Shown piece by piece: positions 1 through 64,000 of a stretch of DNA of 64,000 nucleotides. The notes beneath the pieces were generated by a model. The model saw only the letters and a list, made by a program, of their open reading frames with translations, was not told the origin of the DNA and ran no database searches. The DNA lies in the NCBI GenBank assembly GCA_028534125.1, contig CM052816.1, positions 18,726,001-18,790,000 on the forward strand, given 5' to 3'. This DNA is from Lama glama (taxonomy: Eukaryota). The position numbers and the translations under genes were made by a program. Every line of letters begins with the position of its first letter. The stretch's first letter is position 1.

Positions 1-499
1 TTCCTCCAGCTTTGTTCTTTTTCTTCAGTATTGCTTTGGTGATCCTGGGTCTTTTGTGATTCTATATAAATTTTAGGATTATTTGTTCTATTTGTGTGAA
101 AAATGTCCTGGGTAATTTGATAGGGATTGCATTAAACCTATAGATTGCTTTCGGGAGTATGGCCAGTTTACCAGTGTTGATTTTTCCAGTCCAAGAGCAT
201 GGGCTATTGTTTCATTTCTTTAAGTCATTTTGTTTCCTTAATAAATGTTTTATAGTTCACTGCATTTAAGTCTTTCACCTTCTTAGTAAGGCTTATTCCT
301 AAGTTTTTTGGGGTTTTTTTTTTTATGTGCTTTTAAAAGAGTTTTTTTTTTTTTTTACTTTGTTTTCTTACTTTCCTTTTCTGATATTTCATTGTTAGTG
401 TAAAGAAATGCACCATATTTCTGAATGTTAAGCTTGTATCCTGCTACCTTGCTGAATTTATTTATCAGCTCTAGTAATTTCTGTGTGGAGTCTTTAGGG
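1..499 (-). mobile_element. Younger L1 ORF2 fragment, 5'-truncated
   Basis: Typical antisense L1 ORF2 sequence (cctccagctttgttcttt...gtggagtctttaggg). Confidence 0.85.
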
Positions 500-1720
500 A
501 AAAAGTTTTACATCATAGTCCAACTGATTATTTTCTATTTTGTCACTTACGCTTTTGGTATTCTAAGAAATATTTGCCTGACCCAAGGTCACAAAGACTT
601 ACTTCTATGTCTCCTTCTATGAGGTTTACAGTTTTACCTCTTACATCCAGGTCTATGATCCATCCTTGGTTAATTTTCATATATGGTGTGCGATAAGGTT
701 CCAGCTTCATCCTTCTGGAATGTGCATATCCAATTGTCCCAACAACTTTGTTGAAAAGACCATTCTTTCTGTATTGAATTACCTTGGCATCCATGTCAAA
801 AACCAATTGACCATAAATGTAAGGATTTCTGGACTTTCAACTTTATCCCATTGATCTACAAGTCTACCCTTATGTCAGCACTGTGCTGTCTGTAAACTTG
901 TAGTAGGGAAGTTTGAGCCCTCCAACTTTATTCTTCTTTATCAAAATTGTTTTGGCTATTCTGGGTCCTTCGCATTTCCATATGAATTTTAGGATTAGTT
1001 TGTTTTTTTTTTTTTAATTTCTGCAAAAAAAAAAAGCTAGGTGGGATTTTGAGAAGGATTGAATTCAATCTGTAGGTCAATTTGGGAAGTAATGCTATGT
1101 TAACAATATTTACTCTTCTGATCCATGACATAGAAGATCTACTTATTTAGATCTTTTAAAATTTCTTTCAACAAGGTTTTGTAGTTTTCAGTGTAAAAAT
1201 CTTGCACTTCTTTTATTAAAATGTGCCTGAATATTTCATTTCTCAAATACTATTATAAATAGAATTGTTTTCTTAATTTTATTTTTGGAATGTTCATTGC
1301 TAGGGTGTAGAAATACATTGATTTTTTGTAGGTTGATCTTACAATCTGAAACCTTGCTGAACTTGTTTATTGGTTCTACTAGGTTTTCAGTGGATTCCTT
1401 AGGATTTTCTATAAGTAAGATAATATCATCTGTAAATAGAAGTTCAGTTCTTCTCCAATTCGGATGCCTTATATTCCATTTTCTCGCCAAACTGCCCAGG
1501 GTATAACCTCCAGAACAATGTTGGATGGAAGATGCAGAGTCTTGCTCCAGTCTTAGTAGTAGTGAATCTAACCTTTCACCAAAAGTTTGATGTTGGCTGT
1601 CGACTTTTTATAGATGTCCTTTATCAGGCTGAGGAAGCTCCCTTCTGTTCTAAGTTTGTTAAGTGTTTTTATTGCGAACAAGTACTGGAGTTTGTTTTTC
1701 TGCATCGACTGAGGTGATTG
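500..1720 (-). mobile_element. Older L1 (L1M-type) ORF2 fragment
   Basis: Degenerate ORF2 peptides: SWIRRVNIVNIALLPKLTYRLN, LFTDDIILLIENPKES (RT ADD motif region), KVIQYRKNGLFNK. Confidence 0.88.
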
Positions 1721-2333
1721 TTCTTTACATACAGACATTACTAACAGACATTAATTCTTGGCTTATGAATTTCCAAAGGTAAAGCTCCCAGCTCTAGGGA
1801 GAGGAAGTGACAACTCTACAGACTGTGGAAGGAAGTTAGAGAAGAGAGATGGTAGCAGACACTGGTGAGTGCCCGGCCTCCAGCTGAGCTTCCAGGGGTG
1901 GTGGCAGAACTCCAGGGAGGGCTGAGCACCTGAGAAGAGAGGTTCCTAAGCCAAATCTCCTGTGTGCCCTGGAGATGACAATCTGAAGAGAAATTGCCTC
2001 CTGCCACTCAACACACAGTGTGGACAGGGAGCCCCAGGAAGGTGGGCCTGTCTCAGGCCCCTGAGTCGTTCCACTGGGGAAGCCAAGGCTTTTCCCACAG
2101 GACAAAGAGGGGTGTGGACGTGTCACGGAGCACGTCAAGGCCAGAAGGCCTCGGGGCTGGCAGATATGGCATGCAGGGACCAAGTCATCAGGACCAAATG
2201 GGAAAGAAGATGCTCCCACAGAAGCCACCTGCAGAGAAGGCCATGCCCTGGGAACAGACAGGAAGAACTCCAGCCCAGGATGGAGCATCTCCTGAGAGCC
2301 AGAGCCTCTCCCTATACTCCAAACCCCAAGCAC

Positions 2334-2420
2334 CTAAGTCACCCCAGGAAAGGGAAGAGAAGGAGAAAATCCTGAACTCTAAGTCACCCCAGGAAAGGGA
2401 AGAGGAGAAAATCCTGAACT
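2334..2420 (+). repeat. Tandem duplication, 45 bp + 42 bp
   Basis: ctaagtcaccccaggaaagggaaga(gaa)ggagaaaatcctgaact twice. Confidence 0.92.
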
Positions 2421-2599
2421 AACTGCATTTAACTTGGAATTTCTGAGTTTTACATCTGAAACGGCAAAATTACTTTTTCTGCCATCAGATAGAATAGAGG
2501 CTTGGAAAAAACTAAACTTAATTAAAAAAAAGAAAAGCTTCTTTTACCTTTTGCACACCTAAGATGTGGCTGAATCAATGGGCAAACACCAGTGAAGTA

Positions 2600-3138
2600 T
2601 GGAATTAGCGCCAGGTACTCAGCTCAGCACACTGGCGAGTAAGATGCAGTGGCATCTTCATAACCTACAGATGTGGAGGGAGAGACCTGGTCTGTGCTGC
2701 TGGGAGGCAGGAGGCATAAGCAGCTGGGGGTGTGTCTTGTCACTGGCAGGGGTGACTGAGCCCAGAGCACACTGGCCCCTCCCCACCCTCAGCCAGAGGT
2801 GGGAAGCAGACATCTTCTGGCTGGTTTTTCTGGCTCCAAGGTGCTCATGGGCTGGCTACTCTGCTGGACCAGATGTTTCCTGGAATCTTGTTTGAGGTCA
2901 GCTTGTTAGAGAGGTGCAATGGGAGTCAGAACCCTGGAGGACTTGAATCAATGACTCATCAGACATCCTGGGCATCACAAAGGTCAGTTTAGGGTCTGCA
3001 TCCACCCAACCCAAGCATGCATGTCAGATGTCCACTTGTAAATCCAAAGACCTAGGAGCCAAGCATCTCCAGCAGTCAGTGTTTTCCAGGCAGAGACAAG
3101 GTCCAGGGACCACTGCCGCAGCTACCCTGTGTCACCTC
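2600..3138 (-). other. SLC25A48: Probable non-coding terminal exon 8 (3' UTR) of SLC25A48; 3' end uncertain
   Basis: Acceptor gttagcatttttcag|GAGGTGACACAGG; downstream sequence resembles the human SLC25A48 3' UTR from memory (not aligned); no canonical poly(A) signal seen nearby. Confidence 0.65.
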
Positions 3139-3619
3139 CTGAAAAATGCTAACAACCCAGACTTGGGGGGAACGCAGGCTGAAACCAGAAACAGGCTGAA
3201 ACCAGAAACAAGAGCACTCACTTAGTGCCCCCTCACCTTCCTCTAACCCCTATGTTTTACGCTTCAGTTTACAAAACCACTTTAGCACTAGATTCTTACT
3301 GAAGCCCTGTAAGGTAAGTAAGGAAGGCCCACTCAGTGTGGCTATTTTACAGATGAGGAAACTGAGGCCCTGAGGGGCCAAATCTTGCCAAGATCACGCA
3401 GGTAATATTGGAACGCAAGGAACTCAAATCCAAGGCGAAGGTCTCCCTAGTCTGAAGTTTATTCCACCACAGGGAAGTAAAAGGACAACGACAACGACAA
3501 CAACAGAGAGGAGTGAGACCCAGAAAACAGGAAGAGAAGTGTCACAGGGCCCAGATGTTCTCACCACTGAGCAAAGGTCACCAGAAACCGGGACTTGCTG
3601 TGCGTTTAGCTGATCTCTG

Positions 3620-3633
3620 CTGCCATCTAGCGG
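3620..3633 (-). promoter_or_regulatory. Candidate CTCF site
   Basis: Minus strand CCGCTAGATGGCAG, close match to the CTCF core CCASYAGRKGGCRS. Confidence 0.55.
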
Positions 3634-3685
3634 CGATTCCACAGTTTATCAACCATGAGACCCTTTAGGTGACTGGTTTTTTTAG

Positions 3686-4110
3686 ATCAGTTCTCAAGGG
3701 GATCCCTGGGGTCAAAACTATTTTCATATGACACTAAGATGTTATCTGCCCTTTTCACTCTCATTTTCTCACAAATGTAAAACGGAGTTTCCCAAAAACT
3801 ACATGGCAAGTGATATCACAACAGATTGAAAGCAGAAGCAAATACAGAATCCAACAGTCATCTGTTTAAACCGGACACTGGGAGATTTGCAAAACGGTAA
3901 AACAGTACAACTCTTCTCATTACTTAGTTTTATTTGGAAAAAATAATTATTTTCATTAAAATATGCTATTATTTAACATAATAGATTTATTATAAATTAA
4001 CAAATATTTTTTAAATTCTCAGTTTTAATTTCTGTAAATGTTATAATCTATATAAACAAAAGCTCCTTGAGGCCCTCCAACATTTAAAGGACCAGTGTGG
4101 AGAACCTCTT
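3686..4110. mobile_element. hAT-Charlie family DNA transposon remnant
   Basis: cagttctcaa start, gtcaaaactattttcata, acagattgaaagcagaagc, gagatttgcaaaac motifs; gagaacc end. Confidence 0.6.
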
Positions 4111-4623
4111 TTGTAGCATAATGGTTACTGGTGTTCTTTTCACCGTCTCCAATAAGGTAAAAGGGCACGTCTGAAGTTCCTCAAGCGCAGGATGCTGACA
4201 CCAAAATTTGTGCTTTGTGTGGAATTCTTTTCTGTCTCTGGCCTTTCTTAAAAGTGGACTTCCATTTGTAAAGACATTCCTGGCGCTGATACAGAGTCGA
4301 TGCCTGTGCTAAGCTCCCCAAGGGCAGGGTCTCTGCCGTGGTCACCCAGCACCTCACACAAGCCCTGGGCACAGTTGAGTCAGAGTCAACACATGTGTTT
4401 TTGGTCGAATGAAAGAAAGGCTATGATGTGTGGATTAAGAAAAATCCGCACACTGCTGGCCCCAAGTATTCCACAAGATAACCTCCAGCAGGAGAATCTA
4501 AGAGGAAGAGGGGCTGTTGCTGGCTGGCGCCTCCCAATACTGGTTACCAAACGAGCTTTATCTGGGTCAGGGTCCAGTGCCTTCTTTAAGATTGAGTTGC
4601 ATCCTTTTCCAGCCCAGGTGTTC

Positions 4624-4656
<33 letters not shown>

Positions 4657-4679
4657 TGTGTGTGCGTGTGTGTGTGTGT
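4624..4679. repeat. (GT)n microsatellite
   Basis: Direct reading. Confidence 0.97.
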
Positions 4680-7600
4680 AGAAAGTGTGCTGCAGGGTGT
4701 GTACAATCAGCACGGGGTGGGGGGTGGCAGGGCAGGGTGTGCAGAGGAAGGGCTGTTACTCAGAGCCTGGTTGAGGTTGGCCAGTGCAGCAGAGCCAGCA
4801 GGAGCCTGAGAAACAAGTTCTCAGCACAGAAGCTGTGCTTGCATTTTTAAAAATTATAAAAGCCATATATGCTCACTGTAAGAACTGAAGCACTATAGTG
4901 GTACACAGAGAAATCACCATCAACATCAAAGTCGAAACTGAAAGATTTTCCCCAATCTCATATTCCCCAAATAGCCACAACTAAGATTGGTGTGCACCCT
5001 TCTAGATTCTTTTCAATATCTATATAATTATGCATATTTAGAATATACTTATATAAAATACATATATATTTTTTAATGAGTAACTTCACACATACTATTC
5101 TGCCACTTCATTTTCCCACTTAACATACTGCCAACACAGTATTTCCATTTCCACTTAGCTCTTTCCATCACCGAGAGGAGCCCAGAAGAGAACCTGGGGG
5201 GGGATGTTTGTTGCTGGGTCCACCCTCCTCAGGAGCATCCGGCAGGAGACCCCAGCCAGCCTTGCGAATATAGCACTACCTACAAACAAACAGGCAACCA
5301 GGACCAGCACCAGGAAATGGTCTAGTGGAGGAGGGCTTAAGAAACCTGTTCAGGAGTGTGTCATGGAGAAGACTTCAGGTTCACCTGGGTTCACCCGGGT
5401 AGGACTAGATGTCAGTCAGCATCTCTTCACCAGTATCCACAGTGCCTTACCCAGCAACGCATACGGACCTGTCTCTCCTGTCAGCAGAACCGTCTCTAAT
5501 ACCCCAGAATGGAAGAACCACAGGGGACCCCCACGGCTGTCCCCAACACCACAGACAGCGTCTGCACAGAGTGAACGCTCAGAAATGTCTGATGACCAAA
5601 GGAAGATGCAGGTGGGATGGGGCGTTTAGACGGCAGCCTGCAGAGCTGCCTGGAGACCCCACGGTGCCAGGGCAGGAAAGGGGAAAGAGACCGTACTGAG
5701 GGCTGCATTGCAAGGAGGGAACCCTTGGCTACAGTAACAGGATGAACTGAGGAGACTGAATGCTTTCAGTTTTGTGCCAGAGCCATGCTTTGTCTTGGTG
5801 CCAGGTCTGCTGGGGTGGGGGCTTTTCAGAGACACGTTCCAAATCACTCAAAGAGGGTGGGAGGCAGTGGAGAAATTAGGGAAGACCCTTTTAAGGAGGG
5901 AAAAAAGGGTAGGAGGAATCTAAGGATATTTCCCAACCAGGATCCAAGCCAAGAATGGCAAAGGGATTCATCAGACTGGCTGCTGGTGGTGTCCCAGGGC
6001 ACTGTGTTGAGAAGGATTCTGAAGCTGCATTCAGCTCAGTCGGAAAGGGCTGTATGACTGATTAGGGGCATTTGCTGTGGGAGTGACGTCATGGGCACGT
6101 ACTGCAGAACCACAGAACAACCACTTCCCCATGGGGTTCCAATGAGAAGTAAAACTGAGATGAATGACATCATAAAGGAAATCAGACCACGGACAGAGGT
6201 TTTGTTCTGTTTTGCTCTCCACGTGAAAATAAGGCCCAGGGAGTGCCCACCCGATCTGCGCTCAATGCTGCCACCCTAGAGGCGCTGTACCAGCTGGTGC
6301 CACCGTTTGGGCAGGGAAATCTACAAGGCTTCCTCGCCTTCTGCTGTCCTTTTCAACCACTGTGCCCTCCCTGCCCACCTTAGGCAGCTGGGAATAAAGA
6401 AGTGAGGATGCCACCCTGAGTTCCTCTCACCTGCATGCAGTGGGCTCTTCTCTGGGCTGGTGACATCTACGAGGGTCTAACAGAGGGAAGAACGAGGGTG
6501 GCCAGTCTCCTGGAAGCCAGGCAGAAGCATCTGATACAGAAATGTTTTTATATGGAAACTCAAGAGACAACGTCGGCTCCTCCGTGAATCTCCAGTGAGT
6601 TTACAGCAGTCGCAGGTGCAGGGTCTATTTCCTCCCGCTTGTTACCAGGGGCCAGTGAGAATCTGACACAGATGGTGATGGCTCCACGGTCGGCCCCAGG
6701 CAGCAGCTCAGGGCCCTGGCCTGCAGGTGAGGAACAGAGTGCTTGCAGATGGGAAAGAAGGGATTCCGAGGGGAGCACGGATAACTGAGGGTTGGAGGGG
6801 AGACCTTCTTTCTCTTCAGTTAATTCCCCACTGCATCAGCTGTAGCGGAAGGAGGCCCTGGTCAGGTGATCCTGGCCCTGAGGGGAAGGAGGAAAGATAA
6901 GACTCTCATCTAACTGTTACCAGTAAGCAAGATCTAGGGGTCAAACAATTCATCTGGAAACTGTTTTTGTGAAGCAAACTTGGCAGAGTATTACCGTGAG
7001 AACAAACTGGGGAGGGGCTAGGATGATGGTAAATGTCCAATAAAAGACATTATAAGAAAACCGTATCTTCTTGCCTTGAAAATGAGTTTTCCTGAAGTGA
7101 AAACAAGCAATGAAGTTTGAAGGTCATGGCAGAGAGCAGACCAGTGTCACTCCAGGAAGGTTCTGGGAGCAGGGGATCGTGGCGGGCAGGGCGGGATGGT
7201 GCAGGTGAATTCACAGGCCTCGGACGAGCCTACGAGCTGACCATGCACAGCGGCTGGGACCCCACTTCTACCACCGAAAGTCACCTTCCTCGTACTCATT
7301 CTGGTTTCTCCATGTGAACCAGTAAAACTAACCACATCATAAAACAACCACCTTACGTGGTGTTTACTGGGTTTCGGATGGTCCTTGGGTCACTCATATG
7401 TGTGAACTGGGAGAGAAAGGAAGGATGAGAGGGGAGTGTTCTTCCTCCACGGGAGTTTGTGGGAGCGGGGGTACAGCTCGGTATCTGGTGGTTGGAAGGA
7501 GGCTGGAGCTGCTTTGAGCTGGATTCTGCTCCCTGCAGACAACTGGAAACAATTCCATGCCATTCCCACCACCTGCAGCTAGACAACATCCTAGGACTTC

Positions 7601-9977
7601 TTAGGAACCAGAGGGATCTCTACTTCTCTCATTGCCTCATCCCACTCTGTCCTCAGTCTAGGCTAAGAAGCTGACACTGGCTGCCATGTCTTCAAAGAGC
7701 GGGTGGTACTGCTGCTTAGAGCATGTCCCGCCCGAGATCTCAGTGTTACTTGGTCAATTCAGATCCCAAACTTGTTAAAGGGGCCTGGTATTCTTGGGTT
7801 AGAGCAGGAAGTTGAACTCCCTGGTGAGGCTGGTTCAAGATGAGGCTCAAGAAAAGTCACTGGGAACCCCCTCCTCCACCTGAGAGGCACCAGCCCCCTC
7901 CCCATCCCAGCAGAGGGAAAGCAGGCAGGCATCTATGCTCTTTGTCCTCCAGAGCACCTTCAGAAGGAAAAGCTTCCAACTGGGGCGGTCACTGCTCAAA
8001 GGCCAAGTCCAGGACAATCAGGACTGGGCTTGCTAGAAACGTCTTCCTTCCTCCTGAAGTTGCCAATCACCAGGGTGGTCACAAGTGGCAAGGTGCCACG
8101 GCTCAGGCAGGCGTCCAGCTACCCTGGGATCTGTGAAGCCTTGGCATTAAAACCACCTTGCGGCTGAAGATTTAATGACATGGAAAAATGGCCCTGAACT
8201 ATTCAAAGGGAGGAGTGAGTTATGTGTAAAGTAGGATCCCATTTGGGGGATAAAAAAGTTAGAATAGTAACAAGGTCATGGGATTACAGGTATTTTTCTT
8301 TTTTTTTCTCTCTCTCTGTTTATTTGTATTTTCTTTTTTTTTTCTCTACAATAAAAATGCACTGATTTTATGACAGGATGTTTTGTAAAAGTCACTTTCA
8401 TTTATTAAAAGGGAGAAGTAGCCCGTATCTGAGCACAGCTTTAAAAAACAGACAACTTTTCTTCCCTGTCTTGGACATAACCCAATACCATGACTCTTCA
8501 CCCAGGATGTTTAATTATGCAAAATGTGTTACTAACCTTTTCCTTTTGTAAGAGAGGGTCAGAAGCCAGGAAAGCTGTGAATGTGGATGCTTTAGTAAAA
8601 AGCTAAAGTATTTGATTTAAAGCCAGCGTCTAGGGCTGGGCCTGGGCTCACTCTCATCAGCCTGCTCCATCCTGTCCTGCTCCTGGGTGTAGGGTCTGGC
8701 CCCATCCATGCTGCCTAGCAGGGCTCTGATGCCCCAGGGGAGGGAGCAGGGAGGCTTGCTAGACCTTCCTGATGAGAATCTGCAGTCACCACAGCTGAAG
8801 CAAAATGGTTTCTCGTTGACTAGAAAATTCAGTGACTTACCTTTTATCTTTTGAGCTCTGCAGATAACTAGTTTGAGGCTTTAGAAAGAGAAACAAGGGA
8901 GAAGAGGAGGAACTGAGGGGATATTGGAAGTTGATCATCCCTCTACTCAATGATGTTTCTTAGTGGCCATTTTTGTACAGGCTTTGCCTGAGGCACTGAT
9001 GATACAGGGGTTAAAAAAAGTCCCAGCTCTCCTGGAACTGTCACGCTGGCTGGGGAGTGAAGAAAGCTGGCAGGCAATTAGGATGCAGAGGGATATGGTA
9101 GGGGCTGAGGAGCGGCTGTGGGAGGGAGCCTAGAGCAGGAGCACCTCCTCCTGGCTCAGGCATCAGAGTAGGCTTCTTGGGGGAGGAGACTTCTAGACCA
9201 AGATCTACATGACAAAGAGGAGCTGCTGAGGCCAAGGACAAGGGTGAGGGGGGAGGCCGGAGAAGAGGGCATCTGGCAGGGTCAGCATGCACAAAGACCC
9301 AGAGTGAGAATGGTATGTTTAGGATGTGAGTGAGGACAAGGCTGTTAAGGAGTGAAACTTAACCTAGTGGGCAATGAGGAGCCACTGAGGGCACTGGAGC
9401 AAGGGGGTCACTTGCTCAGTTCTGTTTTTAAATGCCCCAGCTGTGGCTGCGGTGACCTTTCTACAATGAGAAAGGGAAAAGGAGAGCGTTCGGGAGGCAG
9501 GGGTGGTGGCAGAGGCTGTCCTCTAGAGCTCTGGGAGCCTGTTGGTGGCTCTCAGACTCAGGCTCTGAGTTCAGCAGCAAGGTGGGGAGATGGTACCTGT
9601 GTAACAGCGGGTGGGCACCCTGGTTTGAGTCCTCACTCTTGAGCCTGGGTTACTGAATTTGGACAGTGAAGCTAAATGCATTTCTCTCCAAGGGCTGTTG
9701 AAACTGCTGAGTAGAAACGGATAGGAGAGCTCACTACAAACAGGTAAGTTCTGTGCCGACCTCAGTTACTAAGCACTCAGCTCACCACCAGTCACAGGTG
9801 GCCATTTCAGAAGGACTTTCTGACAAGAAGGATGCCAATTCTAGCCCAGAATTAACACAGATTAAAGAGGAAAGAAATGACAGGTATTTCAGAAAGCCAC
9901 ACCATTTTCATGGCCAAGAGAGACTCAAGCTCCAAGACGGCACAACTGGCTGGGAAGGCGGTGCACTGACCTGGCGC

Positions 9978-10100
9978 TCAGGGGCTGGTCACCACGTGGT
10001 CCCCGCGGATCGCCTGCAGCGAGAGCTCGTAGCCCAGGAACATGGCCGCGCTCATGGGGAAGCCCCGCACGGCATTGACCGTGATGCCTCTGAAAAACAC
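9978..10100 (-). CDS. SLC25A48: SLC25A48 exon 7 (last coding exon)
   Basis: cccgccaaag| VFFRGITVNAVRGFPMSAAMFLGYELSLQAIRGDHVVTSP*; CDS total 46+44+72+259+258+134+123=936 nt, 311 aa; donor CAG|GTCAGT 7 nt after the stop (exon end 9971). Confidence 0.96.
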   Translation of the reverse strand: MFFRGITVNAVRGFPMSAAMFLGYELSLQAIRGDHVVTSP

Positions 10101-10259
10101 CTTTGGCGGGAGGCGGCGTTACCGCAGGGCACCCTCTGCCGAGCGGCCACTGAGGCCAGAGAAAGGGCTGGCGATGCTGCCCACCCACGCCGGCACCCTG
10201 TCCCAGGCTGGACCCTACGGAGCCCAAAGTACCATCCAGGCGGAAACCCTCCGAGACAC

Positions 10260-10435
10260 CCCAGCCACGCCCCCACCCTCACCCACGTCACTTCTCGCGG
10301 GGTTTCCCTTCCCAGGCCCCATACGCATGCGCTAGATACGATGCGCCACCTGTTTGAGTCCCACGAATTGCCGTTCTCTCTCGCGGGTACTTGCGCACAC
10401 GCACACACGCGTGATTCTTGGGACTGGAAGTCAGA
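10260..10435. promoter_or_regulatory. Intragenic CpG-rich promoter-like motif cluster
   Basis: GCCACGCCCC (SP/KLF), CACGTCA (CRE-like), TCTCGCGG twice (BANP-like), CGCATGCGC (NRF1) within about 170 bp. Confidence 0.55.
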
Positions 10436-10544
10436 GCTCCACACGCTTTGCCGTGGTAGGCAGAGGACCTGGCCGTGACAGGGCTTCAGAGGACGTCCCC
10501 AGAGGGGCAGGGTTGGGGGGAACCCAGGCCGTGCTCAAGACAAC

Positions 10545-10750
10545 AGACGTGGAGTCCAGGCACAGCTTTGCCAGTTAGTAACTGTGTTACTTGGGCAAAT
10601 GGCAAAGTCTCTAGAACTCAATTTTCCCACCTGTAAAATGGGGGTAATACTACTACTGACCTCATACAGTTGTTGAGGGAATAAAGGAGATGTTGCTTTT
10701 AAAAACATTTTCACAGTCCCTGCCATGCAGTAACCACTCGTTAACTGTTG
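10545..10750 (+). mobile_element. MIR SINE
   Basis: ctgtgttacttgggcaa...ttttcccacctgtaaaatgggggtaata core. Confidence 0.8.
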
Positions 10751-11869
10751 ACAATCACACCACTATCCTTAACATCAATAGTCACCACTTCATACAGAGT
10801 AGCACTCCACCTCGGTCATTAGATGAGTGCTGAGGGGTATTAATACAAGTGGCCTGCACTGACCAGGTGCTAAACCCCGCCTTTAATACAAGAAGACTAT
10901 CTGTCTTCACCCCTAGGGAATATGGTAAGATGCTTCCCTTCCACCCTGAATCTTCCCACCTGGTGCTGGGTAGACACTGACCTATGTGATGTGGTTCCAG
11001 CCCCTGGGAAGTTTATAACCTATTAGGGGTGATAAGCCCTATTCAGGAGTAATTACAGTGTAACCTAGAACTTGATGAGAACAAATAAAGGACTTGGTGA
11101 AGGGTGGGGTGGGGAGGAGCTGTGATTAAATGTCTTCTCTGGAAAGAGATCACACATCTGAAGACAAATTGCTACCCAAGTGTGAACGGCCTTAGAAGTG
11201 TCAGGTATAAGATAGAAACCTGCTAACTGACTCCTGTATAATTTACTGTTCAGTGACAATGTGGTACTGTAATTTTAAGAAGGTAGAAATCCAGCCCCTT
11301 GCATGTCCCCAGTTTCCTCAGTTGTTGGACACTCTGGTGTCACAGTAGGGGCAGGCTACTGTCATGGGGCAGGACCTGAGCTGACATCCCTTCAGGAGAG
11401 GGAAGAGAAGGGGAGGGAATGACCTCAGTGAACTTTCAGGGAAGGGAGCTGGCCAGGATCCCCAGAGGTCAGCCAAACCCTGGAGTGATTCAGGTAGGGG
11501 GCAAGTAGGCTCCTTGTAACATCAGTACTCCTCTCTAATGTCTAACCTTTCTGGAATTCCACAGGCTCACCCAGGGTGACTGAATAACAGCAAGGAACTA
11601 GGTCAGGCTCCGAGAGGAAAATTCCATGCTGGGTGCACACAGAAGCTCTCGTGTGCACCTGGGTTTGGCGCTGCAAGGCCAGGCAAGCCAGGCAGGGCCC
11701 AGCTTGGTGTGTGATCCTCCTCTCCCATAGTGCTGGGCCATGCAGGAGCTGTGGGCCACCTCAGACAGCCAGAGGTGACTTCCCTCCCAGAGTGGCCTGC
11801 TCTGCTGTGAGGCCCAAAGATGCCAAACAAAGTGCTTTTACCCTGTCTTTTGGAACACAAAACACTAGA

Positions 11870-12380
11870 CCAAGTCTTCATGAAGCCTTAATGGCTCCCC
11901 ACTGGCCAAGGTCAAGACCATACTCTTCCCTGGCCTGCCAGGACCCACACGCTCTGTCCCTACACTTTCTCTAAGCTGCTTCTCCAACTTGACACTCAGG
12001 GCAGTATACTGACCTGTCATTCTTCCTAAGGGGCCAGCTCTCTCCCACCACTGAGCCTCTGCTGTTCCCCTTTACTCGAATGCTCCCCAGACCCAGCTAC
12101 ACCCTCTGGTAGCCCTGCCAGGGCCATCCCGGGTAGGATTATGGCCCCTTGCCTTCTGTACACTCAGTATCTCTGCCTCACAACACTTCTCACACCATCC
12201 TTTAATCACCTGTGACTTGGCTATCTTCTTATTAATAGTCCCAGTCAGGGTAGTGAGACCAGGGCTGTGTGTGTGACTTATCTTTGAATCTCCAGCACCT
12301 GCACTGTGCTTGGCCTAGAGGACCCTCTACACATTGTACTAAATGAATCAGTGGATGGATGGCTGGATGGCTGGATGAAC
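11870..12380 (+). mobile_element. L2 LINE 3' fragment
   Basis: atctccagcacctgcactgtgcttggc...aaatgaatcagtggatgg L2-type 3' end. Confidence 0.6.
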
Positions 12381-13094
12381 AAACTCCTTGATGTGAAAAA
12401 GAATGGTCTCTGAGCTGACAGAGTCCCGGTGGCGGCTATGGTAGTGAGGGATTCCTGGAGTGGAGGGAGGTCTCCAAACCCCCCAAATGGCAGACCAAAG
12501 AACAACCAATCCTAGTGCCTCAGGAGGCTTGTCTACTTAACAGATATTCCTCTCCATCCCTCCTAAGAGTCAACCGGTCTCACCCCACTGTCACAGACCC
12601 CTTCACAACAGTCACCTCTGTAGAGCAAAAGGACATCAAGTCACTCCTCCAGCCTCCTTATTTCAGATGACAAGTCTCCAAGTGTGAGCCATGACCCACG
12701 TGGCACAGGACGGTCCTCACAGCAGGCAGAGAATGGATCCAAAACTACCTTGTCTTTCTTCCATTCTGACTTGGGGATGCCCCCAAAGTCCAAGGACGTC
12801 TAGTTTCCCTATCATAAAGGCTGCTTTACTGAATAATCACAGAGTTACAAGGGGCTACTAAAACTAGGCACCATTGTCACTATTTCACTCCTTTACTATC
12901 ACTGAATTCTCCCATAGAACAGTGGGAAACAGGTTTCAGTAAGACTGTTTGGGAGTGGGTACTCCACGTAGCCAGCACCCATGGGGACTGGAGACATCCC
13001 TCAGCCCTGGGAAAAGGTGCTCCTCCTGCTGCTGGTGGAAATCTGTGAGATAACCCAACTTTCCAGGGCTGTGTGGGATTTTTTCCTCTTTGTT

Positions 13095-13240
13095 CAAGTT
13101 TGTATTTATATGAGACAATGGATGTTTGTTAAATATATTGTGGTAATAATTTCATGATATGTGTAAGTCAAATCATTATGCTATACACCTTAAACATCTA
13201 CAGTGCTATATGTCAATTATCTAAACAAAACTGGGAAAAA
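13095..13240 (+). mobile_element. L1M 3' terminal fragment
   Basis: aatcattatgctatacaccttaaac...tatatgtcaattatct...aaaactgggaaaaaa. Confidence 0.8.
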
Positions 13241-13249
13241 AGACAATGA

Positions 13250-14975
13250 GGTGAGACTCCTAGGAAGATGGCAGAGTAGGAATCTGTCTCCACACCTAGA
13301 CAGCTATTATACTGACATAATCTGTCAGATGTATATTAGATGTTCTAATTATATTAGAACTCTGGAGTTTACGGAAGGGTTTGGGCAGTGGTTAATTTTG
13401 GTCAATCTCAGCTCTTAGCATAGTAGCAGCTACCATCCCCTATCCCAAGCCCTTTCGAAGGCAGTTGTGCACATGTTCCTGGAACAATCTGCACACAGCC
13501 TGTGGGAGCCAGTGTGGGCAATGAGAACCTTGTCCTCCAAATACTGAACATCTGTTTTCTGGTCACTGGTTGCTGTTTCTGATCACAAAGTGCAAAGAGG
13601 AGGGCAGTCATTTTTGTTTAACCTCTTACCGTTTTGCAAGCCCTTCTCCTCTGGCTGAAGTGACTTCCAGGGAATTTAAATGGATGGTGTCCCTTTCCCC
13701 TCCCTTCATTTTTCTCTTTTTCCTCTTTTGGGAGCCAGACATTAAAGACTAGCACATTCCAAACCAATGCATAATTGGGGAAAATTAGAAGGTGTCTGTG
13801 CATGTGCAGGGAAAGGCATAGGCTCAGAAAAGACCTGAGAAAACCTTAAGTTTACACCTTGAGTTGATCTTTGGGACAGAGAAAGCCTACAACAACAAAA
13901 ACAATAAAAATAAAATCCACTGAAAAAGAGGGAAAATCTAAAATCCATAGTTACCAGATTATTAGATTCAAATGTCTTGTTTTCAACAACAACAAAAAAT
14001 CACAAGGCGTATAAAGAAACAGGCAAGTATGGTCTATTCAAAGAAAACTCAACAATTTCCCTCCAAAAGACCTGATAGCATATCTACTTGACAAAGACTT
14101 TAAAACATCCTTCTTAGATTCTTGAAAAACTGAAAACAGATGTGGAGAAGGTAAAAAAAAATGATATGTGAACAAAATGGAAATATTAATAAATAAATAG
14201 GAAACCCAGAAAGAAATCAAACAGAAATTCTGGAGCTGAGAAGTATGGAATGAAAAACTGAAAAAATTCACTAGAAGGATACAATGATTTATTAGAGCAG
14301 GCAGAAGAAAGAATTAGCAAACTTTGAATATAAGACTACGGAAATTATTGAGTCTGAGGTACAGAAAGAAAAAACATCGAAGAAAAGTGAACAGAGCCTA
14401 AGGGACTTGTGGGAAACTATACGTATTGTAAGAGTCCAAGAAGGAGAAGAGATAGGGGCAGAGAGAATATCTGAAGTAACAACGGCTGAAAACTTTCCAA
14501 ATTTGATGAAAGACGTAACTATAAACATCAAAGAAGGTCAATGAACTCCAAGTGAGGTGAACTCAGAGACCTATACCAACACACATTATAATAGACTTTT
14601 GAAAGGCAAAGAGAGAATCTTGAAAGTGGTAAGAGAGAAGTGACTCATTACACACAAAGGTTCCTCAAAAGACTTTCAGCAGATTACTCAATAGAAACTT
14701 TAGAGACCAGAAGGCAATGGGCTAATACATTCAAAGTGCTAACAGGAAAAAAAAAAAACCTGTCAACCAAGAATCTTATAACCAGAAAAACTATCTTTTA
14801 AAACTGAGGGAGAAATTAAGACATTCCCAGATAAACAAAAGCTGAGAGAATTCATTTACCACTAGATCTACCCTGCAAAATATGCTCAAGGGAGTCCTGC
14901 AGGTTGAAATACAATCACTAGACAGTAACTTGAAGCTGTATGAAGAAATAAAGATCTCAGTAAAAGTAAATATAT
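13250..14975 (+). mobile_element. L1 5' UTR plus degenerate ORF1
   Basis: ggaagatggcagagtagg start; ORF1-like gaaattctggagctgag, gcagaagaaagaattag, caaccaagaatcttataaccag, gagaaattaagacattcccagataaac. Confidence 0.85.
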
Positions 14976-15320
14976 GGGGAGAGTGACATCAGTATTATGG
15001 CAGCACGAGATGGCCCATGTTTTGTCCCCAACAACAAAAATTCAGCATCCATCCATGAACAAAAGTGCCTCTGTGGGAGTTGTGGATCCAGCACCGCACA
15101 CCAAGGGGCCCAACAGGAGTCATGTCCACCTGTGCATCAGGTAATAGGCAGACAGATCCTCTGTACTGGCAGTAAAAACTGCAGTGGCCTGTGAACTGGT
15201 TCCAGCCACCCTTGGCTGTAGTCCAGGAGCACCTGGGGAACACTGACTTGGATAGTCACACACAGATGAGAGAGTGTGGAAGTCCAGATTTCCAGAGGAG
15301 AAGTTTCAGTACCCCATTGG
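14976..15320 (+). mobile_element. Second L1 5' end fragment (different subfamily)
   Basis: ggggagagtgacatcagtattatggcag, an L1 5'-terminus pattern. Confidence 0.55.
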
Positions 15321-15321
15321 A

Positions 15322-15485
15322 GAAGAAAGAAAGAAGGAAAGGAGGAAAGAAAGAAGGAAAGAAAGAAAGGAAGGAAGGAAGAAAGAAGGAAGGAAGAAAG
15401 ATAGGAAGGAAGGAAGGAAGGAAGGAAGGAAGGAAGGAAGGAAGGAAGGAAGGAAGGAAGGAAGGAAGGAAGGAAGGGAAAAGAA
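15322..15485. repeat. (GAAG)n / GA-rich microsatellite
   Basis: Direct reading. Confidence 0.96.
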
Positions 15486-16539
15486 AATGCTTTTGGATGC
15501 ACTGGAGCGGGCAGTTATACTAACTGGAAGGCTTGTGATGAGGCAGCCATGCAAGAAAAGGTCCAGAGCTCAGTAGTAACATTAATACTATTTAAACTAC
15601 TACCACTACTATGTGAAAGATAAATGGTTAACTCTTTCCAAAAGCGTATGTGTTATGCATTAAACTGCACACTAATTTAATTTAACCTACAAATATCCCT
15701 GCTGTTCATGGTAGGGATGATTATTGTCACTGGAGAAACTGAAGCCCAGAGAGGTGAAGTTTGCCTGGATTCCCCAGCTCACAAGTAGCCAGGCCTGGCT
15801 TTGAACTCAAGTCTGCTGACTATAGAGGCATGCCAAGAAAGGTGGGGCCCATTCAAGGAAGAGCAAGCATGAGGGTGCTAGGGGGTGTCATGGGAGACAA
15901 GACAGATGTGGATGAATTCATTTAGAACCCTGGACACCAGATGTGGAAATCTGATCTTCATTCTGGGACAGTTTAGAGTCAAGAAGAGGCTTGGGTTGAG
16001 GACCAGCCCTTCGAGTTCCAGGAGGAGAAAAGAGGAGAAGAGGGACAAGGCCAGGCTGGAAGCTGCCTCAATAGCCGAGACCAGAGATGACTGGACTGGC
16101 ATGGGTTGGAAAGCAGAAGGCAGATCAAGGAACTGGAACTTATGAGATGTGATGACCACCACAGAGGTGGTTCTGTGACTTCTCACTTGGAGGAGGGGAG
16201 AGGGGGAGACACTGAGCAGGGAGTGAGGAAGGAGCTTCCTGCCTACCTGATGAGGAGGAAAGCTTTGGTGACACAGATAGCAGAAGGGGTCTGCCAGGCA
16301 CCAGCTAAGTGACCTCGGGTTGGTTACCAGTCCTCCCTGAACCTGTCAGGTGGAGAGCACACCCAGTTCTTCTACCAGCCCAAAGCAAGGTCTGGAATAG
16401 ACAAGGCTTTCTTGTAGTGCTTGATAAGTGGTAACGACCAGGACCTCAATTCCCTTCTCCGTAATCTCATAGCCCCCAGATGTCTGACCCTGACTTCCAG
16501 GGACTGACACTGACCCCACACGAGTGCTTTGGGGCTTAC

Positions 16540-16673
16540 TTTAAGACCTTCCTTCTGGTAACTCTGGGAGATACAGTCCAGGACACCTTTGTATTTGTTC
16601 ACATAAACCCCATCAGCTTGCATTCGACTCTTCACAACATCCATAGGAGTTGCTGTCCCCCAGGAAATTGCTC
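16540..16673 (-). CDS. SLC25A48: SLC25A48 exon 6
   Basis: ctctctctttacag| AISWGTATPMDVVKSRMQADGVYVNKYKGVLDCISQSYQKEGLK |gtaagc; 134 nt; third signature PMDVVKSR. Confidence 0.97.
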
Positions 16674-16829
16674 CTGTAAAGAGAGAGACAAGTAGGTATC
16701 AGGGGCTGGTCGGGGTTTGCAGTGGACCTGGCTCCCTGCAGATTTCTGCCATTCGAAGGCTGGACAAGCTGCTGGGGAACGTGGAAAGAGCTCAGGGTCA
16801 GGACCTATGAATGGGGCCCTAATCATCCC

Positions 16830-17000
16830 TCGCCACTTGCTGTGAGACTCTGCAGAAGTCTCCTGCCTCCTCGGGGCCTTGGGCTTGTCATCTATAAAAT
16901 GGGCCAGCAGTACCTATCTGGGGGTGCTGTGAGGACAAATAAACTGATGCACGTGCAGCATTTAGCACCGTGCCAGAACCACAGCCAGTGTTTCCTAAGT
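16830..17000 (+). mobile_element. MIR SINE
   Basis: cacttgctgtgagact...gtcatctataaaatggg...gtgaggacaaataa. Confidence 0.65.
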
Positions 17001-18504
17001 GGAAGCCTTTATTAGCAGTTTTTACTGGGGGAACAGGAACAGGAACAGACCCTACAGTGCTTTGCAGCATCTTTCTGAGCACACGAGAGGGAGCCCAGGG
17101 TGAGGCCTGAGGCTGGAGGCTGGCAGCTCTCCACAGGCAAGATTTACTCTGAACGTGGAAATGCTAAACAAACACTTGCAGGTAGACTGCTTGCCAAGGA
17201 AGCGCCAGCCTAGGGATGGCAGAGAAGAGCAGGGGCAGGTCTTTAAAAAGCTCTTATCTTCCCCAGTGATGTGGAATAGAAGCCTTGGGACCAGGTGTCA
17301 CTGGGTCATCCTCATCGGAAAAGCCCAGGCGCCCCGGTTTGAGAACTTTTATGACTTTAAAGAACTCTAAGAAAACAACACCAGGTTATTGTGTAAACAC
17401 AGACATTGGCGCATTCTTTGATGGGGAGAGAAAAACAGACTGATGCCAAAGTCCAAGGCAGCTGGTTTGTAAGGTTTTGTAACTGCTGCGCAGCAGCTCC
17501 CAAAAGAGACCCTAGCCCGTCCCAGCTCTCTGCCCATCCCGGCCTCCTGCCCCGGTCCTCTGGGGTCCCTCTGGACCTCTCCTTCCTCCTGCCACTTTCC
17601 CTGAAGTTGGCCCACAGGCTGCCCTTGCACACACCCTTGTTTCTCAGCCCATGGGTGAGAGAATTACAAAACCAGGTTTGCCTGCCAGGCCACACATACC
17701 TGCTCTTATCAGAAATGAGAGCAGCTGGGATGTTGCTCTAATTCTCCACCAATGAGTGCTTACTGGGAGCCGGTACAGGCCAGGTCTCAGGCACGTGATG
17801 GAAGGGAAAACACTGGGGTTTGGTGGCTAAGATGTGGGCTTTGTTACGTGTTTGCTAAGATTCAAGCACAGTTGCTCATGGTGATGAGGAGGAGGAATGA
17901 CAATTTTCTTCTCTCTAGCCGATCTTTCCCAACAAACATGCCATGCTGTCAGCCTTCTTAAGAAGCAATCCTCTCTTGACTTCTGTACCTCTCTCTGGCT
18001 ATAGCTGCAGTTCTCTCTTCCCCATTATAGCACGGCCAAATCCCTCGGGTGAAGGGTTGTGTGTACTTGGGTTCTCCAATTTCTTCCATCCCATTCTCTC
18101 TTGATCCTACTTCAGTTAGGTTTTCACACCCTTTTTGTCATCAAAATGGTTCTTGTCAAAGTCCCTGATGATCTACGCACTGCTTAACCCAAGCGGCAGC
18201 AATAGCAGTACAAAGGCCCTGTGGTGGGGAGAGAGCAGCACACTCAAGCTGCAGCAGAGACCACTGTGGTTGGAGCAGAGCAAGTAAGAGGGCGGTAGCA
18301 GAAAATGAATGCAGAAGGGTAACAGGCAGAGGGCCCTGAAACCATTGCATGGTCATTGACTTTTACTCTAAGTAAAATGGGGATGCAGCTGGGTTCTGAG
18401 TAGGGAGGTTATAGTTGGACCCCCAGTTCAGGGTCACAAAATGACTAAGTGTGATTTGAACCTGGATCTTTCTGACTGCAGAGTCCCAGCTATAGTGTCT
18501 GCAC

Positions 18505-18660
18505 TAGCTGTGTGACCTTGGGTTGGTAACTTAATCTCTTTGAAGCTGAATTTTCTCATCTGAAAAATGGGGAGACTGATTCCTACCTCAAGGCGCTAAT
18601 GAAATCCTCACATTAGAAAGGTTTGCAGGGTGCCAACATTCAACAAAGGTGGATCGTGTT
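18505..18660 (+). mobile_element. MIR SINE
   Basis: ctagctgtgtgaccttggg...ttttctcatctgaaaaatgggg. Confidence 0.75.
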
Positions 18661-18979
18661 AACAGATTTTCTTTTCAAAGCTCAGTGATACCTGGAACAA
18701 TGTGAGTCATAAAATATATCTTCCAACTGAAAGCTTAATGAGTCCCAATAGGGACTCAGAGGGAAGGGAATAGGAGGAAGAGAGGGGACCGTCCCCCATT
18801 CCCAGACCTTCCTCTGCCTGGTTAGGTCTGGCACCTAACAGGTATTGAACAAAGTATTGTGGGATGAGTGGCTGGGTGAATCCTGCCCTTCCCTGGGGCT
18901 GAGAAGGGCATAGTAGGCTCCCCAGCTGTCTCTCAGTGGTGGTCAGCACAGGGTCAGGGATCAGCCGCACTGTCCTTAC

Positions 18980-19237
18980 CTGCCATGCCACCTGCCAGCC
19001 ACACAGCACAGGGGCTGGGGCCTGCACGGGCATCGGGCGTGATCCAATCACTCAGGAACACATAGGGGATGAAGTAGAGGCAGTAGCCTGGGACGTCCCT
19101 CAGCAGCATGGCACTGGCGCCCCGGTACAGCCCTGCCAGGCCTTCGGTTCTCACGATGGTTGCGATGCAATGCACAGGCCCTTGATAGGCTGGCTGCTCC
19201 CCAAGAGCTGCCACCCGGGGCTTCACTCCAAGGCTGG
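18980..19237 (-). CDS. SLC25A48: SLC25A48 exon 5
   Basis: cctgtccttgcag| SLGVKPRVAALGEQPAYQGPVHC...GLYRGASAMLLRDVPGY...WLAGGMA |gtaagg; 258 nt. Confidence 0.97.
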
Positions 19238-19621
19238 CTGCAAGGACAGGGTGAAAAGATGGCAAGTGACCTGGGGTCAAGAGCCAGGCCATTCTCTGGC
19301 ACTGGAGTCAGTCCAGCCCATTGACAGTTCCCACTCACGTCACCAGTTGATTTTTTACCAAACCTTCTGACCTTCTTGGCAGCTCAGATGCAGATTCTGA
19401 AGTCCCAACAGGGAGCCCCTGCCAGCACGTGCAGCCAGATGGGAGACAGTCCCAGCCAGGAGATAAAGCAACCAATGCCTCAGAATACCCCAAGGTTCCC
19501 GGTCAACCATCACTATGTCCTTCTGTAGGACATTTTGTGTGACTGCAGAATGCCTAAGATCAAATACGATGAGCCAAGCCCAGCTCCTTCTTGAAGCAGA
19601 AGCTCGAAAATCTAACACACT

Positions 19622-19628
19622 CTGTGTG

Positions 19629-19660
<32 letters not shown>
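19622..19660. repeat. (TG)n microsatellite
   Basis: Direct reading. Confidence 0.95.
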
Positions 19661-19661
<1 letters not shown>

Positions 19662-19807
19662 ACTTGGGCACAGCGTGGTGAAAAAAAAGTATATGAGATT
19701 TGGACCCAGATTGTCCTGGTTCCAAATCCTGGCACTGCTTACCAATTTTCTGACCTTGGTAGGTATCTTTTCTACCTGTGTTTTCTTACCTTTAAAAAGA
19801 GGACCGA

Positions 19808-20045
19808 CCAATACTGTATTGTATACTTGAAAGTTGCTAAGAAAGTAGATGTTAAATGTTCTACACACACACACGCACACACACACACACACACAAAGTG
19901 GTAACTATGTGAAGTGATGGATTTATTAAATAACCATATCTCAGTAATAATTTCACTGTACATACACACATCAAATCATTGCATTGTGAGCCTTAAACTT
20001 ACACAGTGTTATATGTCAAGTGTATTTCAATAAAGCTGGAAAATT
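19808..20045 (+). mobile_element. L1M 3' end with internal (CA)n
   Basis: aatactgtattgtatacttgaaagttgctaag...ggtaactatgtgaagtgatgg...caataaagctggaaaa. Confidence 0.85.
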
Positions 20046-21691
20046 ATATTTTTTAAATAAAAACAAGAGCAGACGGTTGTGAGTATCCATAAGGTAATAC
20101 CCATAAAGAGCTCAGCATGGTGCTAGGAACACTGTAGGGGTGCACTAAGTTGTCACCAGATGATACTGGGACCGAGCTGATTGGTGTGAATCAGGTGCAG
20201 GATGCACTGGCTGGCGGGCTGGACATGTTCTCACTCACTCCAGCCCTGGCCAGGCTGTGCCCTGGAACAGCTGTAGGGCAGCACCAGTGCCACTGGCCCC
20301 TCAGAGTCCTGGGGCACAGGGGGCTGTCTCCTTGTCTGACCTCTGGAGTCTTTGCTGACAGATCATGGGTTATTATGTCAGTAGCTTCTTCTCAGGATGT
20401 ATGCAACCAGCAAGTAGTGACTCAGTCTGTCCCTCTAATCCTTCCACCTGGCTCCCTCCACCTCTGCCTTTGATGCTCACCTAGTTTGCTACGGACCCTT
20501 TAGCACAGCTTTAACTTGTGGCCAGAGACCTCTTAGTCCCACTGCAGGTCAAGTGTACTTGTATTCTCAACTTTCCCTTCTTGAAGAACTAACATGACAT
20601 GACCAGGACTGATCCAGAATGAAGCGTGCCTGTGATCACATGCCCATTTTGCCACCTGGGTTTAATTCCATGTAAGCATCCTCTCAACTGGGTTTTACAT
20701 ACAGGCTGTATTAAAGACCTGCTGGCTAAAAGACAGACCACTTCCATTATATAGTTGAACTTCCAAGTCCCCACAATAGCCCCAGCTTGACCAGATGAAG
20801 GTCAGGGGAAAATACTAAGCTTCATGATGCCACAATCCAAGCTGGAGTTTTTAAGAGTAAAGTACAACCTGTCCTTTTCACTCATCCCAGAAGGAGACGA
20901 GGCCAAGGGGGGAGGTTTCTATTTGCTTGGGAAGTATGCCTGAAGAAACGAACCCTCTATTTACTTTCTGCGTCGGGGAAAGAGGGACATCATGGCCATG
21001 TGCATTAGGCCAACTACAGCGTGGGCGGGAGGCTGAGTCCCGTTCACCGGTACAGTGGATCCTGCAGGCAGTGAGCAGGGGTGGTGGCCACTTCTGGGGG
21101 CACAGGGGCCTCTGAGCTCAGAGCAAGATCAGACATTATGGTCTTTGAGAGCCCAGTGGGAGGTCACTGAACACCCCTTCCTCTCCCAAATCCACTATGA
21201 TACAGCCAGGGTCATCCTGGGAAATTCTGACATTAGACCAAACAGATATAATTGTCCCAACATATAAACCTTGCCTGGGCCATGCTCATGTTGAAGTAAC
21301 AGTGATCTATCCCAGGAGCCAAGGTTTTCACGAATCAGCTACGGGTATGATGTAGCTTTCAGAAGTTACTGATTATAGGAGAGTGTCCTGATAACATTCT
21401 GCTTGTTTGGAGGTACAGATGTTGAAAAAACTACTTGTCCAAACTCCAACTGGCTTTGTCAACAAAAACCTGTACTTTTTTCCTTTTCTTTTCAGGATAA
21501 GCAAGAAGGAAATTCTCTCACACTCTCTCAAGGTTGTAACATTAAGCAATCTATCTTTTATTGACTGAAAATGATCCACTTATGACTATTACTGCAATGT
21601 AATTGTCACGGAACTGGTGGCCAGGGCCTTCTAGACACAAGTTGATAATGTGAAGCCCTTGGAATGCCTTCCAGCTCCCTCATTCCACAAT

Positions 21692-22600
21692 ATTTTTTAA
21701 AAAACTTTTTATTTGGAAATTTCAATTTTTTTTAAAAGTGCAAAAAAGGAAAATTGTACATAGAACACATTGACCCAGATTCACCTACTTTTACCTCATT
21801 TGTTTTCTGGTTTGTACGCTCTCTCCCTCCCTCCCCCACCCCCTTCTCATTGAAACGTGTGTATGCAATTAAACTGAACAGATGCCACTGTCCCAGTGCA
21901 AAAACTTGGCCTGGGCCGTGTTCATCTCCAGGTAATAGTGACCTGACGTGGAGTCAAGGTTTTCATGAATCAGCCGTGGGTTTGAAGTGGCTTTCAGGAA
22001 TCACTGATACAAGGAGAACGTCTGATAAAACTGGAAAAAGGCCTGCCAGACCGTGAACTGGCTTTGTCATCAAGCCCCAAACCAGAACCAAACCTGTGCT
22101 TTCAGTCTTTTTTTCCCCAAGATAAGCAATAAGGAAATTCTTTTTCACACACATACATACATCATTTTGTTTTCCAAGCCATTTCAGGGTGAATTACATA
22201 CAAAATGGCCCTGTACCCCTAAATACTTCAGTCTGTGTTTCCTAAGAATCAGGATGCTGTCTTACAGGCCATAGGGCAGTTTCTGGCTTCATAATCTACA
22301 TGGACAATACTTGTGTCTAAGGCACTGCCTATGCTCGCACTGTCACTTGATCTCATTGTGACCTTTAGAGTGATCCTCCCCCACCCCGGGACAGGATCCA
22401 GCCTATCAGGTATTGTATTTAGGTGTCCTGTCTCTTTAGCGTCCTTTCGTCTAGAGCATTTCCACAGCCTTTCTTTGTTTTTTATGACAGGAACTTTTTT
22501 TTAAGAGTACACCAACCCCCTTCTTGTTAATTGAATGTTCCTTACCTGGGCTTTGTTGAGTGTGTCCTTGCTGTTACACTAAGACGATGCCTTCTTGGCT
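21692..22600 (-). mobile_element. L1MC-like 3' fragment, interrupted at about 21855-22150
   Basis: ttttatttggaaat...acccagattcacc, resuming as acccctaaatacttcagtctgtgtttcctaagaa. Confidence 0.7.
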
Positions 22601-25600
22601 GGACCTCTTCTCCACTCTGTTCTTAAGTCTCACCTCTTTTCCCAGGAGGACCATCACTCTCAAGAGCCCCTGTCTTCTCTGGCCCCCCACACTTGTTTTT
22701 CTTAGTTTGTTTTTAACTGAGGTATAATTTACATTCTATCAAACATGTAGCTTGTAAGTGCACAGTTGGTGAGTTTTGACCGTGGCATGCACCAGTCACC
22801 ACATCCTACTGAGAAAATGACATCTTACACTTGAAGTAAACTGTGTTTGTGGGTCACTGTTCACTCAGGCAGAGCAAAGATCCCAAGCCTACTGACCCTC
22901 TCCTGCTTTTCAAGGTAAAGGGGTTCTGTGACATCAGTGATGGGTCACTCGGTGAGAACCCAATCTCTCTTAGGCGATGGCTGTTACAGGCTCATCTACT
23001 GTAGTAAGATAGTGGTATGAACGATTCATAAGGGACCACAAAACAGAAGACAGCAGGAATTCCTATCAGTTGCTCAGACCACAGATGCTCTGTGGCTCAG
23101 CGGGGGAAGGTGTGGCCTGGGGGGCTCTCAGCAGCTAGACTTAAAAAAGTGCTGAATCAGAGTTCTCGGTAACTCCAGCAGTGGACCGATTTTATGTAGT
23201 ATAAAACAAATTTTGATGACCCTTAATAACTGACTCGGAAGATTGCTGGCAAGCAGCTCTCGGAAATATGCACGAGTGAGATTTGTGGACTTGTATGTCT
23301 TTGTGCAAGGAACCTGAGGAAGGAGGTGATTACTCCACACACACTGGACAACCAACTCTCAGCCTGTTGTTCCAGAACTTTCAGGGCTTGGGCCTGGGCG
23401 TGTGCACATTCATGTGAAGGGATTCACATTAGGTTTCTTTCTTTCTAGGGTGAAATATATTTAGATTCCCTAGTGAGAATTTTTGGTTCAAAAATAAGGA
23501 TAAAATTATGAATCAAATTTTTATCATTTCTTATCATGAGCACTTTGCCCTTGAGATCATTTCTGGCTGCACTCTCTAAATTAAGAGCCTTTTACAATGA
23601 TAGATATATAACACTCAGAATGCCTGTTTTGATTTTTCTTTCCCAAATTTGATTAGGATCAACTCAAGCCCTCTACACCAAGACTGGCAGGATGTTCAAA
23701 GTTGATAAAATCAGCCCCCACCCTGCTCCTAACCTTCAACTAGGAACAGAAGGAGGCCCAACCAGTTCTAGAGAGACCCCTCCTCCAAGCTCCCATGCCT
23801 CGTCCAGCTGGATCCCTGCCACTGCTCCTTGGACCACATGCTGCGGCTCTCCGGCTCCGCTGTGCTGCACCAGCATTGGTGTCTTGCTTGCCTGGGCCAG
23901 GAGGTCCCTCTGAAGGTAGGTGCCTCTGCAGGTGTCTCTGCAGGGGGTGGGGATTTCTAGGTTTGGCCAGGTCTAATGGGACCTATGTAGCTACCTCCTG
24001 GAGTCCTCCTACCCTAGAGAGGCTGAACTAGCCCAGATATAGACTAAGTTCCCCACAGATCTGCCCCTACTGGCTTTTTGAGAACCCAGCGACCTGCCAC
24101 ACATCCTGCTGCACCCTTCCCAGACACAAACATGAACAAGCTTCATTTCTTTCCTTTCTTGAAAGCAATGCTGTTCAATTTCTTCAATGGGTCATGACCT
24201 TGGAGACAGGAAAGCCAACTGAAACACAATGGCTGATCACTGATCCACTGAGTTAGTAAGGAGGGCCAGCCCTCAGGAACACAAAGGCCTGACCACTCTC
24301 TGTAAGGGGGAGCACCACCAGACCTCCCCTGTGTGCCTGTGCCAGGGTGGGACAGAAACACAACATCATCTCTCAACAGGTCACTTTCTACAGAAAATCC
24401 TTAACAAGTCGGCCATCCACAGAGGGGGACCGGCTGGTCCTGGTCAGTGATTGCAGGCTTACCAAGTGTTCTGTGTTCAAATACGTCTGGGCCAGCAGGC
24501 TCTCAAGTGGAAGGTGGGAGCATGGAGTTATTTCAAGGCACCCACAAATACATAAGCAATATAGATGGACAGAATATCTCACATAAATATGTGACCATTT
24601 TTCTTCCATGTGTAGGTGCTATTGTGGGAACACAGTAAACATTTGCTTATACAAATAATCTGTAGTAGCTTGTTGTCATGGGTTTTTTCTTAATCCATAG
24701 ACACAAAGTAAAGCTGCTGTTTATGGATTGGACTCCATTTTGTATATTTAAAAGGTACTCATAGAAAAAGCTGAGACCCCTAGTCCACGCCAAGGCCGTG
24801 CCCCCTGTTATGGTCTGTCCTGGTTGCTTCTGCTTTCTGAGCAGGAGGTTTTGCTCTGACCCATGCAGTGAGTTTCCTGATGATGGGAGTCACACTCTGG
24901 GGCCTGTCACAGGCACTGTGGCCCTCATGTGCCTCAGCATCTATCCAGGGAAGTCCTGAGCATCTGATTGACAGCTCTAGTGCCAGGGCCTCCCAAAGCT
25001 TCACATCCCACACTCAGCATTCTTCCAAACCCAGCCCTGTCTGGTCCTTGTGCCAGAGGCTATAAATGCTAAAAGATACTTCCAAATCATGGTCTAAGCT
25101 GCTGCACTGGTTTACATGCTACGGAAGCATCCAGAAATGTGGATGTTTGTCCTCCAGCAGCCAGGCTGGGGATAACCTCTGTGGTTTGGGTTTGAGCAGG
25201 CTGGGGGACCCCTCGGTTCACTCCCCCAGGATATTACTAACTGGGAATCTGTGTCCCAGTTCCTACTTCTAATGGGTCCAGCAGTTTCCTCATGGCCTGA
25301 GGGTCTATGATAGGCAGACGCTGAGCAGAAAGAGCCCTGATTAGGAGCAGTTGGGATTTGCTCTGCTGCCCAGTTGCTATTTCCTATACAACTGGGGGCA
25401 AAGGACTCAACTGCATTGGGCCTCAGTTTCCTCATCATCTACACAAGGGGAAGAATTAAGTGGCTTGTCTGCCTCATTTGGCTTCTGTGAAAATTAAGTA
25501 AGAATGCTGGCAAATATACTTTACTAAAATGTGTGCAGTGAAAATGAACTTTATTTTAGGCTAAGAGTTGTCCTTCTTGTCTTGGTTACCTTGTCCTGAA

Positions 25601-27399
25601 GTGACTTCAGGTTCTGGAAGTGCTACACCTGCCAGCCGCAGGCAGTCGTGCCCTGCTGTGACCTGCCATGACCTGCAGAGAGCTGCCAAGCCTACCGCGG
25701 GAGACTGTGGGTGTCCACGTGGTGCTGAGAACCATCAATACCAGTGTCGAGGCCAGAAATCAGGATAATACTTGCCCATGTCAATTGATTTAAAGAACAA
25801 ATGGGCGTGTCCCCATTGCATGCAACTTGCACAGTGATGCATTATGGTGTGTGCACCTACATTAATCTTGGCGAGCTATGTGGGACCACAGTTTGAAAAA
25901 AGATTCAAACCGCCCCGAACTCAAGGATACCTCCTGAAATTGCGTGGCTATATGCCTGACCTCTTCACAAACCTCCTCCCTCTACTTTTGGGCCACTATT
26001 GCTCCAGCCCTCACCTCCTATTGCCAGTCCACAGCCTACTTGAGAAGAAGGCCCCAGCTGTATGGTCCTGGCTTGTCTCCAGGTTTTTGTGCCCTTTAAC
26101 ATGCTCCAAGGGTTCCTGCCTTCCCACAGGCTTCCTTATTCAGGAGCTGAATAGAGCAACATGTGTCCCTTCACAGAGCTTAGCATCAAAAATTCCTGCC
26201 CTAGACTGGGAACGTCTTAGAAGATCCACTGTACCAAAAGGCAGACCCTCCCCAGTGTTAACCTGCCTTGGGAAGAGCTTATTTCCTAGCAGCCACACAT
26301 CTTTGTGGGTGCAATAAGACTATGTTACCAAAGATAAACTAATGTAGTCATGGCCTCTGAGGCACAGATGTTGACCTTCCCAGCTAGAGATTTCTGAAGA
26401 CACAGGGAAATCGAAGAAATGGTTGCATGCCATTTTGTCATCATGCAGATTCTTGGGCTCAAACAGGCTTTACGTTCAGGTAGGCGGTTAATGATCTCAC
26501 CTGCCCAGATGCACCCCTTGGCTGGCGCTCCCTGCTGTCACCATGCAGCCCGGTTTGTCTCCTTTTGACACGTCCAGGAGTTAGGACCTTCTTCTCCCTG
26601 AGTCCTGGCCACACTGTGCCCTCTTCATTCCATTCAGATTACCTTAAATATGGGAGAGCCAAGCTCCCTCAACTTCCTTCCTCTTGTCTCAAAATTCTCA
26701 CTCAAATGTCTCTTCCTCTTCCTTTCCCAACTTGGAAAAGAAAGTCTTCTCCCTTCTCTAGCCCTTGGTCTCCATCCCCACTGTCACCCTGACTTCAGCA
26801 ACTCTCCCCTCTTCACTCTCCTTCTCCAGGTTGGTGACCTATGTCTCTCAGGACTCTGTTCCCAGGGTGGGGAGCTGCGTGGCCTGGGGCAGAACAGCGC
26901 AGAGAGCACGGACAAGTCACATAGGCCCAGCCTCAGTTTCCCCACCTGCCAAAGAGAACGACAGTGCCTGTCTCAGCCACAGAGCTGCTGCGGTGACTGC
27001 CTCACGGGACGTGCGTTAGCGCAGGGCCCGCAGCAGGGCTCAGGGCTTGTTAGCAGCAGCTGTTAGTGCCAGTGCAGCCCTTCCCGAACTCCTCTGCGAC
27101 GTTTTCTCAGTAACGTTCATCCTCTTGGTTTCTGCAGCTAACTTCTAGGACTTCAGCTGTCACTTCTCTGTCTGTCACACCTGTCGAGACCTCCAGCCCT
27201 GGCATTCCAGCTGCAGTCCTCCCTCAGCAGGAACCGAGGCAAAGTCACCACGTTGTCACTCGAGCTACCTTTCCTGCCAGCGTCCAGATCAGCAGCAGCA
27301 ACCACGAGCACGTGCTGCTCACCCCTCCACGCCAAGCTCTGTCGCGCTCACTTCGTTGGCTGTTTCTTTCCCTGCATGGGAGCACCCCCCACCTAGCGC

Positions 27400-28080
27400 C
27401 ACTCAGCTTTGCAATCTGGGTCATTTTCCACACTTCCCTCTCTCCTGCTTGGCCTGCTGGTTCTCCATCATCAATGCCTCTTCCAGCTGCCACTCCCTCT
27501 GCTCCCCAAGCCCACGGCCCTGGGTCGGGTGTTCCTAGCCTCTTGCCGGGTCTGTGGCAGCAGCCTCCAAATCAGCCTTCTCACCTCTACCATTCCCACC
27601 CCCTTCCACCTCTTCTCAAGGCCGGGGTCACTTTCCTACCACATGGTGTTGCTCAGGTCCTGCTGATGTCTGAGACGCTCCACTGCCCCCTGAATGGCAC
27701 CGAAACCCCGACTCAGCTGAAATCCAAGCTCTCCACAGCTGCCCCCGTACCTTCCATAGCCCACCTCTCCCTGCTCCCTGCATCCCGCCACACACCTGCC
27801 TCTCCTGCCACTGACTCCGTCTCTGCATCATTCCTCAGCCTGAAACACCTCTCCCCACGACATCCCTACCTTTAAATGGCAGCCAGTATTCAAAGACCGG
27901 TCAACAGCCACTTCCTCTCTGGAGCCTTCCTGATCTGCAGAGCCAGATTCAGAGGTTCCAGGGCCTTCCCCAGGCCCTTCTCATTCTGGTACCTACCTGA
28001 TTCCCCACCAGACTGTGTTCTCCATGAAGGCAGGGCTGTGTGTGTCACACAGGAAATGCTCCTGAATGAATCAATCAAAG
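27400..28080 (+). mobile_element. L2 LINE fragment
   Basis: Pyrimidine-rich L2 pattern ending ctccatgaaggcaggg...tgaatgaatcaa. Confidence 0.6.
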
Positions 28081-30564
28081 AGGTGTAACACTCAGCCCTT
28101 TGGGCCAGAGTTAATGCTGAGTGCTCCTCTCATCCCCCAAACTCTGGCCTCGTGTGGTGTTGAGGGTTTTGTGATCTGCACATTAATCAGGCTCTTAATG
28201 AAAATACAGACCTGAAAGCTCCCAAATGGGGGAGGAGTGAGTGTCCCTGGCCGTCGGTCTCCAGGATGTGACTTGGCCCAGGCAGCAGAGGGACTGCTGG
28301 CCTCTAGGACCTCAGCCCCCATTTCCAGCTCAGGCCCAGCAGGGCACCCAGTGAGGCTCCTGACCACGTGAAGAGTAATGATGACTTAAAAAGGGAAGGT
28401 CTCTCCCCAGCGCCTTCCTATCAAGGCTACATCCGACTGAACTCAGGCCAAGTGACAGAGGTTTCAGGAGAAAACCTCTGTGAAGTTGGAAGAGTTTTCG
28501 TGAGTTTCCAGTGCTGTTCAGCAGGCACCGGAAGGTGGTGCCAAACAGAAACTCCCTTTAAACTTCAACTGACGATGTCATTTGCTAAAACGCTTCTGTA
28601 TAACAATTTTGCAGTACGTACCAAGAATCTTAAAAATGACCATACTCTTTGACCCACTCACGAATTAGAGCCCACACGTTTAGGGAAATGAACCCCAAAT
28701 GAAGGCAACTCTTTATGGACAACTTTGCTGATCACATCACTATTTTTAAAAGACGGAAAACTGTAAACAAGCTAAATGTTTGTCAGTTGGAAGACATTTG
28801 AATAATAAGTGTAATCGTATAGCTAACATTTATTTCATGTTTGCAATGTACAAGACACTTGCTGAGATCCATGTGTTATACACTGTCCCATCCCATCCCA
28901 GTTATGAAGTAGCTACTCTTGTTAGACCTTGTTTTGCAGGTGAGTAAACTGAGGCTTGGCGATCATAGGCATCTTGTCCAGAGCTTCCGGACTCTGGTGG
29001 AGGTTGGATTAGGAGCAGGTAGTCAAACTCTAGAGACTGAATTCTTACCAGACTATATCAATCCTCTCAAAATGTGTGTATATGTGTGTGGAATTTTAAT
29101 TTTACATGCTATTTTAGTAACATAGAAAATGTTTCTGTTATAATGTTGAGTTAAAAACAGGATATGAAACTGTGTATAACATGAGAACAACAGCTTAAAA
29201 CATTTAATCCATGCATATAGAAAAGGGAAAGGAAACACAGTGATCGTATTTAGGTGGTTGGGCACTTTTTCCCTGTACATCCAATGTTCAGTACTTCATA
29301 CATTTCCAACCACAGGTCACCACTAATAGACAATCGGAAGGAACTCAGTGGCTTTATATTTGCACGTCTCCAACCAGATGAACTGAGCTCTCACCTCGAC
29401 ACGGCCTCCAGTCTACCTGACACAAGCCTGAAAGCAGAGAAGCCGGAAGCCTCCAGCACCTGGCTTCAGGACATGGCTTAGTCTCTCATCACCCATCATC
29501 ACCACCCAGGAAGCGGACTGGCAATTCTGGGATAGAGCTGTAAGCCATGAGCAATTCCACAAGCCCTGCACAAGCTGGCCTAAAAATAACCATCGTGGCA
29601 CAACAACCATGCAGAGCAGGCCTGACTCAGAGCACAGACCACGAGCTTGCAATGAACCACAGCCCCACACTGCTCAGTCCACACAGCACTTGGCTCTGCA
29701 TGGTGTTATGTTGGTTTGTTTGTGTTTGATTTTATTTTAAACTGAATTATCTGACAATTTCCAACTGAAAGACCCTGGAAAAAATACACCTTTCTGCCTT
29801 CTCTTAAAAAGCAAAAGATCCAGGCCACATGGCAATGGTCAGCTGGAGCAGAGTCGTAGACACCCTGCTAGACAGGACCTGGGCACCTTGCAACCGTTCC
29901 CATTGCTCCCTGCTGCTGCCCAGGCACCAAAGCTGACACGTGCCTAAACTGCTGCTTTCTAACAGCAGAGTGATATGGAAAGTGAAGTATGTTTTGTGTC
30001 CATGTTTCAATCAAAAGAGGAAAAATGAAATGTAGGTCAGGAGGGCTATGGGTTCAAAAAAAAACGGAAGAGGGTACATTTTCCAGGTACCTCTGCTCAC
30101 TTATGTTACCTCCCCAATCCCAGTGAGTCTTCGAGTTTTCTACCCCTGGTCTAGAGGGTTCCTGAGGAACAAGCAAAAGAAAACCACATCCTTCCTCATT
30201 TTCTGGAGAGACTCCTGGCAGAAAATCCTGTCTGGTGACCCACTGCCTGCTTGCCTGCTCCATCGCCAACAGTTGATCTTGCCCAGCACCTGGAGTTGCC
30301 AAAGCCCTTTCCACAAGCATTGGAGGCGGGGAGGGTAAGGAAGAGTGGACCGCACAGAGAAGAGCTATCCAAAGCCGCAGAATTCAAACCCATCCCTGGA
30401 GCTCATGAGCTGCGCCCACTACTTGAACAATGCCATTTTGGAGACGTGCTCCCAGCCCCCTTCCCTCCCTTTATGTTTACAGCTGGTTTGTGCAAAGGCC
30501 CAGATATTACCTAAGTTGCCACAGCTTCAGCTTCTACAGAGTCCTGGGGCAGAAGCAGAAACAG

Positions 30565-30770
30565 CGCCAGTGGACTCTGAGTCAGGCTGCCTAGGTCTGT
30601 ATCCCAGCCCCAGCTCCCACTAGGCAGCGATCTCAAGCAGGTGACGGAATCTCTCTGTGCCTCAGTCTTCCCTGTGTAAACGTCTAGGAATTGGATCGCT
30701 AGGAAGATTAAACACACACTAAGATCGTCGCACAGTGTCTGGCCCATGACAAGGACTCAGTAAACACTGG
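30565..30770 (+). mobile_element. MIR SINE
   Basis: ggactctgagtcaggctgcctagg...ctctctgtgcctcagtcttccc. Confidence 0.75.
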
Positions 30771-33357
30771 CCCCTAAGCCCCACTGCTGTGACTGTCCTG
30801 GCTTAGCCTAGATCAGAGGCCCTGGGGCACAGCTAGGGCTCTCCAGCCTTGGATTCCATCTTCCTGCCACCCACTTGGGTTAACCACTTTGCCTTTGCAC
30901 TGCCAGCTAAGCCCCCGGGACCAGGTGCTAATGACTTCAAACTTCGCAGGGCTGAGAAGGGCTTGCATTCAGGATCTCCCTTGGCCTCTCAGTAAGAGCC
31001 TTCCCTGATCTCCCAAAAGGCCAGCTTCCTGGCACACTGGGGAGGACGGAACAAACACATTTTCATTTTCTGCTGCTGCCTCAAGGGGTTTACTTAAGAA
31101 TCACTTTCCTTCTGGCAACACCGATGAACTTCTGGCACCAGGGTCAGGGAACTGCCTCCTTCCTGAGATGCTGTCAGTGCCTCCCACAGTAGAGAGGGAC
31201 AAGGCGGGCACACAGGTCCCCACATTCTCCCCGCTCAGAGGACTTATCCAGGAAACAAGGCTCTCGAAGGGCCTCGACTTCCCAAATGGGCAGTTCTAGA
31301 GATTCCCAGCCCAGGTTCCCATGGCCCAGGCGAGCAGGCAGGGGTGGCCCTCATGGCTGCCCTGACCAGACGCACAGTCCTAACCTCCAGCCTCTCCTTC
31401 CACCCCTCCTACCACCTGCCCCTGAGCCTGGCTGAGATGGCAGCCCACTGCCTCCCACCCACCCTGTTTTGAGTGGCCCAATTTCTGTCTGCCTGTCTGC
31501 TGGCAGGACAGAGCACCACAAGAGGGACAGGACAGAGTATTTTGTTCACCGCTGTGTCCCCAGCACCTAGCCCTGTGCCTGGCACACAGCAGGTGCATAA
31601 CTATTGTGTGTTGGATACATGAACAGGGCTAACAGTCACGCCGACCTCATGCTGTTGGGGTGGATATTAGATGAGCTGATGCATGTACAGCGCTTAACTC
31701 AGCACCAGGCACACCATGAGCACTGAGCAACTTTGTCAGCTACTAATGGAGGCTGCTCAGCTCCCCAGAACAAAGGCTTCTGCACTCCCAGCGTGGGGGC
31801 CTTTCTTGGGTCTGACTTTTCTCTAGCTGCTCCTATCCTTCCTCCATCTCCAGAGGCTTCTAGTCTGGACTCAGGACCCCTGTGGCTCAGGCCATGGCCT
31901 GCCAAGTCAGCCACTGTTCTAGCACCGCCTGCAGGGAAGGTGGGGGTGGATGAGGGCAGGACAGAAGATGGAACCAAACACTGCCAGGAAAGCTCAATAA
32001 TTAACATGCCTCCAAATGTCGCAGGCACCTCTTGAGAAACATCTCCCTTGGTGTCCAGGCTGGCTGCGGGCCCCCTCACACACTCACATGCACGCTGCCG
32101 TCTACTTCCTCCCCTGCCACAGACAAGGCGCCCAAGTTGTGAAGGAGGTGGGGCTGCCCCCAGGAGCCGAGGGGCCTCATCACTGAGACTCTTCCAACAT
32201 CTGGACTCCAAAGAGCTATAAGGCTTATGGAGAGATTTCCTCTGCACCTGAGACTAAAACAGCTTTTCTAAAGTTGACAGGAGAGCACAGAAAGCCAGCC
32301 CGGGGGCCAGGATTCCTGGATTCTAGGCCTGCTCGTGATGGCCTTCATTTCTCTGCATTTTGGCTTTTGCCTCCAGGGTAGGATCAGCTTCAAACATTTC
32401 TCAGAGCTGCCATCCTTTGATCAAACCGAACCGTACGAAGACATGACTCAGCATGTCAGGGAGACAGAGGTGGGGATCCCCCTGCCCTGTGGCCCCCCAG
32501 GCCGCCCCATGGGTTGTGCTCTGTGACCCCCTGGGTGATCCAACCTGCTCATTGTCCTGCATCTCCCTGCATGCTGACAGTGACCATGGGCCTGGGGGCA
32601 CTGAGTATCCAGCTGGTATGACTCATGTTCTTGGGGCAGCCGTGCCCCAGGCTGTCCATGTACCCCAGTGAGGAGCATCAGCATGGAGGATGCTCGGAGG
32701 ATGTGTAGTCCTGGCCTGGGCACCTCCCTAGTCGGGCAGGGAGTGCAGGCTGAGTAGAGGCACCCAGGTTGGGGGTATGAGAGGCGCTGGGCCCTGATGC
32801 TCCTGAGCTGTGGGGCACATCTGAGTCCCAGCCTCTAGGGCAGAGGGCTTATATGGAGGCCATTTGGAAGGCCACCAGGGAGAGGGGTCCTATCCACAAG
32901 AGCTGTCAGGTATATATCTGAGGTGACGGGAAGGACCATGGATCCAGTCCTTCCATTATACAGAAAAGGAGACTGAGGCCTGGGAAGGGACAGTATCTTC
33001 CCTAAGGAGACACAGTAAAATGAGAGCCAAGAACCAAACCCCAAGTTATTGCAATTTGTCTTCTAAGACCCCCAGCTCATCCTTCCTCTAGAGCTGACAG
33101 CTTTAACTCTGTACAGCAAGTGCCTTCCAGTTCTTTCAATCCTCTTTTATCAAAACGGCTCCCAGGAGAAGAGGCAGCAACCTCTTTCCCAGTAGGGAGA
33201 AGAGGACAACTGCAGCTGGGGTGCAGGACTAGCTTCATGGCACACAAGAAATGAAGTTCTAATGGAATGTCAGGAGCAAGAAGGGAGTGGCTTGCTTCAT
33301 GGCCCTGCAGCTGGTCCTGCACGGGGCCTCCCTGGCTGCATCCCCTGGCATGTGGGG

Positions 33358-33510
33358 CAGGTGTGGGCCTGAGACCCGGCAGTCACAGAGGGTCCATCAC
33401 CTGACTTAATGCTCTGCTGTTGTCCTTCTTAAATTCTTACTAATTTTTGAACAGGGGAGTCTGCATTTTCAATTTGCATGGAGGGCTGCAAATTACATAG
33501 CTGGCCCTCA
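33358..33510. mobile_element. MER91-like hAT DNA transposon
   Basis: ttaatgctctgctgttg...ttaaattcttactaatttttgaaca...tgcaaattacatagctggccct. Confidence 0.6.
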
Positions 33511-33514
33511 CTAG

Positions 33515-33680
33515 CCAGTCATTAACTGTGTATCCTTAAATAAGTACCTTAACTTTGGAAGCCTCAGTTTTCTCATCTGCAAAATGGAAACAATCACAAC
33601 ACCTGCCTCACAGGATTGTGCATGAAGAGAACATGTGCAGAGCTTGATGCAAGTGCCTGGCGCATAGTAAATCCTTAATC
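33515..33680 (+). mobile_element. MIR SINE
   Basis: gcctcagttttctcatctgcaaaatggaa...cctggcgcatagtaa. Confidence 0.8.
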
Positions 33681-33820
33681 GATGGGAGTTACCCTATAGA
33701 TAAAATAATATGACAGAGATGCCCTAGTCCATAAAAAGGATGTTAAGTGTATCCCAGATCGACAAACCAAGAAAGGGTCACAGGTGCCCTGACACCAGGC
33801 TCCCTCCCCTGGCCTCTTAC

Positions 33821-34079
33821 CTTCCTGAAACGGCTGTGTTTGCATCTGCAGCCGGATCTTGATGAGGTCCACGGGTGCTCCCAGCCCAACAGAGACCACA
33901 CCAGCCACCATGCTGGCCAGGAGCAGGTCAGACAGCACATGGTGCGGACCAGCCTCGGGCTCTTGGCACCGATGGTGGCTGAGGAACCTCTGTGTGTTGC
34001 TGAAGACCCCGAACACCACTGAGTTGTAGACAGCGATGCTGGCAAGGGGGAAGGACATGCCCTTGAAGAAGCCGAACAC
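33821..34079 (-). CDS. SLC25A48: SLC25A48 exon 4
   Basis: tctccccacag| VFGFFKGMSFPLASIAVYNSVVFG...GAPVDLIKIRLQMQTQPFQE |gtaaga; 259 nt; second signature PVDLIKIR. Confidence 0.97.
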
Positions 34080-34975
34080 CTGTGGGGAGACCCAGGGGAG
34101 GAAGCCTGAGGGCCCGGGCTGCCCTTGGCAGAAACCCTGCCCTCTTGGAGCCCTCAGGCTGGTGGGGGAGATACCACAGGAAAAGTCAACCAGTACATTG
34201 GTGGAGAAAAATGAAAGAGGATGATGATGTGAGAGGAGAAACAGGGGAGGGTGAGAGCACCCTCGCCCTGAAGAGGAACTGGCTTCTGCATGGAGCTCTG
34301 CTTCCTGAGCTGCAGGATGCTGGGCCTGGAACCTGCATTTGTCACTGGAGTGGCAGTGTTCCTGGACTGAGGCCGAGGGGGAGCCCCAGTGGGTAGTGGG
34401 CTTGCCAAGCATCATACACTCCCTCCTCCTGCGCCACTCCAACAAAAGCATCCTCTGGGCACTGGCCATGTGCCAGGCCCTGGGGACAGCAAGAAAGAAA
34501 CACTCTCCACCCTCACTGAGCTCACAGTTGCGCGGGGGGAGGGGGGGCGGTGGGAAGGAAACCCAGATAGACAAACTGACATGTGCTAAAATAAGCCTGT
34601 GGTGAGGAGGTACGAAGGGCTCCACAGCTCCTCAGGGCACCTGGGTCAGCATGTAGCTGGGTGCCCCTGAGCAAGAGCATCTGTTGGAAAACAGCTAGAG
34701 AGGGTGCCCCCGGAAGGGCAGCACCAAGAGGCTCCTGCACAGGTTGCAGGAGGCTGAGAGAAGCCAGGGTCCCTCCCACACTGTATTCTCAGTGAACACC
34801 ACAGATGCTCCACTGAAGTGGGAAACTTCCATAGGCCCTTAGAAGAAGGAGTCAGGGCAACACAGATGACACCTAAGACAAAAAAGCACTGGGAAGCTGT
34901 GGTAAAAACTCCACGCCATGCTCAAACCCACTAATCCTGCCCTGCATGTGTGGACCCTATTTGCCAGGGGCAGGA

Positions 34976-35062
34976 CACCACACACACACACCACACACAT
35001 ACCACACACACACCTGTCCACATGCACATGTGCATGCATACACACTCACATGTACACACACA
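34976..35062. repeat. CA-rich simple repeat
   Basis: Direct reading. Confidence 0.85.
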
Positions 35063-36131
35063 CCATGCTTCAGGCTCTTCTTCTATAAGATCCCTCAGAC
35101 AACCTGGGGTATCGCTTAGCCCTGAGCTGTGGTGCCTCAGAGGAATGCCCACAGTCACCACAGAAGCCTCAAAGCTGCGACGCTGGCTGGTAGACACTGC
35201 AGGGAACATGGACCAAAAAGGAGAATCAACAGCTGTCATTCAGGGGCTGGAGCAATTGCACAACATCTTGTACTGGTTTAAAGAATTTAAAGCAGATTTT
35301 AAAGCAGAAGTTAGAGGGAGGCAGAACAACAGCTAGACATAAGACATCCTTCATCACGGGAGAAACTCCAGGTGTGGGCAGGAGGCTTCCAAGCTCCAGG
35401 GCCCGGCCTAGGAAGAAGCCTGGTAGGGACAGCGGTCAACGATGGGGCCACATCTCCAAGGACTCAAGGAAAAGCTCAGGGCTGCTACGGGGCTTACCCC
35501 TGACCATTTCTTTAAATCAACAGCTCATTTCTTCCTACATTTTAAAATTTATTTTAAATTCCCCAAGGAGGAGTCTTAGAAAGCCTTCCCAAAGCATACG
35601 TTCATTCTCAAGAAGGGTACGTGATGCTTCTTGCATAAAATGATATTTAGATGTTCCTCTTTGCAGGAAAAAACCCTTGGTCCATGGTTTGGAGTGACCT
35701 GTAGCACAAGCTCGCCCTGGTGTCTGGGGTCAGAAGAGCCTGGTCCCCATTCCACCCAGATAAGGGAGTCTGTGTGCATACAGTTTAACTGTCACTCATT
35801 TGGTTTTGAAAACCTGACAGATCATCTTGTTTTTGCAGGGATTTTCCCCACTGTGGCTCTAAATTCCTCAGAACTTCTCCAGGGAAGTTACACAAAACCA
35901 GCTTTTTCCCTCAATAACGTCGCACTTGGTGGGAGGGTTGAGTTTAGGTAACACATAATATTTGAGGAGTGCTGTGAGATGAACAGGGAAAACTGAGCCA
36001 CAGGTAATGAGCGCTAATGAACAGGCCTCCTGCCAGGTGGACAGACAGACATGCTAGTGAGAGGGCTGCGACCTCAGTCCCCAGGAGGCCCCGGCAGGTG
36101 TGGCCCAGCTGCCCTCGCAGGGACCACTTAC

Positions 36132-36203
36132 ACTCTCCCTTCTGTACACGGTGCGGATGCAGCTGAGGGTGCTCCCGTAGCCATTGCCAGCCTGCAGGCG
36201 GGC
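36132..36203 (-). CDS. SLC25A48: SLC25A48 exon 3
   Basis: cctctctccacag| ARLQAGNGYGSTLSCIRTVYRRES |gtaagt; 72 nt. Confidence 0.96.
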
Positions 36204-37215
36204 CTGTGGAGAGAGGCAAGGGCGTGAGGGACCACGTGGAGCCAGGTCATGTCCCCACGGCCCCCAAGACACTGAGCTCCCAGAATGGAGGCCCAGAGAG
36301 GGAAAGGCCCTGCCACAAGGGAGCCAGTCAGGAAGGAGGCCTGGGCTTCCGCCCTGGCCCAGCTGACCCGCTGTCCTCTACCTACACCGCCACCCTCCAT
36401 GTCCCACTCACACCTTGCTAAATGCAGCAGAAGCCCTTTTCGTCTCAGAGAAGAACAAAGGCCAGTTTGTTGTGCAAAAACAGTGCTTGTGTGGGGACAT
36501 AAGATTCTGCTGCATCTTGAGTACAAAAAGCTAACCGGTGGCTCCCGTCCATCTGCGGTCCGTCACTCTGCCGTCCTCAGTACTCCTGAAGGCAGCCTGT
36601 CCTTCTCACCCCCACAGCCCCTTCATCTCTCACCTGGACGATGGGCTGGTCTCCTCACTGGCCCCCCTTGCTCCTTTGCCTGTGTCTACACAACAGTCAG
36701 ACTGATCATTTCCAAACAACAGTGAATGGTGTCACTGCTGTTTCAAGCTCTCCAGTGGCCTCCCATCAAACTCAGAATAAATTCCACACTTAGTCAGCAC
36801 CCATTTCCTCCACACCCCTGCCCTCTGTGCCCACCACACGGCACACTCCCACTCTCCGAACCATCAGTTCTTTCCTGCCTCCAGAACGTTCCACCTACGT
36901 GGAAGGCTCTTTCTCCAGCTCATCTTTGGGGTCTGAGCTTACATGCTGCAATGATGTCATCTGTTTGTCTTTTTACTTAGGGTCTATTTGGGCTCCTGAT
37001 CTGGGGCAGGGTCGTCTCGTATTTCCCTCTCATCCCCGGAGCTGAGCGTAGCCCTGGCACTTGGCCGTTTGCACTGGCTGACCAAGGGGCTGGAGGGTGA
37101 AGCTGTGGTGTCCTCTAACAGAGGCTGACTCGGGTGACCGGGGCCATCTATAGTCAGGGAGAGGGTCTGAGTAAGGCTGCAGAAGAGCCCAGGGCACCCC
37201 TCACCCCGGTCTTAA

Positions 37216-37715
37216 NNNNNNNNNNNNNNNNNNNNNNNNNNNNNNNNNNNNNNNNNNNNNNNNNNNNNNNNNNNNNNNNNNNNNNNNNNNNNNNNNNNNN
37301 NNNNNNNNNNNNNNNNNNNNNNNNNNNNNNNNNNNNNNNNNNNNNNNNNNNNNNNNNNNNNNNNNNNNNNNNNNNNNNNNNNNNNNNNNNNNNNNNNNNN
37401 NNNNNNNNNNNNNNNNNNNNNNNNNNNNNNNNNNNNNNNNNNNNNNNNNNNNNNNNNNNNNNNNNNNNNNNNNNNNNNNNNNNNNNNNNNNNNNNNNNNN
37501 NNNNNNNNNNNNNNNNNNNNNNNNNNNNNNNNNNNNNNNNNNNNNNNNNNNNNNNNNNNNNNNNNNNNNNNNNNNNNNNNNNNNNNNNNNNNNNNNNNNN
37601 NNNNNNNNNNNNNNNNNNNNNNNNNNNNNNNNNNNNNNNNNNNNNNNNNNNNNNNNNNNNNNNNNNNNNNNNNNNNNNNNNNNNNNNNNNNNNNNNNNNN
37701 NNNNNNNNNNNNNNN
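37216..37715. other. Assembly gap (500 N) in SLC25A48 intron 2
   Basis: Run of N. Confidence 0.99.
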
Positions 37716-38566
37716 AATCTGGAAGTCAGGGTGAGGAGGCACTATTTGTGGTTGTGTTCTCAGGCTATACCTCTAAATGCTTCTCCTCATGGCGGGCAGA
37801 TGGCAGGGAGACAGGTGGAATCAAAGAATATCCCTTTGTAACATCTCACTTCTCAATGATTTGATGTGTTGTGTGACCTGCGGCTACATCTTTCCTCTTT
37901 CTGGGCCAGTCTCTACATCTGCAGAACAAGGGGCGTGGATGTTCCGACTGCCAGATGGCTTGGCTGGCTCCATCAGGTTAGAATGGCTTCCCATTCCCAA
38001 CCTAAGCCCAGAGCCCTAACCTGATAGTCAAGGCCTCCAAGGACTGAGTGCCGACCTACCTGCCTTTCCTGGATTCTGATCTGTGGCTGCTTTCAGAAAC
38101 CTGATGCATCAGCAGCACTGGCCATGCTGGCCTTTCCCGAGCACGGCACCCAGGCAGTGTCTCCACCTCAGTGTCTTTGCCCGTGCTGTGCTCTGGGCCT
38201 GGAATATCGTTTCTCAACACCCAACCTTAAATTGTGGGCTCCGATGCCACCTTACCCTGGAAGCCTTTCTGGTTCCTTAATTCCAGAAAGACTTACAGAA
38301 CACTCACCAGTGCCCCGGCCCCCTCCCCGGCAGCTCATGAGAATCTGGAGGCAGAAATGGAACACTTACAACAACAAAATTGCTGCCAAGCAATGAGGGT
38401 AGAGCATTCCAAACCAGGCCTCCTAGCACTCCACCCCCACGGGCTGGCACAGGGACCCGGCCCTGGGCTGGAGACTTTCTGGGAATCAGAAACAGCAGGC
38501 AAGTTCCTAAAGGCAAACTCATTACAGACCCCTTTCCTGAACGTAATGGCAACATGGCTACTGTAC

Positions 38567-38610
38567 CTTGACCGTGTCCAGAGGGTGGCCGACAATGACA
38601 CTGGCTGCAC
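38567..38610 (-). CDS. SLC25A48: SLC25A48 exon 2
   Basis: ttctttgacccacag| (G)AASVIVGHPLDTVK |gtacag; 44 nt; first carrier signature PxDxxK. Confidence 0.96.
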
Positions 38611-38844
38611 CTGTGGGTCAAAGAAGAACACCTGGTTACTCAGCTCCTGGACTCCTAGCTGGCACCAGCTGGCCCTCAGGAGAGAACGAAGGGCTCAGAC
38701 ACTTACAGTCACTTACTTGGTCAGTGCCCAGGCACCAGAAGGGCCCCTCAGTGTGGCAGGCACTGGCCCACCCATGGCGAAGGCAAAGAAAAATTGAGTA
38801 AAACCTGGTCCTGCCTCAAGAAGCAAGCACCCTAAAGAAAAGAA

Positions 38845-40075
38845 GTGAAGATGCTGGTATAACTGGGTCTGCATGTGCAAAAGAATAAAGTTATACCTCC
38901 ACCTCATACCTACACAAAGCTTAACTCAAAATAACCCAAAGGCTTAAACAGAAGCAATAAAATGATAAAAATCATACACTAAAACACAGGGGGAAATCTC
39001 CATAACTGTAAATTTGCACTAGATTCTTAGGCATGACACCAAAAGTGCAAGCAACAAAAGAAAAATTGGGTACATTGGATGTCATGAAAATTAAAAATAT
39101 TTGTGCATAAAAGAACACTCTCAAGAAAGTAAAGAAACCTAGAGAATGGGGCAAAATATTTGCAAATCATACATTTGATAAGGGTCTAGTATCCAGAATA
39201 TGTAAAGAACTCCAACAACTAAAAAGAAAAAAAAATGTTAAAGGGCAAAGGAGTTGAACAGACATTTCTCTAAAGATATACAAACGGCCAACATGTACAT
39301 GAAAAGATGCTCAACATCATTAGTCATTAGGGAAATGCAAGTCAAAACCACAGTGAGATTCTGCTTCACACCCACTAGGATGGCTATAATGGAAAAAAAA
39401 AAGGAAAAGGAAAATAACAAGTGTCGTGAGAATGCAGAGAAACTGGAACTCTTATGAATTGCTGGTGGAAATGTAAAATGGTGCAGCTGCTGTAGGAAAC
39501 AGTTTGGCTCATCACAAAGTGAAATATAGGATTACCGTATGACCCAGCAATTCCACTCCCAGAAATATACTTAGATGAACTGAAAACAGCACTCAAACAA
39601 GTATGTGGACACACGTTTGTAGCAGCACTACTCACAAAAGCCAGAAGGTAAAAACAGCCCAATGTCCATTGCTGGAAGGACGGCTAAACACAATGTGGTA
39701 TATCCATACAATGGAATATCAGTAGGCCTAAGGAGGAATGAAGTACTGACACATGCCACAGTGTGGATGAACAGGGAAAACACTACGCTAGGTGAAAGGC
39801 CAGATGAAACAGGTCACACATGGTATGATTCCACTTAGATGAATTATCCACAATAGGTAAATCCACAGAGACAGACAGTGGATTAATGGTTGCCCAGGTT
39901 TGGAGGCAGGGAAATGGGAATGCCTGCTTAATGGGTCCAGGAACTTCTTTGGGCATGAAAAAAAATGTTTTGGAACCAGACAGATGGTTGCACAACATTG
40001 TGAATGTACCAAATACCACTGAACTGTACACCTCCAAATGATTAATTTTAGGGTATGTGAATTTCACCTCAAAAA
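38845..40075 (+). mobile_element. L1MB-like ORF2 C-terminus plus 3' UTR
   Basis: LNRHFSKDIQTANMYMKRCSTSLVIREMQVKTTVRF peptide; gacccagcaattccactcc; typical 3' end. Confidence 0.92.
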
Positions 40076-41184
40076 TGGGGGGACATGTAAAGAGATAACC
40101 CAGAAACTTTTCAGGTACTTGCAGGTTATTTAGCTTTTCTACATCTCCCTTTTAGTATGTGTAGTGGGAATAATGTTAGCACATACCTCACAGTTTCATT
40201 TGAAGAATGAAATGAGACAATAAACCTAAAGTACCAGCAGAGCCTGGCACTTACAGGATGCTCTAAAGGGGCTGCCATCACTATTGATTTTTTTTTTAAG
40301 AGAGCCTCTTTGAAAAGGTGATGGATACTCTGGATCTTTTCACACACAAAAAATGCCCATACACATGCATAGTCACAAGGCCTGAACAATTTTGGAGGCA
40401 AGCAAGGCTGCCCTGAGGCCATGTTGCAGAAAGCAGTGACAGTGAGATTGAAACAGGAGCCATCCTTCTGAGACAAATTCCATGTCATGCTGATGAGGAA
40501 GGAAGTGCTTCTGCTAGCAGGAGTGATTTAATCAGGTAAGGCAGGTAAGGGGTCCTGGAATATTAGATATTTACAGGGGCAGAGGAACCAGCTATTCCAG
40601 AACAAATGTTCCCTTGGTCTAGAACCTTCAGACCCCTCTCAGTCCCTCGTCCCACAGAACTGGGCAGAGACAGAAAGATGACAGGCAGCGAGCAGCTGGA
40701 ACATTCACTCTTCAGGGGAAGGAAAGAGCTCTGGTCCTCAGGCTCTGGCTACATCCTTCACTACAGGCATCACTCAGCCCAGGGCAGCAGTCCCCAGATG
40801 CAGCCTTGGGCCAGTATCTCCCTGCACCATCATTAGCCCAATCATCTAAAAGCAGGGGATGCAAAGACAAGAAACAGGATTATCAGGTCAGGGGTTTTCT
40901 GACCTTGGGACCTTACAGACCAGTAAAATTTCAAACTGTGAAGGATGTAATGCTGAAATTTTATTATGCCAGGTCACTAAGGAAGAAAATAGCAGTAGAC
41001 GAGTACAGAGGTTAACACGGCCCTAGTACCAGACTGTATGGGCTGGAATCCCATTCATGCTAGATGCATGGCCTTGGGCAAGTCACTGAATTTCTCTGTG
41101 TATCCATTTCCTCATCTGTAAAATGGAGATGTAATAATGGTAGCTACCTTGTTGGAGCTATAAAGAAATGTGCATAAACACACA

Positions 41185-41460
41185 TGAGCCCAGATATCGT
41201 ATGATTCCATTTATATAAACTGTCCATAAAAGGCTAATTTATAGAGCCAGAAAGTAGATTAGTAGTTGCCCAGAGGGAGAGGACACGGTTTAACTGCAAA
41301 TGGGCACGAGGGATCTTATTGGGGGATAAAATATTCTAAAATTAATTTATGCTAATGGTTGCACCACTTGCTGAAATTGTTAAAAATCATGAAATTGTAT
41401 ATTTGAAATACGTGTATTTTATGATATCCTGATAAAATAACCTCAATAAAATTGTTCTAA
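41185..41460 (+). mobile_element. Old L1 3' end
   Basis: atgattccatttatata...gaaagtagattagtagttgcc...cctcaataaaatt. Confidence 0.8.
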
Positions 41461-41571
41461 ATATATATATGGAGAGAGAGAGAGCACACTTAAACAGCAT
41501 CTGGTACCTACCAAGTATTCACTATTATTACACTTATCTTCATGGAAGCAAAAATAAAAACAAACCAACAA

Positions 41572-42112
41572 GCCTATTTTGTCTGATATAAGTATTGCTA
41601 CTCCCACTTTCTTGTCATTTCCGTTTGAATGAAATATCTTTTTCCATCCTCTCACTTTCAATCTATGTATGTTCTTCACTCTAAAGTGAGTCTCTCGTAG
41701 GCAGCTTATTGTAGGCAGCATATTGTAGGCAGCATATTGTAGGCTTTTGTTTTATTATCCAATCTGCCACTCTCTGTCTTTTGATTGGAGCATTTAGTCC
41801 ATTGACATTTATAGTAATTATTGATAGATGTGTGTTTATTGTCGTTTTGAACTTTGTTTTCCAATTGATTTGGAATTTCTTCTTTGTTCCTTTCTTTTTC
41901 TTTTTCTTTTTTTTCTTTTTGTGGTTTGATAATTTTCTTTTGTATTAACCAGGTTTCTTTTTGGTTTTTGTGACTCTATTGTATGCAAAAGGTTTGTGAT
42001 TACCCTGTTTTTCAAGTATGTTAACCCATTACTATATCTGTTTGCTTTAGACTGGTAGTCATGTAGGCTCAGACACATCTTAAAAAGAACAAAGAAAAAC
42101 CCACAAAAACTG
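41572..42112 (-). mobile_element. Isolated L1 fragment covering the inter-ORF region and ORF2 endonuclease start
   Basis: PTISCLRETHFRVKNIHRLKVRGWKKIFHSNGNDKKVGVAILISDKI; flanked by the direct repeat aaacaaaccaacaa. Confidence 0.9.
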
Positions 42113-43149
42113 AAACAAACCAACAAAACCATGTTAACATCAACAACGTAAGGACAATCTCAAAATACAGAACCATCTACTCCTTGCTGTGTGAGTTGGG
42201 GAGGGTCTCTGTGTCAGAGGCTGAGCTACTCTGACAGCCTTACCCTCCAGAACATTCCTCAAACCAAGCCCCTGGCAGCCCTACTGAAGTTGGTCTGACT
42301 ATTTAAGTAGCAGGTGAGGAAAGGTTCTCCCTTCAAACTAAAAGGTTGTCCAAAGAGGGCCTGGCCCGGTGGGCCTCTGGGTGCAGCCCCATGGCTGGCA
42401 AAGTTAGGAGAGACAGGTCTCAGCCCTACCCAAGGGAGCCAGTGCGACAGAACTGACCCCAGTGAAGGGAATCCTATCTGCTCAGGATGGTGAGCCACCT
42501 GTAGAGGACAGACATGGACTCCAACTAGGTAGGAAGGGGCCAGCAGAAGAGGAAGGACCTGAGACCCTAGCTGTCTGGTTGCTCTTTTTGTTTTTTTCCT
42601 TTCTTACAACCTCCCTGGTCTCCTTCATACCTAGAACCTGGGGTGGGACACAAACACATTAGCCATAGCCTCTGCCTCAGCACCTCAGTATTTTGTCTTT
42701 GGGAGGGGGCTGCTTTCACCAACATCCCTTTTCTGATGAACCCCTTAGATGGGACCAAAGGAAAGGTTACATTTTACAAGCAAAGTCTCTCACGCCGCCC
42801 CCTCCCCTCATCCCACAATAGCTGAGCAAAGAGGAGGGATAGACCCATTGGAAAGAGAAGACTGGAAAAGCAAGGAAATGAATGTGACTCTTGCCCATGC
42901 AAACTCAATCCAAGCCCAATAGAGACTGACACCAAGAGCGGTAGGAAGGTGCCAGGGGGCCCAATTGTGCCTGGAGAAGAGGCCTGACAGCTGACAGCAG
43001 CTAAAAATGTGAGGGGTTCCTCTTATCTGCAGGTGGGCACCTGCAGTCGGTGCTGGGCCCCCAGCTGTGGGCTCCGCTCCCCTCAGCCAGGATGCCCCTA
43101 GAGCCAAGCTCTGCATTCTGTGCTGCTAAGCACATGCTCTCACACCCGA

Positions 43150-43830
43150 GTTGCTGCAAGCAGAGCCGGTTTCCCCAACTCGGATGCGCACCAGGTTGCT
43201 GAAGGGTGTGTCCGCGCCAGGACGCTCCATTGGCTATCGGCTTTGACGCGGTTTAATCATTACCGGATCAAGACTCGCGGATCCAAACTTTTAGGCAAAT
43301 CACAAGCTCATGATGGAGCGGCAAGACCAGCCCCGTGGCTGGCGGCGCGCATTCGGGGCGCGTGTGGGCAGCACTGGGGAGCGGAGCTCACTGACCCAGA
43401 ACGGAGTGTCAGCGTGGCCCACGCAGCGCCTGGTCGGCTGTCTCTCTTCCTCTAGGGCCTGGGCTGTCCCGTCAGCACACTCACCTCCAGGGGTCCCTCC
43501 CGTCCGGGGGTGCGCTCACCTCCGATCCAACCCGCCACAAAGTCTTCCAGCTGGAAGTTGCCCATGGCCCGGGCCGCGGCGCCTCGCGCTCCTGGAGCCG
43601 GGTTGGTGCCCATTCAGAGTCTGCAGGGCATGACCAGCGGGCGAGCGCACCGGACAGGCTAAGTCGGGGACGCAGAGCCCCGCGCAGGTCCTCCTCCACT
43701 GCACACCCGCCTCCAAATCGCCTGTAGCACCGGCAGCCAGGCTCCTGCTTACAACAATGCCCGCGGGCTGTTGACATCACGCCCCCAGTGGACCTTAAAG
43801 GCACAGCGCACGGTCCGGGCGAGGGAGTGT
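43150..43830. promoter_or_regulatory. CpG island / SLC25A48 promoter
   Basis: Dense CpG and high GC spanning exon 1, its upstream region and the start of intron 1. Confidence 0.85.
43520..43565 (-). CDS. SLC25A48: SLC25A48 exon 1 (coding part), mitochondrial carrier family
   Basis: gccATGG start; encodes MGNFQLEDFVAGWIG(G); donor G|GTGAG; lies in a CpG island; matches the SLC25A48 N-terminus as I recall it. Confidence 0.96.
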
Positions 43831-46800
43831 CTGCCTGCTGTTGTTCACATCTCCTCACATCTTGGAGACACTGGAAATGATCTCAGGGGCATTTTTGCAA
43901 AGTTCATGAAAAGAGGTAACACAGGAGGCTTTATCCGAGCTCAGGAATTATTTGATTACAAACACCAAGGCCTATCGTGACAGAATTGCTTAGCTGGTAT
44001 GACATATCCTCTTTTAAGCTAAAACAGACCTGAAATCATTGTAACTGAATGTCCAGCTAGCAGATAAACCACAAGTTCTTAATTTCTTTAGGAGCTGATT
44101 GAAAGCCATGGACAGCTTTGCTATAAAATACGCAGGACACACAATTTTTCATAATAGTTTTAGAGATCGGGGCTCTTCCCCTACCCCACCCTCCAAACCT
44201 CTCTCTAGCCCCCAGGTTTCAGAAGCTTATCTATTCCTGAATCACTGAAAGAATGTGTGGAAAACATCTAGCCGAGGGGTAGGCTCCAAGTCAGCTCTAA
44301 ACGAACACGAGCTTTTAACAATGTCCAACGTTTCTTGAGCTCTGAAATCCTGCCCCACTCACTCACCATACATGGGCTTACTCCTCACAACAGCCCTGTG
44401 AGATAGCTGTTACTATTATTCCCATTCCTAGATGAGAAAAATGATTGTATATCCACATAGATTTTCATCACATAGATTTTAATTTTCTAGAAAACTGGCC
44501 CAAAAATTAGGAGATGAAAGTTGTCACACCTCAGTTATAGGTTTAGCTGTGCGAGGACAGATTTGAGCTTATTCCCAAAGACCTGGCTGCCCCAGTAGAG
44601 AGCCCAGGGGAGACCCCACCCAGAATTGAAGGTCCCACAGTACCCCCTACTGACAGCACACATATCCCTGCTGAAGGCAGCCTGGCCAGGTGAAAATTTC
44701 CAGAGCCCTGAAAACTCTCAGCTTGCCCCTGGCCAGGGGTGAAGCTAGACTGGAAATTTCCTGAGAGCTGCCTGGGCATGAGGTCTGGGTGGCCAGGTAG
44801 CACATTGTGCCTCTGGAATTGCCTGCCTTGTAGCTCCCAGAAGCCACTGATGCCTCACCCATAGCACCCCATGGCCCTCTGGGACAGCCCCCAGCCCCTG
44901 CCGGCAAGCAGGCCCAAAACCCAGCTCAGCCACCTTGGCTGAGACACCACCACTTCCTAACGCACATCCCTCTGTCTTTACCCGCTCACTCCAGACAAGC
45001 ACATGGATGCCAGAGCTGCCTCGCCCTGAGGGTATTTTGAAGCCAGAGTCTGTGCTGAGTGCTTTGCACGCAGTCTCACTTCCTCCTCACAGCAGCATGA
45101 GCAGGCACTGTGTCACCCCAGTGGGTACTCACGTCTCCCTGGGACTGTGCTGATCCCCATCTTCCCCATCCCTCCCCCAGGCAGTGATGCTAACTGCTAC
45201 CCCAGCCATGTCCCCCTCAGTGCCCTGGGCCCAGAGCAAGCCAGACCTGGAGGGCCAGGGTCATGTCTAACTCTACAGGGGCCCAGCTCCCTCCAGGCTC
45301 AGGCTCAGCCTACACTGTCCAGCCTGGGCTGCCCTGGGAGGCAGAGGGGTGGTCGTCTTCCCCTCAAACTCCCCCTCTTTAGGCAGGCCCTGCACCAGCC
45401 AGGCCCCAGCTGGAGGTCCATGCTCACTGGGGGATGTGGCCTGGCCTTTTGGTCTAGTGAGATCTCCCCGGCCTCCATCCAAGAAGGAAGAGGATTGCTG
45501 TCCCCCAGTGTCCTGCTAGTTTCCAGCAGGAAGCCGGCCTCAGCACTCGGGATGGCAGGAAATGGTGAGGGGTAACGTCCAGAGGAAGGGGCTTCTGTTG
45601 GGCCCCCTCTGCTCCCGCTGGCACATCTGTGTCACATCATTCAGGTCATCCTGCTGTGGCAGCTGCCCAGGGCTCCTTCTTTCACAGAAAGACAGAGCTG
45701 ACCACTGAAGCCTGATCCTAAAAAGGGCTGAGAGGAGTGGGGACTACCAGCAGCCTGGCCCCCCAGGCTGTGCCATGCCGTGCCTGGGACATGTGCCAGG
45801 ACAGTTACAAGAAATGGAAGGTCTCCAGAGACTGGCCATTTTGTGGACTCACCTTGGAGCCTGTCCACAGGTGGAGAGCAAGCCAGCTCCCCGAGGCCCC
45901 CTTTTGTGGGACCACCCAGTGGGTGCCGGGCAGATGCTCACTCCCTCAGTCCCGTGTCAACACCAATTAGCAAGGCCCTGAGTTGGCAGGCAGACACCCT
46001 GGAGCCCCGGCACAGGCTTCTAAGCCCAGAAAGCGGCTGCCTGAACTGCTAATGAGCTGCACCAGAGCAGAGGGTGTGGGCTCCTTTCCAGAAGGAAGCT
46101 CTGTGCTCCACTCCCAAATGTGGACCACAAATCTGCCCCTGAAGCATATCACCGAGGTAGGCAGTGGGAGTCCCTGGGTCTTCTGGCAGCCAAGGGCCCG
46201 GCCCAGAGGATACTAGACCACCGCACTGTGGGACCCATCAGAATGCTGCCTCTGGGGAGGGGATCTGGGCTGCTACTTGTTCCTGGCTTCCCTGCTTTGG
46301 AGCCGATTTGTAACGCTGACATGCACATTTGTATTCCATACTCTGGAGAGAGCAGGGAAAGCAACTGAGGTACAGAGAGATCAACTCCTTGGGTCACTAG
46401 GGCCAGAAAGAAACCCCATTTCCTTTCTTCCTCAGCTCCATCCTAAAAGGTCACCCCTAGAGCATCCTCCACCACAGTGGGGATATGCCACTGTCAGAGA
46501 GGAGACCGTTTGCCTGAGATGCCACATGGACGCAGCTGTGAGAGCCCTGGAGGGGTTCGTGTGCCAGGCAGCAGTCAGGGAAGGCTCCCAGGGCTGGAGC
46601 CTCCTGGCTACACACCTGAGTCTGTCTAGCCCCATGGCTTCACCTCCTCCACACTCTCTCAGCCAAGTGCAGGGTCCCTACCTGCACCCACCTGCTGAGC
46701 CTGAGCAGCAAAGGCCTGAGCCAGCTGCTCCTACCCCACACCCCATGGCAGAGACTCTGCCCTGCCCCCTGCTCTCTTCTCTCTTCTGGGTGGCTGCCCT

Positions 46801-49800
46801 CACCCGGCGGCATTTCTCCCTGTCTCTGCTGCTCTCTCGATCTGCGTTCTCATCTCCTATCTCCTTCTTCCATGTGGGGCTCCTCAGGGCCCTCATCTGG
46901 ACCCTCTCCCAGCCATGCCCATCATCTCTCAGCCCACAACCCCCACACCACGTCTCCAATCCATCTCTGCTCTATGCATCACCTCTACTTGGAGAGCCTC
47001 AGGCCATCTCTAACTCAGCACGGGCCTTGATGAACACTAACTTTGCAAAGTGTGCTTCCTTCAGTGTCCCCACCCAGCAAGCCACCCAAACCAGACCCTG
47101 GATGTCATCCTCTATACATCTCTTCCCCAAGGCCTCCTCCCATCAGCCACGAAGTCCTGAGGGTCTGTCTCCTCCATGGCCCTGACAAACAGCCCTCCAA
47201 ACAGTCTTCAGATGAGGCTCAGCCCACGCCTGCACCTCTGCCCCTGGGCCCCTCTGCCTTAGTCCCCTGTCCCTCCAGCTGCTGTCACAGTGAGCTTCTG
47301 AGATCTTGAATCTGCTCCAGCCTCCTCTGTTGAGTGGCCTCCCCATGGCCTTGATCATAATTCTACGTCCCCAGCTTGGCCTGTGAGTGTCTGTGGGCCT
47401 GGGTCTGGCTGCCTTTCCACTTCTTTCCTCCTACTACCCCAGCCCTCCCCTCAGGCTGGAGCCCCAACAGGGTGGTGTGTCCTCCACACCCCACACGCTT
47501 TCCACTGTGTGACTGCCCACGTGTTCCCTTGTGGGGAACACCCCCTCCCCCACTTCTCCTCTAGCTGACCCCTGCACCAGCCTCAGGCTGTAGGAGCTCT
47601 GGGGTCCCTTCCTTGACTCTGATGAGTAATTTTCCAAGGCTATTAGAGTTTCTCATTTGGGGCGGGATTCCTTCCTTTACTGACAGTTCTTTGAGAAAGT
47701 CTATTCAGAGCTTGTTCTGACTGTATTTGGGTCATTGCCTATTCAATTTGACCTTCCAAGTCAAGAAACAGAGGCAAATGGCTGTGAAGTGAGGAGGCAA
47801 AGCAGCCTCGGGGAGACGGGGCTGCCTGGGCTCTGCTTCTGGTGCTGCTGCTAACTGGGCACTTTGGGCAAGTCCATGTCTCAATCCCTCCTACACCCTG
47901 CCTTCTGTAGAGTAGGAGTGAGTCCCCTCTTAGGCAATGTCCAGAGAAGTCTGAAATTCTAGGCCAGGGAGACAGATGCTGTGGGTGTCTTGTTGAGATA
48001 CGCCAGGAGAGGGCGCTGCAGCACAGCACTTCGAGCTCTCAGGAGGAAAGAGCAGCCTGGCTGCCCCAGTGCGAGGTTCCTGGCCCAGGTTCCTGGCCCT
48101 GGGCTAGCAGAGTCAGAGCCAGCACACACTTGGGGAATGAAAGAGATGCTGACACGAGAGGCTCCGAAGGAGTCTGAGGGGCTTGATGAGGACCCGTTTG
48201 AGGCGTCTTCAGAGCTGGGTATTTGGAGGGAGAGCACCCCAGTAAGGGGAGGTAACACCACATCTTTTCACCTGCTTTGTTTCATCAAGGTCTCACATGT
48301 ACCAGATTCTTTTTCACTTCAGGGCTCCAGGCTCACCCAGTGCTATATGCTCTACCTACACCATCACATCGAATTCTGTAAGGCAATTCCCCATTTTCCC
48401 TGAGAGGAGAATGAAGCTCAGGTTGGGTGAGCAATTTCTCCAAAACCACACAGCCTGTGAGTGAAGGATTATGGATTCACACCTGCCGTTTGACCCCAGG
48501 ACCCAGCTCTTAACAAGGTGATACCTCCTGGCCAAGCCTCAGAATTGGAGGTGACTTTCCCCAAAGCCAAGGCCCTACCCCTGCCCTGGCCCCACTGCAT
48601 GGGTATCCTAAGTTCCCTGACTCAGTTTCTCCACCAGCAGTGAGATGGTATTAACATTTGCAACTATGCTCACATTCTTAGGGCCGCAGAGGCCTCAGTC
48701 ATCAAGGGGAGGAGCCCAGGCTGCCTGCTGTCCTTTCCTCCCTGTCTAGGTCCTGTGGGCCGAGTTGGTTTTGTGCATGGCTGAGAACAAGGAAAGCCTG
48801 GCCTTTTCTTCACAGCTGATGGACACAAGTGGGCTCATGCTGAGGACAAGCAGAGGCCAGGCAGGGCCCAGGAAACCTGGGTGGGGAGATCTGGGGTTGC
48901 GGGGTTTCTGTAGGAGAAGAGAGGCGTGGGGTGTGGGCAATGGGGGTGGGGAGGATTGTTGAGGTCACATCCAGAAGCCCCTTCTGAGCACCTGCTGTGT
49001 GCTGAACTGCCTGGCGTGTGGAGAGCTGGTGATGCAGACAGTGAGAGAGGAGTTTGTGTTGGAATGGTTGGCCCAGCCCCACCCCGTTGGCAGGTCTCCA
49101 CCACCAGGCAGCATCAGACTTCAGCTGTAGGGCCCCAGGAGGAGACCAGGAAACCTCATACCATGCCTGAGCTGAAAAGAAGAGAGGCCAGACTGAAGTT
49201 TCAGGAAGGAGCTGTTCCTAAAAAGACAGCTGGATTTTGTCCTGCAGAGGGCAGAACTGAGTGATGCCAGTGGGGAGACAGCAAGGGAGCCTGAAGAGCT
49301 TCACCTGCTGTGGGAGAGAAGGCTGGAGGCTTGGAGTCTGATCCCGAGCACCCTGGCCAGCAAGGTGACTCTGGACGGTGGCATCTGCTGGTTATTGGTG
49401 GTCCCCAGTCCTCCTGCTGCTGCCTATGAGTAGACAGAGGATCTGTCCCCAGGCTGGCTGCATCTCACCTGGCACACCTCCCTGAGGTGGGCTGGGGCTC
49501 CCTGCACAGCTGCCTCGCTCTCTGTGGGGACCTGGTGGGCTTGCCCAGGGAGGCTGAAGTCTGTGCTGGTCCAGCCTCTCAGAAGGGCTGTGGTGTCCCT
49601 CCCCACACCCGCCTGAGAACCAGCCATCCACCCTTACCCAAGGACACACATACTTGTCGGTCTCTGAGGGAGGTTGGGGAGCAGCTCTGAGGACCTGGGC
49701 GCAGGGGGCGGGCAGTAGAACCATCAATAAGTTCCATCCCCAGGGACACCGCCGGTCTTCCCCCTTGCTGCGTCTTCTTTCCGCAGCTCACTTTCTCCAC

Positions 49801-51744
49801 CTACTAAAAGAAAGGCCAGACTTAAGACCTGTGACAAAACCCTCAGTTCTGAACCCACCCACACCCGCTGCTCTCTGCTCCAGGGTCAATGTGGACATGG
49901 CAGAGAGGGAACTTCCTGTTTTTAAGAGGGGAGGTTTAAAGGACTCCAAGGACATCCCATTTTTGATGCAAGTACAAAAGAAAACACTTAAAAGAACAAA
50001 ATCCCCAAACCATATGGATTAGATTTTCTCCAAAACAGACAGAGATTTCCAAAGTGACAGAAGCTGTGCCCAGGGAGGAGGCTGAGAGGAACCAGCCTTA
50101 AATGAGGTACAAGTCCACTTGGGGTGGGCAGAAGGGAAGTTGCCCACTGTCCTACACCTTCCATGGCTCATGGTTCTGCTGCAGCCGCGTCTCCCAGCAA
50201 AGCAGTAGAGCCGGGGCTCTGCTCCTGCCTGTCCCTTCATCCAGTCCCGTCTCCACTGCAGGAACGCTGCCCCAGGCAGCCCCACCTTCTCCCTTCTGCA
50301 TACAGTCTCACACCTTCCATCCAGGCTACTCATAATGACCAAGGCAACTTCCATCCCCCTTCCTCCACTCCTCCCCTAACTTTAGGCCCCATAAAACCAG
50401 AATGTACCCCCTTTTCTGCCTTTACTGATGCCTCATCCGTCCCAACAATTAACGCTTGGGTACGCATCATGAACTAGGCATAATGTTGGGTGCTGGGGAT
50501 ACGACCCTTTTATATTAGCACATCCCTCCCAAGCAGAGTGTTAATGCTGCCTCCCTCTGACTCTCCCAGCCCCACATCCAAGGCCAGCTTTGGTGAATGA
50601 ACTCTCTCTCCTCCAAATCACCAGAATTTGGCACTATATGTTGTAAGCCCACCCTTTACCCAGGATCTCTCCTGCCCTGGATCCTTCCTGCATACCACTC
50701 CCCTCTAGAGAGTTCTCAGTCTTGAAAAGCTCAAGGGTCCCTTCAGCCCCACAAGCCAGTGAGGTTCCTCCAGCTCCCTTGGGAGCTGCTGGCACTTGTC
50801 TGCAGGGCTCCCAGCCCTGTTTACGCTCTAGAGGACCCCCCACACACACACACAGGAAGAGGGAGCTGTACCTTGAACCCAGCTTGGAGTCCTTGAGATG
50901 TGAGTGGTCCTGGCTTCTAACACACACCCAGACACCTCCCAACTGTTTCTTTGAGGGCAATGAGGGCCCCAGTATGCCAGCCAACACAGACCCAGCCCAG
51001 ATTCAGCCCTGATGTGAACACATGAGGGGCCAGGCCAATCCCCACATTCTAAGAATAAAGCCAAGAAGTCTTCCAGCAAGGGCACCTAGATTTCTTCCAT
51101 CACTCCCAAGTCCAAGTCCCCTAGCCCAAAGGGAAGTCATAGGAGGGCCTTGGAAATAAGTGGATTTTTTTTTTAGAAGATTCTTCAATGTACCTGAAGT
51201 ATGACTGATTTCTTTTCCTTCCTCAGGAAGCATGGGGAGCTAGTGAAAGCATTCTCCTGGGTGGAGGAATAGGAATCAGCCGTCAGGGTGTGCACATCAG
51301 AGGAGGGGGACAAGGAACCAGCACCACAGTTCTAGTCCGTGTATGACTGGGCACTAAGGATGGTTGCAAACAGGAGCCAACGTTCATGTGCTCAGTCTGG
51401 GGAGTCAGTGGGGTGGACGGGCACACATTGTCCTCATCCCATGTGCTTCAGCCTCGGGGCCCTCTGCCATGGCATGGAGTGATCCTGGAGTTAAGGGCTG
51501 GGCTGGGGCATCAGCAAACATGTTCACAGTGTCCAAGAGGGCAGGGTCTCGGCACATGTGCGCTGTGTCTCTGTCCCCTGTGTGCTGCTCCAAATGGCAG
51601 GAAGCCAGGGAAGGAAAGGCAGAGGGGCAGTGGGGAGAGGAGAGGTGGAGGCGAGCCAAGGGGAGCCTGGTGGGCAGCAGTGGGCTCTCCCCTTGCTGTG
51701 TGAATGCTCACCAAGGAGGGACACATGGAGAAGTGCTCAAGCAC

Positions 51745-51945
51745 CCAGGCCTTCAGGTCAGACCAAAGTGGCTGGGAATCCCAGCTCCTCTGTCTGTGAG
51801 CTGTGTGAGCACGGGGCACTCTACTTAACCTCTCTGAGCCTGTTTCTTCAACTGTAGAATAGCGATGACACCAGTGTCTGCCCCTAAGGATTAGGGAGAT
51901 GTCTCTAGAAAATGCCTAGTACATAGTAAATGCTCAATAAACAGA
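51745..51945 (+). mobile_element. MIR SINE
   Basis: acttaacctctctgagcctgtttcttcaactgtagaat...tagtaaatgctcaataaa. Confidence 0.75.
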
Positions 51946-52009
51946 AGCCACAGGTATTACTCCAAAGCATCAGATTAGTGCACCAGCTCAGACTCTTGTA
52001 GTGGAATGA

Positions 52010-52015
52010 TTTATT
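52010..52015 (-). terminator. Poly(A) signal AATAAA for the candidate gene
   Basis: tttatt on the + strand, about 515 nt downstream of the candidate stop. Confidence 0.5.
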
Positions 52016-52530
52016 TACAAGGCAGTCTCTGATCTCTGTACCTCACACTTAGGCAGGTGGAACCTGCTCCCTCCCCTTTGTGGAGACACTTTGGAGACAG
52101 ATGGTCTCCACTGGGCAGATTTTCCAGCTGGCAGAGCCTGGCAGGGGGCAGTTCCCAGGTGAACATGGGGTGCAGGTTGAGCTCTCCCCTCTGCTGAGGC
52201 AGATCCCGGGGTGGAGCTGTCCACTGGCAAGGTTCAGGGTCTTCTTTCTAGCCCAACAGGAGAGCCTGCTGGGGTTTGGGCTCCTCTCGCCAGCCCTGAA
52301 GGCTGTGGGCAGTGGGGCGGGGAAAATGAAGGCCTGAGGACTGCAGTCCCTGGCCAGCTCCAGGCCCAGGGCAAACAGAGCTCTGGGAACCTCACCCCCA
52401 GCTATCTTCATCCTTCGCTGATCAGCTGGTGCTAGGGGCTGTTCTCTGGTGGTTCCTGCCGCTGTCAGCTCCTGCTCCCTCATAGTGTGGCCGCACTGGG
52501 CCTGGGCAGCTTCTCTGTGGGCTCCTGGCC

Positions 52531-52761
52531 TCATGGTGGAGAGGCAGGAGGCCCAGGGCTTGTGTGCAGCCCCTCCTCAGGGGTTCTGTAGTAAGGCACA
52601 AATCCTGAAGCACAAAGGGCCTGGCTGCTGAAGGCAACGTCGCTGGAGAGCGGGGCATCCAGGCTGCTGTCTTGGGAGTTCCCTGCGGAGACCAGCTGGA
52701 TGGGGCAGCAGGTCGGGGAGTGAGGGGGCCCAGAGACGAGGTCTGAGCCTGCAAGACCAAC
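52531..52761 (-). CDS. Unidentified protein-coding gene candidate, last exon
   Basis: Branch point and tract gctgactgtcttgtctccttccgacccag|; phase 0; VGLAGSDLVSGPPHSPTCCPIQLVSAGNSQDSSLDAPLSSDVAFSSQALCASGFVPYYRTPEEGLHTSPGPPASPP*. Confidence 0.65.
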   Translation of the reverse strand, partial: VGLAGSDLVSGPPHSPTCCPIQLVSAGNSQDSSLDAPLSSDVAFSSQALCASGFVPYYRTPEEGLHTSPGPPASPP

Positions 52762-53004
52762 CTGGGTCGGAAGGAGACAAGACAGTCAGCCGGGTTCCCA
52801 GGTTCAGCCTGCCACCTAGGGTTGGCCTTTGCTTCCACTCCACAGTAGTGGTAGGGGAAGAAGGCAGGGCCAGGCCTGTTCTATAGATGGAAGCACCCAA
52901 GATGTCACTCACCATGCTCAGGGCTCCCAGCTGGAAGGCATGCACCTGAGATTAGAACCCACTTATCCTGCCTCTTCTGTGTTTGCAGTCATAGGCCATG
53001 GTGC

Positions 53005-53420
53005 TAGCTTCATGGTTATAGGGCATGAGCTTTGGGTCAAATCCCAGGTTTGCTCTTGCTAGGGGTGTCTTTGGCCAAGTCACTTAACTTCTCTGAGGCT
53101 CATTTTTCTCATCCAAAAAAATGGGAATAATAAGACCTATCTCATAGGACTACTATTAGGACAAATGAAAAGATGAATGTGAAATATTTGTCTGGGTACC
53201 TAGACTAAACAAGTGTTTCTGCAGGGGAACAGCAGGCTAAGCCTGGTGTAATAAACACATAATTGTACACAATTCTCACAATGGCTGTCTTTTATAAGGA
53301 AACTGAGGTTCATGAGGCTTAAACACATTGCCCAGGCCGCTCTCAGATCAAGTGGCCGAGCTGGGATTGAGTGAGGCAGCCCACCTCCAGTCTCCGCGCT
53401 CTTAACCAACGACACACTGC
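53005..53420. mobile_element. Two MIR SINEs in opposite orientations, in the last intron of the candidate gene
   Basis: caagtcacttaacttctctgaggctcatttttctcatc (+) and aaggaaactgaggttcatgaggcttaa (-). Confidence 0.75.
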
Positions 53421-53551
53421 TTCAGGAGCCCCAGATGACCTCAGGGGACCTGGCCAAGCCTATGGGGGTCTGGGGCCTTGGGACAGAAGTCTGAAGGATG
53501 CCAGGGCACCTAGTGCTGCTCCCTGCACCCTCCTGTGCCTCCCCGACTCAC

Positions 53552-54007
53552 AGAACACCCTCTGCTGTCTGTCATCCTGCAGCATCTGCAGCAGCAAGCC
53601 TGCGTCCCCCTCCTGGTGGGGACGTCCTGGGAGCCTGCACATGACCTGCCAGGAAGGGCCAGGCTGGGAAAACTCTCCTCCTTGGAGCGGTAGTAAGGGA
53701 AGAAGCCACTGGGTGGTCCTGAGTCCTCTGGGAACAGCCCCTCTCTGATACTCTGGTCTCTTCCTCGGTCCCTGCAAACCTCAGGGGCCAACTCCTCCTC
53801 AGCCAGGAGCTGCCCGTAGGTGCGGAAGAAGGGCAGGTACTCCAAGGCCACTCGGGGCCCATGGGAGAAGTCAAGGTTGCTGAGGGGCTCACTGCCCCTT
53901 GCACTGGTGGCCTGTAGTTGCTGGGATGGAGGCTCTGAATTGTCCTCCTCCAGGAGGCCCAGAGAGGGCAAAACTTGGGGTTCAGCCTCGCAGCTCTTCT
54001 GGGAAGT
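53552..54007 (-). CDS. Unidentified protein-coding gene candidate, penultimate exon
   Basis: cctttctcttcccag| TSQKSCEAEPQ...ALEYLPFFRTYGQLLAEEE...SGFFPYYRSKEES...TDSRGCS |gtgagt; 456 nt open, phase 0 at both ends. Confidence 0.65.
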
Positions 54008-54059
54008 CTGGGAAGAGAAAGGTGTTCCACCTGGTATTGCATCCAACTTCCCCAGCCCC

Positions 54060-54900
54060 TCCAGCTCCCTCCCCAACTCCTGCCTACGTTGGTGGCTCTC
54101 TTTGGTTAAAACCCAGCGGTGGCTCCCAACCATGGTCAGGTTACCCACAAGCCTCAGAGGACCCAGCCCTGCCAGCATCTGCAACCTCATGGTGCATCCT
54201 CCTCCCTGCAGGACACACTGATCTTCTTGCCCTTCCTCAGTCACACCAAGCAGATCCCGCTTTAGAGCCTGTACTTGGATCTGCTCTTGGACCTCTGAAG
54301 CCTTCCCAGTCCCTGCCTTCACCGGGTGATTCTGGATCACTCTGCCTTCACTTCCGCTCTGAAATGTTTTTCTTGGTCAATGGTCTGCCTGCTGTGTGTG
54401 GTGGTCTTGTCTGTCTGGTGCTCCTGGCTCACTGGAGGCACTCAACTGATACTTTGCCAACAAATGACCTGTCTAATCTGCTGACTCTCAGTGCATCTCA
54501 CGTGCCCTTCACTCTGGCCAGTCCAGCCACACAGACCTTCTCTCAGTCTTTCTCACTCACCAAGCATCCTCTTGCCACAGGGCCTTTGCGCTTGCTAACG
54601 CTGCTGCCTGGACTCTCCCCCCTCTTCTTTTTCCTCATTGACAGCTTCTCCAGCTCTTGGCTTAAGGTCATTTCCCTTACTGCCCTGATTTAGCTGCCTC
54701 ACTCTACCATGGACTCCCACCACCCTGATACCACTCATTCAGAACGCAACACCATTCCTCTGCTGGGAAACATTCATCTGCATGATTACTTGATTAATAC
54801 CTTTCATTCCACTAGTTAAAAATCCTGTCTTCTGTATCCTTGGGGCCAGAACAGCTCTGGCATACAGTAGATATCAAATATTGGAAGAAAGAAAAGGAAG
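54060..54900 (+). mobile_element. L2 fragments
   Basis: ttaaaacccagcggtggctccc, ggcactcaactgatact, gccacagggcctttgc, tctggcatacagtagatatcaaatatt. Confidence 0.65.
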
Positions 54901-55609
54901 GTTGGAGGGAAAGAAGGAGAAAGGAAGAATACTGAACTGTACTTTGCCAGGAACAAAGTCCAATGTCACAGGAGGGAGAAGCCACGTCTTGGGGGGAGTG
55001 TGGGGTGGGGAGTGAGGAATTACTTCCCAGGCCCTGAAGGGATATAGGGGCCCAGAACACCTATCTATCTGTGAAGAACCAGCCCATCTCCACCTTTGCG
55101 TGTCAGGGCCATGGGTACATGCTGGGGTTCATGGGTACACATGTGGCCTCTGGGTCCCACAGGAGTGACCTATTGTGGTCTGGCCCTGGCCTCCTTCACT
55201 CTCACTGGGGCCTCTAGGCCTTGAGCCCTTCCTCCCCCATCACATGCCATGGGTCCTTGCTGGCCTCAACTCCTGTGTGCAGTGTGACCACAATGCAAGG
55301 TCTAAACCTTGGTAAGTGCCTGCTGTCCCACAGACTGCAAATTCCTGAAGGTCAGGGACCAGGCCCTCCTCTGAGTCCCGCGTGCCCATCTCAAGCCACT
55401 TTGCAGAGTTTCTGCCACTTTCCAGACACCCCATGGGCTGTGCTGGGCAGCCCTCTCTCTGCTGTAGCCCTTAGGGGGCCCATGAGGACAGACTTGTCCT
55501 TCCAGCTTTGCAGCACCAAGAAAATAGGACAGACTAGTGGCTGTGCCAGGGTTTGAGGCCAAGTCTGCCCTGCTCTGAAGCCTGTGCTCTTTTCACTGTG
55601 ACTTACATG

Positions 55610-56046
55610 GCATCATGGGTTGAATACTGTCCCCGATAAGATATGAGGTCCTAACCCCTGGTACCTGTGAATGAGGCCTTATTTGGGAATAGACTTTTTG
55701 CAGATGCAATCCAGTTAAGATGAGGTTCCCTACATCCAATGACTGGTGTCCTTATAAGATGAGGGGAATTTGGAAACAGACACAGGGAGGATGTCATGTG
55801 ACAAGGGAGGCAACGATTGGGGTGATGCTGCCACAAACTAAAAATGCCAAGGATGCCAGCAACCATCAGAAGCTAGGAAGGAGAGAGGCAAGGAACAGAT
55901 TCTCCCTCTGAGCCCCCAAGAAGGAACCCTGCCCACACCTTGATTTTGGCTTCTGGCCTTCAGAACTGTGAAAGAATAAATCTGTGTTGTATGAAGCCAT
56001 CCAGTGTGTGGTGACTTGTTATGGCAGCCTGAGGACACGAGCTCAT
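55610..56046 (+). mobile_element. MLT1-type (ERVL-MaLR) solo LTR
   Basis: tgggtttgaatactgtcccc...gtgaatgaggccttatttggg...gaagctaggaag...cagaactgtgaaagaataaa...ttgttatggcagcc. Confidence 0.9.
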
Positions 56047-56205
56047 AGAGGTGGTTGGATGGCTGGTTCATGAATGAAAGGCACCTGGCACACAGATGAA
56101 GACTTGCAGGGCTCTCCCAGCACCCCCTGGTGAGCAGCTTGTGGGGAGAGGCCCATTGCCGTGACCTCGGGTGCCCTCTGTGGGCTGGGCTCACCTAGGC
56201 CTTAC

Positions 56206-56316
56206 CCTTCCTGCCATGTGGTGGCGCTGGCCTGGGTGGACCTGTGGTGGACCAGCCACTCTTCTGCACCTCACTCTTTTCCCGCCTGGGCCCTGGCTCC
56301 ACTTCCCCAGCAAGTC
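56206..56316 (-). CDS. Unidentified gene candidate, internal exon
   Basis: ctgaactccttcaatccag| DLLGKWSQGPGGKRVRCRRVAGPPQVHPGQRHHMAGR |gtaagg; 111 nt, phase 0/0. Confidence 0.4.
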
Positions 56317-56859
56317 CTGGATTGAAGGAGTTCAGGTGCACTGTGACTAACTCCTCAGAGGGGCTCAGTGTCGCTTATGCTGCCTCTCGGACACCGCCTC
56401 CAGCTTCCATTCCAGAGTCAGCAGCAGCCCCTAATTGTCAAGCTCTTGCTGAAAAGACAAAGCCTCGCTCGGCAGGTCTCTTCCTCCTGGCTTCTTATTC
56501 CCCTGGCAAATCCCTCTCTGCCTGTCAGAGTAGATTCCATCATGAAGTCACAAAGCCTGGTGCCAGGCAAGAAAGCCAGATGGCTCCGTTGCCATGGAGA
56601 CTTCTGCCCAAGCACATAACACCTGTGACCATCACCTGCCTCTTAATTCAGCTTAATCCAGATCCCCCCAGAGAATCATGGACAAAGGCAAGGCTGACAT
56701 CTTCTGGAATCAGATCAGTTCTCCAGGACGGGGCCAGCGAGCTCGCTCAGGAACTTGTGCCCAGAGACTCATGGAGCCCCCCAGGGCCTCTGGTGTGTGG
56801 GGGGGGAGGGTTCCCAAGGATCCATTCTGCTGCCTGGGGCTGTCCGGACCTCTCCTTAC

Positions 56860-57049
56860 CTGGGTGCCCCAGTCCCCTCGGGGCTGCAGGTGAGACCCGG
56901 GTCTCAGCCCTCCGTCTCGGCGGCCCCTCCTCTGTGGTTCTTCCCAGTCAGGAGTGAGCACGGGGTGAGACAGCCGTGCAAGGACGGACTGTGCCGAACT
57001 TTCTCCCGCGGAGCCAGCATCCCAAGCTTCTCTCCCAGGTCTGGTGCTT
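56860..57049 (-). CDS. Unidentified gene candidate, internal exon
   Basis: tctcttccctctgagcag| STRPGREAWDAGSAGESSAQSVLARLSHPVLTPDWEEPQRR...DWGTQ |gtaagg; 190 nt, phase 2/0, CpG-retaining. Confidence 0.45.
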
Positions 57050-57894
57050 CTGCTCAGAGGGAAGAGACCAGCATCTGTTGTCACCTCCTAGTGTCATATC
57101 CACCAGGTGATTCCCACACACGGCCGTCACTATAGACTTTCAAGTCAGGGAGTGCACCGTTGTTAGGCCATATTACAGGTTGGAGAGCTGAGTCTCAGCA
57201 CTAGGACAGCTCGGAGAAGAGGGCTTCAGAGCTAGTCTTCAGCCTTAGGGCTCAAGGCCTGGGTGTCTCCAGAACCACAGGTTTCCAGCCAAAGTGTGGC
57301 CCAGCGGGCTCCCTGGGACCAGGCAGGGCTCCCAGGGCCCAGGCAGGGCTCCCCCATCTCTCTGCCCTGGAGCCCATGTACTGTGGACCATTTAAGCTTG
57401 CTTTGCTTTTTTAGTAGCCTTAACTCTTTATTCCATGTGGAATTTATCTTTTGTAAGTGGTAATAAATAAGGCTCTAAATTTATTTTATATTTTGAATGG
57501 CTAGTCAGTTGACTCAACATCATTTATGAATAATTTATTTCTCCCCAACGTGATTTGAAACGCAGAAGTATAACCACATTCTAAATTCTTAACTATTTCA
57601 AACTTAAGTCAGTTCCTCAAATTTATTTTTCTATCCCTCTCTTTGCCTCTCTTGGTACCAATACCATATTGTTTTGATCTCTTTAGTTTTATCATAATTT
57701 TAATCTATGTTATATAGTCATCTTTAAAAAAGTCAAATTTACTGAAGTCTAATTTACCTACACCATAAAGCACATGGTTCACCAATCTACACACTCATGT
57801 AACAATCCCAAAATTAATATATAGAAATGCCTCTTTCCAAGTAATCCTCTCTCTGCTTCCCAACCCCAAGCAACAACTGATCTGCTTTGTTTGG

Positions 57895-58017
57895 AGCAGG
57901 GAGGTAATTTGGTTTACTTATTTTTCTTTATTTATTTTTAATGGAGGTACCGGGGATTGAACCCAGGACCTTGTGCAGGCTAAGCACACACTCTGCCACT
58001 GAGCTATGCCCTCCCCC
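57895..58017 (-). mobile_element. tRNA-derived SINE, camelid Vic-1-like
   Basis: Minus strand ggggagggcatagctcagtggcagagtgtgtgcttagcctgcacaaggtcctgggttcaatccccggtacctcca plus A-rich tail ending aattacctccc; A and B boxes present. Confidence 0.85.
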
Positions 58018-60678
58018 TTGGTTTGCTCTTTGATGCTACAGATTCATTTTGCTGGTTCTAGAATAAATGGAATCACACAATGTGTATTCTTTGGTGTGTA
58101 GCTTCTATTCTTTCACGTTTTGGTTTTTAGACTCATCCTTGTTTGTGGTACACTGTTAGCTCCTTTTTGTCGTTGAGCAGTGTAACATCGCATGGTATAT
58201 AACACAATGTGTTTATCCACTCACCTGCATACAGACATTTCTGTTGTTTCCATTATAACTAAAGCTGCTGTGAATAGTTATATAAGACTTTATGTGGGCA
58301 TAGCCATCATTTCTCTTAGGTAAATACTCTGAATTCCAATAGCTTGATCATATGGTAAGTGCATGTTTAACTAAATAAAAAACTGCCAAACTATTTCCAA
58401 GGTGGCTGGACCATTTTTACATTCTCAGCAGCAACGTGTGAAAGTTTTAGCTGCTTCACATTCTTGTCATCATTTTAAAATTTCTACTGTTCAAGTGGGT
58501 CTATTGTGGTATATAACTGAAGTTTTAATTTGCATTAATTACTAATGATATTTAACATCTTTTCAGGCACATGTTGTGAATTTGTGTGTCTTCATTTTTA
58601 AGTGTCTGAAACTTCTGCCAACTTTAACAATTTTATTGTTATCATGAAAATACTATAAATTGCATCTATTCAAAGTGTACAATTTGATAAGTTTTCACTT
58701 ATGTCCACACCTGAGAAGCCATCACCACAATCAGGTTAACAAATATTTCTATCAAACCCCAAATTTCCTCCTGCACTTTTGTAATCAGTCCCTCCCTCCA
58801 AGTCCATCCCCAGGCATCTATGATCTGCTCTCGGTCACTATAGATTACTGTACATATCCTTATCTTTTGGGGGGTTTGCAGAGCCTCTTGGGTATGTCAG
58901 TTTATGTCTTTCACCACATTTGGGAAGCTTTAGGTCTTTATTTCTTCAAATATTTTTTACTAGCCTATTTCTCCTCATGGTCTAGGACTCCAAAGACACA
59001 TGATAATTTTTAAAAATATTTTTTCCCACAAGTCTCTGTCCTTTTTTCCCCTATTTTTCTTTTTTTCCAGTTCCTCAGATTGTGGAATTCTTATTGATTT
59101 CTTCAAGTTTACAGGTTTTTTTCTCTCATCATCACCAATCTGCTATTGAAATCATCCAGTGAACTTTGTAATTTCACATTATATATTTTTCAGTTCTAAC
59201 ATTTCCATCTGGTTCTTTTTCATAGTTTTTATTTCTCTGTTGAGAACCTCTGTCCTTTTGTTCATTCCAAATGTGGTTTGTTAACAGCCTCTTTGAAGTC
59301 TTTGATAATTCCAGCACATGGTCACCTTGGGGCCGCCAGCTATAGTCTTTTCCCTTGAGAACTGGGCACATTTTTCTGGATCTTTGTATGCCGGGTAGTT
59401 TTGAATTGTCCCAGACATTGTGAATATTACATTGTACAAACTTGGGTCCTGTATATAATACTCAGGGAGCAGTTGATGTTTTGTTTTAGAAGGCAGTCAA
59501 CTCGGTTAGGTTCAAGCTGCAAGTTCTGTCTTACCTTCTGTATGCAGTGGGTCAAATCTAAGTTCAGTTCTCTAAGACTTTGCTGTGTTGTGCTGGTGGT
59601 TTGAGTCTGTCCTGAGCTTGGGTTTACTGATTAAGCTAAAAAGACGGGTGCCCCAAATCACAAAACTCCTTTAAAAAGTATTTATGCACATGGTTTAAAT
59701 CTGAGTTGGTTCTCAAAGTGTGGCTGTGCTGGTTTGGGTCTGTCCCACTCATATGTCACTCAGGGGTTAGGCTGAGATTTGTATGCAGATTCAAAGAATT
59801 AATGGACTCTTTTTCTGGCTCTGTCTCCTCCTGGATTAGCCCCACATTCTCTGTCCTTGAGGGGGGGTCCCCCTTCTGCCACTGCTGCTTTGCTATTGTG
59901 CTAGCAGAGCTGGCCCACTGGGCAAAGCAGAGGGGGAGGAGGGAGAAAACAAATGAACCTGGTAGTACTACCCCTACATGAATCACGCGTCCACGTTTTG
60001 ACTCTGCTCCACAATCTGCTTTGTCTACTTTTTGTGTTTTCAGCTAGTTGGTTTTTGTATTTTGTTCAGAGTTTTTAGTTATAATCAATGGGAGGAATGA
60101 ACTATATAAGTGAGCTTATGCTATCATGCTGGCACAGGGACCTCCTTTTCAAAACATTTTCTGTCAGGTTGTCTTGTTGTATTGTAAGAGCTTTTATATA
60201 TGCTGGATACAAGTCTTTGGTCAGAAATATGCATTGTGAATATTTCCAACCAAGCTGTGCCTGGCCTTTTCATTTTTTTAATAATGTCTTTCTAGGGAAG
60301 AGAAGTTTTTAAATTTGATGAAATCAACTTTTTTTTTCATTTGTGCTTTTGGTATCCTGCCTAAGAAATCTTTGCCTGTCCCAAGATTGTGACAATTTCT
60401 TTCTTTGTTTTCTTCTGGAAGTTCAATAGCTTTAGCTTTTATATTTAGGTCTATGATTCTTTTGAGTTAACTGATATGACTGGAGGTGAGGACCAAGATT
60501 TATTTTCCCATTTGGATATCCATTATGCCAACACTGTTGGTTGAAAAGACTTTCCTTTCCCTTGTTGAAATTCTTTGGCACCTTTGTCGAAACTCAATCC
60601 TATACATGTGGATCTATGTATCCTGGACTCTGTGTTCTGTTTTATTGGCTCACACCATACTGCCTTGATTACTGTCAT

Positions 60679-60886
60679 CACAGTTCTCAATCTTGGCACT
60701 ATTGACATTTTGAGCCAGATGACTCTTTGTTGGGGGTGCTATTCTGCACATTGTCGGATGTTTAGCACCATCCCTGGCCTTCTTCCACTAAATGCCCTGA
60801 GTTGTGACAACCAAGAATGTCTCCAGACGTTGCCAAATGTCCTCTGGGGTCGGGGGGCAAAAACTGCCTTCAGCTGAGAACTATTG
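60679..60886. mobile_element. MER20 (hAT-Charlie) inserted in L1
   Basis: gttctcaatcttggcactattgacattttgagccagat...tgtgacaaccaagaatgtctccagacgttgccaaatgtcc...gagaactattg. Confidence 0.9.
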
Positions 60887-62208
60887 CTGTAAATTTACTA
60901 TATGCCTTACAATCAACTACAGGAGTCTGCCAATTTTATCCTTTTGAAAAAATATTTTTTAAGTATAAAAACAAATCTGTATCCTAGGTCCTCTGCATTT
61001 TTATATAAATTTATGTTAATCTCTAAATATTTCAAGTTTTTTATATGTCTGTCTTTTTTAGTTAGTAAAATTCTCCTTTTTGAGTGTACAGATCTATGAA
61101 TTTTGACAAATACATGTCAACATGTAACCATAACTGAAATATTCTATACTTTGATTAAAGTTATCCCCTCAAATCCCTTCTGCCCTGTGACGTTCTGGTA
61201 AACCAGGTCTCAAAAACCAATAACATGACCAAGCCCTGATGGCAGAGTTTGCTCACTTCCCTGGTATAAGTACTTCTATCTGGCTGGTCCCCAAGATGCT
61301 AACCTGGCACTGCTCAACATGGACTTGGAAGAGAGGTGCACACTGTGTTCCTGTGAGCGGGTATCTCTAGTACACCACTCACTGTGCCCCTTGTAGAGAA
61401 CCCTCTCCTCACCCCCACTTAACCACTGATCTGTTATCTGTCCCTGTGGTTTTTGCCTTCCCCCTAAAATCACACAAATGGTATCATAACAAATTATGGT
61501 TATCCCATGCTTCTTGGATGTCTATCTCTGACTTCTCTACTCTGAGAGACCACTGTGCTCTGAATGAGTGTCCCCTTTCCTACTGCATTTTAAAAATGTC
61601 TTCAAGGAGAAAGCTGGGATGATTTTAGGGCTCATCTTCTTTGTTCCCTTTCTCGCCTGAAACACTGTCTTGCATTTTCTGTTTTCCATTGTCTTAAAAT
61701 CATAGTTTCCTATTTTATCCAGTTTCCTAGTTGTTCACAGTGGGAGGGCAAATTTAGTACTAGTTATTCTTCAACTGACTAGAAGCAGAAGTCCCTACAA
61801 CCAATTTTTAATAGTCACATTTATCTGCAAGGTTATTCTATGCCAGAAACCATGTCATTCATTTTTCATTGATTATTTCCACTTAATAATCCTATCAGGG
61901 GTATGTAAAGAGAAGAAAATGAGGTTTAAAGAGGTTAAGAATTTATGGAGTAATAAATGGCCAGTGGTAAACGGCAGAGCTGGAATTCAAATCTAGGCAG
62001 CTAGACTCTGAAGGTGAAGTGCTTAATCACTTTGCTACTGAAAAATGATTTTAGGTGACACACAGGGGAACAGTTTTTATTTTAATAGCAAATATACTTA
62101 ATGTATATTAGGAAAACTAACTATCACACCAAAACTATGATTTTACAGATATTTCTGCTTGGGAGAAGAATAGATTTTTTCTTCAATAAAAAATGAATCT
62201 ACTTAAAT

Positions 62209-62942
62209 GCTGGAGAGGATATGGAGAAAAGGGAACCCTCCTACACTGTTGGTGGGAATGAAATTTGGCGCAGCCATTATGGAAAACAGTATGGAGATTC
62301 TTTAAAAAACTAAAAATAGACTTAACACATGATCCAGCAATCCCACTCGAGGCATATATCAGGAGTGAACTCTAATTCAAAAATATACACGTACCCCAAA
62401 GTTCATAGCAGCACTACTTAAAATAGCCAAGACATGGAAACAACCTGAATGTCCATCAACAGATGACTGGATAAAGAAGTTATGGTATGTTTATACAATG
62501 GAATACTACTCATCCATAGAAAAGAATAAAATAATGCCATTTGCTGCAACATGGACAGACCTGGAGAATGTCATTCTAAGTGAAGTAAGAAAGAGAAAGA
62601 AAAATACCATAAGATATTATTTATATGTGGAATCTAAAAAAAAAAAGACATGAAGCTATTTACAAAACAGACTCACAGACATAGAAAACTAACAAATGGT
62701 TGCTAGAAGGGAAAGAGAATGGGAAGGGATAAATTGGGAGTTCAAGATTCGCAGATAATATTATACATAAAATAGATAAACAACAAGTTTCTACTGTATA
62801 GCACAGGGAACTATATTCAGTATCTTGCAGCAACCTATAATGAAAAAGAATATGAAAACAAATATATGTATGAAACATTGTGCTGTACATCAGACATTGA
62901 CACAACATTGTACACTGACTATACTTCAATTTAAAAAAATGG
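62209..62942 (+). mobile_element. Relatively young 5'-truncated L1 with target-site duplication
   Basis: gagaaaagggaaccctcctacactgttggtgggaat through to the A-tail; flanked by aaaaatga(a/g)tctacttaaat at 62189-62208 and 62943-62962. Confidence 0.93.
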
Positions 62943-63677
62943 AAAAATGAGTCTACTTAAATATCTGTATCACAGGTTATAATGGGATGCAAAAAGAACA
63001 TGCAGGAGATGTGAGAACACTTGTGCTGTGGGACCAGACACCACACTTTGTCCCTTCTGGTTCAGTGAATGGGGTTCCAGGCTGCCCCTGTGTCTGTGTG
63101 TATCTGTAGGTGTGGATGATGACGACTCACTTCATGTAAAGGGAATCATGTATCACAAGTTGCTTTCTTCATTCTATAACATGTGCTAGACTTTGCCCTA
63201 AACTATAAATAGAGGTTAAAGCCAGCCCCTTAGGCCTTTCTATGCAGTTGAAGCTTTTTTTTAACCTGCAAGATGTTTCAGGTGACTTGGAGAGAGCCAC
63301 TTCCTCATGGCTGCTGTGCAAGTCTAGAGTTCTGGGGTTTTGGGAGCAAGCCCTCAGTTATCCCAGCCCGCACAGAGCCGTGGAGAAAATGCATCTAATT
63401 CACCGTGCAAGCCAGAGCAACTCAAGTGTTTGGTCCAGCAGAATCCCTCTCCCCAGGCCCAACCTCCAGGGGCTGCTGCCAGTTAACAAGGCACTGGCCT
63501 TCCTGGCCTCCCTGAATCCTCATTGATCCTCACGCTCATGGCCAGCAGGACATGATCTGGCCCAGAGATGGGACTGATTTATCCAGGGTGGAGCTAGGAG
63601 TCTGCGCTGAAGAAGCACTTGAAAATCCTCACAATCCCAGGGGCAGGGATGGGGAACGCCATTCTGGAGATACTCAC

Positions 63678-63712
63678 TCGAGATCAGTGTGGCCCGTGAC
63701 TGTGAAGCCCAT
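63678..63712 (-). CDS. Unidentified gene candidate, possible start-codon exon (exon 63678-63728)
   Basis: ctgctctccctgcag acceptor; ggcATGg Kozak; MGFTVTGHTDL(E); donor GA|GTGAGT in phase 2, matching the next exon. Confidence 0.3.
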
Positions 63713-64000
63713 GCCTTTAGCCTCTGATCTGCAGGGAGAGCAGTGTCTCTGCCTGGACAGACTACAGTCTCAAGGAGGATGGACACCAGCCCTCCCTGTG
63801 TCTCACACCTCATCTGTGTAACAGGGCCATCTGCCCATCCTGCAGGAGGTTTGAAAATCAGATTTCCAGGGATGTGTGGTCCCTACACTGCTGAGTAGGT
63901 GGGGGCTTGGAGAAAGCAGAGATTCGAGAAGACGGGAGTGGTCAGAGAAGGCTGACGACAGGAGGTAAAAGGGCCCAGCTGCAGCCAGACCAAACCTGCA

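Follow-up and report, generated by a model that had tools for sequence, protein, structure and literature searches.

Gene structure upstream of SLC25A48

Within the window, by which we mean the whole 64,000-nucleotide stretch of Lama glama DNA analysed here, the minus strand carries an intact multi-exon protein-coding gene upstream of SLC25A48, as an earlier note on this DNA had proposed. The exons of SLC25A48, a downstream neighbour that forms no part of the gene, were located by tblastn at 36320–16528 on the minus strand, in the same orientation; the carrier part of a Galemys protein named 'Solute carrier family 25 member 48' matches with 80–86% identity at 34079–33816, 19253–18978 and 16674–16528. 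This same-strand position is seen directly in the window, whereas in Talpa and Galemys only the names of models, or a fusion, point to it. The locus is almost certainly an annotated, single-copy gene lying head-to-tail upstream of SLC25A48, with a 232-codon coding sequence (CDS) divided into three pieces.

The CDS runs on the minus strand from an ATG at 56217 to a TGA at 52531–52533. Its first piece (56206–56217, 12 nt) consists of the ATG and three further codons, together encoding MAGR, and ends at a GTAAGG donor at 56206. The main coding exon, which we call exon 4 after the numbering of the earlier five-exon model, occupies 53552–54007, comprises 152 codons with phase 0 at both ends, and is matched by 139 of the 187 relatives collected; the final piece, exon 5 (52531–52761), adds 76 codons and the TGA and is matched by 72 of these relatives (E<1e-5 in both cases). 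The two exons had been called well supported beforehand, and their borders proved exact. A probable 3′ UTR (52010–52530, minus strand) follows and ends at the AATAAA at 52010–52015, which had likewise been recorded. The open reading frame listing misses exon 4 because its 288-aa frame at 53510–54376 fuses the 456-nt exon to its flanks.

The start of the CDS is defined by comparison. Eighteen of the 187 relatives begin with MAG[RKM], the counterpart of the four codons immediately ahead of the 56206 donor, and this common MAG start is found in models from cetaceans, carnivores, bats, a mole, a rhinoceros, a rabbit and rodents. The tiger model has 10 extra codons upstream of MAGR in the same exon, and its PLGQHLWMAGR resembles the window's HPGQRHHMAGR; on this comparison, the remainder of the segment (56218–56316, minus strand) is probably 5′ UTR, its acceptor at 56316 being predicted only.

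The support for exons 4 and 5 and for the 56206 donor goes far beyond what chance would give. The conservation of exon 4 against that of its intron flanks translated in frame was 0.77 versus 0.51 with one relative (P0005) and 0.78 versus 0.48 with another (P0025), the contrast being weaker with three others (0.66 versus 0.57 with P0013; 0.64 versus 0.57–0.69 with P0026 and P0038). In open reading frames taken from the raw contigs of several mammals, all 152 codons of exon 4 are open. A search of the same genome returned one match only; the gene is single-copy, and a paralogue in this genome was ruled out. Pattern scans of metagenome contigs for orthologous DNA, made with relatives P0001 and P0050, matched 597 and 120 stretches, none of which was confirmed. 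Seven RNA-labelled runs from two studies contained 27–42% of the sampled words of 52010–54007, a measure of word sharing alone that carries no strand; three of the seven are labelled 'reproductive system metagenome', and RNA runs with a share below 0.2 were excluded as evidence.

Existing annotation and reach of the family

The gene is already present in public annotation as an 'uncharacterized protein', and the earlier description of it as unrecognised did not survive the check for existing annotation that the same note had suggested. The NCBI protein of Vicugna pacos has the same length as the window's 232-aa product, is identical to it at 230 of 232 residues, and shares its MAGR start, exon junctions and stop; the two differences (186 Q/R and 189 S/G) both fall in the last exon, and exon 4 is 100% identical over 152 aa. 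These differences mark the window as coming from a different individual or assembly, or from a very near relative. Automatic annotation lists the gene in dozens of mammals. These LOC orthologues, among them human LOC107986453, Pongo LOC112133511, Oryctolagus LOC103347875 and Monodelphis LOC103098944, carry the same three collinear motifs, many with the MAGR start, whereas their identity to the window's protein falls from 78% to about 30%, and they vary in their 5′ exons and in their C-terminal tails. Motif 3 is absent from the human and chimpanzee records examined, the position of the stop varies among relatives, and certain records carry the flag LOW QUALITY or read exon 5 in another frame (e.g., Mirounga and Crocuta X1).

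To describe the reach of the family, we used an 11-row profile, built from nine mammalian proteins and the window's two exon translations, against a library of 1.84 billion representatives. At E<=1e-3 it matched 65 clusters, of which 45 reached E<=1e-30. Those members that have names are, save for an alga and one kangaroo-rat cluster, 'uncharacterized' or 'hypothetical' proteins from eutherian and marsupial species. The latter, from Dipodomys, is named 'collagen alpha-1(I) chain-like'; the former, a 1593-aa protein of Emiliania huxleyi matched in seven stretches at E 2.8e-13, was taken as compositional and set aside. In the full library, the mammalian profile matched four sauropsid-type proteins (E 1.3e-5 to 7.5e-4). 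A search seeded with the four weakest profile matches returned 41 proteins at E<=0.001, of which 30 are named from lizards, geckos, snakes, turtles, alligator and birds. Comparison of the mammalian and sauropsid profiles with hhalign gave a probability of 98.3% (E 1.9e-14, 155 columns), with all three motifs aligned in order. In the sauropsid LOC proteins (e.g., Pogona LOC110073495, Pelodiscus LOC112544638, Alligator LOC132243402 and Struthio LOC104141062), three Y-x-P-Y-Y-R-[ST] motifs follow one another as they do in the window's protein, but these proteins are longer (about 300–360 aa), richer in acidic residues and in Asn and Lys, and only 15–22% identical to it. The scattered LOC entries are, by these profile matches, one unstudied family that extends from mammals to reptiles and birds, with the link between mammals and sauropsids resting mainly on the three short motifs. 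A search of paper listings by the family's identifiers and motifs, and by its neighbour SLC25A48, found no paper on the gene.

Three conserved motifs in a predicted disordered protein

The family motifs are collinear and read LEYLPFFRTY, GFFPYYRSKEE and GFVPYYR[ST]PEE, sharing a core of [FY]-x-P-[FY]-[FY]-R-[ST] that is then followed by acidic residues in motifs 2 and 3. The window's protein has each of them in intact form, encoded on the minus strand. Motif 1, EYLPFFRTY (residues 60–68; 53816–53842), keeps P63 and T67 in at least 90% of the 39 aligned rows, which include sauropsids. At the same level, motif 2, GFFPYYRSKEE (residues 105–115; 53675–53707), keeps G105, F107, P108, Y109, Y110 and E114, and motif 3, GFVPYYRTPEEGLHTSPGPP (residues 209–228; 52546–52605), keeps P212, Y214 and R215. 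Conservation is concentrated in these motifs, where S is exchanged with T and F with Y at fixed positions; the spacing between the motifs is variable, and they are all that is kept across amniotes. Elsewhere the protein changes at nearly the neutral rate (53% identical to orangutan over exon 4), in line with its earlier description as fast-evolving. At conserved positions of motif 1, the two Camelus models show the changes Y to S and R to C, and hominoids show R to C; strict constraint does not hold for every motif in every lineage.

The product is acidic, of about 25 kDa with a pI of 4.9, and S, P, G and E make up 42% of its residues, a richness that had also been pointed out before. The highest hydropathy over 19 residues is 0.87, and a secreted or membrane protein was ruled out, there being no hydrophobic stretch. 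The protein is predicted to be disordered, with no fold, again as had been proposed: for the horse orthologue, the ESM Atlas model scores a pLDDT of 0.39 and a pTM of 0.12, and AlphaFold2, given the 39 rows, returned a mean pLDDT of 52.7, a pTM of 0.14 and no secondary structure, the highest block means being located at the motifs. Searches for known families were negative within their scope. In Pfam, the window's pieces matched no family at E<=1, and the 232-aa product had no match, the mitochondrial carrier repeat PF00153 included; seven of eight orthologues likewise had none, and the sole match of the eighth, to GSCFA, fell short of the cut-off of 25 with 13.1 bits. A profile search of the PDB gave just two matches, both at chance level (E 0.53 and 0.92). 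The ESM Atlas offered no usable relative, and its structure matches, all with TM below 0.3 on disordered models, are meaningless.

Alternative explanations

The earlier note had joined five minus-strand segments of 51, 190, 111, 456 and 231 nt (1039 nt in total), with AG acceptors and four donors reading GTGAGT or GTAAGG, into a 1023-nt stop-free frame of 340 codons from a ggcATGg at 63712 to the TGA at 52531–52533. These features are all present in the sequence, and the reading that this whole frame is the true CDS, translated from 63712 with its first 108 residues as a lineage-specific N-terminal extension, can appeal to its openness, to good GT-AG borders with matching phases throughout, and to the context of the ATG at 63712, where both -3 and +4 are G, in contrast to the C at -3 of the ATG at 56217. 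The regions of exon 1 (63678–63728) and exon 2 (56860–57049), whose borders are as described, are moreover single-copy in the genome at the sensitivity of the searches used. We nevertheless hold this reading to be very improbable. None of the 187 relatives matches either exon on this strand or any of the 108 upstream residues, the Vicugna pacos protein has 232 residues and starts with MAGR, and the 18 mammalian models mentioned above begin at the same MAG. Furthermore, with splice sites called by fairly strict rules, the minus strand of the 10 kb upstream contains 38 open AG..GT segments and the opposite strand 20, compared with a shuffle mean of 12; with 38 such candidates, chance alone should yield a chain in phase. 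Exons 1 and 2, and a coding role for most of exon 3, do not by these counts exceed what chance allows; exon 1 is unsupported, and exon 2, for which coding has no support, may or may not belong to the 5′ UTR. Of the five-exon frame, both 3′ exons and the 56206 donor thus stand, whereas the 340-aa product gives way to one of 232 aa. The three 5′ exons had been rated speculative, and rightly so; the earlier observation is partly confirmed and its interpretation partly supported.

The other alternatives concern the nature of the segments. They could be alternative upstream exons of SLC25A48, with transcripts reading through into the carrier and the 232-aa frame a by-product or an alternative N-terminal region. 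The segments do lie on the SLC25A48 strand, and its matching exons begin 8–16 kb downstream of them; the Talpa protein carries the NCBI name 'solute carrier family 25 member 48 isoform X4'; a Galemys model fuses exon 4 to the carrier; and in the Camelus ferus model exon 4 stops early, at an internal GT near 53646, and continues into an exon at 48749–48862. However, the Talpa 'isoform' is wholly without the carrier part, the fusions are single automatic models, an AATAAA lies downstream of the stop, the models of most species end with motif 3 and a stop, and the three motifs are kept in sauropsids, and we therefore consider read-through unlikely. A non-coding RNA or a decaying gene, in which the open frame owes its persistence to ascertainment and the conserved patches are regulatory elements acting at the DNA level, seems to us decidedly unlikely. 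Protein databases do hold only those species in which the frame is open, in some comparisons the sequence outside the motifs has diverged nearly as much as the flanks, and the flagged or differently framed records, the variable stop and the human and chimpanzee records without motif 3 would fit decay. Against this, the motifs are recognisable as amino-acid sequence from mammals to birds and lizards, with conservative exchanges and variable spacing, a pattern not expected of regulatory DNA, and exon 4 stays open over its full length in the raw contigs of several mammals. Taken as a whole, the locus is likely best explained as an annotated and unstudied single-copy gene with a three-piece CDS and a product, predicted to be disordered, that carries three putative docking motifs.

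Proposed function and relevance

There is a general class of disordered proteins whose action depends on short linear motifs in repeated copies. The window's protein resembles its members in having no predicted fold and in the confinement of its conservation to short, repeated aromatic and charged motifs, but this is a resemblance of kind only, as its motifs match no known class. We infer a docking mechanism because of the conservation pattern alone, and regard it as possible, at somewhat less than an even chance, that the three motifs serve as linear docking sites on a disordered chain. In such a mechanism, the three motifs would be the working parts of the protein, and the chain would bind one or more folded partners multivalently through them, possibly in reproductive tissue. 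A phosphorylation switch might be provided by the hydroxyl residue that follows the Arg, given its S/T-x-x-E setting in motifs 2 and 3. A bolder and rather doubtful proposal is that the family is an undescribed, amniote-wide family of disordered proteins whose P-Y-Y-R-[ST] motifs constitute a new multivalent docking class, with a conserved partner in reproductive tissue, and that it is eroding in hominines. The basis of the erosion idea is the R-to-C change in motif 1 together with the human and chimpanzee records without motif 3.

As a gene discovery the locus carries no weight, since the Vicugna pacos annotation already has the gene. What is added here is a corrected model, of 232 rather than 340 codons, and the union of the LOC entries into one mammal-to-bird/reptile family defined by three short aromatic motifs, which offers a small, clean case of the conserved 'dark' proteome with directly testable motifs. 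The automatic models that merge the gene with SLC25A48 are flagged as well.

An annotated gene encoding a 232-residue protein

The earlier note proposed an intact, unrecognised gene built from five minus-strand segments, 63678-63728, 56860-57049, 56206-56316, 53552-54007 and 52531-52761 (exons 1-5), with a product of 340 residues. Its sequence facts all hold when the minus strand is read and the segments are joined by script. The segments measure 51, 190, 111, 456 and 231 nt; their acceptor sides read, in order, CTGCAG, GAGCAG, ATCCAG, TCCCAG and ACCCAG, and the four donors GTGAGT, GTAAGG, GTAAGG and GTGAGT. The joined frame of 1023 nt (340 codons) runs from ggcATGg at 63712 to the TGA at 52531-52533, and AATAAA lies at 52010-52015 on the same strand. 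The stop-to-stop ORF list does contain, as had been stated, a 288-aa ORF (53510-54376) in which the 456-nt exon is merged with flanking sequence. No CpG island was found within 50001-64000, where CpG observed/expected peaks at 0.31.

The gene had, however, been annotated already. Among 101 candidate proteins of similar length, 70 matched at E<=1e-10, led by 'uncharacterized protein [Vicugna pacos]', a 232-aa protein identical to our sequence across all 152 exon 4 residues; human LOC107986453 isoform X3 and one chimpanzee record were also among the matches. Joining 56206-56217 (ATG GCA GGA AGG, followed by the donor), 53552-54007 and 52531-52761 by script gave 232 residues, 230 of them identical to the alpaca protein (differences at 186, Q/R, and 189, S/G), and the gene is therefore already annotated. 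The alpaca gene has exactly the two 3' exons of the proposed model; of that model's exon 3, the donor is shared with the alpaca gene, but coding use upstream of MAGR is not supported. The llama's own 2.35 Gb genome holds one copy (1 match among 11 scored candidates). Among longer proteins, 20 of 825 candidates matched at E<=0.001, the named ones being 'uncharacterized' or 'hypothetical' proteins of dolphin, fin whale, deer, sheep, hyena, horse, bat, meerkat, orangutan and elephant seal. Pfam gave no match for the translation of exon 4 (152 aa) or exon 5 (76 aa), and for eight orthologues it assigned no family in seven and a sub-threshold match alone in the eighth.

A family spanning amniotes

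A search of 1.84 billion representatives with a mammalian profile of 11 rows (nine mammalian proteins plus the translations of the two exons) yielded 65 proteins at E<=1e-3; 57 of these reached E<=1e-10 and 45 reached E<=1e-30. Named matches came from bat, tree shrew, anteater, rabbit, guinea pig, vole, hamster, deer mouse, squirrel, chinchilla, buffalo, rhinoceros, marmoset, sifaka, wild camel, opossum and bilby, most of them labelled 'uncharacterized' or 'hypothetical', with very few exceptions; one kangaroo-rat cluster is called 'collagen alpha-1(I) chain-like'. The four weakest matches (E 1.3e-5 to 7.5e-4) carry the three motifs described below as in mammals, and with a profile built from them 41 of 2848 candidates matched at E<=0.001. 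Every one of the 30 that could be named is sauropsid (lizards, geckos, snakes, turtles, alligator, ostrich, turkey, pigeon, parrots and others), again nearly all 'uncharacterized' or 'hypothetical'. In a profile-profile comparison the mammalian and sauropsid sets aligned across 155 columns, all three motifs coming to lie opposite each other (probability 98.3%, E 1.9e-14). Judged from these alignments, the family extends across amniotes at least.

A 1593-aa Emiliania huxleyi protein also matches the mammalian profile (E 2.8e-13, seven stretches); the match is most probably an artefact of composition or repeats.

A search of literature listings found no mention of 13 identifiers of family members or of five motif strings. 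The gene's existence is already known through automatic annotation, and a family-level description, an incremental finding, appears not to be in print.

Three conserved motifs

In a 39-row alignment, numbered on the 232-aa protein, the residues conserved in 90% or more of the rows are P63, T67, G105, F107, P108, Y109, Y110, E114, P212, Y214 and R215, all within three motifs. Motif 1 (53816-53842, minus strand) reads LEYLPFFRTY in mammals and YLPYYRTY in sauropsids; motif 2 (53675-53707) GFFPYYRSKEE and GYFPYYR[ST]YEE; motif 3 (52546-52605) GFVPYYR[ST]PEE.LHTSPGPP and GYFPYYRTYG.LL. Right after the arginine, S and T replace one another in several lineages, and F and Y are likewise exchanged, a pattern that selection at the peptide level would give. 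Between the motifs divergence is rapid: relative to the first row, identity drops from 79% to 15%.

As a crude stand-in for dN/dS, we compared exon 4 with its downstream flank in raw-contig ORFs that read through the exon into introns. Identities were 0.77/0.51, 0.78/0.48 and 0.63/0.40 (exon/flank) in three relatives (P0005, P0025, P0035), and the gap was smaller in two others, 0.66/0.57 (P0013) and 0.64/0.57 (P0038). This comparison suggests that exon 4 is under constraint, but weakly.

Motif 1 is intact in the window. In both Camelus models it shows the changes Y to S and R to C, the latter being found also in hominoids, in a mouse lemur and in a squirrel; such changes recur where the alignments are otherwise conserved. 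Human LOC107986453 isoform X3 and the chimpanzee record (P0144) end by reading through the exon 4 donor and lack motif 3, which orangutan, marmoset and siamang retain; the difference could reflect isoform choice or gene erosion in hominines. The tail beyond motif 3 varies between species. At 52483-52533, the window's TGA falls about 17 codons before the stop of deer, horse and tiger, and downstream of it the frame still reads GQEPTEKLPRPSAATL*, resembling the C-termini of these three; dolphin and deer have W at the position of the stop.

A predicted disordered chain

The earlier description of the product as S/P/G/E-rich and largely disordered agrees with the composition and structure prediction of the 232-aa protein: these residues make up 42% of it, and AlphaFold2, run with the 39 rows, gave a mean pLDDT of 52.7, a pTM of 0.14 and no secondary structure, its highest 10-residue means (64-66) falling at motifs 2 and 3. 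ESM Atlas models behave alike (horse orthologue, pLDDT 0.39, pTM 0.12; turtle protein, 0.35 and 0.11), and no relative was found in the PDB. The protein has a pI of 4.9, 12 cysteines including a CCC.CC cluster, and no hydrophobic segment.

Because no fold is predicted and three copies of an aromatic-Pro-Tyr-Tyr-Arg-Ser/Thr motif are the sole deeply conserved features, we tentatively propose, as one possibility, that the chain would work by way of the motifs, each a linear site at which a folded partner could dock. The presence of three copies would suggest multivalent binding. In motifs 2 and 3 the invariant hydroxyl residue is followed by acidic residues (S/T-x-x-E, a kinase consensus), making it a putative phosphorylation site.

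The 5' end and alternative readings

Of 187 collected proteins, 18 start with MAG[RKM], among them those of dolphin, meerkat, hyena, mole, big brown bat, rhinoceros, rabbit, vole, deer mouse and alpaca; in primates and some others the start Met is the first codon of exon 4. The tiger model has 10 extra codons upstream of MAGR inside exon 3, similar to the window's residues, so in this relative's model the transcript includes that exon's 3' part at least. Another start is used in the deer and dolphin models, MGLSPQAA..., matching 56156-56118 just downstream of the exon 3 donor. The stretch 56035-56156 is homologous to this alternative N-terminus, seen in deer, horse and dolphin models, and the window's frame there soon meets a stop. 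The N-terminus of a Mirounga 'LOW QUALITY' protein (MSQEHQTDKTTTH...) matches 54370-54432 at 77% identity, probably intronic or repeat-derived sequence, within the upstream part of the 288-aa ORF, drawn into that model.

With tblastn against the window (E<1e-5), 139 of the 187 relatives matched exon 4 and 72 exon 5, and none matched exons 1 or 2; 56318-64000 gave just seven alignments (E 0.11-0.95), six on the other strand and one elsewhere in the intron. With splice-site rules kept fairly strict, the 10 kb upstream contains 38 open AG..GT segments (40-300 nt) on the minus strand and 20 on the plus strand, against a mean of 12 (range 3-22) in shuffles; on a rough count, chance should yield several in-phase chains that end at exon 3. 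The first 108 residues of the 340-aa model are therefore unsupported, and it is very improbable that this model is the true CDS; its exons 1 and 2, each matching itself alone in the genome, could be candidate 5' UTR. A 20-nt tandem repeat (2.4 copies, 57306-57353) lies in the proposed intron 1, just upstream of exon 2. That the locus is non-coding or decaying is improbable too, being hard to reconcile with peptide motifs common to birds and lizards.

Slightly less improbable, though still unlikely, is a read-through relation with SLC25A48, the downstream neighbour, reported in one paper to be a mitochondrial choline importer (PMC11953726). Its minus-strand exons at 36320-36111, 34079-33816, 19253-18978 and 16674-16528 match the carrier part of a Galemys protein. 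The hints come solely from two talpid models among the longer matches, linked to SLC25A48 by name (Talpa) or fusion (Galemys), and one Camelus ferus model. Both the Galemys and Camelus models use an internal CAG|GT near 53646 in exon 4 (after ...SLALPG) as donor, joined to SLC25A48 exons in the former and to 48749-48862 in the latter; these joins may either reflect genuine read-through transcripts or have arisen as artefacts of annotation. Amid the SLC25A48 exons, 500 N at 37216-37715 mark an assembly gap or a withheld stretch.

Runs recorded as RNA

A word-index search with 52010-54007 found eight runs recorded as RNA that carry part of the stretch. Exons 4 and 5 with the UTR account for 60% of this interval; the shared words, which may lie inside or outside them, amount to 0.42 of 202 sampled words in four runs (three from one 'reproductive system metagenome' study, one from a second study), 0.27-0.34 in three further runs of the second study, and 0.18 in one run of a third.

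Follow-up and report, generated by a model that had tools for sequence, protein, structure and literature searches.

A 64-kb window of Lama glama DNA (the whole stretch that was analysed) contains what is probably a real, single-copy gene for a disordered protein, whose three copies of one linear motif have persisted since the ancestor of amniotes and would dock the same partner domain multivalently. Judged from its sequence, the gene counts as real because its open reading frame (ORF) is intact, can be spliced, and is conserved widely. The encoded protein has 232 residues, is acidic and rich in Ser, Pro, and Gly, and is identical at 230/232 residues to a Vicugna pacos model named "uncharacterized protein" (P0003).

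Gene structure and genomic context

The gene consists of three exons on the minus strand, to which all positions given below refer, and its spliced translation runs over 232 codons from a start codon at 56217 to a stop codon at 52531-52533; each of the two introns is GT-AG and phase 0, and the ORF is intact across these canonical splice sites. The coding part of exon 1 (56206..56217), located by pattern search and from the sequence, reads ATG GCA GGA AGG (MAGR) and is followed by the donor GTAAGG at 56205; MAGR is also the N-terminus in models of Vicugna, Tursiops, Rousettus, Myotis, Oryctolagus, and Peromyscus. Intron 1 (54008..56205; 2198 bp, GT...AG, phase 0; AGG/GTAAGG ... TTCCCAG/AC) leads to exon 2 (53552..54007; 456 bp, 152 codons), where the first two motifs and a Cys cluster are found. 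Intron 2 (52762..53551; 790 bp, GT...AG, phase 0) has the boundaries TCT/GTGAGT ... CCCAG/GT, and the resulting exon 2/3 junction reads ...RGCSV/GLAGSDL..., matching the Vicugna pacos model. The coding part of exon 3 (52531..52761) comprises 76 codons and the TGA stop at 52533-52531. In frame beyond this camelid stop codon lies a relic of the ancestral C-terminal tail (52480..52530), GQEPTEKLPRPSAATL, followed by a stop; the tail of other orders reads ...SPLWGQEPTGKLPRPRAATL in the homologous models, and the final ~17 residues have been lost to the stop codon in camelids. The first minus-strand AATAAA past the stop (52010..52015, ~520 nt downstream) is a candidate poly(A) signal by its match to the consensus. 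In seven RNA-labelled runs from two studies, the contigs contain 0.21-0.40 of the sampled words, the stretch being ~51% exonic, which is a weak hint of expression.

SLC25A48 lies on the same strand, with its first coding exon ~9 kb downstream of the gene. It could be supposed that the exons described here are alternative 5' coding exons of SLC25A48 that give this mitochondrial carrier a disordered N-terminal extension and do not form a gene of their own, a reading considered very improbable. Besides the shared strand and the proximity, exon 2 holds a usable candidate donor, seen in the sequence as CAG/GTCATG (53645..53646, cut between 53646 and 53645) directly after ...SLALPG, with the carrier exons downstream, and it is after SLALPG that the models of Galemys (P0070, the fusion to SLC25A48) and Camelus ferus (P0007) depart from the main reading. 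The Galemys model, a single automatic one, is the only model that splices motifs 1 and 2 to the carrier, and the models of Talpa (P0040) and godwit (P0209) carry the SLC25A48 name. However, most models end on their own stop after motif 3, including that of Talpa, which has no carrier part; the godwit model likewise lacks carrier sequence; and motif 3 with its SPGPP extension, although as conserved as motifs 1 and 2, would be skipped by the fusion.

Three copies of one motif in a single-copy locus

The original prediction had reported three related peptides, all of which are found where it placed them, namely EYLPFFRTYGQ from 53842, GFFPYYRSKEE at 53707-53675, and GFVPYYRTPEE at 52605-52573. 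Motif 1, EYLPFFRTYGQ, occupies 53810..53842 (residues 60-70); motif 2, SGFFPYYRSKEE, occupies 53675..53710 (residues 104-115); and motif 3 with its extension, SGFVPYYRTPEEGLHTSPGPP, occupies 52546..52608 (residues 208-228). Their general form is [GE][YF][FLV]P[YF][YF]R[TS]x[EG][EQ]x[LF]. The six frames of the whole window contain just three instances of the core P[YF][YF]R[TS], all at this gene, as against a mean of 0.265 in 200 dinucleotide-preserving shuffles of the window, one of which reached three; for the longer pattern [FYWL]xP[YF][YF]R[TS], the shuffle mean was 0.07 and none of the 200 reached three. When the 232-residue protein itself was shuffled 200,000 times, at least one core motif arose in 288 cases and at least two in none. 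The repetition of the motif exceeds chance.

Motifs 2 and 3 are separated by an intron of exactly 790 bp (53551..52762), as had been predicted, and since this intron is phase 0, the two motifs share one frame once spliced. They have 9/12 residues in common but only 23/36 bases (64% DNA identity), and different codons are used at four of the nine shared residues; the differences cited earlier in this connection (AGT/TCA, GGC/GGA, TTC/TTT, and CGC/AGA) are correct. The intron had also been described as containing a MIR element. An old interspersed repeat is present, since positions 401-481 of the intron (window 53071-53151) match three other sites of the window at 74-79% identity in a blastn search within the window; this repeat is presumably a MIR element. 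A DNA search of a piece of the intron against its own genome, by a method insensitive to old repeats, returned only the self match.

The exons themselves behave differently from a repeat. When exons 2 and 3 were searched against the window by sensitive blastn, only self matches appeared, the DNA of exon 2 matched nothing but itself in its own genome, and a search of the protein against that genome revealed no second locus below E=1. The genome contains one copy of the gene, whose exons bear no sign of descent from a DNA repeat or a transposon. The earlier claim that selection acts on the protein, and not on a DNA repeat, is supported by this single-copy locus, by exons that match only themselves, and by motifs that have been kept across amniotes although the remaining sequence can hardly be aligned.

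These observations bear most directly on the proposal that no functional protein exists, either because the frame arose by chance or is decaying within a non-coding transcript, or because the repeated peptides stem from a DNA-level repeat or a transposable element. In its favor, every database entry is an automatic prediction, motifs are eroded in some lineages, and no paper on the gene was found by LOC identifier, by motif string, or as an uncharacterized neighbor upstream of SLC25A48, the last of these searches covering titles and the beginnings of abstracts. Against it stand a motif count beyond chance, a single-copy locus whose exons have no repeat match, motif copies that are only 64% identical in DNA and encode the same residues by different codons, the absence of any RNA family at threshold, and the retention of the motifs as far as birds, reptiles, and monotremes, a distance at which neutral DNA could not be aligned any more. 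The proposal is thereby largely refuted and is regarded as extremely unlikely. Two Rfam matches, scoring 20.5 against a gathering threshold of 98 and 16.8 against 53.5, were far below threshold and were ignored.

Homologues and conservation across amniotes

Homologues of the protein are found in placentals, marsupials, monotremes, turtles, squamates, a crocodilian, and birds, all of them unnamed or misnamed, and the sequences from other species come from automatic gene prediction or from ORF calling alone. A word-index search recovered 103 homologues in placental orders, and an exhaustive profile search of 1.84 billion proteins gave 71 matches at E<=1e-3, with distant matches in Macrotis, Monodelphis, Ornithorhynchus, Platysternon, Pelodiscus, Pogona, Hemicordylus, Alligator, and Struthio. 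A profile built from sauropsids and monotremes yielded 59 further matches, including snakes, geckos, many birds, and echidna. No amphibian or fish relative is named among the 120 matches listed by a further profile search or the 59 of the sauropsid and monotreme profile, and the word-index search could miss such relatives; Mus and Rattus have no entry among the 103 placental word-index matches or the 120 matches listed. Two metagenome loci were considered as orthologous DNA and were rejected as chance, the matching part being bacterial ...KPYYRSLEEGLH.

The gene family thus delineated includes Vicugna P0003, human LOC107986453 (isoform X3), Monodelphis LOC103098944, Ornithorhynchus LOC114806561, Pelodiscus LOC112544638, and Struthio LOC104141062. 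No name and no Pfam family was found for any of these models, and they contain three motif copies (four in turtles) in the same order as in the llama, except that the human isoform X3 model lacks motif 3. Some homologues bear misleading names, such as ABCA13, collagen alpha-1(I)-like, TPRXL, FAM47C, and SLC25A48. Every one of the 103 placental and 63 non-placental proteins examined has at least one strict motif, and 20/103 and 20/63, respectively, have at least three, many of the entries being partial. The order and spacing of the motifs have been maintained through amniote evolution.

Conservation is concentrated in the motifs. In an alignment of 28 placentals, 25 of the 27 columns conserved at >=90% fall in the three motif blocks, where the mean top-residue fraction is 0.82-0.87 compared with 0.60 elsewhere; in an alignment of 16 amniotes, 14 of 15 such columns fall in the blocks (the fifteenth is Met1), with fractions of 0.61-0.73 and 0.37, respectively. 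The 12 best-conserved 7-residue windows all lie within motifs. The motifs are therefore the top conservation peaks, as would be expected from the original prediction. Among the 28 placentals, motif 1 is conserved at E60 (26/28), L62 (28/28), P63 (27/28), F64 (28/28), F65 (26/28), R66 (22/28), and T67 (27/28); motif 2 at G105, F106, and Y110 (27/28 each), P108 and S112 (28/28 each), R111 (25/28), and E114 (26/28); and motif 3 at R215 and E218 (28/28 each) and at G209, F210, P212, Y213, Y214, E219, L221, S224, and P227 (27/28 each). S224, which belongs to a Ser-Pro pair past motif 3, is present in 15/16 amniotes. As far as these alignments can be read, the protein is kept under selection at its motifs while the linkers drift, and has been since the amniote ancestor.

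Certain lineages show signs of relaxed constraint: catarrhine primates and Camelus have Cys, and several rodents His, in place of the motif 1 Arg, macaque and orang-utan have His or Asn in place of the motif 3 Pro, and the human isoform X3 model is without motif 3.

Predicted disorder and the aromatic residues

The protein had been proposed to be a disordered scaffold, and structure prediction agrees in that no fold is predicted and secondary structure is essentially absent. For the window protein, AlphaFold2 with alignments gave a mean pLDDT of 52.1 and a pTM of 0.12, with one three-residue helical turn as the only secondary structure, and for the turtle orthologue a mean pLDDT of 43.5 and a pTM of 0.13, low confidence of this kind being compatible with disorder without proving it. 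Small pLDDT maxima coincide with motifs 2 and 3 in both proteins. No Pfam family was assigned to the window protein or P0003, a profile search of the PDB returned no match at E<=10, and a search of the ESM Atlas gave no usable match. A sub-threshold Pfam hit to GSCFA (E 0.08, in one of 16 family members) was ignored.

Tyr-Arg pairs can act as stickers, and the motifs might be read as stickers for self-association or condensate formation, that is, as clusters of Tyr or Phe with Arg on flexible linkers. Twelve of the 15 aromatic residues, including all six Tyr, lie inside the motif blocks beside an invariant Arg, in a chain for which no fold is predicted. This explanation is nevertheless unlikely. 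The conservation is position-specific and extends beyond Tyr and Arg: Pro and Ser/Thr are kept at 27-28/28 placentals, and in 334 instances of the strict motif, the flanks outside the search pattern are also constrained (G/E at -3, E/G at +6, and L/F at +9). In addition, order and spacing have been kept through amniotes, and generic stickers usually tolerate shuffling.

Comparison with known motif classes

The motif resembles the tandem-tyrosine Y-Y-R segments in the activation loops of receptor kinases, and its copies could be mainly substrate sites for a modifying enzyme (through tandem-Tyr or Ser/Thr phosphorylation) and not sites of constitutive docking. A Y-Y-R with an invariant Ser/Thr and acidic residues behind it would suit such a role, as would the occurrence of PYYRS in the cytoplasmic tail of nephrin (...EAEPYYRSLRDF...), a disordered tail that has these five residues in common with the present motif (PMC6857567). 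In the tail segment given by that source, however, PYYRS is a single copy that lacks the flanking [GE][YF][FLV] and the E-E, and nephrin is not among the matches of any profile search, including the 120 listed by one of them; the likeness is treated as a coincidence. Furthermore, motif 1 of placentals has Phe-Phe at the tandem position (F64 28/28, F65 26/28) and is conserved all the same, and His or Phe replaces the first Tyr of motif 2 in 5/28 placentals, so that selection favors aromatic character and not a phosphorylatable hydroxyl. The conserved footprint of 13 residues also exceeds most kinase consensus sites, and the substrate reading is judged quite improbable.

Phospho-FFAT motifs, which are ligands of MSP domains, offer a formal comparison in terms of core positions. 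With core position 2 assigned to the second aromatic residue, the copies have the form [YF]-R-[ST]-x-[EG]-E, with an aromatic residue at position 2 and Ser/Thr at position 4 in 334/334 instances by construction of the pattern, acidic residues thereafter, and, in motif 3, a Pro at position 5, as in STARD3. Phospho-FFAT has a small residue at position 5, whereas this position is variable here and often bulky (Y, K, or E; also P or S). Unlike Phospho-FFAT, the motif has no consistent acidic tract directly upstream of the core, the upstream residues being G/E-Y/F-F/L/V-P, and this conserved [GE][YF][FLV]P has no counterpart in Phospho-FFAT. Core position 4 of Phospho-FFAT is the phosphorylated Ser/Thr, and 2,079 of 20,373 human proteins are reported to score as candidates (PMC7705450), so that a loose fit to this class means little.

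More generally, the residue two places past the motif Arg varies (Y, E, K, P, or S), and therefore no single known kinase or domain consensus covers every copy. Several further classes were weighed. WW-domain LPxY, CK2 S/T-x-x-E, and the 14-3-3 modes fit only some copies or lineages, Homer PPxxF is found only in placental motif 2, and Crk-type YxxP only in placental motif 3; none was adopted.

A C-terminal CaaX-like tail, possibly ancestral

In proteins with a CaaX box, a Cys stands four residues from the C-terminus. Of the 63 non-placental entries, 29 have C-x-x-x as their last four residues, preceded by a conserved W[DNS][FL]xxx; these bird, reptile, and crocodilian entries resemble CaaX-box proteins in ending with C-[ALSP]-[VAL]-[CS] after a Trp-containing stretch. 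In contrast, the window protein ends ...SPGPPASPP and those of other therian orders end ...PRPRAATL, with no Cys fourth from the end. This CaaX-like box at the end of bird and reptile orthologues suggests that the ancestral protein may have been lipid-anchored at a membrane; the sauropsid tail is missing in mammals, and therians, including the camelid, end without it.

Proposed function and significance

Since the gene and its motifs have been kept in mammals, reptiles, and birds, the motifs are most likely binding sites. The motif is probably an undescribed linear motif, for which we infer docking and phospho-regulation. Each copy would serve as a docking site for one folded domain of a partner, which would make the protein a multivalent adaptor: the aromatic-Pro-aromatic-aromatic core may provide a hydrophobic contact, charge contacts may come from the invariant Arg together with the acidic pair, and the invariant Ser/Thr beside the Arg is a candidate phospho-switch, as is the conserved Ser-Pro after motif 3. 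Disordered adaptors with repeated short linear motifs likewise present short, position-specific islands, in several copies, within a poorly conserved chain for which no fold is predicted; the binding domain is established for the known examples. A more far-reaching version of the docking model, put forward tentatively, is that the motif represents a new short-linear-motif class that defines an amniote-wide disordered family, ancestrally lipid-anchored, each member of which would bind as many as three or four copies of a single, specific partner domain under the control of phosphorylation of the invariant Ser/Thr, and that the conserved adjacency to SLC25A48 may reflect shared regulation or function.

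The gene belongs to the vertebrate "dark proteome", being carried from birds to mammals and present in databases only as automatic "uncharacterized LOC" models. With regard to annotation, it is argued that the locus should stay protein-coding and not be demoted to non-coding RNA. Three nearly invariant 13-residue peptides in a drifting chain offer a specific handle for finding the partner experimentally, and if the motif is a new ligand class, other proteins could be searched for the same motif.

Gene structure and genomic setting

On the minus strand, an open frame of 288 codons (53510-54376) contains motifs 1 and 2, and one of 84 codons (52531-52785) contains motif 3. The best of 103 homologues returned by a protein search is a 232-residue "uncharacterized protein" of Vicugna pacos, and the junctions were placed in the window by following this model's joining of the frames. 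The resulting minus-strand gene starts at 56217 (MAGR; donor AGG/GTAAGG), crosses a phase 0 intron of 2198 bp into exon 2 (54007-53552; donor TCT/GTGAGT), and passes through a second phase 0 intron (53551-52762; acceptor CCCAG/GT) to exon 3 (52761-52531), which ends in TGA; an AATAAA match follows about 520 nt past the stop. Its product of 232 residues differs from the Vicugna model at two positions. The original description of a 790-bp intron between motifs 2 and 3, with both in one frame after splicing, proved accurate. This intron had also been described as MIR-containing; it does hold an old interspersed repeat, putatively MIR (53071-53151, with three further blastn matches inside the window at 74-79% identity). 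Contigs of seven RNA-labelled runs from two studies contain 0.21-0.40 of the words sampled from a stretch about 51% exonic, a weak hint of expression.

Variant transcripts are hinted at in two places on the same strand. A second usable donor (CAG/GTCATG, 53645-53646) directly follows ...SLALPG, and a Galemys fusion model and one Camelus ferus model depart from the main frame there. Just past exon 1, within intron 1, an in-frame ATG opens a stretch reading MGLSPQAA... (55990-56160) that resembles alternative N-termini of Odocoileus and Equus models (MGLSPQAARQ..., MDRSPRAAPRG...), a sign that some species may use a different first exon or retain the intron.

Mapping of the Galemys model that bears the name SLC25A48 placed exons of this mitochondrial carrier at 43565-43461, 38611-38561, 34079-33816, 19253-18978 and 16674-16528, all on the minus strand. 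Since these lie downstream on the same strand (16528-43565), the gene and SLC25A48 are arranged head to tail, with the gene about 9 kb upstream. An open frame (33675-34631) reveals the large SLC25A48 exon as well, and a run of 500 N (37216-37716), either an assembly gap or sequence that was withheld, falls inside the carrier region. One mole-family fusion model and transferred names would favour reading the exons as alternative 5' exons of SLC25A48; this is very unlikely, as such a transcript would skip motif 3, which is equally conserved.

Repetition of the motif and probable selection on the protein

The three peptides first noted were recovered on the minus strand as EYLPFFRTYGQ (motif 1, from 53842), SGFFPYYRSKEE (motif 2, 53710-53675) and SGFVPYYRTPEE (motif 3, 52608-52573), and translation of the 64 kb in six frames showed their core, P[YF][YF]R[TS], at these sites only. 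Shuffling the window 200 times with dinucleotides preserved gave a mean of 0.265 core occurrences, and one shuffle had at least three; the longer form, [FYWL]xP[YF][YF]R[TS], averaged 0.07 and never reached three. Of 200,000 shuffled versions of the protein, 288 carried the core at least once and none more than once. Because shuffles of window and protein rarely or never match it, the repetition is not attributable to chance. The consensus of 334 instances is [GE][YF][FLV]P[YF][YF]R[TS]x[EG][EQ]x[LF], and motif 3 continues through a conserved Leu and Ser-Pro (LHTSPGPP), with S224 kept in 15 of 16 amniotes.

Between motifs 2 and 3, 9 of 12 residues are identical but only 23 of 36 bases; the synonymous differences quoted are correct, and different codons encode 4 of the 9 identical residues. 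Queried with the protein, the animal's own 2.35-Gb assembly yielded this locus only (next matches at E > 1); exon 2 DNA found only itself in the same genome, and exons 2 and 3 gave only self matches to the window under sensitive blastn. An RNA family search found no family near threshold. The expectations of many copies and of DNA similarity between the motif segments, which a transposon or DNA repeat would raise, both failed. The proposal that selection acts on the protein rather than on a DNA repeat is thus supported by the single-copy locus, the repeat-free exons and the 23 common bases, and a non-coding or transposon origin is scarcely credible, being contradicted by beyond-chance motifs, single copy and conservation.

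A relaxed pattern, [FY][FLV]P[YF][YFH], occurs seven times in the whole window, three of these being the true motifs and three T-rich low-complexity runs. A fourth, degenerate motif-like stretch, PGPAFFPYHYCGVE (about 52833-52874, minus strand), lies in intron 2, in a different reading frame and some 100 nt short of exon 3. Of 19 bases, its DNA shares 16 with that of motif 2, which could reflect either the decay of a former copy or chance. In a Callithrix jacchus model (P0074), a 22-residue unit with motif 2 (VPYYRSEEESVPSLAPPGWSHR) stands in tandem triplicate, giving five motifs per protein, so motif copy number can change by tandem duplication.

Conservation and phylogenetic distribution

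The suggested check of whether the motifs form conservation peaks was run and gave a positive result. Across 28 placentals, 27 columns reach at least 90% conservation, and 25 of them fall in the three motif blocks (the others are L23 and C147); across 16 amniotes, 14 of 15 do, the fifteenth being the start Met. Outside the blocks, the top residue makes up on average a fraction of 0.60 in the placental alignment and 0.37 in the amniote one. All twelve of the best 7-residue windows lie inside motifs. At each copy, 27-28 of 28 placentals retain the Ser/Thr right after the motif Arg. The first Tyr is replaced by His or Phe in some copies of motif 2, and motif 1 has Phe-Phe in placentals and is still conserved. 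Erosion is seen in some lineages: the Arg of motif 1 is Cys in catarrhines (EYLPFFCTYG) and Camelus and His in several rodents, the Pro of motif 3 is His or Asn in macaque and orang-utan, and the human (isoform X3) and chimpanzee models considered have a different end that lacks motif 3. Primate deviations in motifs 1 and 3 appear in models P0071, P0072, P0075, P0080-P0082, P0160, P0168 and P0170, and either relaxed constraint or faulty models may account for them.

Every named member of the 103 homologues is a placental mammal. A profile built from 28 placental sequences, searched exhaustively against 1.84 billion proteins, gave 71 matches at E ≤ 1e-3; ten weak ones checked by name come from two marsupials, platypus, two turtles, two lizards, alligator, ostrich and kangaroo rat, and all are "uncharacterized" or evidently misnamed. 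A profile of sauropsids, monotremes and marsupials found 59 proteins, including those of snakes, geckos, many birds and echidna. No amphibian or fish names occur among the 120 matches listed from a further profile search or among these 59, in searches that may miss distant relatives; Mus and Rattus are likewise missing among the matches, which by itself proves nothing. At least one strict motif occurs in all 103 placental and all 63 non-placental proteins scanned, and at least three in 20 of each set, many entries being fragments or unspliced frames. Two soil-type metagenome contigs (L001:89-247, L002:299-451) encode ...RGKPYYRSLEEGLH in a bacterial-looking frame and were set aside as a chance look-alike of motif 3.

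By sequence match, the unnamed gene corresponds to models annotated automatically as "uncharacterized LOC" in other amniotes, for which nothing further is recorded. The original view that it is real agrees with an intact, single-copy, spliceable locus conserved through amniote history, as far as sequence analysis goes; a genuine protein-coding gene with selected repeated motifs is very probable.

Some 15-20 residues ahead of both motif 1 and motif 3, sauropsid proteins carry a second conserved stretch ([DE]F.[ST]EL[ST]LFN[DE]L and SEIS[LF][LF][ND].L), of which mammals retain faint traces only (SEPLSNLDLS, DSGLDAPLSSD). Its position before both motifs may point to an ancient repeat unit of about 40 residues.

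C-terminal ends

The llama protein ends at a TGA (52531-52533, minus strand) where other orders have Trp (...SPLWGQEPTGKLPRPRAATL), and the old tail, GQEPTEKLPRPSAATL, with its stop is still in frame directly behind it (52480-52530, minus strand). Vicugna and dromedary models share this end, so camelids as a whole have lost about 17 residues. A Cys four residues from the C-terminus is, by the CaaX rule, a prenylation signal. Among 63 non-placental entries, 29 terminate in C-x-x-x preceded by a conserved stretch with Trp, together W[DNS][FL]xxxC[ALSP][VAL][CS]; such ends occur in birds, turtles, lizards and alligator (P0135, P0139, P0152, P0154, P0181-P0186, P0193, P0197-P0199, P0202, P0203, P0215-P0220 and others). 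Therian proteins lack this tail and keep a Cys cluster (C147). Given the CaaX-like sauropsid tail, the ancestral protein may have been prenylated and membrane-anchored.

Predicted disorder and possible docking function

The 232-residue protein is acidic (pI 4.78), contains 62% disorder-promoting residues, and lacks any hydrophobic segment, its 19-residue hydropathy peaking at 0.87. No usable match came from Pfam, from a sequence search of the PDB or from the ESM Atlas. AlphaFold2 predicted no fold for either the llama protein with the placental alignment (mean pLDDT 52.1, pTM 0.12; the sole secondary structure is one three-residue helical turn) or a turtle protein with the sauropsid, monotreme and marsupial alignment (mean pLDDT 43.5, pTM 0.13), so the disordered scaffold originally proposed holds at the level of prediction. 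Small confidence maxima occur at motifs 2 and 3 in both proteins. The motif blocks contain all six tyrosines and 12 of the 15 aromatic residues.

Each copy probably docks the same folded domain of one partner, which would make the protein a multivalent adaptor in which the Ser/Thr after Arg and the downstream Ser-Pro would be natural candidates for phospho-control. This mechanism as a whole is held with moderate confidence. Phe-Phe in placental motif 1 and His or Phe in motif 2 argue that an aromatic contact, not tyrosine phosphorylation, is selected; Phe-Phe likewise weakens the reading of the motifs as enzyme substrate sites only, which is improbable. Self-association through Tyr/Arg stickers is also unlikely, though slightly less so, and fits the position-specific conservation poorly.

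Phospho-FFAT motifs are expected to have a small residue at position 5. This ligand of VAP-type MSP domains is described with an aromatic at position 2, Ser/Thr at 4 and acidic residues after, a pattern permissive enough to make 2,079 of 20,373 human proteins candidates (PMC7705450). It is formally the nearest known class, sharing these three features with the motif; the assignment was not adopted because the upstream acidic tract and the small position 5 are absent and the pattern is permissive. Nephrin shares PYYRS, but no profile search indicated a relationship. The classes WW LPxY, Homer PPxxF, YxxP, CK2 and 14-3-3 each fit single copies or lineages only. No description of motif or protein was found in the limited literature collection searched. 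Taken together, the analysis supports an unnamed, ancient gene for a predicted disordered protein with a repeated, apparently undescribed linear motif, and this motif gives a clear experimental route to the partner of the protein.
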